Shown: positions 1 to 64,000 of the stretch, one piece after another
Layout of the letters: each line of letters begins with the position of its first letter
Position numbering within the stretch: position 1 is the stretch's first letter
Assembly: GCF_006345805.1 (NCBI RefSeq)
Contig: NC_043001.1
Span: forward strand, 22,816,001 to 22,880,000
DNA: 64,000 nucleotides
From: Octopus sinensis
Lineage: Eukaryota
Direction: 5' to 3'
The notes under the pieces: model-generated
What the model was told of the DNA's origin: nothing
Databases searched by the model: none
The model's input: only the letters and a program-made list of their open reading frames with translations
Program-made: the position numbers and the translations under genes

Positions 1-84
1 AGACGGGTAGTCATGATGGGTATACTGGGCTTCGTATATTTGTACCCCAGTGTCACATTGATGGCATGCACTGCTCTCTCACTC
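1..84. mobile_element. End of a (TAA)n-embedded interspersed repeat, same family as 47177-47721
   Basis: agacgggtagtcatg...ctgctctctcactc followed by (AAT)n closely matches 47644-47721. Confidence 0.75.
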
Positions 85-121
<37 letters not shown>

Positions 122-966
122 GTAAGTACTGGGTTGATTCGTTCAACTAAAATTTTTCAAGACGGTATACCCCTTGTGGGTAATAAAAAAAATTGGTATA
201 CCAGTATGGCTGTGGTCTCACGACAGAAAGAAGTAAAAGATAAAAGATACGTGTGTCTATCAAACATACCTTTTGATTTCGAAGCAAACGCTTTTAACCA
301 CGCAGCCATAGCCGTCAGTTCCTACTTAATTTGCTCACCATACCGGTCACGTTAAATTATTCGCACCCCAACACGATTCATTTAGCTTTCAGCAACAGGA
401 TTTCTTTCTACTTACGATCTCTACCAAATTGGAGTCTACAGTTTGCTCACCTGTTGTCTTCGTTGGCAACTGTCGAAATTAAGAACACCTCCATACTTAT
501 CTACTAACGGTGAACTTTTCTGACAGACATGTTGCGGCGCGGTTTTCCTTCTTTTTTTTCTTCCAAGTAGAAATTACAGTTAAAAACGAACTCTCAATTA
601 CATGGTTTATGTGCGACCTAATTCCTTAATTATATCATAAAAATCTTCTCAATGAGGGCTTTCAAACAGCCTTGTCTTATGGAAGATGCATCCAAACTTA
701 TTTGTTATTTTTGCCCCATATTTCCTCACTTTATTCTTTTGGTAGTAACACTACCTCTTCCTGACTGGCATATGTCCGTGTCTTTTTAATTTTTCCTCCA
801 ATTATGTTGAAGTCCAATTATAACTGCACGTGAGGCTCGTACACAAGTTTTTTTACGTTGTCGTTTTTCGTTACTGATAATTTTCCTTTTCTTCTATTGC
901 TGGTTATCTCAAACTGCCATCAGTACTTTGTTATTTTAGTCATTAATAGCGGTGTCTACATTATTA

Positions 967-1033
<67 letters not shown>

Positions 1034-1049
1034 CATTATTATTATTATT

Positions 1050-1350
1050 TTTGTTTTCCTTCTTTCTTCAAATTTTCTTCCGTTTCTCGCCGAGTGTTTT
1101 CCGTACACCTAGGGCAGAGAAGCTCATTGTATGCATTCCCAGATTACACACGCAAATTCACAGGTAAAATATGTATTTAAAAAAATAAATAAATAAATAA
1201 ATTCATGAATGGATGTTGTTTTCACAGCGATAATGCTCTTCTCAGTACATGAGCCGTTCCAGTTAACACGATTTTTTGCACTTCCTGTAGGGATGGTAAG
1301 CCTGGTATCATTTTCAAATAGGTTTCAGTACCTTTTTTATCATTCCTAGA
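1050..1350 (-). mobile_element. 3' fragment of a Dong/R4-clade LINE (ORF end plus 3'UTR) between (TAA)n tracts
   Basis: Minus strand reads QKIVLTGTAHVLRRALSL*, typical of the C-terminus of R4/Dong REL-endonuclease ORFs. (TTA)n on both sides (960-1049, 1352-1423). Confidence 0.65.
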
Positions 1351-1367
1351 GATTATTATTATTATTA

Positions 1368-1425
<58 letters not shown>

Positions 1426-1431
1426 TGCTAA

Positions 1432-1628
1432 GGCGGCGAGCTGGCAGAATCGTTAACACGCCGGGCAAATGTTTAGCGGCATTTCGCCTGTCTTTTCGTT
1501 CTGAGTTCAAGTTCCGCCGAGGTCGACTTTGCTTTCATCCTTTTGGGGCCAAAAAATTAAGTACCAGTGAAACACTGAGACCGATTTAATCGACTAGTCC
1601 CCTCACCCTATTTTCAGACCTTGTGTCT
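1432..1628 (+). mobile_element. SINE family A (tRNA-derived head, Meta/MESC-like core)
   Basis: ggcggcgagctggcagaatcgtt...gagttcaagttcc (B-box-like)...gtcgactttgctttcatcc...aagtaccag; recurs throughout the window. Confidence 0.85.
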
Positions 1629-1804
1629 TTACATTATTTATGACGACCGGTGTTGGTGCGTTTATGTCTCTGTAACTTAGCTGTTCGGCAAAATAGATCC
1701 ATAAAATAAGTACCAGGCTTAACAAAAAAGTACTCATTGACTAAAATTTCTTCAAGGCACGGCCACATTTACTGAAACAAGTAAAAGAATAACAGATAAA
1801 AGAT

Positions 1805-2290
1805 AATTTCAGTTTCTCGTTTCAGGTCTCCATCTGTCAGCAACTCGAAAGGTACTTTATTTCCAATATCCTCGGTTTGTTGATTGAATTGGCCATGTAA
1901 TTCCTTATCTTTCCAACCATTTGTCCTGTCGTTCTTCCTTTAGTTCTTGAATTCTCCTACTGTTTCAATGACTTAAAAAAAATTTTCTTTGGCAGCAGAC
2001 AATATTCATTTTTCACTGCGCACAATATAGTTTTTCAAACCAAATATCGCTTTACTGTCTTCAGCGTTAACCAAAACAATATCCTTTCTTTCTTGGTAAG
2101 TAGAGTCTGCCAATATCAGTTCCAGGATATGCACAGTATGGATTGTGAATAGCTTCATCGATATTCTGTCTAATTTCTGAGCTCTTCTTTGTCCATTTAA
2201 AAAAACGAACAGAGTCTTTCAATGACCTATGTATTGATTATCTTGATAAAATTCCCTCCATTTAGTTTTCTTTTGAGCATATTCCTATTC
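1805..2290 (-). pseudogene. Decayed Dong/R4-clade LINE ORF fragment
   Basis: Minus strand gives WKDKELHGQF...LLTDGDLKRETE, matching the R4/Dong post-RT motifs K.LHG.F and G.LK.ETE. Confidence 0.55.
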
Positions 2291-2304
2291 ATTATTATTA
2301 TTAA

Positions 2305-2702
2305 GGCGGCGAGCTGGCAGAAACGTTAGCACGCCGGGCGAAATGCTTAGCGGTATTTCGTCTGCCGCTATGTTCTGAGTTCAAATTCCGCCGAGGTCGA
2401 CTTTGCCTTTCATCCTTTCGGGGTCGATAAATTAAGTACCAGGTACGCACTGGGGTCGATATAATCGACTTAATCCGTTTGTCTGTCCTTGTTTGTCCTC
2501 TCTATGTTTAGCCCCTTGTGGGTAATAGAGAAACAGGTATTTCGTCTGCCGTTACGTTCTGAGTTCAAATTCCGCCGAGGTCGATTTTGCCTTTCATCCT
2601 TTCGGGGTCGATAAAATTAGTACCAGTTACGCACTGGGGTCGATGTAATCGACTTAATCCCTTCCCCCAAATTTGAGGTCTTATGAATCCAGTAGAAAGG
2701 AT
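2305..2702 (+). mobile_element. SINE family A, dimeric (short-tail unit followed by a second core with long tail)
   Basis: Head and core, then ...gtttagccccttgtgggtaatagagaaaca|ggtatttcgtctg and a second core ending in (ATT)n. Confidence 0.85.
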
Positions 2703-3240
2703 TATTATTACTATCACTATTACTATTATTATTAATTATTGTTATTATTACAAAGCGAGCTGGCAGAATCGTTAGCTACGTTCTGAGTTCAAATTTCGCC
2801 GAGTTCGACCTTACCTTTCATCCTTTCGGAATCAATAAATTAAGTACCAGTTGCGTACAGGATTCGATCTAATCGACTGCCCCTTCCCCCAAAAATTTCG
2901 GGCCTTGTGCCTATAGTAGAAAGGATTATTGTTGTTCTTTTGATTATTTGCATTTTTTAATATTATGGTTGCTGTAAGTATTATTACTGTTAATGTTAAT
3001 ACTAGAATTATTGCTGTTCTTTTGGCAAATTTTCACAGAAAACACACTGGTATTTTCTTCCCCCGTTCTCGTAGAATGGAGTTGGCTATCAATCATTTGT
3101 GAGTTATCTTTCATTGTCATCGCAGTGACCATCTTTAATGAATTTTTTTCGCGAGAATTTGAGTCTGAGTGCTTTGAAGAATAACTTGGATTGTTCAAAC
3201 TCATGTGCATGAAATTTTGTAGGAAGAAATATGCGAAGTA

Positions 3241-3320
<80 letters not shown>

Positions 3321-3441
3321 ATCTATCTATCTATCTATCTATCTATGTGCATGCATGTATATACTATACACACATATATACTACATGAGTATATAATATA
3401 TGTAATATACACATATATGTAAAATATGTAATATATATATA

Positions 3442-3480
<39 letters not shown>

Positions 3481-3494
3481 CAGTACACGTAATA

Positions 3495-4764
3495 TCAGGT
3501 CATCCCATAAGTTCTGTCCGATTTTACCTTTTTAAAATTGAATGAAATTTAGAATGTCTCATGGAATTAAATATTATTTTTATGCATTTGTGTACATTTA
3601 AACTAATTAAATATTATTTTACAGAATAATAGAATTTCTTTGATGAAAACGCTTTCTAACATGGAAGTATCCAAAGAACATTTGAGGCACATAATGCTTT
3701 ATGAGTACAAAAAAGGAAACTCTGAAGCCGAGGCGACTCGAAACATACACTCAGTTTATGGGAAACAATGCTTGAATGAAAGAACTTGCAGAAGGTGGTT
3801 TGCAAAATTCAGAAGTGGAGATTTCAGCCTTGAAGATGAAAATCGAACAGAACGTCCAGTTGAGTTTGATGATAAGCTCCTTGAGGCATTACTTCAAGAT
3901 AATCATGCATTATCAGTTGAAGAATTGAATATAATGCTTAGTTCAAATCATACAACTGTTCATTGTCATCTTCAACAACTTGGAAAGGTTCCTAAACTTG
4001 GATAATGAGTGCCTCATGAACTGTCCGAAAGCAACTGCAAATCCCGAATTGACATCTGCTCTTCTCTCCATTCTCGCCAACTCATTTCACCCTTTTTGGA
4101 TAGACTTGTGACTAGTGACAAAAAATGGATCTTCTATAGAAATGTTAAACGTCGTAAACAGTGGCTTGGTAAAAGGAAAAAAGCTCAACCACAACCGAGA
4201 AGGGAACTTCATGGGAAAAAGGTTCTTCTCTCTATCTGGTGGGATTGCAAAGGAGTAAATCACTTTGAATTGTTACCACCTAATGCAACAATCAATGCTC
4301 AAGTCTACTGTCAGCTAACAGAGCCTTTTGAACCAAGCTTTGAAGAAAAAAGATCCGTTTTAGTGAATCGAAAAGGAGTAATGTTTCATCAGGACAATGC
4401 TCGACCCCACACTGCAAAGATCACATCACAGAAGATCGAAGAGCTTGGTTGGGAAAAAATTCCTCATCTACCTTATTCTCCCGATCTTGCTCCTCTAGAC
4501 TACCATTTGTTTTGTAGTTTACAAAATTATTTGGAGGACATAATTTTCGCAAGCCAGGAGGAGCTCGAAACTGACATTTCAGAGTTCTTCGCTTTGAAAG
4601 CAAAAGAGTTTTACATTGATGGGATTAAAAAGCTTGTAAATAAATCGAAGGAAGTCATAGATAATCAGGGAAAGTACATTGATGATTAAATTTCAATTAA
4701 ATATAACATTTGATCACTTGTTTTCTTTATTCAAAATTCGAACAGAACTTATGGGATGACCTGA
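3495..4764 (+). mobile_element. Full-length mariner (DD34D) transposon, 1270 bp
   Basis: TIR tcaggtcatcccataagttctg at 3495 and its reverse complement ending at 4764; TA on both sides; transposase inside. Confidence 0.95.
3661..4689 (+). pseudogene. Mariner transposase, inactivated
   Basis: HTH region MEVSKEHLRH..CRRWFAKFRSGDFSLED; linker KLG-*-*-VPHEL with TAA TGA at 4003-4008; catalytic motifs TSDKKW, HQDNARPH and YSPDLAPLDYHLF; compensated frameshift near 4320-4350. Confidence 0.92.
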
Positions 4765-4780
4765 TATGCATAACACACAC

Positions 4781-4875
<95 letters not shown>

Positions 4876-4894
4876 CATACACACGCACACACAC

Positions 4895-4934
<40 letters not shown>

Positions 4935-5017
4935 GTATATATATGTATAGTATTTAATAAAATATATCAAATATGATATATATATATTTGGATGGATATA
5001 TATATATATATAGTATA

Positions 5018-5405
5018 GGGGCAGGCGTGGCTGTGTGGTAAGAAGCTTGCTTACCAACCACATGGTTCCGGGTTAAGTCCCAATGCGTGGCACCTTGGGC
5101 AAGTGTCTTCTGCTATAGCCACGGGGCGACCAAAGCTCTATGATTGGATTTTGGTAGACGGAAACGGAAAGAAGCCCGTCGTATATATGGATATATATGT
5201 ATATGTTTGTGTGTATGTGTTTGTCTTCCCACCATCACTTGACAACCAATGTTGGTGTGTTTACGTCACGTAACTTAGCGGTTCGGGAAATTAGAGACCG
5301 ATAGAATAAGTACAAGGCTTACAAAGATTAAGTCCTGGTATCGATTTCTTCGACTAAAGGCTCCAGCATGGCAGCAGTTAAATGACTGAAACAAGTAAAA
5401 GAAAG
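5018..5405 (+). mobile_element. SINE family B (tRNA head, CORE-like ccttgggcaagt, internal TA/TG tract; resembles Octopus OK-type SINE)
   Basis: ggcgtggctgtgtggtaag...ggttaagtccc...ccttgggcaagtgtcttc...gactgaaacaagtaaaaga; many copies in the window. Family name is from recollection. Confidence 0.85.
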
Positions 5406-6185
5406 TAATAGAATACATATAATACTATACATAATGCACACGTCACGCACGCGCTCACACACGCATAAAAGTTGTCTAAAAATCCATGAGTTAGGCAAAA
5501 AGTCACTCGTATATGAGGTAATAGAGTGAATATATTATAATAGTTATTATAATATAATATTATAGTCTTCCAAATGATTTCATGCCAAGGATGGAGCTTC
5601 AAATCTAGCAATCGTCAGAAATGGCTGAATAGTATAATATGATCTAGGATCTTTTTCTGTGGAGGCCTGATTGTGCCAGATTTAGTTTATTGTTTTTAGG
5701 ACTACTGCAAAAAAAAAAAGAAAAAACAAAAAACCGAACTAAATTCCTGGAAAGAAATCAACCAGATCAAATCCATGGAATAGAATATTTAGTTGATCGG
5801 AGTTATGTTCCTTGGAATCGGACAAAAAAAAGTCTAGTATATAAGATATTGTTTTGTCGGGATGGGTTAAGAGCCGGGTGGGATAGAGATGAATAGGGAG
5901 GTGTGGGACAGTGTGTGTGGAAAATTTTTGAAACTATGTGTCGTCACATAATTGCATGAGTGTATAGGCTTGTGTATATCAAAGTTGGGTGTGTATGTGG
6001 GAGCAGAAAACTTATATTAATTCCTCTCATTGCAGTGAAGTAAAAACACCAATGGAAGGGGAGCTAACGTTTTGTATTTATGGTGCAGCCCACCAGTTTG
6101 CTAAAGTATACTTGCATTCATTTTCAATGTTTTGGTAGGCGTCTGACTGAAGAGACTTTTCATCATGATTCTTTTCTCAGCTAAT

Positions 6186-6343
6186 CGTAGGAGTGGCTGT
6201 GTGGTAAGTAGCTTGCTTACCAACCACATGGTTCCGGGTTCAGTCCCACTGCGTGGCACCTTGGGCAAGTGTCTTCTACTATAGCCTCGGGCCGACCAAA
6301 GCATTGTGAGTGGATTTGGTAGACGGAAACTGAAAGAAGCCCG

Positions 6344-6387
<44 letters not shown>

Positions 6388-6615
6388 GATATGTTTCTGT
6401 GTTTGTGCTTGTACGCCCAACATTGCTTGACAACCGATGCTGCTGTGTTTACGTCCCCGTAACTTAGCGGTTCGGCTAAAGAGACCGATAGAATAAGTAC
6501 TAGGCTTACAAAGAATAAGTCCTGGGGTCGATTTGCTCGACTAAAGGTGGTGCTCCAGCATGGCCGCAGTCAAATGACTGAAACAAGTAAAAGAATAAAA
6601 GAAAGAAAGAAAGAA
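6186..6615 (+). mobile_element. SINE family B
   Basis: Full head, core, microsatellite and tail ending in (AAAG)n. Confidence 0.88.
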
Positions 6616-6931
6616 TAATCAGAATCAACATCTCCTATTGCTGTTAAAGTAAGGTTTACACCTTTCCAGGATACTCCACTTGATGTCGTAATGCGCTGCA
6701 CTTGCCTTCAATGTTCATATATATCACGCTAGTATTGCGAAATTATGCTTCTCTTGGATACTAAACGAGGACTTGTGGTTATGGAACTTGGCCCTGAAGG
6801 GATCTTATGTCGGCTCTCTGCCCGTACGTTCCGCACGCGTTAATCCACTGGGATCCTTCGACACCACCCCCGCCTCAAAACGGTTTCTGTGTTGTCATTT
6901 AGTAGGGGTGGTGAGTGGAGTGGTGTTACAC

Positions 6932-6977
<46 letters not shown>

Positions 6978-6984
6978 CACACAC

Positions 6985-7178
6985 TACCAGTTTCAAAATT
7001 GGCACAGTCACCTATTTCGTGGGAGGGGATAGATCGATTGCATCAACCCCCAGTACTAAACTGATACTTATTTTGCCGACTCCGAACGCAATGAAGGTAA
7101 AGTCGATCTCGGCGGAATTTGAACTCACAACCTAGAGACGGACGAAATGGCGTTAAACATTTTGCCCGACGTGCTAAT
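6985..7178 (-). mobile_element. SINE family A, decayed
   Basis: Reverse complement of the core (aaagtcgatctcggcggaatttgaactc). Confidence 0.75.
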
Positions 7179-7498
7179 ATGGTCTAGGATCTTTTTCTGT
7201 GGAGGCCTGATTGTGCCAGATTTAGTTTATTGCTTTTAGGACTACTGCAAATCGATACCAAGACGTATTCTTTGTAAGCCTTGTACTTATTCTATCGATC
7301 ACTAATTTCCCGAACCGCTAAGTTACGAGACGTAAACACACCAACATTGGTTGTCAAGTGATGGTGGGAAGACAAACACATACACACAAACATATACATA
7401 TATATCCATATATACGACGGGCTTCTTTCCGTTTCCGTCTACCAAATCCACTCATAGAGCTTTGGTCGCCCCGTGGCTATAGCAGAAGACACTTGCCC
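7178..7498. repeat. Composite local duplication: direct copy of 5638-5711 joined to an inverted copy of ~5096-5345
   Basis: Near-identical unique sequence plus private SINE variants shared with the 5018-5405 copy. Confidence 0.8.
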
Positions 7499-8699
7499 AT
7501 TATGTGGCACCATGGGCAAGTGTGTTTTATTATATCCTCGGGTTGACCAATGCCTTGTGAGCAAATACTATATAGCATACGTGCCATATATTATATAAAT
7601 TATATATATCTCATGTAGCGAGCTGGCATAATCGTTAGCACGTCGGGCAAAAACCACGTAGTTACGAAGTGAACTTCTTAACCGCATAGAGATGCTTCCC
7701 TCCATACGCACGCACGCACGCATACACACGCATACATACGCACACACATGTATATCTACGCATTGACACACGTACGAGTCTCTGTAGGTATTTCGTTAAC
7801 GTTTATTTAATCCTTCCTAGATTACAACCTGCTCATTAACAAAGTGACAAGGTTTCTCTGTTTGAGTTAAACCAGTACCACAAGCGTTTGAATACGAGAG
7901 AGCGAAAGGGAGAGAGTTAATGTGTGCGTATATGTAAATGGAAGTGCTTTTCCCTAACCATATGTATATGTATGATTGTATGTATTATTAACTGGATGGG
8001 TAAAGAAATTAGAATCAGCGATATTTATATTACAAGTAAATGTTTCTCGTCTTGATTTTATCTTTACATTTCATCAGTTATCATTTCCCGTTATCCTTGC
8101 CAGAAAGAAACGCTCCCTAATTATAGAATACTTTAATTGTTATGTGCTTCTTCTGTTCTCAACTCGGTTTGCTCTACAGTAGCGCAGCGCAGCGCACATA
8201 CATATAAACTAACTTGTATCTTTTGCCAAGCACTTTAGTCAGATACGCCCAACGCGTCCAGCAACAAAACTAAAGCGTTAACTTCATAATACATCACAGT
8301 CTCGAACATGAAACTGACAATGTTATAAAACTTGCTTTTGGCTCGTTACCAAGCATCTGTGTTCTATTATATTAAAAATCTATGTAGCTGGGTTTTCTAA
8401 GTATTATTATAATCTTTCTTAGCTTTTATGTATGCACAAAATCCATTTCACTTGAAATTCTTAATGCAATGCTCTTCAGACATCAGAAAAAAATATAGAT
8501 TTATTAATTGAAGAAAGTACTTATGTAAATAAATGCAAACCCTGGTACGGTACGGTAACATTTCTATTCAATACTGGCTAATTGTAGAAATTAAGAGGTA
8601 AGTAAATACTGAGAAGCAAATTTGTCATGCTGTAATATTTGTTTACCCTATAGGTTGGTGGAGACGGCTGGGACGTTAAAAATTCGGGTTGGATGATTT

Positions 8700-9270
8700 A
8701 TATATGAATTTAAGCATCTTGGAGCCGTATTCACGAGTGATGGGAGGCAGGAGGTAGAATTGGATGCTAGAAGTGCAGGTAACGCACAGTAACGCACCAG
8801 CTCCAACATTCCATCCCTAGAAGAAGAGAGGTTGGTAAAAAAGCCAAACTCGTTATCTTTAATTCGATTTTCGTGCCTATATTCACCTATGATCAGGAAT
8901 GCTGTGTAATGACTGACAGAGATCGCAAATACGAGCGGCCAAAATTGGGTTCCTCCGGAGAATTTCTGGAGTAACTTTATTCGACAGGACGCATAGTTCG
9001 GAGATCAAGGTCGCTACTTTTCCGCATTGAGAAGTCACTCAAACATGTGATTAGAATGTTGTAGAAAAGAATCGCAAGACGGATTCTTGAAGTTGAGCCG
9101 AGCCAAGCGGCAGGAATCCGAAGGGTAGATCAAGAACAAGATGGTTGGATAATATCCGTAGTTTTAGTTGGTTATGCTTTGGAATTCAGCCGGAAAGTAT
9201 AATGACAATTGCTTCTGTTAGGAGGTACCTGAGGACTCTACCATCTCGACCCTATCAAGAATAGATGGAC
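8700..9270 (+). pseudogene. Decayed RTE-clade LINE 3' fragment
   Basis: Translates to FKHLGAVFTSDGRQEVELDAR..KAKLVIFNSIFVPIFTY..GFLRRISGVTLFDR..RWLDNI, an RTE/Expander-like post-RT region. Confidence 0.7.
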
Positions 9271-9542
9271 GAATGACATACTATATGTTTATTATTCCCT
9301 CTATTATCAGTTGAATATTTATCAGAAATCAACATTATATCAATTATGTAAGTTCTAATATAATACACAACTATTGGTTCTTTGAAGTCGTTTTATTTGA
9401 GCCAAGTTTCAAGAAATTGATTGTTATTTAATTTTTGTTTTAAAAGCAGAAAAAAATCCCGTGTATGAAAAATTTATTTAAGATGTACAATAAATGCTTA
9501 TAACTAAAAATAAATAAAACCGCGATGCAATTTCAATATTTA

Positions 9543-10108
9543 TTTCAAATTTTGACACCAGGTCAGCAATTCCGGAGAAAGAGATGAGTCGATTACATCG
9601 ACCTCAGTAATCAACTGGTACTTATTTTATCGACTCCATAAAGGATGAAAGGCAAAGTCAACCTCGGTGATGTTTGAACTTAAAACGCAAAGTCGGACGA
9701 AATGCCACTAGGCATTTTACCCGGCATGCTAACAATTCTGCCAGCTCAGCGTCTTATGCAATGTCAATATTAGAAAAAATTAAGAATAGGGCGGTGAGCT
9801 GGCAGAATCGTTAGCATGTCGGGTAAAATGCTTAGCGACATTTCGTCCGACTTTACGTTCTGAGTTCAAATTTCACTGTGGTCGGCTTTGCCTTTCATCC
9901 TTTCGGGGGCTGATAAAAATAGTACCAGTTGAGGCACTACTTCAATACAGAGGTCCCGTAGGGATAGTTTTAGGGTTAGTTAGGGTTAGGGTTAGGATTA
10001 GTTTTTAGGGACCTCTGTATTTAAGTAGTACCCCAGTTGAACACGGGTTGATGCAATCGACTCATCCCTACCCCCAAATTGCGGGCCTTGTGCCAAAATT
10101 TAAAATCA
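9543..10108. mobile_element. Divergent pair of SINE A copies (9543-9755 minus, 9790-10108 plus); the plus copy is interrupted by a MITE
   Basis: SINE A core present on both strands. Confidence 0.8.
9933..10032. mobile_element. 100-bp foldback MITE, GG..CC termini, 8-bp TSD, central TTAGGG-like repeats (Merlin-like)
   Basis: 25-bp TIRs ggcactacttcaatacagaggtccc / gggacctctgtatttaagtagtacc (2 mismatches); TSD ccagttga at 9925-9932 and 10033-10040. Confidence 0.85.
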
Positions 10109-10600
10109 ATATTAAAATAAAGTATTTTGAACATAAAGTAAATTGTTTTACGAAACAAATGGCATGTTTTTAAGTTACTGTAAAAAATTGCTCGTAAATG
10201 GTACAGAAATGTGGAATATATAGACAAAATATAATATCACAACATATTCAGAATACACCGTAGAAAAGACAGCAAAAAGTGACCTCAAGTGAATTTCTGA
10301 TAAGGTAACTGGTTAAAAACCTTGTATCAAGGCTCAATCAAATAATAAAAAAAAAAAGTTAGTGTTAATATTTTAAAAGCAAGGAGCATTAAATTTGTTA
10401 ATATGAAATAATTTCACGGCGAGGGAAAAACAAAAGGACATTAACTAACATTATTGCGAGTTTATCGGCTAGTACGGGAGGCATCTCGAGACATATTTAC
10501 ATCTTATTTGATTTCATCAGCGAAGCATAGACTTAAAGTGTACATAACGAAGTTTTGTGTCCGTCGAAGTAATGAAGTTAACATAATAATATACGTGTAA

Positions 10601-11140
10601 AGCGGCGAGCTGGCAGAAACGTTAGTAGGCCGGGCGAAATGCTTAGTAGTATTTCATCTGTTTTAATGTTCTGAGTTCAAATTCCGCCGAGGTCGACTTT
10701 GCCTTTCATCCTTTCGGGGTCGATTAAATAAGTACCAGTTACGCACTGGGATCGATATAATCGACTTAATACATTTGTTTGTCCTTGTTTGTCCTCTCTG
10801 TGTTTAATCCCTTGTGGTTAGTAAAGAAATAGGTATTTCGTCTGTCGTTACGTTCTGAGTTCAAATTCCGCCGAGGTCGACTTTGCCTTTCATCCTTTCG
10901 GGGTCGATAAATTAAGTATCAGTTACGCACTGGAGTCGATGTAATCGACTTAATCCATTTGTTTGTCCTTGTTTGTCCCCTCTATGTTTAGCCCCTTGTG
11001 GGTAGTAAAGAAATAAGAAACGTTAGCAGGCCGGGCGAAATGCTTAGTAGTATTTCATCTGTTTTAATGTTCTGAGTTCAAATTCCGCCGATTTCGACAT
11101 TTCCTTTAATCCTGTCGGTCCTTGTTCCTAGAGTAGAAAA
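10601..11140 (+). mobile_element. SINE family A, nested trimeric array
   Basis: Junctions aaagaaata|ggtatttc (~10832) and aaagaaata|agaaacgttagc (~11016). Confidence 0.85.
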
Positions 11141-11158
11141 TATTCTGTAATTTTTATA

Positions 11159-11363
11159 GGCGTAGGAGTGGCTGTGTGGTAAGTAGCTTGCTTACCAGCC
11201 ACACGGTTCCGGGTTCAGTCCCACTGCGTGGCACCTTGCGCAAGTGTCTTCTACTATAGCCTCGGGCCGACCAAAGCCTTGTGAGTGGATTTGGAAGACG
11301 GAAACTGAAAGACGCCCGGCGTATATATATATATATACATACATATATATATATAATATATAT

Positions 11364-11438
<75 letters not shown>

Positions 11439-11663
11439 TGTGAGTGTATATATTTGTGTGTCCGTGTTTGTCTCACCAACATCACTTGATAACCGATGCT
11501 TGTGTGTTTACGTCCCCGTAACTTAGCGGTTCGGCAAAAGAGACCGATAGAATAAGTACTAGGCTTACAAAGAATAAGTCCTGGGGTTGATTTGCTCGAC
11601 TAAAGGCGGTGCTCCAGCATGGCCGCAATCACATGACTGAAACAAGTAAAAGAGTAAAAGAGT
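11159..11663 (+). mobile_element. SINE family B, full length
   Basis: Head ggcgtaggagtggctgtgtgg through to tail gtaaaagagtaaaagag. Confidence 0.9.
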
Positions 11664-11773
11664 GCGTATGAATGACGTCTACGAGTAATATATTCTCTGA
11701 GAACTTATTTTTATCTATCAATAAGAGTACATTCCTTTCATTACAACCTCAGTAAGTACAGCGAAATGTATGC

Positions 11774-11813
11774 TTCATTGAAAAGGGCTAATACAGCCGA
11801 AACATGCTCGGAA
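11774..11813 (+). ncRNA. Decayed minimal type I hammerhead-like motif
   Basis: ttca TTGAAAA g ggct-aatac-agcc GAAA catgc TC ggaa; two substitutions from CUGAAGA. Confidence 0.4.
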
Positions 11814-13538
11814 TTATCTCGCGTGTTTGCCGAAAGCATCAAAGTAATATTAGTCATTGACTGATGTTGTTTTTTCATCACTGTTAGCTTTTTGATGTGC
11901 CATACATTAAATATGTTAACACCAGCTTAACCATAGGGCAAACTCAGTTGAAATGCCTATGGCTTATGATAGTTGGCAAATGTGGCGTTCTGTTGAGTTT
12001 CAAAAATGACAGATGTAAGACGCTAGTTCAAACGGCGAATTCGTCTAAGAACTGTCATAAAAATATGTCAGGTATATCCAACAGCATTTTGAAATTCGGT
12101 GTTTATTAGTGCACTGTAATCAAAGACTTGTGATGCGGGAAACAAGAGTTTATCTAAATATTTAAAGTTTCTAGTTACAAACCCGCCCTGTTGTTGTCAT
12201 TAGAAATATATTTCATCTTTGAGGAAATAAAATCGTTGCTGCAGAAAATGACTGTGAGCAGATACTGAATTTGAGTTCGAAGCCAAGCGTAACAGATGTA
12301 AACTTTACTAGCAGAGTGACGTCGAAAATTCCTGCTGGGATTTCTATTTTAATATGATAAAGAAAACAGTTCGTACAGTATTACAAGATCCAAAACTAAA
12401 TAACGATCCTTACATAGCAACTTGTTCAGAAACTTGACAGACAGTAATATTGCAATGAATCGTGTCTGAAATATGAGTTATATAAAATCTGTGATAATAA
12501 ATTTGACGGTAAATTTGTATGTATGTGTGTGTGCACACATTAAACTTGATAACAGGTTATTTAATACTTTCATATGCAACCAGGTCCCGTTTATATACAA
12601 ATAATGTTTCAAAAAGGGCTTACAAGACTTATGGGTACGCAGATATTTGTAGTTATATTAAAACGAGAGATGGGATAAAGACAACATAGTGAAGACAAGA
12701 AAAATATTTGATACAAATATATACATAGAATGCATATCACACGCGCGCACACACAAACATAATAAAACAGGTAATTTAATAATGGTAATTATTTGGCCAT
12801 TGTATAATAATGCAAATATAGGTTAATTGCTATATCTAATAACATGACGATATGTATATATGTAACCCAAACCTCACTTTTTGTCACCCTTCCCAAATCT
12901 GACAGCGTCTTTAAAGGCGACCGATGAACTGATTTGTCCTGTTACTTCAACTACCAACTTTGAAGATATGAAATAGATGCTGTAAAGACATGGGGAGAAG
13001 GAAGCGAAGGGAAAGAAAGTAAAGGGGGAAAATTGTCCAATTTTGTTTAGCCGCGAGTTGACTTATGGGTACTGAAACTGCTGAAAGTAGCAGCCAAAAT
13101 TTATAAATCACCCCTTACAATTATAAATAAAAGCTATATTGAACAATATAGTTGCTGATAGAAAAATGACGGGATTGTCATTAGAGTTTTGTTCGGGTAT
13201 ATACAACAAAGTTTACTGGATGCCAACGTGGGAAGGCCCTTGTGTGAGTGAGTGCTCGACCGGCTGAATACAGCAGCTAAATTCCTTCAATTCACGGTCT
13301 ACCGTCTTAAATTATAATAAAGGTCAACAGAAACTGAAGTCCACACACACATAATCACACACAAACAGATGAAATTACATACATGCATACATACATACAT
13401 AGACACATAAATATACACACACACACACGCACACATACATAGTATAGCGACTAGCATGAAAGCACCTATGGAGGAGAAGGATAAAAATCAATTTCTGAAA
13501 TGACTGTGAAGTCCAATCCTTGGCCTGCCCCATCTGTT

Positions 13539-13572
<34 letters not shown>

Positions 13573-13604
13573 CACACACACACACACACACACACACATG
13601 ACAG

Positions 13605-13691
13605 CCATCTCTGAAGAGGGCAAGGTTGTACAATCAGGCTGTTATCTAATATATCGTTGAAACCCTAGCGTGAAACAATCGGTAAGATCGG
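13605..13691 (+). ncRNA. Type I hammerhead-like motif, partly decayed
   Basis: atct CTGAAGA gggcaaggtt...aaccctagcgt GAAA caatcgg TA agat; stem I atct/agat; lies between (CA)n and (TA)n. Confidence 0.55.
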
Positions 13692-13759
13692 CTGCAATGG
13701 ATATATAGTACTGTACACTTCGATTGATATGTGTGCGCGCATATAAATAAATATATGTA

Positions 13760-13791
<32 letters not shown>

Positions 13792-15065
13792 CGAGGGGCG
13801 TTCAATAAGTAATGCCCCTGACCCACTTCCCATAGCAGTAGAGCAACGACACTTGGCAGAGTTATTAGTCTTTTCCTACATAGGAACTACCCAGAGTTAT
13901 GCATTTCTCCCATCGTTTGATACAGCTCTGGAGACCGTTTTTGTAGAAGACCCCAGCTTGGTGCTCCAACCACGACGTGACTTCAGAAAGAAATCAAGGC
14001 TGCATCATCAGGGAAACGCTTTCCTTTCAAAATCAACTTCATGGCTGGGAAGAGGTGAAAATTAGAGGGTGCAAGGGGAGGAGTTCATAGCTGCACGCCT
14101 GTGCTTCTGATCTGGCGACACGCGAGTTGTGGACCGAAGCGTTGTCCTGCAGGAGGAGGATGCCTTTGCTGATCTTACCCCGCCTCTTGATTTTGATAGC
14201 TTCTCTCAATTTCCTCAAAAGTGAAGCATAATAGGCTCCTGTAATTGTGGTACCCTTTGCCAGGAAATCTGTCATCACTACTCCGTCCTGGTCCCAGAAG
14301 ACTGTGAGCATAACCTTGTCAGCGGAGGGCTGCACCCTTGCCTTCTTTGGAGGAGGTGAGTCACGGTGCTTTCACTGCATTGACTGGGCTTTGGTCTACG
14401 GATCATAGTGATGGACCCAGGTTTTATCCTGTGTGATCAGTCTTTTGAAAAATTTTGACTCATCTTCTTGGCACATCTCCAAATTCATCCTCGAGCACTC
14501 AACGCGTTCTTGCTTCTGGAAAGGTGTGAGCAACCTGGAAATCCATCTGGCAGACACCTTTTGCATATGCAAATGGTCATGAATGATAGTTCCACAGACC
14601 CGGTACTAATCTTGACCTTATGGGGTATTTGGCGAATAGTTATGCGTTGACCTTCCAAAATGGCAGCCTCAACTTGACGGACAGACGTCTCATCAACAGC
14701 AGCAGAAGGGGGCGACCAGATCTGGGAGCTGTTTCCACAGAGTTCCGACTATGTTTGAATTCACAATGCCAGCGTTTTACAAGGTCATATGATGGGGCAT
14801 CATCACCATAAGTTACTTTCATTTCATCAAAAGTCTCCCGTGGTGTGTGTCCTTTCAAATACAAAAACCAGATCACTGCTCGATACTCAACAGGCTCCAT
14901 TTCACACTTGACTCAGTTCAAACACCTGTAAATCAGAAACCAATTAGTTCAGAGGTGTAATTCGCCACTTAATCTATAGAGGTATAAATAAGTGCACATG
15001 CAAAATTTCAGCTAGATCAAACAACTGCAAGTGGGTCAGGGGCATTACTTATTGAACGCCCCTCG
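13792..15065 (-). mobile_element. Full-length mariner (irritans-like), transposase disrupted
   Basis: ~37-bp TIR cgaggggcgttcaataagtaatgcccctgacccactt at both ends, within (TA)n; minus-strand fragments MEPVEYRAVIWFL..PRSGRP and KVMLTVFWDQDG..LLQDNASVH. Confidence 0.95.
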
Positions 15066-15115
15066 TATATATATATATATATATATATATATAAGATCTA
15101 TCATAGCCAGCTACT

Positions 15116-15174
<59 letters not shown>

Positions 15175-15381
15175 TCATGTATACATATACACAGTAATGC
15201 TTCGATATACGACTTAATCTGTTCCCGGAGACCGCCCGTAAAGCGAAAACTCGTAAAGCAGACCGATAATTTCCCATAGTAGCAAAGTCATAAACCGTAA
15301 TTCGTTCCCCGAAAAATATTTTACCAATAAAATTTATAATACTCGTAAATAAATGGCAATAAAACAACATTGGAATGTAAA

Positions 15382-15416
<35 letters not shown>

Positions 15417-15419
<3 letters not shown>

Positions 15420-16137
15420 TGATCGTTGATGATCTTTTTCTAGCATTCTGGCCGGCTACCTAGCAGGCCAGCCCTGCCAATATACACATATATTTGAATT
15501 TTCTCTGACTCCTCAGATTTTTTGAATGCTGGACTACTGGTTTTAAATTGATATTAAAATTAATATTAATTTATCTCCCTCAATTTTTAAATATTTAAAT
15601 AAATACGTTCCCTAGATGTAAGCACTACACTACCCGCAGTGAATTATTCACTGCAGCCCTTCGCTTCAGGATCTCTCAGCGCGCCGGAACCAAGACATTT
15701 GAAATTTTATTCCCGATGTAATCAGTAAGACTAAGCACGTGTCTGTCTTGACACAGAGAGCTGGGGTTAGTCTTGCGTTTGCATCTCGAGGACCGAATGT
15801 ACTGATGAAGTCACGGACACTTGAATTATGCAAGTATTCTTTTGTTAAGACCGAAACCGAGGTATGCATTAAGTCTGTTATTTATATAATTTTTCATATG
15901 TCCTGCCCGCCAAAGTTGGTTCTGGTGTTCGCTGAATTCTTCCTCTAGAGAATTTCCCTTGTAGTTTGATCGTTGATGATCTTTTTCTAGCATTCTGGCC
16001 GGCTACCTAGCAGGCCAGCCCTGCCATATACACATATATTTGAATTTTCTCTGACTCCTCAGATTTTTTGAATGCTGGACTACTGGTTTTAAATTGATAT
16101 TAAAATTAATATTAATTTATCTCCCTCAATTTTTTAA

Positions 16138-16143
<6 letters not shown>
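15417..16143 (+). mobile_element. Non-coding HHR-containing partial-tandem element (retrozyme-like or solo PLE pLTR), period 547 bp
   Basis: ~180-bp direct repeats 15417-15597 and 15964-16143, an internal HHR, and (TA)n on both flanks. Confidence 0.8.
15796..15870 (+). ncRNA. Type I hammerhead ribozyme
   Basis: Stem I aatgta/tgcatt; CTGATGA 15802-15808; stem II (a)gtc...gac(c) with long insertion; GAAA 15853-15856; stem III ccgagg; GUA site, predicted cleavage after 15864. Confidence 0.82.
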
Positions 16144-16168
<25 letters not shown>

Positions 16169-16172
<4 letters not shown>

Positions 16173-16522
16173 GTTATCGCCATACTAATATGGCATTCTT
16201 ATAAAAATAGAAAAAAGCTGTCCGCTTATTAGCTCCATGAGGCCATCGCCTTAAGTTAGCTATTTGATACACAAACTGTATCCATATAACCTTCGAACAA
16301 GGGAGGTCCAGTCGCTCCACACTACTTGACCGGCAGCTACAGAAACGCGTCTGTAGCTGCCGGTCAAGTAGTGTGGAGCGACTGACCTCCCTTGTTCGAA
16401 GGTTATATGGATACAGTTTGTGTATCAATAGCTAACTTAAGGCGATGGCCTCATGGAGCTAATAAGCGGACAGCTTTTTCTTATTTTTATAAGAATGCCA
16501 TATTAGTATGGCGATAACTATT
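16169..16522. repeat. ~354-bp near-perfect palindrome whose apex is a hammerhead half-core (GAAACGCGTC)
   Basis: Arms ~174 bp with about 3 small differences; apex gctacaGAAACGCGTCtgtagc with the motif at 16342-16351; right arm continues as unique sequence to ~16585, then (TA)n. Confidence 0.92.
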
Positions 16523-16585
16523 TTTTCCGGGAACGCTGCCGCTGTTCTCTTTTAGTGAGACTTAGTTATTTTAATATTTCTATTA

Positions 16586-16619
16586 TATAATATATATATA
16601 TATATATATATATCTATAG

Positions 16620-16655
<36 letters not shown>

Positions 16656-16711
16656 TAATTATATACATATATATATACACACACATATATATATATATAT
16701 ACATATGTTTA

Positions 16712-16744
<33 letters not shown>

Positions 16745-17025
16745 TGTATATATATATATTATATATACATATATATATATACATATAAATATAATATATA
16801 ATATATATATATATAGTATATATATACATATACATATATATATATATATCTACATATACATATATATATATATATATACAATAATATATATACATATATA
16901 TATATATCATATATATATATATAATACATATACATATATATATATATACATATTATATATATGTATATTATATATAATACATATACATATATATATAATA
17001 TATATATATGTATATATATATATAC

Positions 17026-17063
<38 letters not shown>

Positions 17064-17115
17064 TATATACCACATATACATATATATATTATAATATATA
17101 TATATTATATATATA
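16586..17115. repeat. Long degenerate (TA)n microsatellite
   Basis: Seen directly. Confidence 0.95.
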
Positions 17116-17230
17116 AAGCAATAAAGATTCAAGTTAATTTAAATGAATTTACTTGAATATGGTACCTAACTTAGATGCACCAAAAAAAGCTATACTGTTT
17201 TAACAATACAGTAATGTGGGGTGATTATAA

Positions 17231-20200
17231 GCGAGAAAGAAGCAACAAGAATGGATAGGTTTTTAGTACAATCGTTTCATACAAGGACAGGCTTTATTAA
17301 AAGTTGCAAAAATTACAGCATATAAACGTGTCCCGTACTCATCAGCTAAAATACATGTGAGTTCTCTAGACATCCTAGTGGTTGAGGCTATACTCATGAA
17401 GTAATGTAGATAATTAAGTAACATAAACAGATTTCCAAAGTTCATTAAAGTTCTTTAAAGATGATGTACAGTCTTATCACAGAATTTTAAAAAGTTTTAA
17501 TAGCATCACAGAGAAGGTGACCTAATCCATAGTGCACATATGAATTTCCAGAGATATGAGGAGGGATTACATACTCACAGACGACAAATTTATCCATTGT
17601 TAATCACAACGAGGTGGGTCTCAATTCCTGCTTATTAGCATTACAGAGAGGGTGAATTATCCTTTGTATAGATGCACAATTTCCAATGTTGTAGATGTAA
17701 ATTTCCAGAGAATGAAGAGGAATTTCATATTCACAGGCGATAAATTTATCAATGGTTGAACACAATGAGGTAGGTATCAATTCTTGTTATATGATTAGGT
17801 ATTTGCCACATTAATCACATTACTGCTATTTACAAGAGGCTGTAGCTATTTAACTTTTAAAGGCTGAAGGGCTTTCTAGAGAGGCAAAGAACAGAAAAGG
17901 GAAGGGAAGAGAAGAAAGAGAGAAAATAAAGGAGGAGGGAGCAAAAAGGGGGGGACTAAAAGAGAAGAGAAAAGGAAAAAGAGAATAAGAAAAGAAGAAA
18001 AAGAAAAAAGAGAAAAGAGAAAGAAATAGGAAAGAAGGGAAAAAAAAGAAAAGAAAAAAAGAGGGTTCTAGTTATACAGAAGAATTAGTAGACGGCAAGT
18101 CTGGTTTTAATTTACAGGCATCTAGGAACTAGAGGAGAATATTATTCTTTGACCAGTAAAAGCTAATTTATTGCTGTTGAAATCAGCTATGAATTTAAAG
18201 AGAATCTAAAGAGATAACACGGTCAGGGGTTTAGGGGTCAGAGGCTAAAATCAAAAGAAAATACATTAGGAAAATCTAAGTATAATCTTATCAAAAGTCA
18301 TTAAAATTTATTTATTTAATTTATTCATTTTATTGTCTTAAGGAGTTGCCGTTATTATTCATACATTGACGGACTACAGGTCAAATCTTAGAAGATCATT
18401 TACAAGGTGTTAGGGAATTGTCCATCATAATGAAGATAATCATATTATCACCGAGGGAGTAGCCTTATTTATTTAATTTTGAAATAGAATTATGGGGCTT
18501 TAGTACTCATTTTATTTTATTAAAGTTATGCTACTTAAATTAGATTAATTAAGAAGAATAATTAAAATTACAAATTAAAATTTAAAATTAAAAATTAAGA
18601 TTTAAAATTATGAGTTTGAAATTAAATAAAGCCTCAATTAAGCAGCGTATAAGTACTATTCATTTCCCTGTTCTCAAAAACTGATGCAGATATAAGGAAA
18701 AAGATAACTGTAGTGTGAGAACTCTTAGTTATCTACTTAAAGCAGTGCTATACTAGTAAAAATCAAGTTATATCTATCTATCTATCTAGTTACGAATATT
18801 CTAATCATTTAAAATATTTAAAGTCTTCAATTTAGCGTGGACACAAACTTGACCTAGTTCGATATGGTTATTCAATAAGTTTCTATGTTTTCTATGCTTT
18901 AGAATTTCATACGTCTCCATGGAGCATAGTTGGCAACCACCGTACTATTTTTATACGGAATTGCTCTCCTAACTATTTCCCAATTAAGATTATAATTATT
19001 ATTATTATTTTTGAGTTCCCAGATTTTGTTTGAAAGTGTGGTGGTACCAGCTTTATGACGTAATTTAAAAGACGAAATGTGATTTCTAACTCTGGCTAGA
19101 AAATTAATTGTACATCCAATGTAAAATATTTGTTATTCCCGTGGATATGGTACATTTATAGATTACATTATTTTCCCCGCATAGACCAGGTGCCGGGCAT
19201 TTTGATTTTATTCTACACTTACACACAGGAGGAACAACTTCAGGTTTTGGATTATTCTTGGGTAGATGTCTTAGGTTCCTATTATTTGATTATCATGAGT
19301 ATAATTGTCCTTATTGTTATTATATTTCTATAGTTGGTGCTGATATATAAAGTATTGCTATTATTTATTGATCCTTCTGTTTCATCATTTAGGTCTAAAG
19401 TCCTACCATGATTTCTTATATTATTGGTAATGTTACTATTATTGTTAGTCTTTTTATCCGACTGCATATTGTTGTTATAGATATCACTGATATTTTCATT
19501 CTCCTTATTTTCTCCATTAGCCTTATTTCTATTATTTCTATTATTAACATTATTACTTCTATTAATATCGGCATTGTTATTATTACTATTAATGTTAATG
19601 TTATTAGTCATTCTGTGGTTACTAATTTCACCTATGTTTTGATAGTTACTATTGCTGTTTTTATTGTTGGTAGTATATTATAATTGCTATTGGTATTCAT
19701 GCTGATATATTATTATTTTTATTTCTATCTTTCCTGGCTAGTTTATGTTGTTATTATTAATCTTAGCTATTAAAGTGGACATATTTGGGAGGGTTGAATA
19801 AGAAATCCTAACTGTTTTCCTAGAAATAATTCTATATATCTATGAGAGATAGGGAAATTTTTTTCCAGAATTACTTTGAATTTGTTCTGTATATCCGATT
19901 GTATCGCACAGTTGAAAGAATATTCAGCCATAATATATCTTTTTTATTAAATTTAGGGTTCGTAGAATTATTACTATTCATCTCACCGGAGTTATTGTAT
20001 TTATTACCATTATTTTTATTTTTATTTGTGTGCATCTTAGGTTTATCTACTTCGATATTATCCGAGTTACCTATGTTCTGGTCAATGCTTCTATTTGAAT
20101 TGTTGGGCCTGTACGTTAGATTAGCGTTTACCGTTAATTTAATTCTACTTTTATTTCGGGCTTGGTCTGTATTGCTGCTTACGTGATTACTGATAACTTC

Positions 20201-20975
20201 TTTATTAGGAATACGTGAGTTCTCCTTATCAACGAATGTAATCTTTTGGTTGTATCCAGCCTTAGTTAACGCCGCATTATAATGCTCAGAATGGGAGTTA
20301 AATATATCCTTATTGGATGATAATTTTGAAATTCTTAATGAAATATTTCTTACTAAAGATTCAATTATATTGGGGGATGATTTGATAATTTATTTACGTA
20401 ATTCGTGACTTCGCCTTCCTTTCTAAATGGGTAATGCAGCTTGGAGTTAAGGTCTAGCGTAATATCTAGGAAGTTAACTATTTTAGTGCCCGGTTCATAC
20501 GTTATACTGAGGTTGAAATCCTTAAAGAACTTATTAATTTTCTTTCTAATCCTTTCTATAACAGGTTTATTATTACTAGGGATAACAAACAGAGCATCAT
20601 CCCTATATAGACCCCCCTGTATTTCTGGGATATCCTTGCTTATGCATTTTAATAGATATGCGCCTACTAGGTTGGTTACCTCAGCCGAATCACTGGAACC
20701 CATTGGTATATCAAAATAATTAGGTGTATCTGCTCTAGTCCATAATTTATCTTCAAATTCTATAAATGTCTTCCTAGCTAGTAGCACAATATTGATTTCT
20801 TCTCTAGATATGAGGGAGCGATTCATGGCAAATATTAGTGATTTGTTGAGTAAGATAGGGGAAATACTAGAGTAATAACTATTAATATCGAACTGAATAA
20901 AGGACAGACTACTAGTATTAGTTACAGAGTTAAACCATTTTAGAACTTCGTCCGTACTTAGCCATAGGTTTAAGG
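17231..20975 (-). mobile_element. Penelope-like element (Neptune-type), 5'-truncated within RT
   Basis: RT motifs IPMGSSDSAEV, GGLYRDDALF, VNFLDITLDL, YVNKLSNHPP; Cys-rich linker C.C..C.C.....CP..G.C; GIY-YIG (VIY...YIG, R..NH, LS..IWELK, CQLC..E); stop at 18805-18807; ~1.5-kb 3' region ending in an HHR. Several frameshifts. Confidence 0.9.
17261..17351 (-). ncRNA. Type I hammerhead ribozyme at the PLE 3' terminus (copy 1)
   Basis: Reverse complement reads ttttag CTGATGA gtacgggaca...tgtccttgtat GAAA cgattg TA ctaaaa. Confidence 0.85.
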
Positions 20976-22652
20976 AAAAAGAGAATAAGAAGAAGAAAAA
21001 GAAAAAAGAGAAAAGAGAAAGAAATAGGGAAAGAAGGGAAAAAAAAGAAAAAGAAAAAAAGAGGGTTCTAGTTATACAGAAGAATTAGTAGACGGCAAGT
21101 CTGGTTTTAATTTACAGGCATCTAGGAACTAGAGGAGAATATTATTCTTTGACCAGTAAAACAGCTAATTTATTGCTGTTGAAATCAGCTATGAATTTAA
21201 AGAGAATCTAAAGAGATAACACGGTCAGTACGCTGCTTAATTGAGGCTTTATTTAATTTCAAACTCATAATTTTAAATCTTAATTTTAAATCTTAATTGT
21301 AATTTTTAATTTTAATTCTTAACTTAATCTAATTTAAGTAGCATAACTTTAATAAAATAAAATGAGTTACTAAAGCCCCATAATTCTATTTCAAAATTAA
21401 ATAAATAAGGCTACTCCCTCGGTGATAATATGATTATCTTCATTATGATGGACAATTCCCTAACACCTTGTAAATGATCTTCTAAGATTTGACCTGTAGT
21501 CCGTCAATGTATGAATAATAACGGCAACTCCTTAAGACAATAAAATGAATAAATTAAATAAATAAATTTTAATGACTTTTTGATAAGATTATACTTAGAT
21601 TTTCCTAATGTATTTTCTTTTGATTTTAGCCTCTGACCCTAAACCCCTGACCGTGTTATCTCTTTAGATTCTCTTTAAATTCATAGCTGATTTCAACAGC
21701 ATAAATTAGCTTTTTTACTGGTCAAAGAATAATATTCTCCTCTAGTTCCTAGATGCCTGTAAATAAAAACCAGACTTGCCGTCTACTAATTCTTCTGTAT
21801 AACTAGAACCCTCTTTTTTTCTTTTTCTTTTTTTTCCCTTCTTTCCCTATTTCTTTCTCTTTTCTCTTTTTTCTTTTTTCTTCTTCTTATTCTCTTTTTC
21901 CTTTTCTCTTCTCTTTTAGTCCCCTCCCCCCCTTTTTGCTCCCTCCTCCTTTATTTTCTCTCTTTTCTTCTCTTTTTCCTTCCTTTTCTGTTCTTTGCCT
22001 CTCTAGAAAGCCCTTCAGCCTTTAAAAGTTAAATAGCTACAGCCTCTTGTAAATAGCAGTAATGTGATTAATGTGGCAAATACCTAATCATATAACAAGA
22101 ATTGATACCTACCTCATTGTGTTCAACCATTGATAAATTTATCGCCTGTGAATATGAAATTCCTCTTCATTTCTCTGGAAATTTAACATCTACAACATTG
22201 GAAATTGTGCATCTATACAAAGGATTAATTCACCCTCTCTGTAATGCTAATAAGCAGGAATTGAGACCACCTCTTTGTGATTAACAATGGATAAATTTGT
22301 CGTCTGTGAGTATGTAATCCCTCCTCATATCTCTGGAAATTCATATGTGCACTATGGATTAGGTCACCTTCTCTGTGATGCTATTAAAACTTTTTTAAAA
22401 TTCTGTGATAAGACTGTACATCATCTTTAAAGAACTTTAGTGAACTTTGGAAATCTGTTTATGTTACTTAATTATCTACATTACTTCATGAGTATAGCCT
22501 CAACCACTAGGATGTCTAGAGAACTCACATGTATTTTAGCTGATGAGTACGGGACACGTTTATATGCTGTAATTTTTGCAACTTTTAATAAAGCCTGTCC
22601 TTGTATGAAACGATTGTACTAAACCTATCCATTCTTGTTGCTTCTTTCTCGC
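20972..22652. mobile_element. Rearranged 5' end of the PLE: 250-bp same-orientation jump segment, then a 1.4-kb inverted copy of the 3' region
   Basis: 20972-21228 matches 17972-18226; 21229-22652 is the reverse complement of 17231-18649. Confidence 0.9.
22534..22623 (+). ncRNA. Type I hammerhead ribozyme in the inverted PLE terminus
   Basis: ttttag CTGATGA(22540-22546) gtacgggaca...tgtccttgtat GAAA cgattg TA ctaaa; predicted cleavage after 22618. Confidence 0.85.
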
Positions 22653-22654
22653 GC

Positions 22655-22744
<90 letters not shown>

Positions 22745-22751
22745 TTATTAG

Positions 22752-22953
22752 TGAATTGAAGAAATGGAGTTGAACGAAGATTGAACAGAAATCCTTTTAT
22801 TGCATTCTACACGTGTTTCGAAACGCACGGTTGCAACACCATATGGTTGTACCTCCAACCGTGCTTTCTTCTGCTGTGATTTTTGCTACCAAGGTATCGG
22901 TTAAACTTTTGATTAATCTGCAACACGATTATTCATCTTTTCTATTTTCACAA
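22752..22953 (-). mobile_element. Internally deleted relative of the 40941-41250 HHR element, in (TA)n
   Basis: Shares gaa(a)tggag.tgaacgaagatt and aaccgtgcttt..gctacc.aggtatcggtta with 40941-41250; retains GAAA cacgtg TA on the minus strand but has no intact CUGANGA. Confidence 0.65.
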
Positions 22954-22970
22954 ATATATATATATACATA

Positions 22971-23050
<80 letters not shown>

Positions 23051-23112
23051 AATATATATACGAAATACTAAATTTCTAAATCTCTCGTAGAGACATGTAC
23101 GGTGGTGGGGCG

Positions 23113-23275
23113 ATAGAATGGTTGTATACTGTCAATCTAACACGAACGTGACAGTAGGGGGTACACCACCGCTGTATAGCCCTAGGAGGCGTCGATGCTT
23201 CCTAGGGCTATACAGCGGTGGTGTGCCCCCCTACTGTCACGTTCGTGTTAGATTGACAGTATACAACCATTCTAT
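23113..23275. repeat. 163-bp loopless palindrome embedded in (TA)n
   Basis: Arms 81/82 bp, centre between 23193 and 23194, three substitutions and one indel; left arm extends with unique sequence to ~23061. Confidence 0.92.
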
Positions 23276-24479
23276 ATATATATGTATATATATATATATC
23301 TTTACAATGACTGGCAAAAAATCAGATGAGGGGCAGTTTTTTTGTGAGTTCTGTCAATTATTCCAATCGACTTCTGAACTGATCCAAAGAGACATTCCAC
23401 TGAAGCTATACTTCAGATTTTAGCAATTAATTCTTCCGTTTAGTGTCACCACGTATCTCTATAGGAAAAGAAAAATGATATATGTGCACCAGTCTTTAAT
23501 ATTAATTGATTAGACTGACAAAATTAGTTGAGAAGTTGATTAGATGCATGTCATTAGTTACGTCCCTTTACATTCTTAATAAATAACGAACTTTCCTATA
23601 CCTTCATCCCGTTCAGGGTCGATAAAATATGTTCTAGCTGTTTTAAACCCCAGATCAGCCCTGTTCAAGCAAATCTGCGATCAGTGGTATTTTAACTAGG
23701 ACCACGCTGTTATTTTGGAGGGCATCTAGCACTACATTATATAATGTGTATTCGTTTCTTCTTTTTTTTTTTTTGAGATGATATCTTGTGATTTGAGGAG
23801 TATTTGACTGCGATATCAGCAAGTCGAACAGCCATGACGAAGTTCTTCCCCTTGGTTCAAAAAAGCATTCGTTAATTAAGGATTTTTATTAAACCAAAAT
23901 ATTTCTAAACTCGTGCCATATATAGAAATTGGTAACATGATATGTAAAAGAATAAATCGAAAAATCGAAGGTGTACTAAAACTGTGATTCTCAAAGGAAA
24001 TTACTGTCGTTTACCATTAGAAGATAAGGCTTCTGATTCATGAAAATATCTATATTAAGCATAACGGTAACATATTTCCCCAAGGTTTTATAAAATTATT
24101 AGCCAACTCATATATATCTACATCTCTATGGTTTCACCTCGTTATTCGAATCTCTGGTTACATTTAAGTGCAACTAGTTCTGTTAATTCAAATTACATTT
24201 CGCTAATTTTCTAGAACACCAGTCGTCACGAGACATTTCTGTCAAAATTATTGTGATATTTTACAACACAAGAGCGTTGCAATAGCTTTTCCTTCAAGCA
24301 GAGCAATCCAACATTGCCAGATTTGGCTCTCATAAGGAACAATTTAAGCTTTTGCACATAACTACATTATAAATATTTCTCTGGTTCTTCTTTACCTCAC
24401 TCCTGAGTCTGGAGGAAAAGGCTGAGCTCATGACATTTTCAGGCCCACTGAGACTGGTGAAGTTGATGGCGCTAATGTT

Positions 24480-25340
24480 CCGTTTGAGCTATTGCAGGTC
24501 AACATCTGTAAAAAAAGACGAGCGAGGAGAAGGTTCCAGAAGGCCGATACTATAAACATGAAATATTAGCTACACTAGCTAGTGCGGGTAAACGGGGTTG
24601 GACACATCAAGGGCGACGAGAGTTGGAGAAACGTGCGAGTCAGTGGGGCCTGACTGGTTGGGGTAGGAGATCTGCTGACTTCGAGGAACAGAAGCAAGAA
24701 TAGTAGCGATAGAAAAAAAAACAGAGAAAGGAGACAGCATGCCTATGGACCAGGAGCTGGAGTATTTTCGTTAGTGAAGGAGTACCAATCAGCGGGGTGG
24801 TCCTTCTGTGGTTACGATTTTAGACGCTAATGTGCTTAGCAGTAGCAGAATAGTACCACATGTAGGAGTAGATCTCCATTATGGACCTCACTTGAACTTT
24901 ATACAATGTTAGCAATTACTAGGGGCTGAAATATCTTCTGGCTCTGATGAAAAGTTTAGTCTTGAGGATGCTGTCCTAGCTGTGCGAAGGATGTGTTTTC
25001 GCCAGGAGAGAACCTTGGCGATATGAGGTCCAATATTTGGAGCGACTACGAGGGCTCTAACTAAGTACCGCTCCTGTTTAGAGGGGATGGTGATCAGTGA
25101 TTAATTTGATCAGTGATTGAGGCCATACCAAGAAGCAAACTTGGTATGGCTTCACTGGAAGATGGAACCGATGCAGGATTGGGGTCCGGTGTCCAGACTG
25201 CGTGTGAATGAAGCATGGTTAGAGAAGATTAGGGAGGAATAAAAAGTCCCATGTTATCTGTATAAAAGCTGGACGAAGGCCATTTGATGTGTAGAAGGAA
25301 AAGATAGGGACACATACCAGAGAATGGGACAAAAAAAAAA
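24480..25340 (-). pseudogene. Old CR1/Jockey-group LINE RT fragment
   Basis: Minus-strand remnants P.LFLLHI..FYTDN (YADD-like) and YKVQVRSIME.YS.MW (YK..VRP.MEYCS.IW-like). Confidence 0.5.
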
Positions 25341-25638
25341 AAAAGCTCATCAAGACTTGCGATCTGGTAGGAACGATCGATCCAAGAGAAAGTGCTAAGA
25401 TAGTAAGGTGTGATTTACTGGAGATCTGGTTGCTATTTCTAGCAAGGTGAGCAACTATGTAGACGGTCCTTCATTGGTTCGTTGTTTAATAGTGTACACA
25501 AGCAACAATATATATCTACTACAATAGGAAAACAGTTAATAGGTAGTACAACCCTGCAGTACCTATTTATAGTCAAGTTTACCGCACAGTTGGAGAGGCC
25601 TGGTCAAGGGTACAGCGTAAACAGTAGATGGATTATAC

Positions 25639-25684
<46 letters not shown>

Positions 25685-27101
25685 TTTGAGGGAATGGAGG
25701 TGGGGGAAAGATAGTGCGTCAGTGATAAAGTGTGTGGTCTAGAATGTACACGTGTGAATAAATAATTATGAAATAAATAATTAGTTGTAATGCTTTATAT
25801 AGCAAACTGAAAGATATAGTAATATCAACATTCCTGATTTGATTTTTCTAATATTTTGGTTTTTATATTATCTTCCCAGTAGTAAAATATAAAACGCATT
25901 CAATAAGATTAAGACGAGTATTGTTAATAAAACAATCTCAAAAAAAAAAAAAATGTTGTGGTTCTACAGAATACCTGCAACAACAACCCGAAGGAACAGA
26001 GTAAATTACTTCTCTTGCTATTCAATTATTTCAACTTGGTTAAGCGTTAATAAAACATTCTAGACATAAATTAAAGCCTGTCCGCGTTTTCAGACTCGTT
26101 CGTTTAAACGTTTTCTCAATCCATTAACAAAACTTGACAAGCGTTAATGTTGACTGTATGGTTAAGAACACGAAACATTGCTGTTAGCTAGTTTAATCAA
26201 CTGAACTTTCCTTTTAGACATCAAGAATCCAGCGGTACGAAAAAGTTAACCCATTTTCCTGTTTTGCTGTAAAACACAGATTTCGTTGAAGAATTTTGAT
26301 AAGCTAAAAAAAGCCATTTGGACTAGATATCTAACAAGTCCTTATTTGTAAATTGGTGAAGTGAAAATATCCAGTAAATTTTCGTCAGTGAATAATAGAT
26401 GATAAAAATTAATCGCCAATTTTGATAACTTATTTTGGCCGTATAATTAGGTTTAAAAGTTTTGTTATATCTATGAATGTACGTAGATAGAAGAATTCAT
26501 TGTCTGTCTAATATGGTTGGTTTGTAAACCATGTTTTTGCTGCTTAAAATAACTCCACGTTATTATCAAAAGATCTAAATTTAGTTCCAAGAAAAAATAT
26601 AAGATCTTTTGTCTCCATGTTTCCTCTGTACAGCAAGGAAATTCTTTCTATATTTTGGTTCTCAGAAAGTCTACAGTGACGAAAAAAGTTTTTGGCTTCA
26701 TACATACTCATTGGGAAACTTTATTTTACATAAATTTAGATAGAAACTAACTTCAAAATGAATTTCAACCGTTAAATATTTAGTTTCACTATTTTATTTA
26801 AAACCTACTTTTATTGACCGATGCATTTCAAGTGAATTATTTTGATTATATTTTCATTTAAAAATAGCATAATATTCTTCCTGTATTAAAAATTTCTACA
26901 TGTGACATGTTAATATGGATGTGACCAACAAAACTTCTGTGTTTACTGAGCTACACAAATCCTGCCGAGGTCATCTTTGCCTTATATCCTTTCAGGGTCG
27001 ATAAAATAAAGTACCAGTCAAGTACTTGAGTCGATATAATTGACAAACACCCCCAACTAAAATTACTGGCTTTACGCCAAAGTTTAAACCATTATTATTA
27101 A

Positions 27102-27164
<63 letters not shown>

Positions 27165-27165
27165 A

Positions 27166-28108
27166 TCATTCTTCCGTAGTTTTATTTTTATAGTGTGCTT
27201 TCACTTCACTACCGAGCGCAGCTCTGTGTGCCTTGGGTGTGTGCTGTGATTTGTTGTGATGCTCTGATGGTTATTGTATGGAAAGTGTTCTGCGTAGGAT
27301 GTGTGCAGTGCCTAGTAGTGCAATTTTCTGTATGTTATATGTGTTTGTAAGTCCTGGTGTTTTTATTATGTATTTGTCTGAATATTTTTTTTTATCATAC
27401 CTATGCACCTACTATGATAGGAATTGTTTCTGTTTTTAGATTCCACATTCTGGTTACCTCTATTTCCAGGTCTTTGTATTTTGAAAGTTTCTCCATTTCT
27501 TTTAGAGACACGTTGTCATCTGCCGGTATTGATACATCAATTAGAAAGCATTTTTTTTCTTCATGATCTCTGACAACTATATTTGGCCTATTGGCCTTAA
27601 TTTCTCTATCTGTGTGTATTGGCATATCCCAGAGTATGGTTGCTTTCTCGTTTTCTGTGACCTTTTCTGGCGTGTGCCTATACCACCTTTTTTCTGTTAT
27701 TATTCCATAGTGTTGGCATAGCTTCCAGTGTATGGAGGTCTCAGCTCAGTCGTGTCTGTGAATATATTCCTTCTTAGCCAGGACTGGGCAGCCAGAGAAA
27801 ATATGATTTATTGTTTCTTGTCCATCTCCACATATTCTGCAGTTGCTTGTTATATTTCTTTTCATTACATGTTTTTGGTAATTTCTGGTGGGGAGGCTTT
27901 GGTCTTGTGCTGCAATTAAAAATCCCTCTGTCTCTGTTTTGAGTCCTGAGCTTCACAACCATTGCTGGGATTTTTCTTTGTCTATTTCTTTTGCATTTAG
28001 TTTAGTCCAGTATTTACCATGAAGGGGCTTTTCTTGCCATCGTTTTATCATGGTTCTTAGCTGTTCTAGTTTCAGTTTGGATTTCATTTGTTTTATAGCC
28101 TTTGTTGT
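27166..28108 (-). mobile_element. Dong/R4-clade LINE 3' portion (CCHC plus REL endonuclease) in (TAA)n
   Basis: KPLHGKY, ETEGFLIAAQDQSLPTRNY, CRICG...HIFSGC, WDMPIHTDREIKANRP.IVV...LIDVSIP...EK.SKYKDL; 3' end abuts (TTA)n, the known Dong target. Confidence 0.88.
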
Positions 28109-28295
28109 TTCTTCTTCTTCTTCTTCTTCTTCTTCTTCTTCTTTTCTCTTCTTCTTCTTCTTCTCTTCTTCTTCTTCTTCTTCTTCTTCTTCTTCTTCTT
28201 CTTCTTCTTTCTTCTTCTTATTATTATTATTATATTATTATTATTATTATTATTATTATATTATTATTATTATATTATTATTATTATCATCATTA
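28108..28295. repeat. Compound (TTC)n-(TTA)n microsatellite
   Basis: Seen directly. Confidence 0.95.
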
Positions 28296-28310
28296 TGTTC
28301 GAGGAGAAGA

Positions 28311-28520
28311 CGGCGAACTGACAGAATCGTTAGCAAGCTGGGCGGAAAGCTTAGCGGTATTTCGCCTGTCGCTACGTTCTTAGTTCAAATTCCGCCAAGG
28401 TCGATTTTGCCTTTCTTCCTCCCGGGGTCGATAAAATAAATAACAAGTTGATCACTGGGTTTGATGTAATCGACTCATCCCCACCTCCCCCAAGCTGCTC
28501 TTGTGGCAAAAATTTGAAAT
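28311..28520 (+). mobile_element. SINE family A
   Basis: Head and core. Confidence 0.8.
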
Positions 28521-28849
28521 AATTATTATGTTCTAGGAGAGTGGAAGTGTTTCCAGCAGCATTCCGTTGAAGGATTTTATTTACCGTGTCTGTACTTTAC
28601 GTATTTATTTACTTTTTAATTATTGTTACGGGTTGGAACATTTGAGTATCCACCCAGTTTACTTTGAGCTGAAAAAATAAGTTTGTTGGATATTTTTGAT
28701 TTATTTTGTTTTTAAATATTAGTTTGTTCGCGTAATGGCATGTTTTCTTCATCTGGTGATTACACTCCTGAGAATTTTAATTCATGTTTTTGTTTAAAAA
28801 CATGGATTTAAAAAAAAAATAGAAACAGAAGGAAAAGTGTAATGCCTAA

Positions 28850-29500
28850 ACATGTAAACGCAGACGATTCGCACTACATCGGGGAATGTTATATACCCAA
28901 ATGGCAACGAACAACGAAAACAATAACGAAGGTGGTTAATATTTTTCCCAAGTTACCTACGAAAAAGTAATTGTGAATATAGGCCATCTCTTGAAAAAAA
29001 AATGTGGAACAGATTTATTACACATTCTACCTCTTTTTCTGATGGTTTTATTGAAGAAAAAGATTAGTTAGGAACATAAATCTGCCTCTCAAAAAAGCCG
29101 GAGAGTGTTTCAGTATACTCTCACTTTTAAAAGAAGCTCTGGCTGATACATAGAATACTGTAGTTTCCATCGACCGTGAAGAGCTTATGGGACTATATGT
29201 CTGGTCTTCAAGACGGAGAACGAAGCAAAGTGACAAACTGAATTGATGCCTCATCAATATATGGATCAGCGAAACATAAGGATCATTGCTAGAAATACTG
29301 GTAGTGATATTGACTTCTGAATCGTTGTCACCTCTGTAACAAAGTACGAACAAGTGGCAAATACTGAAGTGACCATGAAATGGCAGGTGGACTTGTGGTC
29401 TCAGTATGGATATGGAGGTCACAAATCGATCTAAGAGATGTACCTTATTAAGAAAGAAAGAAAAGCGACAAAACTGGTTGTGAAAGGAACAGAATCTAAC
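28850..29500 (+). pseudogene. Possible highly decayed piggyBac-like transposase relic
   Basis: Only weak scattered resemblance (Y.F.F...F, CPL..K..G.F, YGYGGH...KRQ); unverified. Confidence 0.25.
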
Positions 29501-29571
29501 TGGTATATATGTAGCAGTAAGAACAGTACTTATATATAGCAGTATATTCTGCCTTGAGAAGCCGAGAAAGC

Positions 29572-29620
<49 letters not shown>

Positions 29621-30070
29621 GAATAGTAACTGAAGCAGTAACGTCATCACCAGACCCTAGAAACTTCTATCTTCAGAAATCCACCGGTGCCAGCTCCAAA
29701 AATGGCCGAAAAATGATTTGTTTAATGAAAAAGTTTCATCGTCAATTACAATGGATTACTTTGCGGCATATGAAATTTTTATTTTGTAGACGTTTATTTA
29801 ACTTTAAAAATTGTTTATTTACCAATTGTTAAGTATTTCTTTGTATGAGACAGTAGTGAAATGCAATATCCACAAACGTGATACCACCTATCACATCCCA
29901 ATGAAAAAAGAAAAAAACGAAAAAATATTATTAGATAACATAAAATGACAAATGTAAAGAAAATTAACGACCAAAGCAAGCAGATACAGCAAACAATCAG
30001 ATTTCAACAAATGAGAAAAAAATCTATTCTTTATAATGTTAGTAGCAAAGTAGGAATTTTACCAACATTG

Positions 30071-30906
30071 GGCCGCAGGAGTGGCCGCTGTGTGGTAAGT
30101 AGCTTGCTAACCAACCGCATGGTTCCGGGTTCAGATCTACGGCGTGGCACCTTGGGCGAGTGTCTTCTGCTATAGCCTCGGGTCGACCAAAGCCTTGTGA
30201 GTGGATTTGGTAGATGGAAACTGAAATAAGCCCGTCGTATATATTTATATATATATGTATGTGTGTGTGTGTGTGTGTGTCTGTGTTTGTCCCCTCACAA
30301 CTGATGCTGGTGTGTTTTTGTCCCCGTAACTTAGCGGTTAAGCAAAAGTGACGATAGAATAAGTACTAGGCTTCCAAAGAATAAGTCCTGGGTAGATTTG
30401 CTCGACTAAAGGCGGTGCTCCAGCATGGCCGCAGTCAAATGACTGAAACAAGTAAAAGAATAAAAGAATTGCAAGTCGAAAAGAATTATGTGGTATAGAA
30501 CAACCCTTAGAAAAGATAAAGGTACGAGAGGGATATGATGTAAAGAACAACGTTTTCTTGTTTTTAGAATTCATTGCAGAAGTGAAAAAAAAAAGGACTT
30601 GTATACTCCAATCTTTCTTTAAACTGACAGAGCTTCATCATGCCCTAAAAGCAACAACTGGAAGTAACCCTGACCGATGTCCTTTTATTCTTTTATTCTT
30701 TTACTTGTTTCAGTCATTTGGCTGCGGCCATGCTGGAGCACCGCCTTTAATCGAGCAAATCGACCCCAGGGTTTATTCTTTGTAAGCCCAGTACTTATTC
30801 TATCGGTCTCTTTTGCCGAACCGTTAAGTTACGGGGACGTAAACACACCAACATCGGTTGTCAAGCGATGTTGGGGGGACAGCCACACAAACATACACAC
30901 ACACAA

Positions 30907-30973
<67 letters not shown>

Positions 30974-31150
30974 GCATATACATATACGACGGGCTTCTTT
31001 CAGTTTCCGTCTACCAAATTCACTCACAAGGCTTTGGTTGGCCCGAGGCTATAGTAGAAGACACTTGCCCAAGGTGCCACGCAGTAGGATTGAACCCAGG
31101 ACCATGTGGTTGGTATGCAAGCTACTTACCACACAGCCACTCCTGCGCCT
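30071..31150. mobile_element. Convergent pair of SINE B copies (30071-30467 plus, 30684-31150 minus)
   Basis: Both near full length, ~215 bp apart. Confidence 0.88.
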
Positions 31151-31447
31151 ATGTGTACACAATACTTTCTCTTTCGGCCGAGGTAGAGCCAACAGAACCG
31201 TATATACACTTTTCAAAACTGAAGACAACACGAAAAATATGTACTGGTGGGTTACACATATATTCAAATGTTCGTTTCCATTTACTTGATGGTGCTTTGC
31301 AAAGATTTCAGAAACGGACGTTGATATATAGCTCGTGTCTACTATCGTGGTACAACACAGAAAGGCACTGCACCGTAAAAGTATATGTCCAAGTGACTCC
31401 TAAAGATCAATGATCCATTTATAGAAGCCCACAAAAGTGAACACGAG

Positions 31448-31685
31448 TCTTCTTCTTCTTCTTCTTCTTCTTCTTCTTCTTCTTCTTCTTCTTCTTCTTC
31501 TTCTTCTTCTTCTTCTTCTTCTTCTTCTTCTCTTCTTCTTCTTCTTCTTCTTCTTCTTCCTCCTCCTCCTCTGCTTCCTCTTCTTCTTCTTCTTCCTCCT
31601 CCTCTGCTTCCTCTTCTTCTGCTTCCTCTTCTTCTTCTTCTTCTTCTTCTTCTTCTTCTTCTTCTTCTTCTTTTCTTCTTCTTCT
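31448..31685. repeat. (CTT)n/(CCT)n polypyrimidine tract
   Basis: Seen directly. Confidence 0.95.
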
Positions 31686-32864
31686 ACACACATGCTTTTG
31701 TATTTTTATATATATATATATTTTGCTATCCAAATTTTTTTGTTATTTAAGCAACCAGTAAAACATATCATTTTTCAGTTTGTAAACGGCTATTTGAAGC
31801 TAGAAACTCATTAAAACACAGTAACTCACAGTAAACATTATTATTAAAATAAAAATTAACCCCACCCAAAAAGCCATTTCTACTCATTTTTCAAATGAAT
31901 ATGTATAAACCCTGAGACTACCGGTGCAAAGCAGAAATTTTAGCTGCTACTCCTGCGACAGTAAAGACCATACGAGTGCTTTTAAGCCCAGAGAAGGTCG
32001 TAAGAGCAACAACATGAAAAACGATAAAATGAGCTGCTATTCTCAGTCGTAGCTGCATTCAGAATGCCAATGAAGGGCTTTAGGTGCCTATCTATGATAG
32101 ACGGGGAGATTTATCTCTCATTTTTTTTTCACGCCAAGAAAACGGAAACAAGTTGTGGCCCTCAAGTCCTTGGCACAACATATTATTTTCTTAGCAAAAT
32201 AGACAAGATTTGCAGTTATATCGAAAGTAATAAATCTACTTCAACGAAGAGAAAGCTTGATTATATTTCTGCGAGGCAACGCGAAAATAAAAAAAAAGCA
32301 AAACATTAATGCCAATTATTGTTTTCTGTTAGATTTTATGACGTCTCTGGTAATTAAGCTCTCTTGGACATATCTAGAGAATTTATAATATTGGCAAGAA
32401 TGGTGCTAACACCGTCGGTTATGGCTGCTAGAGAATAATTAAAGAGTTTTCTAGAGTAATAAAACGAATATTTCTTGAAATTCTATAGAACAGATGGATG
32501 AGAGAAATAGTACTATAAACTAAAAACAGACTCTAAACATGAATGAAATCTATCTGTCTGTCTGTTTTTCTGTTCACCATCTGTCGATTTATCTGTCTAA
32601 TCCATTGCTTAATTTAACCATCCCTCAAAAATATATTCATTTATTTACATGTTTATCGGTCAATTTATTAATTTCCCATGATGACCACCGATAACACTTT
32701 AACAGTGCTATCTTCTAACATTCCATTGAAGCCGCTGATAAAAATATGGTTAACAAACACTACGTCTCTGTTTCAGTTTTTTACTGTAATTAATGATTCG
32801 TTACTCTGAAACAAGGAATATTCAGTATAATGGAAGGTCAAAGCTGATATCTCTGAAGGATATA

Positions 32865-33347
32865 TACTCTTTACTATTTTACTCTTTTACTTGTTTCAGT
32901 CATTTGACTGTGGCCATGCTGGAGCACCGCCTTTAGTCGAGCAAATCGACCCCAGGACGTCTTCTTTCGAAGCCTAGTACTTATTCTATCAGTCTCTGTT
33001 GCCGAACCGCTAAGTTATGGGGACGTAACACACCAGCATCGGTTGTCAAGCGATGTTGGGGGGGGGGAAACGCAGACACACAAACGTATACACACACACA
33101 CACACATATATATACATATATACGACGGGCTTCTTTCAGTTTCCGTCTACCAAATCCACTCACAAGGCTTTGGTCGGCCCGAGGCTATAGTAGAACACAC
33201 CTGCCCAACGTGCCACGCAGTGGGACTGAACCCGGAACCATGTGGTTGTAAGCAAGAAGCAAGCTACTTACTATACAGCCACTCCTACGCCTATAACCAC
33301 ACAGCCACTCCTACGCCTATTACCACACAGCCACTCCTACGCCTATA
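32865..33347 (-). mobile_element. SINE family B with triplicated 5' end
   Basis: 26-bp unit accacacagccactcctacgcctata x3 at 33270-33347. Confidence 0.88.
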
Positions 33348-33534
33348 TAACAATCCTATGCGTACTACACACACACATACAACACACACACACATACAAC
33401 ACACACACACACACACACCTGCTGGGTTAGCCAACTGAGTGGCATCATTCAAAAGCTAAATCAATGTGAGGAAGCGCATTGTAATTAGCGATGTATAATT
33501 ATATTCGATAAGCTGGTCGATACTGTGATATATA

Positions 33535-34372
33535 CAGGGTATCCCCAAATTAAGAGAACCAACTTTTTTCAATTTTGCCAAGCAAAATATTGTTATATTT
33601 CGGGTCCGAGCGAAAGGACTTATATACTCATATATACTCAGAAAGGACACAACCACATTTATTCGATGTGACCACCTCTGTTTTGAATCACTGCCTTAAG
33701 TCTTAGTGCGAGTGCTTCACACGCAGCTGTTCTTGCGGAATCGAAGCCCATTCCTGGCACAGTTTTGCCTTCAGAGCGTCGAGCAAGCATGAGGAGTGCT
33801 CGAGACCCTCCTCTCCAAAATAAAACCAAAAAGAAAAATTCCAAAGGGTTGAGATCAGGGCATCTTGAGGGCCATACATCCTTGCCTATGAACGACGGAA
33901 TGTTTTTCTCTCCGGTCTTATGGCCTTATAAACTTGCGTGAGCTCACGACGGCGGATTATCTTGTAGGGGTGGGTCCTGAGATACTCCTTTAGCACTCGA
34001 TACATCAGTTTTTCTGACGGAAGGACGAGGATTTCGACGTATTTTTTCTCTGGCACTTTTGATAAGCTGAGAAGTTTGCACACTTCTTTTTCAGCCACGT
34101 CCGGTCGATCGACGGTGGAACCAGTCTCTTGAAATTCCTTGACAATTTTTCAGGCTGTTGTTTGTTTAATCTTAAGCTTTTTTCTGTAGCTGTATTACTT
34201 TTGCCTCTTTTTTGGAAGGTTATGATTGTATTTCGGTCTATAGCCATTATCTGATTTATAAACCTAAATTTATTTAGTTTGAAACAAAAAGAATACACAC
34301 TAAGCTTTTATAACGATGTATAATTTTCATATCTTATCACATTTATTGATAGTTATTAAAACCCGAAACTTC
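33535..34372 (-). mobile_element. Decayed Tc1/mariner superfamily element (maT/Bmmar1-like), internally deleted
   Basis: TA followed by a cagggtatcccc terminus; minus-strand WPSRCPDLNPLEF, ACEALALRLKAVIQNRGGHIE* and an N-terminal HTH remnant. Confidence 0.7.
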
Positions 34373-34374
34373 GG

Positions 34375-34473
<99 letters not shown>

Positions 34474-34692
34474 GTATGTATGTATGTATGTATGTATGTA
34501 TGTATGTATGTATGTATGAATGTATGTCATTATTCAGTTTTATTTCCAGATTTCTTGCCAGTAGAGAAAGATCCGGTTTCTAACCTAGATCCAAGGTTCC
34601 TTCATTGGAATTTCAACATCATCAACAGGGTACTTTTGTATGTATGTATGTATGTATGTATGTATGTATGTATGTATGTATGTATGTATGTA

Positions 34693-35060
34693 CACTTGCG
34701 TCAGAAATTAATTAGCACTTCTCAAATTTCTACATTAAATAGGTTAAATCAATTAACCTATGAGCTGTTCAAAACGTCTACGCGATGAGAAAACTTAGTA
34801 TGGTATTTCAGTCCTTGCGAGGCTACTATATCTATTAAAGAAGGAAGATTGTCTGCATCCGCACTCCAAGTTGTTGCACTGCTATGTCAACATCATAAGG
34901 CTGTAGACTCTCAAACTGCTCTGCAAACAAAGTTACGTCATCGTTCTGCGCAACAGTGAACTCGCAACAAAGCAATAGTTCGAGATATGGCCACTAGGTG
35001 ACAGCACATACCTTGAGTGAAGAGCAAATCAAGGGTTCTAATTAATTTCTGACGGTAGTG
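34693..35060. mobile_element. Tc1/mariner-type MITE, 368 bp, in (TATG)n
   Basis: TIRs cacttgcgtcagaaattaattag / ctaattaatttctgacggtagtg; TA on both sides. Confidence 0.85.
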
Positions 35061-35141
35061 TATGTATGTATGTATGTATGTTTTGTTTTATGTATGTATT
35101 CTCATGCATATAGTTACATATCTAGACATGTTCATATATAT

Positions 35142-35552
35142 TTAAATGATAAACTTCTGGTAACTTGCACAGATTTTTACAGTTCCAGTGATGGGGTGGA
35201 TGTGTAGTCTTCGAATTAGCTGTCTCCGTTCTGGTTTTGAGAAGCCTAATTTCTCAAGATTGGTATTTAGGCAGTGTGTTACATATCCCAGTGCCCTAAT
35301 AATTACAGATATAAACCTGAACTTGTAATTTGGACAGAGTAACTGCAGATTTCTCGATAGTTCAGAGTAGGTGTTCTTTTTTCCACTGATCTTCAGCTTT
35401 ATATTAACATCCGCTGGGCAGCTAATTTCCACAACTGTGCACAGTTTCTCTTCTCAATCCCAAATCAGTATATCAGGTCTGTTGTGCTTACAGTTTATTG
35501 AGGTTTTCATTGGGACATTCCACCAGTATTCCTTTTTATTATGAGTGGCTAT
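35142..35552 (-). pseudogene. R4/Dong-type REL endonuclease fragment (different family from 27 kb)
   Basis: YWWNVP...HNRPDILIWD...VEISCPAD.N...K...YSEL...VII.ALG. Confidence 0.75.
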
Positions 35553-35629
35553 GGTTTAAAGGTATCTATTAGGCTATAAACAGAAAAAGAAGACAACACA
35601 ATAGGGACAAGATTTAACAAGCGCAGTAG

Positions 35630-35663
35630 TTTGATGTTTCGGACGCTAGTCCTTCATCAAAAA
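35630..35663 (-). ncRNA. Minimal PLE-type hammerhead-like motif, decayed
   Basis: Reverse complement reads ttt TTGATGA a ggac-tagc-gtcc GAAAC ATC aaa; lies in a ~500-bp pLTR-like segment (35553-~36100). Confidence 0.55.
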
Positions 35664-38600
35664 TAAAAGATTGGGCAATATAAGAAGGAGGAAAGGTAGG
35701 AAATAAAGATCGGAATGTAGATCTATGGGACAAAGTTAGAAAGGGAGGAGGAGGTGGGATGCTGTGAGCATCCATATACAGAGTATCCATATACAAAGAT
35801 GGGAATATGGAGAAGATTGTGTGGTAGTATGGAATGTGTGTGGTTTCTTGGGGTGTATGTATGTGTGCGTGCGTTTGCAAGCATGAAAGTGTGGTGGTGT
35901 GGGATAGTGATGGTGTGTGAGGATGATATATAGGTGTAATTGTATTGCATGTGAGAAGAAGTAGTGGTGGGTGGCGGAGGATATGTAAAAGACTGTATAA
36001 ATAGTGAGAAAAAATAAGAAAATAGAAAAAATTGGAAATATATTTAAGAAATCGTACCAAAATAGGAAAATGAAAGCACCGGTGAAAAGTCTAGCTGTTA
36101 TGTAACAGGTACAATGTATGATATAATATATATGTATGTATATGTGTTTATGTGTATGTATATATATATATATATATTTGTGTGTGTAGATATATATATA
36201 TATTTGTGTGTGTAGATATATATATATATGTGTATGTGTGTATATATATATATATGTGTGTATGTCTGTGTGCATACATATGTATATATATGTACGCATG
36301 TATGTAAATGTATAATTAAAGCAAACATGAACTAACAGAAATAGCTGAGAGTAGCAAGTGGCATAAATGTGGACAACAAAGACAAAACCAGCTGTACTGC
36401 AGTAAATATCATACAAGATAAATTCTTGATTTCCTGAAATTATTTTAGCTTCGAGAAAAGGTAAACAAAATATTAACGGCAACTGCAAGCTACTCTAAAT
36501 TAGAAGAGAAGGTAATCTCAAGTAATCGACAGTCAATTTCCTGATATTGCATGTCTTTAACGAAAAGAACCTGTGTTTTTCTGGAGACAAGAGAACGTGT
36601 GTAAGCATGTGTTTTTGACTGAATGGGCGCCACCAGCAAAACGTTGTTCTCCCTCGACTACAGCCAGACATAAGACTTAAACAAAAAGAGTGAAAGACAT
36701 TTATGACCTCAGGTAATTTGTGTAATTTATATAATTTATAAATTATACTTTAATTTATAATTTATACAATTTGTATAATTTAAACAAAATTAGCTACATA
36801 GACACATAAATACACGCATATGGATATTTATAAGCATATACAGATCTCTCTTCCTTCTCTCTTTTACCTTATATATATACAAATGTTTTCTTGTGTCATT
36901 TTCAAATGACACATGAAACAAAGCCTAATCATGTTTTTTTCAATGCTCGTGTTGAGACTCCCTCTCTTTCTCAAATTTAATCATAATCATATGTAGTTTC
37001 CTTTTACATCAAGTTGTTTTACGTTCAGAATTAAGTTGATTGCTGTTAACAAATTTGTTACATTCTGATTTGATTTCCATTCCAAGAATTCTGAGCCCTT
37101 AAAATCCACTGTTGATGAAATAACATGACTCTGACTCATTCTTGCCGTTAAATTTCTATTGCCATAAATTGGAAAGTGACTGTCTTCCGTAGGAAACAGA
37201 AATAAATGGTCTTATTGTTTCCCCTTATGAACACAGTATATTCCAAGAAGATGTTGAACTACATGAGAAACTACGTCTTTCAACAACAGACTTTTCAAAT
37301 GTATTCTACATGGATGTTCAGGAGAACTGCTATGCTTTTCTCAGAACAGAGCTTCTATAATTTGGTCGATGTTGCTTTTGAAATTGAAATATACGGACAC
37401 CAGTGACAAGCGTTCGTGCAGGAGTGATGAAATTCTAGCGAAGATCACGCTAGTGATCACAGCTTTTTATCGATATCTCTTCTGTCTTTGTATGGAATGT
37501 ATGTGGAAAAAATCCCTAGCCTATTACTTTCTCTTATGACTGATTCAACTATAGAGCTATATTTGGAATCCGAAGAAACTTGCAAAGGTCTGTAATAACA
37601 ACAATTAGTCCTCAGGAGAGGCCATAGAAAAGTTTCATAATTGCTGTGGAGAATGTAGGATCTAACGCTCCGGGTTTTGCAATAAATCAGGAAATGATGA
37701 ATGAAATAAAGTAGTGCTGTTACTCTGGCTGCAAGTTAGTAAATATTTAAGCTATTGCTTGAAATGTGTAGTAAATGTTTGAGCTATTGTTTGAAAGATT
37801 TCGATGTCGTTTCTTGCATCTAACTTTCAGCTGCGTCTAATTCGCATACTTTTGGTGGATTGTGGTAACTAATGAAGGATTTGTTTCTGTGGCACTTAAA
37901 AGTTATGTCGCCATGCTATTAAGCACCAATCATTTTCCGATTTTTAATAAAAAAACAACAACTATTTCTTCGAAATATTCTTTAAGGTAATAGAATAATG
38001 TTCTTGTTTCTATGTTTCTGTTGGTGTTAGAGTACTGTTGTTAACATTTAGCTTGTTATTACAGCATTCTTTATGGTACTCAATTCAGCACATTAGTATT
38101 TGAGAAGAGTGCTTTCTTTGCGCTCAATAACAGCAGCTCTAGGCTGTTGAGATCTTATCAGCACCTTCAGAGTCTTAAAAGCTGCTTCGCTCTTGCTTTC
38201 ACTAATTCCATCTATAACATTACCGTACGGGTTGCATAAACATTCTTTTTTTTTTATTCCACCATTTCTTTATATATTTCATTTATGTTTTATTGTTTGA
38301 TGGGTGGGGTTTTTTTACTCTTGGTCTTCTTTAGTTTTCGTCTTAGATTGCATAGGTCTTGGGTGGTGTCTGCGACCCATGATTTATTCTTCTTCCTCAT
38401 TATTCCTGTACTTGTGCTGCTTTCTTCTAAAGTATGTGCTTAACGCTGTCAGTGAGAAAATGAATATATTTCTCCTGCAAGTTGTGGTATGTGAAGTAGC
38501 ATCTTCTGGATATTCCAACTTTTATGTTAAGTGTGGAGTATGTTACCTCATTGTCTAATTTTATTTTTACCTTTATAATATAAATTGTATCTAACCTTAA

Positions 38601-38705
38601 CTTTTCTGTCAGAGTATACTCATATGCATATTATATATATATATTATGTATGTATATATATTTATGTTATATATATATTTATATTATGTAAGTATATATA
38701 CATAT

Positions 38706-38791
<86 letters not shown>

Positions 38792-38823
38792 TGTATGTAG
38801 TATGTATGTATGTATATATATTA

Positions 38824-38875
<52 letters not shown>

Positions 38876-38879
38876 TTTT

Positions 38880-39258
38880 TTCTTTTTATTTGTTTCAGTC
38901 ATTTGACTGCGGCCATATTGAAGTACCGCCTTTAGTCGAGGAAATCGACCCAGGGCTTATTCTTTGTAAGCCTGGTACTTATTCTATCGGTCACTTTTTC
39001 CGAAACACTAAGTTATGGATACGTAAACCCACCAACATCACTTGTCAAGCGATGGTGGTGGTGGTGGGGGGACAAAAACAGACGCACAATATATATATAT
39101 ACACGACAGGATTCTTTCAGTTTCCGTCTACCAAATCCAATCGAAAGGCTTTGGTCGGCCCGAGGCTATAGTAGAAGATATTTGCCCAAGGTGCCACTGA
39201 ACTCGGAACCATGTTGTTCGTAAGCAAGCTACTTACCACACAGCCACTCCTGCGCCCA
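38880..39258 (-). mobile_element. SINE family B
   Basis: Reverse complement of the family B consensus. Confidence 0.85.
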
Positions 39259-39265
39259 TATATGT

Positions 39266-39301
<36 letters not shown>

Positions 39302-39347
39302 ACACACACACAAACATATTTCCCGGTCAATATTGAAGTATTTCTAA

Positions 39348-39560
39348 GGCGGTGAGTTGCCAGAGTCGTTGCCACGTCGAGCAAAAAGCTTAGTGACATT
39401 TCGTCCGTCCTTACGTTCTTAGTTCAAATTCCACCGAGGTCGACTTTGCCTTTCATCCTTTCAGGGTCGATAAAATAGATACTAGATGAACACAGAGGTT
39501 GATGGAATCCACTTATCCCCTGTTCGGAAATTGCTGGCCTTGTACCAACATTTGAAACCA
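39348..39560 (+). mobile_element. SINE family A
   Basis: Head and core. Confidence 0.8.
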
Positions 39561-40324
39561 ATATGAAAAGTATTCCGATACTCCTCAATGTATCCCACTT
39601 CTCTATTTTCGGGTTTATAAAAAATGGCTTTTTACATAAAATAATTTTCGTTACAATTTGGACTGCTTTAACTCTTGTATATCTTACCTGCATTATGGTG
39701 ATGTTAAGTATCCGGAACGTCGTGTTTTGTGAATCGGTTCCAATTCACGAGTAATTTCATTCTGCTCGCTCTTCGCACATTTTCCCCATGGTTGAAATGA
39801 ATAACGATTCTCGTCTAGAATGTTTCTTTTCCTTCTTCTTTTGTCAGATTTCTTGGAATGTAAACTCAGAATTCGGCAACATGACAGTGCTTCATTACCT
39901 CGATATGTGATGCCACGTAGTTATAACAATGGAAATATATCATGACAATAATAGTTCAGGCAATATGACAAATATGTACATCGTACATATCTGTGGCAAC
40001 ATACACTTATTAAGTTCTTCTTTTGCACTCTTCTTCCTGCACTATTGTAGGTATTAGCGGTGATGTATTGTCTGACGCAGAAAGCTTACAATATTTAGTT
40101 CCATTCGTCTATGCTAGGTTCAACTTCTCATGGTTATGCAAAATACAAAATTGTAGAGATGTAAAAAAATCCATGCTACACAATCTACAAATGAAGTAAT
40201 GTAATTAATCAATAGATTACTTTATCGAATAAGTGAAATAATCTATTTGGAGCAGTAGATTACTTTATCAAATAAACAACTTAGAGCAATTAATCTCGTC
40301 TATCTACTTACTTACTAACTTCCC

Positions 40325-40612
40325 CCCTTTTCAAGCCTAGCCAGGCTCATGGGCCCGGTTTCCCGGTTTCTATGGCATATGTGTCCCCCACCCCAGCTGG
40401 ATGGGACGCCAGTCCATCGCAACGTTACTCAAGAAACGGGAAGATAGAATGAGAGAAAGAGTACAACAGGGTCGCCACCACCTCCTGCCGGAGACTCATG
40501 GAGCTTTAGGTGTTTTCGCTCAATAAACACACACAACGCCTGGTCTGGGAATCAAAACCGCGATCCTCCGACCGCGAGTCCGCTTCCCAAACCACTGGGC
40601 CATTGCGCCTCC
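40325..40612 (-). mobile_element. SINE family C (tRNA-Arg-like head; resembles Octopus OR SINEs), tail type 1
   Basis: Reverse complement begins ggaggcgcaatggcccagtggt...gcggactcgcggtc; tail contains ggacgccagtccatcgc. Confidence 0.8.
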
Positions 40613-40823
40613 TATATCGTCTATCTAGATTATAATTTTAGATAATCTAGGATCGTCAGCATTTTTCTTACGATAATCAACTGCAATTCGAGCTACTTAG
40701 GAAATCACTACGTCTTGATCTACTGGAAACATCAACCAAATCTTCGTCAGTCACACCCTACCATCTTATAAGGATAAACAGTTCTAAATACACTAGCTCT
40801 TTATATATAAATATATATAAATA

Positions 40824-40880
<57 letters not shown>

Positions 40881-40899
40881 GTATATATATATATATATA

Positions 40900-40938
<39 letters not shown>

Positions 40939-40940
40939 TA

Positions 40941-41244
40941 GGAAAGAATGGAGCTGAACGAAGATTTAACAAAATTCTTTTATTTTATTTTCGACATATA
41001 TTTCGAAGTCTGCAAAATCCCTAATACCGAATGAATAAGGAGTCCATTATGCAGCTTTCTCTTCAGGAAAATCCAGGAACTTATTTCGCCAACAAAATGC
41101 ACAAATTAAACTTCAAATTTCCGCACTAAGGCACGGAGTTTATGCCCTATGGTCGTAACTTTAACCGTGCTTTTTCTGTTGTGAGTTGCTACCCAGGTAT
41201 CGGTTATCTTTCGAATTATCCGTAATAAGATAATCATTTGTCTA

Positions 41245-41250
<6 letters not shown>
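40941..41250 (-). mobile_element. Short HHR-terminated element in (TA)n (PLE pLTR-derived or retrozyme-like)
   Basis: (TA)n on both flanks; intact HHR ~45 nt from its 3' end; relative at 22752-22953. Confidence 0.75.
40988..41071 (-). ncRNA. Type I hammerhead ribozyme
   Basis: Reverse complement reads ttttc CTGAAGA gaaagctgca...tgcagacttc GAAA tatatg TC gaaaa. Confidence 0.8.
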
Positions 41251-41290
<40 letters not shown>

Positions 41291-41767
41291 ATATATATAT
41301 AATATATATAAGAAATAAAGGGGATAGTTAATATTTGAATGCCTTTAGTGAAAGATCTGCTTGATCAGGACTGATCTGGATCGAAACAGCAGCAACAGCG
41401 TCAACTATAACTGCTCACGTCAATTATGTTAACAGAAAACAATGTTAATCTAGCTTTATGACGTACCACCAAGCAATCGATGTTAATATCAAAAAGAGAC
41501 ACATTAGTTCACATTAAACATTTGGTTGGCAGAGGTGTTCGCACAGCGGATAGAATACTTAACGGCATCTCTTCCGGTTTGACGCCCTGAGTTCAAATTC
41601 CGCCGAGGTCGACTTTGCTTTTCATCCTTTCGGGGTAGGTAAGATAAGTCTCAGTTGAGTACTTGAGGGGTGGGGTGGGGCGATTTAATCGTCTACACAT
41701 TCTCTTCTAAAATCGCTGGCCTTGTGCCAAAACTTAAAAATTATTTTGTTTTGCTAAAACATTATTT

Positions 41768-42383
41768 CGATCTTTACCTTTTGACCTGCAGATTTAAAAA
41801 ATAATTTTTTGTAACTAAGCACTTTCAAACTTCGGACACTTGTAGGATGTGTCATATAAAATATGTTTTACTCTTAGCATTTTTGAGAAAAACTTATATT
41901 TACTTAGTTATTTCACGTTAAAGTTCTCGTATTTCGGTAATTTCAACCAATCAATGACGTGTATTCAGCTGAATAAAATTACTGCCATTGTTTGTCAACA
42001 AGAACTTCCAGCGGTGTATATTTCGTTTGTCACTGCTATTTATGACAACCCTAACCCTAACCCTAAAACCTTAAAGCTAAAACCAATACAAACGCACGAA
42101 CGATGTCATAAATAACAGTGACAAAAGGAAAATACACTGCCGATAGTTGTTGTTGACGAACAACAGCAGTAATTTTATTCAGCTGAATACACATCATTGA
42201 TTGGTTGAAATTACCGAAATACGAGAACTTTACCGTGAAATAACTTCGTAAATATAAGTTTTTCTCAAAAATGCTATGAATAAAAGACGTTTTATATGAT
42301 ACATTCTACCAGTGTCCGAAGTTTGAAAGTGTTTAGTTACAAAAAATTATTTTTTAAATCTGTGGGTCAAAAGGCAAAGATCC
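41768..42383. mobile_element. 616-bp foldback DNA element, ~280-bp TIRs, central (CCCTAA)n, 8-bp TSD (Merlin- or MULE-like)
   Basis: Arms gatctttaccttttgacc...tttatgaca / tgtcataaa...ggtcaaaaggcaaagatcc; TSD cattattt at 41760-41767 and 42384-42391. Confidence 0.88.
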
Positions 42384-43140
42384 CATTATTTTCTTCTGTT
42401 AACAAACAATAAATTTAAAACCACATTTAACCAATGTAGAAAGAATATTTTATGGTCGTGGCGAGTGTAATACTTAAATATTTACTTAATTCAACCAGTT
42501 GGTTGAAACCAATAAATTGGTAAAAGAAAACAGTTTTTTCATCTTTATTGCTGCTTCGTAACAACTAACACTTCCTGCTAGATTAAATTAATTGTTTTTT
42601 TTTTGCTTCTAAATGGACTATTATCAAGTTTAAAATGAAAATCTCAGAATAGATAGTTTTCATGGCATTAAAATTTTTTCGATTTTTTTGAGATCGTATA
42701 TCTGTCTTGGTAGTCTTAATTACAAGCATATTCTTGACAAGATTAATATTTTTTCTCTTTCTTTCAGTGGTGTGGATATTATTAGATTATATAGTAGAAG
42801 TTACGCCTGCCCCATAAAAATGTGATGCGATATTAATGTTTACAGTCAATTTAGGCGTTCATCTCAGAGTGGCGTTAAAGAGAACACCTGGGAAGATAAC
42901 GAGTTGAGAAGAATTGCAGGTAAGGTATGACTTTTGGGGGGAAGAGAAAAATCATTTTCAACATTATCATTACTGACAAAAAGATTTTTAATGATATACG
43001 TTCTCGTTGCTGGAAGTAGGAGATGGGAAACCAACAATTTATTAGTATGCCGCCATACTGCTTGGTTTAACTTACTAGCCGTGGCTCTAGCCAGTAATTT
43101 TTGCCTCATATTTTCGTAACTAAGAGTATTGAGTATATAT

Positions 43141-43560
43141 ATTTCTTTATTGCCCACAAGGGGCTAAACATAGAGGGGACAAACAAGGACAGACAAACGG
43201 ATTAAGTCGATTATATCGACCCCAGTGCATAACTGGTACTTAATTTATCGACCCTGAAAGGATGAAAGGCAAAGTCGACCTTGGCGGAATTTTAACTCAG
43301 AACGGAACGTAACCGCTGACGAAATACTTATTCCTTTACTACCCACAAGGGGCTAAACACAGAGGGGACAAACAAGGACAGACAAACAGATTAAGTCGAT
43401 TAAATCGACCCCAGTGCGTAACTGGTACTTAATTTATCGACCCTGAAATGATGAAAGGCAATGTCGACCTCGGCGGAATTTGAACTCAGAACGGAACGGC
43501 AGACGAAATATTGCTAAGCATTTCGCCCGGCGTGCTAACGTTTCTGCCAGCTCACCGCCT
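43141..43560 (-). mobile_element. SINE family A short-tail dimer
   Basis: Two cores; flanking direct repeat ga(g/a)tattgagtatat. Confidence 0.88.
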
Positions 43561-44086
43561 TGAATATTGAGTATATATTTCACACAGTTATATTTATAAT
43601 ATTTTCTTGGCAAAAGATTTTTGATAAATATAAAATCTTGTAATTAGTAGTTTAATATATATTTTTCATTACAACAGTTTGGCTCCTCTCTTGAACCGTC
43701 CCTTTAATTAGCTTCTATTACCACACTTTTCCTTGTTATCTTTATCTCGTCTTTATCCATAAGCGACAAAGGAAAATGAAACCGAATTTAATCTATCATT
43801 CCCCTGCGAAATATAAGCGTAAAATACTGAGGTGTGTATTACTTTCGTACGATTGCTACCTTTCACAAATTCTCATTTACTCAATAATTTTTTACGTTGC
43901 TTTTCTCCCCAAAGAAATCTCTATCTGTTCATAACACTCCCTTCTCAGTTTCTGCTTTATATGTTCTGCAATTTTCGCCGTTAATTACGAATATGTCCGT
44001 CTATCTATGCACTCCAATCTCTCTCTTCTTCCCTCTCTCTCTCTTTTCCTGCTCTCTTTTCTCACTCTCTCTCTCTTTTGTATATA

Positions 44087-44144
<58 letters not shown>

Positions 44145-44260
44145 TATGTATATAGTATGTATATATGTGCATGTACTAGTATGTTATATATTTCTATCGC
44201 TCTTTATATATATATTTCTTCTCTCTCTCTCTTGAATATATATAAATATATAATTATCTC

Positions 44261-44314
<54 letters not shown>

Positions 44315-44322
44315 ATATATAT

Positions 44323-44361
<39 letters not shown>

Positions 44362-44436
44362 CAGACAGATAGATAGATTAGTATAGATAGATTAAATAGA
44401 TAGATTATGTACGAATTCTACATATACAGAGAGAGG

Positions 44437-44478
<42 letters not shown>

Positions 44479-44734
44479 GAGAGAGAAAGAGGATTGTACC
44501 CCATGCACTCTGCTGATCGGTGTTTGACGCGGTTAACGCCCCCGTTGAACATGTCTAAGGAAAACATGAACTGAAAGAAAATCCCAGAGAAGTGACATTC
44601 TGCGAAGATTAAGATTGGACATATATTTTGTGCAGAATCTGAGGCAATAAACTAAATATGTGTGCATATAATATGATATGCACAAATTAAATACATTTCG
44701 GAGGTGTACAATTCTGAGACTATGTATTGACATA

Positions 44735-45178
44735 TTGGTTTCAAAATTTGGTTCAAGACCAGCAATTTAAGGGGAAGGGGCTAAGTCGATTATATCGACT
44801 TCAGTGTTCAATTGGTACTTATTTGGTGGTGAGCTGGCAGAATCGTTAGCATGCCGGGCGAAATGCGTAGCCGTATTTCGTCTGCCGTTACGTTCTGAGT
44901 TCAAATTCCGCCGAGGTTGACTTTGCCTTTCATCCTTTCGGGGTCGATTAAATAAGTACCAGTTACGCACTGGGGTCGATATAATCGACTTAATCCGTTT
45001 GTCTGTCCTTGTTTGTCCTCTCTGTGTTTAGCCCCTTGTGGGTAGTAAAGAAATAGGTACTTATTTTATCAACTCCGAAAGGATGGAAGGCAAAGTTGAC
45101 TTTGGCGGCGTTTGAACTCAGAACCTACCGCTAAGCATTTAGCCCGGCGTGCTAACGATCCTGCCAGCTCGCCGTCTT
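44735..45178. mobile_element. Minus-strand SINE A host with a plus-strand short-tail SINE A inserted at 44825-45055
   Basis: TSD ggtacttattt at 44814-44824 and 45056-45066. Confidence 0.88.
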
Positions 45179-45295
45179 ATAGGTATTGAAATATCGATTT
45201 CAAATTTTGGTACAAAATTCTGCTAGTCACTGCTTTTCAAAACACGATATCTAATAATAATAATTGACACAAAATTTAAGCCAATATCTAATATC

Positions 45296-45722
45296 GGTTT
45301 TAAATTTTGGCACAGCAATTTGGGGGGAAACGGTAAGTCGATAACATTGGACTTAGTGCTCAAATGGTACTTATTCAAATGGTACTTATTTTAAGGCGGC
45401 AGGTTGGCAGAATCGTTAGCACGCCGGGCGAAATGCTTAGCGGTATTTCGTCTGCCGTTACGTTCTGAGTTCAAATTCCGCCGAGGTCGACTTTGCTTTT
45501 CATCCTTTCAGGGTAGATAAATAAAGTACCAGTTACGCACTGGGGTCGATATAATCGACTTAATCCGTTTGTCTGTCCTTGTTTTTTCCCCTTGGCGGAA
45601 TTTGAACTGAGAACGTAAAGACGGATGAGATGCTAATTAGAGATCTACAGTAGCAAATCCAATTAGCAGGAATTGAACTACTTTTTGTCCGGCGGACCAA
45701 CGATTCTGCCAGCACGCTGCCT
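45296..45722. mobile_element. Second minus-strand SINE A host with a plus-strand SINE A (~45395-45585) at the equivalent site
   Basis: Insert follows ggtacttatttt; the 3' junction is deleted. Confidence 0.75.
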
Positions 45723-45934
45723 TCACGATATCTAATATTAACAGGATTAAGATTGAATATAATAACAATTATATTTTGTTCTTGAGTCCTAGTACTCACG
45801 AGGCCAGTTACCCGGTTTCCACGGCGTAAAAAGTGATCGAGATTATAACATTACCCCTGAAATGACGCCGGCCTGTCGCAGGGTTCAAGGCCAATAATTC
45901 TAAGGAGTGGGTACAAATCGGTTACACCAACTCA

Positions 45935-46365
45935 GTACTCTTTTACTTGTTTTATTCATTTGACAGTGGCCATGCTGGAGTACCGCCTTTAGTCGAGCAA
46001 ATCGACCCCAGGACTTATTCTTTGTAAGTCTAGTACTTATTTTATTGGTCTCTTTTGCCGAACCGCAAAGTTACGGGGGATATAAACACACCAGCGTTCG
46101 GTTCTCAAGCAATGTTGAGGGGGACAAACACAGCCCACAAACTACAACACACACCGTCATATTATATCTATATATTATACTATATATATATATATTATAT
46201 ATGTACCGGGCTACTTCTTTCCATCTACCAAATCCACTCACAAGGCTTTGGTCGGCCGCGGCTATAGTAGAAGACACTTGCCCAAAGTGCCACGCAGTGG
46301 TACTGAACCCGGAACCATGTGTTGGTAAGCAAGCTACTTACCACACAGCCATTTCCTACGCCTAT
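45935..46365 (-). mobile_element. SINE family B
   Basis: Reverse complement of the consensus. Confidence 0.85.
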
Positions 46366-47137
46366 ATCGTAGTTGTCCTGTTATTTCTTTTTCTAATCTT
46401 ATGAACCCCGGAGAGATGAAACGCAAAGCTGGTTTGAATGTAGACTGGAAAGCGCCAGCAGAAATGCCGCTAAGTAATTTGTCCGACGTGTTAAGGGTTC
46501 TGCCGGATCGCCATCTTTATAACCATTAGCAAATTGGTGTTAATTCCACCATATTTGTAATAAATTATTTCATTTGCTTGAAGTTTTTATGTATTATAAT
46601 AATAGCTGTAAATCTTTGCAATTATATTTCTAAATTTGATTAATGACTCAGTTTAATGACTGAATTAATCTTGATTTATAAAACTTTAAGTCACGTATCA
46701 AGGTTTTTGTCGGTTGAAAGGAGAGAGGTGAACCAGGGAGAAAGAAGTTACAATGATAGAAAGGCTTGATAGATAAAGAGATTGGTTGGAATTTAATAGT
46801 TGGGAGTTAGAAGCTTGTGAGATGATAGGCAACCATAAGCTGATGATTAAATGCAGAGAGTGACGGCAAAAAGTGTGAGAGAGGAAGAGAGAGCGTTACT
46901 TAGAGAGACATAGGAAGAAGAAAGATAAAGATCTATAATAAGAAGTAATGTGATGAAAGAACAAAGGTATAGAAAGTGAGCGAATGACAAACGGGAAAAG
47001 AGAGAGAGAGAGAGGGGGGCAGAGCAAAATTCGTGTATGATATCGAAGTGAGAAAAGAAGAGAGAGTCAGAATTTTATTGCGATAAAAAGAGAGGATGTA
47101 CATGTATATATATATGTGTATAATAATAATAAAATAA

Positions 47138-47176
<39 letters not shown>

Positions 47177-47178
<2 letters not shown>

Positions 47179-47721
47179 TGCCCTGCTGCAGTACCAGGCG
47201 GTGACTCTCATGGCCTTCTGATCTTAACTGATGGAAGTGTTATCTGTACATTGTTTTGTCTTGGTATAAAAGATGGGCTACAGCAAATATTTGCCTCATA
47301 CCAGATTTGCTTGTCAGTTGTTTGAACTTAACCAGTTGAGCATGTCCCTTAGTGGCTGACGATATGTGCATCTCTGATCACGAGCAGAAGTAGTGGGGGA
47401 GCATCATAGCCATGTGTTGAGAGGGATTCTTTGGGGTTGAATAATTCACCTCTGGAAACATGGGTGGTTCTTTCAACATCCTAAACAACCCTTATTCAGG
47501 GACCTTTTGAGCGGGATGGGCTACTCAACCTGAAGAAATTCTAACTGGGCCCACCTGCAAGGTCATGTGCTGTTTATCTTGATATGAGATCACCATGTCG
47601 CGCACATATGTTTGTGATGCATGTGCCTGGTGTACCTTTATCAGACGGGTAGTCATGGGTATATTGGGCTTCGTAATTTTACCCCAGTGTCACTTGATGG
47701 CATGAACTGCTCTCTCACTCA
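47177..47721. mobile_element. ~545-bp non-coding element inserted in (AAT)n
   Basis: (AAT)n on both sides; second copy at 1-84; no recognisable ORF. Confidence 0.75.
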
Positions 47722-47745
47722 ATAATAATAATATAATAGTAATAA

Positions 47746-47783
<38 letters not shown>

Positions 47784-47823
47784 CTTTTCTTTTAATTTTT
47801 CTAAATTAATTATTTAATCGTTA

Positions 47824-47861
47824 CAGTTGAAAAGGTCTCAAAATGACCGAAACCGGTACTG
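47824..47861 (+). ncRNA. Minimal type I hammerhead-like motif in a ~130-bp (TA)n-flanked insert (47782-47910)
   Basis: cag TTGAAAA ggtc-tcaaaat-gacc GAAA ccgg TA ctg; all stems pair, core differs from CUGAAGA at two positions. Confidence 0.6.
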
Positions 47862-47905
47862 AAATGTTCTTATAAAATTATTTTAGCATTTTCTATTTTG
47901 ACTTG

Positions 47906-47977
<72 letters not shown>

Positions 47978-48726
47978 AAAGAGAAGAAAGAAGAGAGAAA
48001 GGGAGAGAAGATAGAGGCGAAATAATGAAGTATATAAGAATTATTGAAAGGAGGCAGAAATAAACCCCGTCATTTTTGACAGGGACTACGCAGGTTCTCA
48101 TATAACTCTGGCTACGTGTTATCTAATGTCTTTATACTGTAATTCCTTTGCCAACCATGACCTTCTTTCACTGACATGTAGATATATCTTCTAGCATAAG
48201 GTTTATTCCGTATCACGGTGTAGGTTTCCGAAACTTCGCGATAATATGATCACTTTGTTCTTTACTTTTCTCACCATTCCATAATGAGATTTACCTTCAG
48301 ATATTAGAGTGTGATCTTTCCCAGATTAAAAGAAAGGTAAGAGATAATTCTCCATTAATTTTATCGTGTGTGAACATATTGATATCTACTGTTACTGAAG
48401 ATAATAAACAGTATAAATAGTTCCTGGTCTGTACACAGTCTGTAGCTCGTACAGTCTCTCACTCATAGACTGCTAGAGTTAGTCGTTGTTGGTGTTATTG
48501 TTGTTGTTGCGGTCGCTTAACCCCAGGTCAGCCATGTTTGAATTGAATGTACATATGATCAATATCGATCTCGTTGTGCCTGTCCTGTCTTTTTGCATAT
48601 CAAAACTACGTTCAATGTATCTTGCCCTTGTTTAAAACGGTAGGTTGTATTTGAAGGAACTTAGGAACGACCACATAGAATCTTCCTCGATAGAATGAAA
48701 TGCATAATTATTTCTTTTAAATATAA

Positions 48727-49230
48727 GGCAGCGAACTAGCAGAATCGTTAGCACGCTGGGCGAAATACTTAGCAGTCCTGAGTTCAAATTCCGCCGAGGT
48801 CGACTTTGCCTTTCATCCTTTCGGAGTCGATTAAATAAGTACCAGTTACGCACTGGAGTCGATGTAATGGACTTAATCCGCCTGTCTGTCCTTGTTTGTC
48901 CTCTCTGTGTTTTAGCCCCTTGTGGGTAGTAAAGAAATAGGCACTTTGTTCGTCTTTGTTCTGAGTTCAAGTTTCACCAAGGTCGACTTTGCTTTCAGGA
49001 TCGATAAAATAGGTACCAGTTTAGCACTGTGGTCGATGTAATCGACTTTTGCCCTCCCCTATTACTGGCCTTGTGTCAAAACTTGAAACCAATATCAGGT
49101 GACTAAGGCAGTGAGCTGACAGAATCGTTACCGCGTCGGTCAAAATGTTTAGCTGCATCTTTTCCGACTCTGTGTTCTGAGTTCGAAATTGGCCGAGGCT
49201 GACTTTTACTTCTTATCCTTCCTGGGTCGT
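48727..49230 (+). mobile_element. Cluster of nested and tandem SINE A copies
   Basis: Three heads/cores; junction aaagaaata|ggcacttt near 48940. Confidence 0.8.
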
Positions 49231-49244
49231 TAAAATTCTTTCCA

Positions 49245-49600
49245 CTATTCTTTTATTCTTTTACTTGTTTCAATCATTTGACTGCGGCCACGCTGGAGCA
49301 CCGTCTTTAGTCGTCCCGAGGACTTATTCTTTGTAAGCTTAATACTTATTCTATCAGCTCTATACCGAACTGCTAAGTTACGGGGACGTAAACACACCAA
49401 CACTAGTTGTCTAGCGATGGTGGGGACAAACAAATACACACACACGCACATATATGACGGGCTTCTTTTAGTTTCCATCTCACAAGGTTTTGGTCGGCTC
49501 GAGGCTATAGTAGAAGACACTTGCCCAAGGTGCCACGCTGTGGGACTGAACCCGGAACCATGTGGTTGGGAAGCAAGCTTCTTACCACATAGCCACTATA
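49245..49600 (-). mobile_element. SINE family B
   Basis: Reverse complement of the consensus with internal deletions. Confidence 0.82.
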
Positions 49601-49794
49601 GGCACAATCCCTGAAATGGAAAAGTTATTAGAAAACTGGATAGAATGCTTTGAGTTCAAATCACAGCGAGGACAACGTTATCTTTTATTCCTCCGAAGCC
49701 GGCAAAATAAAATACCAGCATAGTACTGGGGTCGCTGTAATCGATTAGTCTCTTCCTTAAGACTGATAGCCTTTTGCTTCAATTGTTGTTTGTT

Positions 49795-50080
49795 CCTTCT
49801 CGAGCACGCCTGGCTCATTAGGGCCGGTTTCCCGGTTTCCTTTGCGCATAGGTTCCCCACCTGGACGGGACGCCGGTCCGTCGCAGGTGAGCTACAGGAG
49901 GAAAGAGTGAGAGAAAGTTGTGGCGAAAGAGTCAGCAGAAGTTCACCATTACCTTCTGCCGGAGTCGCGTGGAGCTTAGGTGTTTCGCTCATAAACACAC
50001 ACATCACCCGGTGTGAGATTCGAACCCGCGATCCCTCGACCGCGAGTCCGCTGCTCTAACCACTAGGCCATGTGCCTGCA
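49795..50080 (-). mobile_element. SINE family C, tail type 1
   Basis: Homologous to 40325-40612. Confidence 0.8.
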
Positions 50081-51253
50081 CTTTTGCTTGAATTAGGAAT
50101 CATTATTTCTTTTAACATTGAGTTGACAAATTAGTCGAGTTTCAACCCAACCGATGAAATCTTCCTTGTCCTTCTTTATGGCTCGATAAATAAAGTACCA
50201 ATCAAGTACCAAGGTCGATTCTTTCCTCTCCCTCTTTGTCGTTTTTTCTTACTCTTTCTTTCTTTCTTTTATAACTAACTAAGCGAATTCTGAGTGTAAA
50301 AAAACCCAAAAGAACATTCGTATGAAGGCAAGAGAAAGTTATCTTTGTATTGTTCCAAAGAAAAAATCCACGGTAAGTGCATAACACTTGTCAAAGAGAT
50401 TACTACGGGGCTTTCGACTTGCTGACGGTGCACTGTCCCTCTCTTTTCTTCTAAGACACTTCTCTGTCCAGTACTGTTGGAGTTAGAATGACTTCAGTTT
50501 TGAAGATGTCTAAACCACCACACTGTTTTTCATATTTAATGCTATTTTCGTTCACATTTAACATAGTTTCTCGAAAATTCATCCCAGTATAATTTGATGA
50601 GAGAGTAGAGGGGGGAGGTAGAGAGAGATTGAGAGGAGGATGGGCAGGCAACGAATAAAAATTATGTAAATATTTACATTTCAGTTTGTACACATATAAA
50701 CAGACGTGTGTATCAATATTATATACTTTCGGGCATAGCGATAAATATTGCTGATCGTGTGAATGCGTGTATGTGTGTATGTATGTGTGCGTGTGTGTGT
50801 GTCTCTGTGTGTGCGTGTGCGTGTGCGTGCGTACATGTGTATATGCGTAAATGTGTAGGCAAGTGCTTATATTAAGAAAAGTAAATTACATTATTCCTAG
50901 TATCAACAGCAATGCCTAAAATATTTCCAAAACACGTCTGCTTCTGTGAAATAAATATACGGTTGTTAATAAGGGCAAGGTTCCAGAAGTTGGCACTTAA
51001 TACATTCTGTATTTCTGTCTATCTTTTTGTGTTAGCGTTATTTCCTTAGCGTTTTTTCTTCTTTCTTTTTGCGTTAATGTCCAACATTATTTCCTAGATA
51101 CAAATATTTGAAATTGGATCGGTAACACGGAAGTAGATTTTGATGTTTCTTTAAATGGAATCTCCAATAGCCTTGGCTGATAACAATGTTTTTTCATATC
51201 ATACATACAAGAAATAAGGTATGCTGCAATATTGTAAAACAACGAAAATACAT

Positions 51254-51322
<69 letters not shown>

Positions 51323-51885
51323 AAACAAATAACATTATTCGACTCCAAGGAAAAGAATAACGTAATTTGTATGGTTTTAATTGGCCCAATTCCATGTTCG
51401 CTTTGATTCCAGAAGGCGAAGGATTGAATAACAAGGCCAAATAATTCTATTTGTTTGCCTAAGCTAATTTTCATAGAAAGTTCTATTCGGGACGCGTGAG
51501 ATAAGTGCTTGGTGCTGTATATTAAACATATGTATGCTTACATTAACACTGTTATACATACATACATACATACATACATACATACATACATACATGCACA
51601 TGGATATGCATGCATATATGTTGTATTTATATGTATACAGATATATCTATATATATGTTCGTATATGTATATAGGTACATTTATATATGTATACATACAT
51701 ACGTTAATATATATATATAATATAATAATGTATATAGGTACATATATATATTTACATACATACGTTATATATATATATCTATATACTATATATATAATAT
51801 ATATATATATATATAATATATATATATATCTATATATATAACGTATGTATGTAAATATATATGTACCTATATACATATATTATAT

Positions 51886-51927
<42 letters not shown>

Positions 51928-54900
51928 CGAGAAAGAAGCAACAAGAATGGATAGGTTTTTTAGTACAATCGTTTCATACAAGGACAGGCTTTATTAAAAG
52001 TTGCAAAAATTGCAGCATATAAACGTGTCCCGTACTCATCAGCTAAAATACATGTGAGTTCTCTAGACATCCTAGTGGTTGAGGCTATACTCATGAAGTG
52101 ATGTAGATAATTAAGTAACATAAACAGATTTCCAAAGTTCATTAAAGTCTAAAGATGATGTACAGTCTTATCACAGAATTTTTAAAAAAGTTTTAATAGC
52201 ATCACAGAGAAGGTGACCTAATCCATAGTGCACATATGAATTTCCAGAGATATGAGGAGGGATTACATACTCACAGACGACAAATTATCCATTGTTAATC
52301 ACAACGAGGTGGGTCTCAATTCCTGCTATTAGCATTACAGAGAGGGTGAATTAATCCTTTGTATAGATGCACAATTTCCAATGGTGTAGATGTAAATTTC
52401 CAGAGAAATGAAGAGGAATTTCATATTCACAGGCGATAAATTTATCAATGGTTGAACACAATGAGGTAGGTATCAATTCTTGTTATATGATTAGGTATTT
52501 GCCACATTAATCACATTACTGCTATTTACAAGAGGCTGTAGCTATTTAACTTTTAAAGGCTGAAGGGCTTTCTAGAGAGTCAAAGAACAGAAAAAGGGGA
52601 AGGGAAGAGAAAGAAAATAGAGAAAATAAAGGAGGAGGGAGCAAAAAGGGGGGGGGACTAAAAAAAGAGAAGAGAAAAGGAAAAGAGAATAAGAAGAAGA
52701 AAAAGAAAAAAGAGAAAAGAGAAAGAAATAGGGAAAGAAGGGAAAAAAAGAAAAAGAAAAAAGAGGGTTCTAGTTATACAGAAGAATTAGTAGACGGCAA
52801 GTCTGGTTTTAATTTACAGGCATCTAGGAACTAGAGGAGAATATTATTCTTTGACCAGTAAAACAGCTAATTTATTGCTGTTGAAATCAGCTATGAATTT
52901 AAAGAGACTCTAAAGAGGTAACACGGTCAGGGGTTTAGGGGTCAGAGGCTAAAATCAAAAGAAAATACATTAGGAAAATCTAAGTATAATCTTATCAAAA
53001 AGTCATTAAATTTATTTATTTAATTTATTCATTTTATTGTCTTAAGGAGTTGCCGTTATTATTCATACATTGACGGATTACAGGTCAAATCTTAGAAGAT
53101 CATTTACAAGGTGTTAGGGAATTGTCTATCATAATGAAGATAATCCTATTATCACCGAGGGAGTAGCCTTATTTATTTAATTTTGAAATAGAATTATGGG
53201 GCTTTAGTAACTCATTTTATTTTATTAAAGTTATGCTACTTAAATTAGATTAAGTTAAGAATTAAAATTAAAAATTACAATTAAGATTTAAAATTATGAG
53301 TTTGAAATTAAATAAAGCCTCAATTAAGCAGTGTATAAGTACTATTCATTTCCCTGTTCTCAAAAAACTGATGCAGATATAAGGAAAAAGATAACTGTAG
53401 TGTGAGAACTCTTAGTTATCTACTTAAAGCAGTGCTATACTAGTAAAAATCAAGTTATATCTATCTATCTATCTAGTTACGAATATTCTAATCATTTAAA
53501 ATATTTTAAAGTCTTCAATTTAGCGTGGACACAAACTTGACCTAGTTCAATATGGTTATTCAATAAGTTTCTATGTTTTCTATGCTTTAGAATTTCATAC
53601 GTCTCCATGGAGCATAGTTGGCAACCAACCCTACTATTTCTATACGGAATTGCTCTCCTAACTATTTCCCAATTAAGGTTATAATTATTATTATTATTTT
53701 TGAGTTCCCAGATTTTGTTTGAAAGTGTGGTGGTACCAGCTTTATGACGTAATTTAAAAGACGAGATGTGATTTCTAACTCTGGCTAGAAAATTATTGTA
53801 CATCCAATGTAAAAATATTTTGTTATTTTCCCCGCATAGACCAGGTGCCGGGCATTTTGATTTTATTCTACACCTACACACAGGAGGAACAACTTCAGGT
53901 TTTGGATTATTCTTGGTAGATGTCTTAGGTTCCTATTATTTTGATTATCATGAGTATAATTGTCCTTAGTTATTAATATTTCTATAGTTGGTGCTGATCT
54001 CTAAAGTATTGCTATTATTTATTGATCCTTCTTTTCATCATCATTAGGTCTAAAGTCCTACCATGATTTCTTATATTATTGGTAATGTTACTATTATTGT
54101 TAGTCTTTTTATCCGACTGTATATTGTTGTTATAGATATCACTGATATTTTCCTTCTCCTTATTTTCTCCATTAGCCTTATTTCTATTATTTCTATTATT
54201 AACATTATTACTTCTATTAATATCGGCATTGTTATTATTACTATTAATGTTAATGTTATTAGTCATTCTGTGGTTACTAATTTCACCTATGTTTTGATAG
54301 TTACTATTGTTGTTTTTATTGTTGGTAGTATTATTATAATTGCTATTGGTATTCATGCTGATATTATTATTTTTATTTCTATCTTTCCTGGCTAGTTTAA
54401 TGTTGTTATATTAATCTTAGCTATTAAAGTGGACATATTTGGGAGGGTTGAATAAGAAATCCTAACTGTTTTCCTAGAAATAATTCTATGATATCTATGA
54501 GAGATAGGGAAATTTTTTTCCAGAATTACTTTGAATTTGTTCTGTATATCCGATTGTATCGCACAGTTGAAAGGAATATTCAGCCATAATATATCTTTTT
54601 TATTAAATTTAGGGTTCGTAGAATTATTACTATTCATCTCACCGGAGTTATTGTATTTATTACCATTATTTTAATTTTTATTTGTGTGCATCTTAGGTTT
54701 ATCTACTTCGATATTATCCGAGTTACTTATGTTCTGATCAATGCTTCTATTTGAATTGTTGGGCTGTACGTTAGATTAGCGTTTACCGTTAATTTAATTC
54801 TACTTTTATTTCGGGCTTGGTCTGTATTGCTGCTTACGTGATTACTGATAACTTCTTTATTAGGAATACGTGAGTTCTCCTTATCAACGAATGTAATCTT

Positions 54901-55867
54901 TTGTTGTATCCAGCCTTAGTTAACGCCGCATTATAATGCTCAGAATGGGAGTTAAATATATCCTTATTGGATGATAATTTTGAAATTCTTAATGAAATAT
55001 TTCTTCCTAAAGATTCAATTATATTTGGGGGATGATTTGATAATTTATTTACGTAATTCGTGATTTCGCCTTCCTTTCTAAATGGGTAATGCAGCTTGGA
55101 GTTAAGGTCTAGCGTAATATCTAGGAAGTTATATTTTAGTGCCCGGTTCATACGTTATACTGAGGTTGAAATCCTTAAAGAACTTATTAATTTTCTTTCT
55201 AATCCTTTCTATAACAGATTTATTATTACTAGGGATAACAAACAGAGCATCATCCCTATATAGCCCCCCCCTGTATTTCTGGGATTCCTTGCTTATGCAT
55301 TTTAATAGATATGCGCCTACTAGGTTGTTTACCTCAGCCGAATCACTGGAACCCATAGGTATATCAAAATAATTAGGTGTATCTGCTCTAGTCCATAATT
55401 TATCTTCTTCAAATTCTATAAATGTCTTCCTACTAGTAGCACAATATTGATTTCTTCTCTAGATATGAGGGAGCGATTCATGGCAAATATTAGTGATTTG
55501 TTGAGTAAGATAGGGGAAATACTAGAGTAATAACTATTAATATCGAACTGAATAAAGGACAGACTACTAGTATTAGTTAGAGAGTTAAACCATTTTAGAA
55601 CTTCTTCCGTACTTAGCCATAGGTTTAAGGGGAGAAGAGGGGTTATTTGGGGTAGAACAGTATCCAGGATAGATTTACTAAGTCGGCCAATGTCCGACTT
55701 AGTTGGACAGATCAGCCTTATCGAAGGGTTTTCCAGGAAATTCTTTTTGTGGTCTTTAATTTGATCCTGGGCTCACACGGTTTAATGGCTCTGTTCTATC
55801 CGTTAAATTTAGTTTCTCCATGATCTCTTTCATTTCCAGTTTACTTTTTTCAAATTGTTCTTAGTCG
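51928..55867 (-). mobile_element. Second copy of the Neptune-type PLE, 5'-truncated in RT, (TA)n on both sides
   Basis: Near-identical to 17231-20975 and extends ~240 bp further 5'; same RT and GIY-YIG motifs; stop at 53492. Confidence 0.9.
51958..52048 (-). ncRNA. Type I hammerhead ribozyme at the PLE 3' terminus (copy 2)
   Basis: Same motif as 17261-17351. Confidence 0.85.
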
Positions 55868-57207
55868 TATATATATATATATATAGATATATATATATTA
55901 TTATATATATATATTATATATATATAATATATATATATATGTATATAGGTACATATATATATATATACATACATACGTTTTATATATATATATATAATGT
56001 AGGTAGGTAAATAAATGGATACCTCGTTCGTTTGATAAGCAAGATGTATGAGCCATATGTGTCTGTTTAATGTTTTGAAATAGTGTTTTTGGTGCAGACA
56101 TACAAAACGAGCGTGATAAAAAATAGCAATAAAGAACCTATATCTCTTTTTAGTTATGCTTTTAATGTCTTTACTTCTATATTTTAAACCTTTTAACAAT
56201 GTCGTTGTTACACTAGCAGTTTACAAAATAAGTTTTAAAACGGTTTTATCTTGAGCTTCCGTATGCACGTATCACATCTTTGTTATATTGAGTCTCCGTA
56301 TGCGTTTATCTCAAACCTTTTTTTATCTTCAGACTCCATATGCGGATATCAAACACATTTGTTATGCCGAGGCTCCGAATGCATATATCATACACTTTTT
56401 TTTCTTTATTCTAGATTTCATCTTACAACCGAGATTCGATTGTGAAACATTTCCCTTGTTATTCTGATGCTGAAAGGAAAGTGATCATGTTTAAGGAACC
56501 TATACGAGGCTTTCTTCGAACTACAATATATAGATAAATGAGGACTGAACGGTGTCTGTGTTTTCAGTTTATTAACCGAAGTTTATTAACTTTTGTACCG
56601 AAACGTAGTGGATAAAGGGAAAAGCCATTAAAATCTACTCTAGAACTAAAAAGGTAAATATGTACATCGCAAATCGACTCCCCTGTAAAGTATATTTTGA
56701 AGTTGATAAGAAGGGGTCACTTGGTATCTAGAAAAATTTATCTGATAAGAATATTTTATATAAGATTACAATGTAAACATTTAACATATGTCAAAAATAT
56801 CATAGTAAAATATTTACAACTATGCTACCATATGCTGTCTACATAACTTAATAATAAAAATTATGGCAGGTGTTTTTTTTTTCTTTGCGGTAAAGGCTCA
56901 AAAAAAGAAGTAATAAACGATAACGAAAATTCTCAAAATTTGTTTTTTCAGGATGTTGTGCTTTAGGAATCGTATCCTGTAGTATATTCTAACACTTAAA
57001 TAAAATAGTAAAATAGAGAGATTTGTATATACGTCATGATCAGAATAATCGGAAGAAAAATATCTAATAAGCGTAGGTATGGCTGTGTGGTTAAGACACT
57101 TGCTTTGAAACTACATGGTTTCGGATTCAGACCTTTTACGCTGCACCTTAGATAAAGTCTTCTAGGGTAGACATGAATGAATTTAGTTATATATATATAT
57201 AGATTAT

Positions 57208-57855
57208 CTTCTCCCTCTTCCCGTCGATGACGACCCTTGCCCTCACCAGACGATGATCGCTGTCGGTGTTGAATGGCATCACGACGGAGACGTCATGTAA
57301 TATGCGTCGCTTATCAACCAGGATGTAGTCGATCTCGCTTCGGTGCTTAGAGTTCGGCGATATCCAGGTCCACCTCTTCCTCTCCCTCTTCCGGAATAGG
57401 CTGTTTCTAATGTAGAGCCGCCTCGCCTCTGCCATGGTAGTGAAACATGGGCTACCACAAAGAGAGAAGAGCAGAGACTGGTAACGGCTCAAAGAGCCAT
57501 GGAAAGGTCAATGCTTGGTATCTCGTTGAGAGAGCACATCAGTAGCGAGATCATCAGAAAGAAGTCCGGCGTGAGGGATGTCATCGCAGAGTATACACGC
57601 AGCAAGTTTAGATGGGCTGGACACGTCGCCCGGCTCACCGATAATCGGTGGACCCGCGCAGTTGTCGAGTGGTACCCGCGCGAGCGGAAACGACCACCCG
57701 GAAGGCCTCCACGACGGTGGAGTTACGATTTCAGGATGACGATTGGGATAATGTGGATGAGAAAGGCGCAATGCAGAGAGGAGTGGACAGCGTGCTGTGA
57801 CCAGCGGTGTCAAATGGACGCCCGACGGACTGGTCGGTCAAGGAGATCAAGGTGA
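57208..57855. mobile_element. RTE-clade LINE insertion with 5' inversion and large internal deletion
   Basis: Minus 57208-~57440 is the AP-endonuclease C-terminus (WTWISPN..EIDYILV..SDHRLV). Plus ~57434-57855 is the post-RT region (GSETW..QRAMERSMLG..WAGHVAR..RPPGRPPRRW). 16-bp TSD tatatatatagattat at 57192-57207 and 57856-57871. Confidence 0.9.
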
Positions 57856-58308
57856 TATATATATAGATTATACAATTTTATGTAGAGATTGTTAACTATA
57901 ACAATGCTCAGAAACAGGCTAGAATCAAAATACTCAAATTGAGCTAAGTTCCAACTATTTTGCCTGCGTATTTATATATATGAGCATTTTTAAATACCTA
58001 CGAGTTTTTATCTTATATCAAATCGACGTTTTTTATATCTATTTTTGTTTATATCTCTTTATGTATCTATTTATGTATTTATATATTTTTAAAATGCCTA
58101 TGTATTTTTAAATATTTTTAAATATTTGCGTATTTTTAAATATTAAATATTTGTATGTCTATATACTTGTATTTTTTTAATACTGTATTATCTGCAACTT
58201 TATATTGATTTATTAATGTCCAAGAAAGCACACATATATATTGAATATTCTATTGGATCATGTTCCTATAGTATTCTGTTGGTATTGCCTCCATTCAAAT
58301 TATATATA

Positions 58309-58612
58309 TCACGTGATCACGTGACCGACCAGACCATCAGATGTTGTTACACATCGCTGGTCACAATGCGTTCGCATTGTTTTAGCCTTCGAATGACGCC
58401 ACCCCGCTGGCTAAGCGAGTAGGTCAACAGAAGAATGAGTGGGAGAAAGAGTGGTGAAAGAGTACAGCAGGGATCACCACCCCCTGCCGGAGCATCGTGG
58501 AGCTTTTAGGTGTTTTCGCTCAATAAACACTCACAACGCCCGGTCTGGGAATCGAAACCGCGATCCTGCGATCGCGAGTCCGCTGCCCTAATCACTGGGC
58601 CATTGCGCCTCC
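58309..58612 (-). mobile_element. SINE family C, tail type 2
   Basis: Same head as 40325-40612 but an unrelated tail ending tcacgtgatcacgtga. Confidence 0.8.
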
Positions 58613-58638
58613 ACACACACACACACACACACACACAC

Positions 58639-58672
<34 letters not shown>

Positions 58673-58722
58673 AACAACGGGCCTCTAAACAGTTTATATC
58701 TATATGTATTCGTGTTTGTGTG

Positions 58723-58757
<35 letters not shown>

Positions 58758-59628
58758 ACCTTTGCGTCTGTGTTTGTTCTCCTGCCGCTTAGCAACCCAT
58801 GTTGGTTTGTTCATCGTAACTCTATGGTTCGGGACAACAGATCGAGAGGGTAAGCACCAGACTCAAAAAACATATACTGGAATCAATTTGTTCATGACGG
58901 TGCTACAGCATGGCCACAGTCCAATGACTGGATCAAGTAAAAGATAACAGCGACGGGTGTCCTAAATGTTCGATGTTTGTCTGAAAAGAAACCTAATTTT
59001 TTTAAAAAGCAAATCTATTGCTCAACTGAAAATTTACTCAAACGTGACCGCAGAACGGTTCCCTACACCATTAATGCATCGCACCCTATATTGCTTCTTT
59101 TTCAGTTTAGGAACGTGTTGTGAATCACATTTTCAGGGTTAATACGTAGTTCTCAGAATGTTTTCTTCGATATCTTCGATAGAATAAGTACCAGGGTTAA
59201 AAAAAAAAAAGAACTGGGATCCATTCATTCGTCTACAAATTCGTCAAGGCGGTGCCCCAGCATGGCCGCAGTCTAATGGCTGAAACGAGTAAAAAAATAT
59301 GTATAGGCCTTGTCAGTGTTCTTTTGAAGTAAAATCTGTTGATATAGTTTAGTGTAACACTCATTGCTTACAGTACTAGCGTATATTTATTACTTGTTTG
59401 CATTCATTTCATATTTGCGGACCGAAGAGTTAAGTAACACTCTTGATGTCGACATTTCAGTCGGAATCATAAATCTCTAATTTAGCAGCTTAACGTTACT
59501 GGTATTGTTGCAGGTATTTTCACGAACAACAAAAAAAAAAAAGAAAAGAAAAATAAGTCGAACGCCATTTTGTCCTTTACCCATATTGTTTATATGTTGC
59601 TATTTTAATTTTTTTTTTAGGGTGTTTC

Positions 59629-59840
59629 AGGTGGCGAGCTGGCAGAATCGTCAGTACGCGTAAAATGCGTAGCGGCATTTCGCCTATCTTTATGTCCTGA
59701 ATTCAAATTCCACCGAGGTCGACTTGGCTTTTCATTCTTTCGCGGTCGATAAATGATTACCAGTTGAGTACAGGAGTCAGTGTAATCGACTTATTCCTTC
59801 CCCTAAAATCGCTAGTCTTGTGTCAAAATTTGAGACCAAT
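59629..59840 (+). mobile_element. SINE family A
   Basis: Head and core. Confidence 0.8.
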
Positions 59841-59859
59841 GTGTTACTATTTTTTCTTA

Positions 59860-61453
59860 GCATCAAAAGGTCCCCAGACTAATTCTGTAACGCGCCAACG
59901 GTTGCGTGCGCAGTGAGAACTAGCAATGACCTTCATGAGGCAGTGACATCACTGTGTTTACTTTGAAAATTGTGAAATTTGTGTTTTTATGCTCACGTGT
60001 ATGCTGTAGTCTGCAATTTTGTCATGTCAGAGACATTGAGAATGCTTCGGCAAGCCTACGGCGATTGGGTCGTACGCGATGTTTCGAGTGGCACGAGTGC
60101 TTCAAAAGTGGAAGAACGTCCCTGGAAGACAACGAGAGATCTTGAAGAACTGCCACTAGTGTCACCCCAGAAATATGGAGAAATGCGGCGAGCTACAGAA
60201 TCGTTAGCACGCCGGGCGAAATGCTTAGCAGTATTTCGTCTGTCGCTACGTTCTGAGTTCAAATTCCGCCGAGGTCGACTTTGCCTTTCATCTTTTCGGG
60301 GTCGATTAAATAAGAACCAGTCACACACTGGAGTCGATATAATCAACTTAATCCGTTTGTCTGTCCTTGTTTGTCCCTCTATGTTTAGCCCCTTGTGGGT
60401 ACTAAAGAAATAGGTATTTTGTCAGCCGTTGCGTTCTAAGTTCAAATTCTGCCGAGGTTGACTTTGCCTTTCATCCTTTCGGGGTCGATAAATAAGTACC
60501 AGTTACGCACTGGTGTCGATGTAATTGACTTAATCCCTTTGTCTGTTCCTGTTTGTCCATTCTATGTTCAGTCCCTTGTGGGCAATAAAGAAATAGGAAA
60601 TGTGGAGAAAATGCATCAGCTTGTGTATGAGGATCGTCGGGGACAATCAACAACAATGCTGATGTTTTTGTCTGTCGTTATGGATCCGTACAGGCAATCC
60701 TAACGCCTGAATTGAACATGCGGCATGTCTCTGTCAAGTTTGTCTCCTGCCTGCTGACCACAGAGCAGAAAACACATAGCGTGATATCTGTCAAGATCTC
60801 CGCCAGTGTGCCATTTATGATCCATCATTCATGTGACGAGAGTTGGGCCTACGAGTACTACCCTGAGACGAAGCAGCAGTCGTCACAATGGAAAGGACCT
60901 TCATCTCCGCGACCGAAGAAGGTACGGCAGAGCCGCAGCTCGATCAGGAGCATGGTCATTGTTTCTTTCGACATCCACGGTATTGGGTATCGAGATTTCG
61001 TCCCCCAGGGCCAGACCGTTAATTGGGAGTTCTACTGCAACACGCTGAAGTGTTTGAGGGAGGACATTCGGTGAAAGCGACCGGATCTGTGGAGCACGAA
61101 GAATTGGATCCATCACGATGATAATGCACCATGTCACCGGGCTCCCCTCACTCGTAAGTTTCTCACCCATAATAACATGGTGTCGCTTCCGCACCCACTC
61201 TGTTCGCTAGATTTAGAACCTGCGGACTTCGATCTCTTCCCCAAGATAAAAATGCAGCTCGGAGGTCGTCGTTTTAACACCGTTGTCGAGATCCGAGCAA
61301 ATCGTAGAAGGACGGATTCCAAAAGTGGTAGGAACGCTGGGACAGGTGTATTGCTGCGCAAGATGACTATTTCGAAGGATATGATGTTGAAACTTAGGTA
61401 AATAAGTTAATTTTTTTTATTAAACATAACTTGTGCGGAAACTTTTTGATACC
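59860..61453 (+). mobile_element. Decayed mariner (DD34D) interrupted by a SINE A dimer
   Basis: FEWHECFKSGRTSLEDNERS, VSVKFV..LLTTEQK, DESWAYEYYPETKQQS, HHDDNAPCH, HPLCSLDLEPADFDLFPK; degenerate TIRs catcaaaagg.. / ..actttttgatac. Confidence 0.85.
60186..60595 (+). mobile_element. SINE A short-tail dimer inserted in the mariner
   Basis: Approximate TSD gaaatatggagaaatg / gaaatgtggagaaaatg; internal junction aaagaaata|ggtatttt. Confidence 0.88.
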
Positions 61454-61715
61454 ATGTCAGCGCCTTATATGCTGAGCTGGCTTCAATAAAAAGCACGTCA
61501 GACAAAATGCTTAGCGGCATTTCTTGTGGTTCTTTATATTCTGAGTTTAAATCCCGCTGAGGTCAACTTTGCCTTTCAGTCCTTCGTAGTCGATAAAATA
61601 CCGTACCGGTCAAGAACTGGGGTCGATGTAATCAGCCTGTTCCCTCCCTTCAAAATTGCAGGCCTTTAACTCTTCAATCGACTTGCGCCCCGTTTATGGG
61701 GAATGTTATGATTTT

Positions 61716-62495
61716 GGCGAGCTGGCAGAAACGTTAGCACGCTGGGCGAAATGCTTAGCGGTATTTCGTCTGCTGTCACGTTCTGAGTTCACATTCCGCC
61801 GAGGTCGACTTTGCTTTTCATCCTTTCGGGGTCAATAAATTAAGTACCAGTTACGCACTGGGGTCGATGTAATCGACTTAATACCTATGTTTGTCCTTGT
61901 TTGTCCCCTCTGTGTTTAGCCCCTTGTGGCTAATAAAGAAATAGGTATTTCGTCTGCTGTCACGTTCTGAGTTCAAATTCCGCCGAGGTCGACTTTGCCT
62001 TTCATCCTTTCGGGGTCGATAAATTAAGTACCAGTTACGCACTGGGGTCGATGTAATCGACTTAATACCTATGTTTGTCCTTGTTTGTCCCCTCTGTGTT
62101 TAGCCCCTTGTGGCTAATAAAGAAATAGGTATTTCGTCTGCTGTCACGTTCTGAGTTCAAATTCCGCCGAGGTCGACTTTGCCTTTCATCCTTTCGGGGT
62201 CGATAAATTAAGTACCAGTTACGCACTGGGGTCGATGTAATCGACTTAATACCTATGTCTGTCCTTGTTTGTCCCCTCTGTGTTTAGCCCCTTGTGGGTA
62301 ATAAAGAAATAGGTATTTCGTCTGCTGTCACGTTCTGAGTTCAAATTCCGCCGAGGTCGACTTTGCCTTTCATCCTTTCGGGGTCGATAAATTAAGTACC
62401 AGTTACGCACTGGGGTCGATGTAATCGACTTAATACCTATGTCTGTCCTTGTTTGTCTCCTCTATGTTTAGCCCCTTGTGGGCAATAAAGAAATA
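61716..62495 (+). repeat. SINE A head followed by 4 tandem 184-bp units
   Basis: Units start at 61760, 61944, 62128 and 62312 (ggtatttcgtctgctgtcacg) and end in aaagaaata. Confidence 0.95.
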
Positions 62496-63496
62496 AGAGG
62501 AGCGTTATGATCTCGTTCATTTATGCACCACGGAGATTTGGTACCCAGCCTTATGAATCCCGGTGCTCAAGAGAAACAAATGGGTGTACATATAGCATAC
62601 TAAACCTCAAGTATTTATAACAAATTGCTTCTATTTGAAAACGTTAGTTCACATCATATGTTCAGATGTTGAGAGTGGATTGAAGTGTGTACTTAAAGTT
62701 TACTTAAAAAGAAATGCTTCTTCTCTCATCCAACATTGAAGTGTCACTCATATGTAATGAATATCGTCAGTATAGAACAAGATATCGTCGAACAGATTTT
62801 GACCCAGTTTGATTGCCAGATGAATTCACTTCGCTTGCATAGCTAATGCACGAATGTGGATAGAATGACTACAATATCATCCCTGTTCCTATAAATATCT
62901 TATTTTGTACCTTGGGTAAGACATCGCGACGGTGATATGTTCAATGTTTATTTTATAGCAAAATGTTTCTAATTAACTAAGCTAAATATTGAACAAAATA
63001 CTTGAACAAAATACTTTATTTCACGTTGCTTTAGTCCATTCATCGGGCCAAAATGAGTAGTACCTGTATTTCAAAGGGCCAGTCTTGTCACACTCTGTGT
63101 CACGCAGAATCTCCTTGAGAACTACGTTAAAGGTACGTGTGTCTGTGGAGTACTCAGCCACTTGCACGTTAATTCCATGAGAAGGAACTCTCGTCGTCGT
63201 AATCGACGGAGTGTCAGGCTATTTTTAAACAACTGTTTTTTGTCTTAGTAGTAACTGATCTTTAGGACGAAAGATGATCGGCTCCTGGGATCTTCGAATT
63301 TTTTCCTCTTTTCAATGCATGTAGCATGCATCAAAAGGGGAAATTTTCAGCAACGATATAATAGGGACATTATAAAAATGTGTAATTTATGCACAAAACC
63401 AGCAATTTTGAGTTCTCATTACTTACATAGTATATTATTTTATCGACTTCGAAAGGCTGAAAGGGAAAATTGACCTCGGCACTTAAAGAGACAGAG

Positions 63497-63527
<31 letters not shown>

Positions 63528-63714
63528 CATACATACATACATACATACATACATGCATGGATACATACATACATACATACATACATACATGCATGGATAC
63601 ATACATACATACATACATACATACATACATACATACATACATACGTACATACATACGTACATACATACATATGTGTGTGTGTGTGTGTGCCTGTGTGTGT
63701 GTGTGTGTGTGTGT

Positions 63715-63932
63715 ATATGCGTGTCTGTGCCTTTGTGTTTGTCCTCCACCAACGTTTGACAACCGGTGTTGATTTGTTTACGCTCCCGTAACTTACCGGT
63801 TCAGCCAAGCGATCGATAGAATAAGTGCAAGTTTTAAATATAATGTTCTGGGGGTCGATTTGTTCGACTGAACCCTTCAAGGCAGTACCCCCAACATGGC
63901 TGCAATCCAATGACTGAAACAAGTAAAAGATA
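63715..63932 (+). mobile_element. SINE family B 3' half
   Basis: gacaaccggtgttg...gactgaaacaagtaaaaga. Confidence 0.75.
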
Positions 63933-64000
63933 AACACAATATCGGCTTTTTTACTTTCTCCACTGATGCAATATTGCTTTATTGAAATTCCTACACTGTA

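What the first reader, a model, noticed from the sequence alone, without database searches (positions are those of the whole stretch)
16169..16585. 350-bp foldback that turns exactly on a hammerhead core
Seen: the apex of a near-perfect palindrome is gctaca-GAAACGCGTC-tgtagc. That is the GAAA / palindromic stem III / GUC half of a PLE-type HHR, with the CUGANGA half replaced by the inverted arm. Only the right arm continues into unique sequence and then (TA)n. Inference: a cDNA stalled inside the ribozyme, snapped back via GA/TC pairing, and was extended into a hairpin before integration. This would link HHR structure to PLE-type 5' inversions. If transcribed, it yields ~170 bp of dsRNA (potential siRNA or ADAR substrate).
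Basis: partly seen in the sequence, partly recalled or inferred. Interest (0 to 1): 0.75.

Follow-up and report, generated by a model that had tools for sequence, protein, structure and literature searches.

The report
Two-armed retrozyme insertion, Penelope-style
This DNA hairpin is two cut-short, back-to-back copies of a small protein-free jumping repeat that carries a predicted self-cutting RNA motif; its many sister insertions show that the turn at the ribozyme is rare and largely chance, and they suggest that a borrowed Penelope-type enzyme likely copies one RNA from both ends of a DNA break.

Summary
The foldback is in the assembly as described. It is one insertion of a 362-nt, ORF-less, tandem hammerhead repeat (a non-LTR retrozyme; 1301 exact ends genome-wide). 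Parent copies have a full type I hammerhead, but with the known U3-A8 core (UUGANAA), not CUGANGA. Most copies sampled are head-to-head pairs in (TA)n. One arm ends near m175 and the other at m238: 0 of 42 pairs are 238/238 and 2 of 148 are 175/175. This is the known Penelope 'inverted copy plus tail' layout. The arms share alleles (380 of 381 sites), yet 80 of 156 insertions cannot be one strand folded back, so snap-back is not the general mechanism. Two separately primed cDNAs joined by microhomology fit better. Only 3 hairpins turn at the hammerhead genome-wide (about 1 expected). Junctions are about 1.5 times enriched around the ribozyme, which is weak evidence, and they are depleted in the core interior. 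No listed contig bridges the apex, and transcription was not tested. This scan has already reported the same layout for other retrozyme families in this and other genomes.

The parts
16137..16168 (.). (TA)n target tract, left flank
16167..16343 (-). short arm: 5'-truncated retrozyme copy, unit positions m361 to m175 (m1 = first base after the predicted cleavage site). Its 5' end is at or within 2 nt of that site; its 3' end is the family's fixed site near m175
16342..16586 (+). long arm: 5'-truncated copy, m353 to m238; its 3' end is the family's other fixed site
16342..16351 (+). 3' half of the hammerhead core (GAAA, palindromic stem III, GUC). 16342-16343 is the 2-nt microhomology shared by both arms. 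The UUGANAA half and stem II are missing, so neither arm holds a whole ribozyme
16352..16372 (+). 3' strand of ribozyme stem I and its extension (m1-m21)
16523..16586 (+). 63-nt 'tail': the part of the unit between the two fixed end sites (m175-m238)
16584..17115 (.). (TA)n target tract, right flank

Best explanation
The hairpin is one insertion of a 362-nt, protein-free, hammerhead-bearing tandem repeat (a non-LTR retrozyme), made of two 5'-truncated copies joined head to head in a (TA)n tract, likely produced when a borrowed Penelope-type enzyme primed two cDNAs from the two ends of a DNA cut. SHOWN: the unit, the hammerhead anatomy with a U3-A8 core, the (TA)n target, two fixed 3' ends (about m175 and m238) used one per arm, variable 5' ends joined by microhomology, and shared alleles between arms. 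INFERRED: (1) the RNA self-cleaves and circularises like other retrozymes; (2) a Penelope RT/GIY-YIG protein, probably a dimer, cuts both strands of (TA)n; (3) each 3' end primes at a different site 63 nt apart on the same RNA, or on RNAs from the same donor; (4) each RT runs from tens of bases to several laps and stops; (5) the two cDNA ends anneal through 2-4 nt and are filled in. The window is the uncommon case where both stops fall within 8 nt of each other, which gives a clean palindrome. That this spot lies in the ribozyme is mostly chance, perhaps helped by a modest tendency to stop near stem I and the cleavage site.
For: Tandem arrays with about 361-nt spacing; longest ATG-initiated ORF 38 aa. 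Hammerhead fold z -3.6, monomer fold z -6.8. The core varies only at position 7 (TTGAAAA 178, TTGACAA 24, TTGATAA 17, TTGAGAA 3; the search pattern fixed the other core bases apart from positions 3 and 8); stem III stays palindromic as ACGCGT or ACATGT. One stem II pair changes on both sides (GC 12, AU 10 of 24 rows), and 96.5% of cells pair. Partner arms: m175-anchored, 82 of 94 inverted, with 75 partners ending at m238, 2 at m175 and 5 complex; m238-anchored, 42 of 64 inverted, with 37 partners near m175, 0 at m238 and 5 complex; m172-anchored, 66 of 82 inverted, with 59 partners at m238, 0 near m175 and 7 complex. The same pairing holds in subfamilies 81-87% identical to the reference (47 of 52). 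Microhomology of 2 nt or more in 52 of 67 flush junctions against 16.5% by chance. Arms agree at 380 of 381 polymorphic site pairs against 256.5 expected; 15 rare variants are in both arms and 81 in one arm only. Snap-back is geometrically impossible in 80 of 156; 166 of 312 arms run through the cleavage site; arm lengths correlate, rho 0.29. A purified PLE protein cuts and extends both strands and starts at two internal sites that bound the tail (PMC11167929). An inverted truncated copy, a tail and (TA)n bias are PLE hallmarks (Craig 2021). A broken PLE-like element beside this hairpin has the same two-armed layout.
Against: No autonomous partner was identified: four PLE-like neighbours and the window's PLE share no real similarity with the unit. 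The window's own geometry (long arm 245, short arm 177, loop 6) also fits snap-back. Exactly symmetric junctions are in slight excess (8 vs 2.9, P 0.01). Three 175/175 hairpins (L063, L070, L129) look like true foldbacks. Allele sharing cannot separate one RNA molecule from two RNAs of one donor locus. In vitro, the anole PLE showed no difference in start site between strands and no homology to the target; here the pairing is strict and the ends carry a short TA homology. Cleavage, circular RNA and expression were not tested.
Confidence: 0.78

Rival explanations
1. At this locus a single cDNA stalled in the GAAA of the ribozyme, snapped back through GA/TC and copied itself. This is the first reader's model; self-priming was proposed for PLE palindromes in PMC3846280.
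For: The window's arms are nested, with a 6-nt loop and no substitution between them. Three 175/175 hairpins exist, two of them at the ribozyme (L063, L129). Exact-symmetric junctions are 8 vs 2.9 expected. Arkhipova 2013 reads such palindromes as self-priming (passages).
Against: A self-copy should run to the same end as its template, but the short arm stops at m175, the family's second fixed site. 80 of 156 insertions are not nested, and near-symmetric junctions (within 10 nt) are 13 vs 11.0 expected. The core interior, where the long arm stops, is depleted (10 vs 18.7).
Confidence: 0.13
2. The ribozyme sets the turning point: a cleaved or nicked RNA ends at m1, both RTs stop at or just across the nick, and the hairpin forms there. 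This is compatible with the best explanation as an added bias.
For: The short arm's 5' end is compatible with exactly m1. Arm ends at m358-m3: 15 vs 6.2 pooled; in the ribozyme domain m308-m21: 84 vs 56.7; compatible with exact m1: 6 vs 2.4. The pre-fixed window m321-340 replicated (7 vs 3.0).
Against: The cleavage-site excess is absent in the discovery set (3 vs 3.4) and comes mostly from one set (9 vs 1.3). Counts are overdispersed 4.1-fold; 3-7% of all window positions score as high. Hot spots of like strength lie outside the ribozyme (m47-54, m201-208). 166 of 312 arms pass the site. Hammerhead mutants did not change PLE insertion in vitro.
Confidence: 0.3
3. The hairpin is a long-read or assembly foldback chimera.
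For: The arms differ only by single-base indels of the kind long reads make.
Against: The inversion is confined to the element and the flanks differ on the two sides. Each arm ends at a family-specific site in its own (TA)n tract. 156 simple insertions share the layout with different junctions, and two other hammerhead-apex hairpins have different loops.
Confidence: 0.04
4. Arms arose separately and were later made alike by gene conversion, or the element is a foldback DNA transposon (MITE-like).
For: Inverted arms with shared alleles.
Against: 81 rare variants stay in one arm only. The centres vary freely, one end carries a tail, and arms hold tandem units with a ribozyme. 34 of 158 sampled ends have no inverted partner.
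Confidence: 0.03

Closest known systems
Metazoan non-LTR retrozymes (PMC7229834, passages seen; bioRxiv 10.64898/2026.07.22.740005, parts 1-3 of 5 read, through the discussion)
   Same: Non-coding tandem units of 170-400 nt, each with a type I hammerhead with a short palindromic stem III, highly self-paired, dispersed; PLEs proposed as mobilisers.
   Different: U3-A8 core. Head-to-head two-armed insertions with paired fixed ends are not described in what I read ('inverted' occurs 0 times in PMC7229834; once in the preprint, place not seen). Circular RNA and cleavage were not tested here.
EN+ Penelope-like element insertions (Craig 2021, 10.1101/2021.04.23.441226, passages; Arkhipova 2013, PMC3846280, passages)
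   Same: Partial tandems, an inverted 5'-truncated copy head to head, a tail on one end only, (TA)n target bias, palindromes and microhomology at junctions.
   Different: No ORF; the tail is 63 nt rather than 30-40; both arms may hold several units. Half of the insertions exclude the self-priming model proposed in 2013.
Anole Poseidon PLE in vitro (Frangieh 2024, PMC11167929, parts 1-2 of 4 read, main text)
   Same: Both strands cut and extended; two internal start sites bounding the tail; AT-rich target; predicted dimer.
   Different: There the start sites did not differ between strands and were not homologous to the target. Here each insertion uses one of each site, and the ends carry a short TA homology.
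U3-A8 hammerhead variant of Schistosoma PLEs (Cervera and De la Pena 2014, PMC4209133, part 1 of 4 read)
   Same: Same core covariation; that paper also notes pairs of hammerheads 100-700 bp apart on opposite strands.
   Different: Here the motif has canonical helix sizes (6 bp stem I, 4 bp stem II) and lies in a tandem non-coding unit.
LINE-1 twin priming (recalled, no call)
   Same: Two primers from one break on one RNA, with an inverted junction joined by microhomology.
   Different: L1 arms cover non-overlapping parts of the RNA. Here they overlap and start at two fixed sites.

Membership tests
type I hammerhead ribozyme | core C3-U-G-A-N7-G8-A9 ... GAAA ... UH, or a covariant | tested here: met
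   UUGANAA (U3-A8) with free N7, GAAA and GUC in parents; U3-A8 is in print. Literal CUGANGA: 0 of 350.
type I hammerhead ribozyme | stems I, II and III able to pair, with supporting variation | tested here: met
   96.5% paired, one pair changed on both sides, stem I pair GU/AU/GC; 24 of 63 variants picked by hand; relatedness not controlled
type I hammerhead ribozyme | self-cleavage | not testable with these tools
   needs in vitro transcription; Rfam gathering scan of the window gave 0 matches
type I hammerhead ribozyme (this window's copy) | complete core in cis | tested here: not met
   both arms lack the 5' core half and stem II
non-LTR retrozyme | tandem units of 170-400 nt, one type I hammerhead each | tested here: met
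non-LTR retrozyme | no coding capacity | tested here: met
   longest stop-free run 55 aa, longest ATG ORF 38 aa
non-LTR retrozyme | highly self-paired monomer | tested here: met
   z -6.8; 64% paired as a circle
non-LTR retrozyme | dispersed, mobile copies | tested here: met
   1301, 321 and 150 exact end matches on many contigs
non-LTR retrozyme | expressed as circular RNA | not tested
   no raw RNA reads were laid
PLE-type insertion footprint | inverted 5'-truncated copy head to head | tested here: met
PLE-type insertion footprint | tail on one end only | tested here: met
   63 nt; 0 of 42 pairs 238/238, 2 of 148 pairs 175/175
PLE-type insertion footprint | AT-rich or microsatellite target | tested here: met
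   anchored ends are in (TA)n by design; partner ends, not selected, also run into (TA)n in most printed flanks
autonomous Penelope-like element | RT plus GIY-YIG ORF | tested here: not met
   no ORF in the unit
non-autonomous derivative of a named PLE | homology to a PLE pseudo-LTR | tested here: inconclusive
   no similarity to five PLE-like neighbours; no genome-wide partner search was made

The most novel reading that the evidence does not exclude
Penelope-type inverted ends are built by an asymmetric two-primer reaction on a single RNA. A dimeric PLE protein holds one retrozyme circle, gives each end of the DNA break a different start site 63 nt apart, and the two RTs follow each other round the circle. 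They pause more often at the ribozyme's stem I and cleavage nick, and then join head to head. This would replace the self-priming model for PLE palindromes and give genomic evidence that PLEs move retrozymes.
Probability: 0.4. Interest if true: 0.7.

Novelty: new member of a known kind. Interest (0 to 1): 0.45.

Why it matters
The single hairpin is ordinary for its family and cannot self-cleave. The family is useful. How PLEs form tandem and inverted ends is called unresolved in Craig 2021, and who mobilises animal retrozymes rests on co-occurrence and phylogeny. Several hundred young insertions of a 362-nt RNA, with two strictly paired start sites, shared alleles and countable junctions, give sharp predictions for the existing in vitro PLE system. 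They already count against self-priming as the general route. Searches with a CUGANGA descriptor would miss this family.

Tried and rejected
Rfam gathering scan of the window: 0 matches. Literal CTGANGA upstream in parents: absent. A post hoc depletion at m341-362 in the discovery set (1 vs 9.4) did not replicate (6 vs 3.6); the post hoc m1-20 excess gave 5 vs 2.3, P 0.09. Run search: no RNA holder listed; this says nothing on expression. Contigs of six coded runs laid in two calls hold the family and read the native upstream core at 16342. No listed piece bridges the apex, but the lists were cut and contigs drop rare forms, so this is no evidence either way. Partner PLE: blastn of a natural dimer against five PLE-like neighbours and the 547-nt family gave only 23-nt AT-rich matches. 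PDB search of the neighbouring RT piece: nothing significant. Look-ups of earlier notes by sequence, by near place and by one word set were empty. MITE, gene conversion and chimera were considered under rivals. Rows left out before counts: duplicates judged by equal junction and length (L040, L094, L106, L121, L150, L225, L251, L259); loci present in two samples (L153, L167, L186, L188, L189, L202-206, L208, L210, L211); the window; L062 and L063; the 30 loci (biased to full-length arms); single-armed and multiply inverted loci; junction gaps over 30 nt (over 12 nt in divergent subfamilies). Loci under 94% identity were redone against their own subfamilies, and 39 were kept. Supplements of the papers were not read; those of PMC7229834 (Fig. 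S9) and of the 2026 preprint could bear on whether inverted retrozyme insertions are already described.

Full report
1. Observation. The foldback is in the assembly. Arms 16169-16343 and 16350-16522 pair over about 175 bp around a 6-nt loop. GAAACGCGTC lies at 16342-16351. Both ends run into (TA)n. The 63 nt beyond the right arm are the continuation of the repeat unit, not unique DNA.

2. The parent. A search of the own genome with 16342-16585 gave 641 first-look candidates, 40 scored, at 97-99% identity, many in tandem at about 361-nt spacing. I numbered a natural unit (L002:1149-1510, 362 nt) from the base after GUC (m1). It has no ORF over 38 aa from ATG and folds with z -6.8. Upstream of the GAAA, none of the 29 other loci reads CTGANGA. 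They show a 6-bp stem I, UUGAAAA, a 4-bp stem II, GAAA, a palindromic stem III and GUC. This is a type I hammerhead with the U3-A8 core pair, reported for Schistosoma PLEs (PMC4209133, part 1 read). Among 350 instances in the fetched loci, the core varied at position 7 only; the pattern allowed C3 and G8 but fixed the other core bases. Stem III switched between two palindromes. In 24 of 63 variants picked by hand, 96.5% of stem cells paired and one stem II pair changed on both sides. Activity was not tested. The window's two arms both lack the 5' half of the core.

3. Insertion layout. Exact patterns for element ends joined to (TA)n gave 321 (m175), 150 (m172) and 1301 (m238) matches, with 0 for the reversed controls. 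Only the first 100 of each were listed. I fetched 98 m175 places besides the window, the first 70 m238 places (contig C1 only) and the first 90 m172 places. After dropping duplicates: of 94 m175-anchored loci, 82 had an inverted partner, which ended at m238 in 75, at m175 in 2 and was complex in 5. Of 64 m238-anchored loci, 42 had a partner, which ended near m175 in 37, at m238 in 0 and was complex in 5. Of 82 m172-anchored loci, 66 had a partner, with 59 at m238, 0 near m175 and 7 complex. Several subfamilies 81-87% identical to the reference keep the pairing (47 of 52). So an insertion normally has one arm from each of two sites 63 nt apart, with the 5' ends facing each other. This is the PLE layout of an inverted truncated copy, a one-sided tail and (TA)n bias (Craig 2021, passages).

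4. How the arms are joined. In 84 simple events of the window's subfamily, 52 of 67 flush junctions had 2 nt or more of microhomology against 16.5% by chance. The window's GA/TC is typical. The arms of one insertion agreed at 380 of 381 polymorphic site pairs (256.5 expected if drawn independently). Fifteen rare variants were in both arms and 81 in one arm only. Both arms therefore come from one template or one donor, and they have not been homogenised since.

5. Snap-back test. If one strand folds back and copies itself, one arm must be nested in the other. With 8 nt of tolerance this fails in 41 of 84 and in 80 of 156 pooled events. Junctions symmetric within 10 nt were 13 against 11.0 expected; within 2 nt, 8 against 2.9 (P 0.01). 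Three 175/175 hairpins (L063, L070, L129) look like true foldbacks. Self-priming, proposed for PLE palindromes in PMC3846280 (passages), may thus occur as a minority route but is not the rule. The window is nested and cannot be decided alone. Its short arm ends at the usual second site, which favours separate priming.

6. Does the ribozyme set the turn? A genome-wide exact pattern found 3 hairpins with the apex in the 3' half of the hammerhead, the window included. About 1.0 is expected from a rough estimate of 522 simple insertions, before losses to mismatches (P 0.09 for 3; 0.28 for the 2 others). In the discovery set the core was not enriched (12 of 168 arm ends vs 17.4). I fixed three post hoc windows in the notebook before an independent set: m321-340 replicated (7 vs 3.0), m1-20 was weak (5 vs 2.3), and the depletion of m341-362 failed (6 vs 3.6). 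Pooled over 312 arm ends: ribozyme domain 84 vs 56.7; cleavage site m358-m3 15 vs 6.2 (3 vs 3.4, 9 vs 1.3 and 3 vs 1.4 in the three sets); core interior 10 vs 18.7. Hot spots lie at m7-14 and m322-329, but also at m47-54 and m201-208, and 166 arms pass the cleavage site. Counts are overdispersed 4.1-fold, and 3-7% of all window positions score as high as the ribozyme windows. A modest stopping bias at stem I and the cleavage site is possible but not established.

7. Mechanism. A purified anole PLE protein cuts and extends both strands of AT-rich DNA and starts at two internal sites that bound the tail. It is predicted to be a dimer and does not need hammerhead cleavage (PMC11167929, main text). 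Applied here, as inference: both ends of a cut (TA)n prime on the retrozyme RNA, one at m238 and one near m175; each RT runs a variable distance, often past the cleavage site, which fits a circle or a multimer; and the cDNA ends anneal by microhomology. The strict one-of-each pairing goes beyond the in vitro report, which saw no strand difference. No partner PLE was identified. A broken PLE-like element beside the hairpin has the same two-armed layout with unequal ends (Pfam matches below cut-off).

8. Artefact. The flanks differ, each arm ends at a family site, and the layout recurs with many different junctions, so a chimera is unlikely. Independent sequence confirmation of the apex was not obtained.

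9. Standing. This is a new member of the non-LTR retrozymes (PMC7229834, passages; 2026 preprint, parts 1-3) with a known core variant and a known PLE footprint. Paper searches showed no description of paired fixed ends in retrozyme insertions; subscription papers and supplements were not seen. Earlier notes of this scan report the same layout for other retrozyme families in this and other genomes; I reached my reading before opening them, and they are not independent support. They call the host an octopus; I did not test that label. Interest 0.45: the turn at the hammerhead is mostly coincidence, but the family makes the open question of PLE inverted ends testable.

Noticed in passing
window 15417-16151: 1.35 units of a second, 547-nt hammerhead repeat family (CTGATGA core at 15802), one-armed, flanked by (TA)n and directly beside the hairpin; 1182 first-look candidates, tandem and head-to-head copies elsewhere.
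   Followed up: partly
window 17116-22655 and 51920-55800: Broken PLE-like element (RT piece, Pfam RVT_1 E 0.001; GIY-YIG-like piece E 0.04; Asn-rich insert) with a minimal hammerhead-like motif near its 3' end (17345 -, 22540 +, 52042 -). The first copy is head to head with unequal ends about 115 nt apart, both in (TA)n.
   Followed up: partly
L122, L137, L197, L255 (unit position m301): The 3' end of the same APE-RT-zf-RVT LINE abuts the retrozyme at the same position, just upstream of the ribozyme stem, in 4 loci; this suggests a site-specific LINE that targets the retrozyme.
   Followed up: partly
L084, L085, L101: The same junction (m96 with m14, 2-nt microhomology) recurs with different arm lengths, so in separate events.
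   Followed up: no
L129, L041, L083, L266: Junction fillers of 18-24 nt made of short templated repeats of the adjacent arm ends, as in repair synthesis.
   Followed up: no
L053, L066, L039/L040, L258/L259: Whole two-armed insertions repeated in tandem; local duplication or an assembly duplication.
   Followed up: no
L078, L102, L173, L176, L181: Insertions with an extra internal template jump within one arm.
   Followed up: no
window 10649-11015, 60231-60597, 61760-62495, 43140-43498: Tandem copies of a roughly 184-189-nt SINE-like repeat.
   Followed up: no
window 3607-4686: Broken ORF that looks like a mariner-type transposase (by eye).
   Followed up: no
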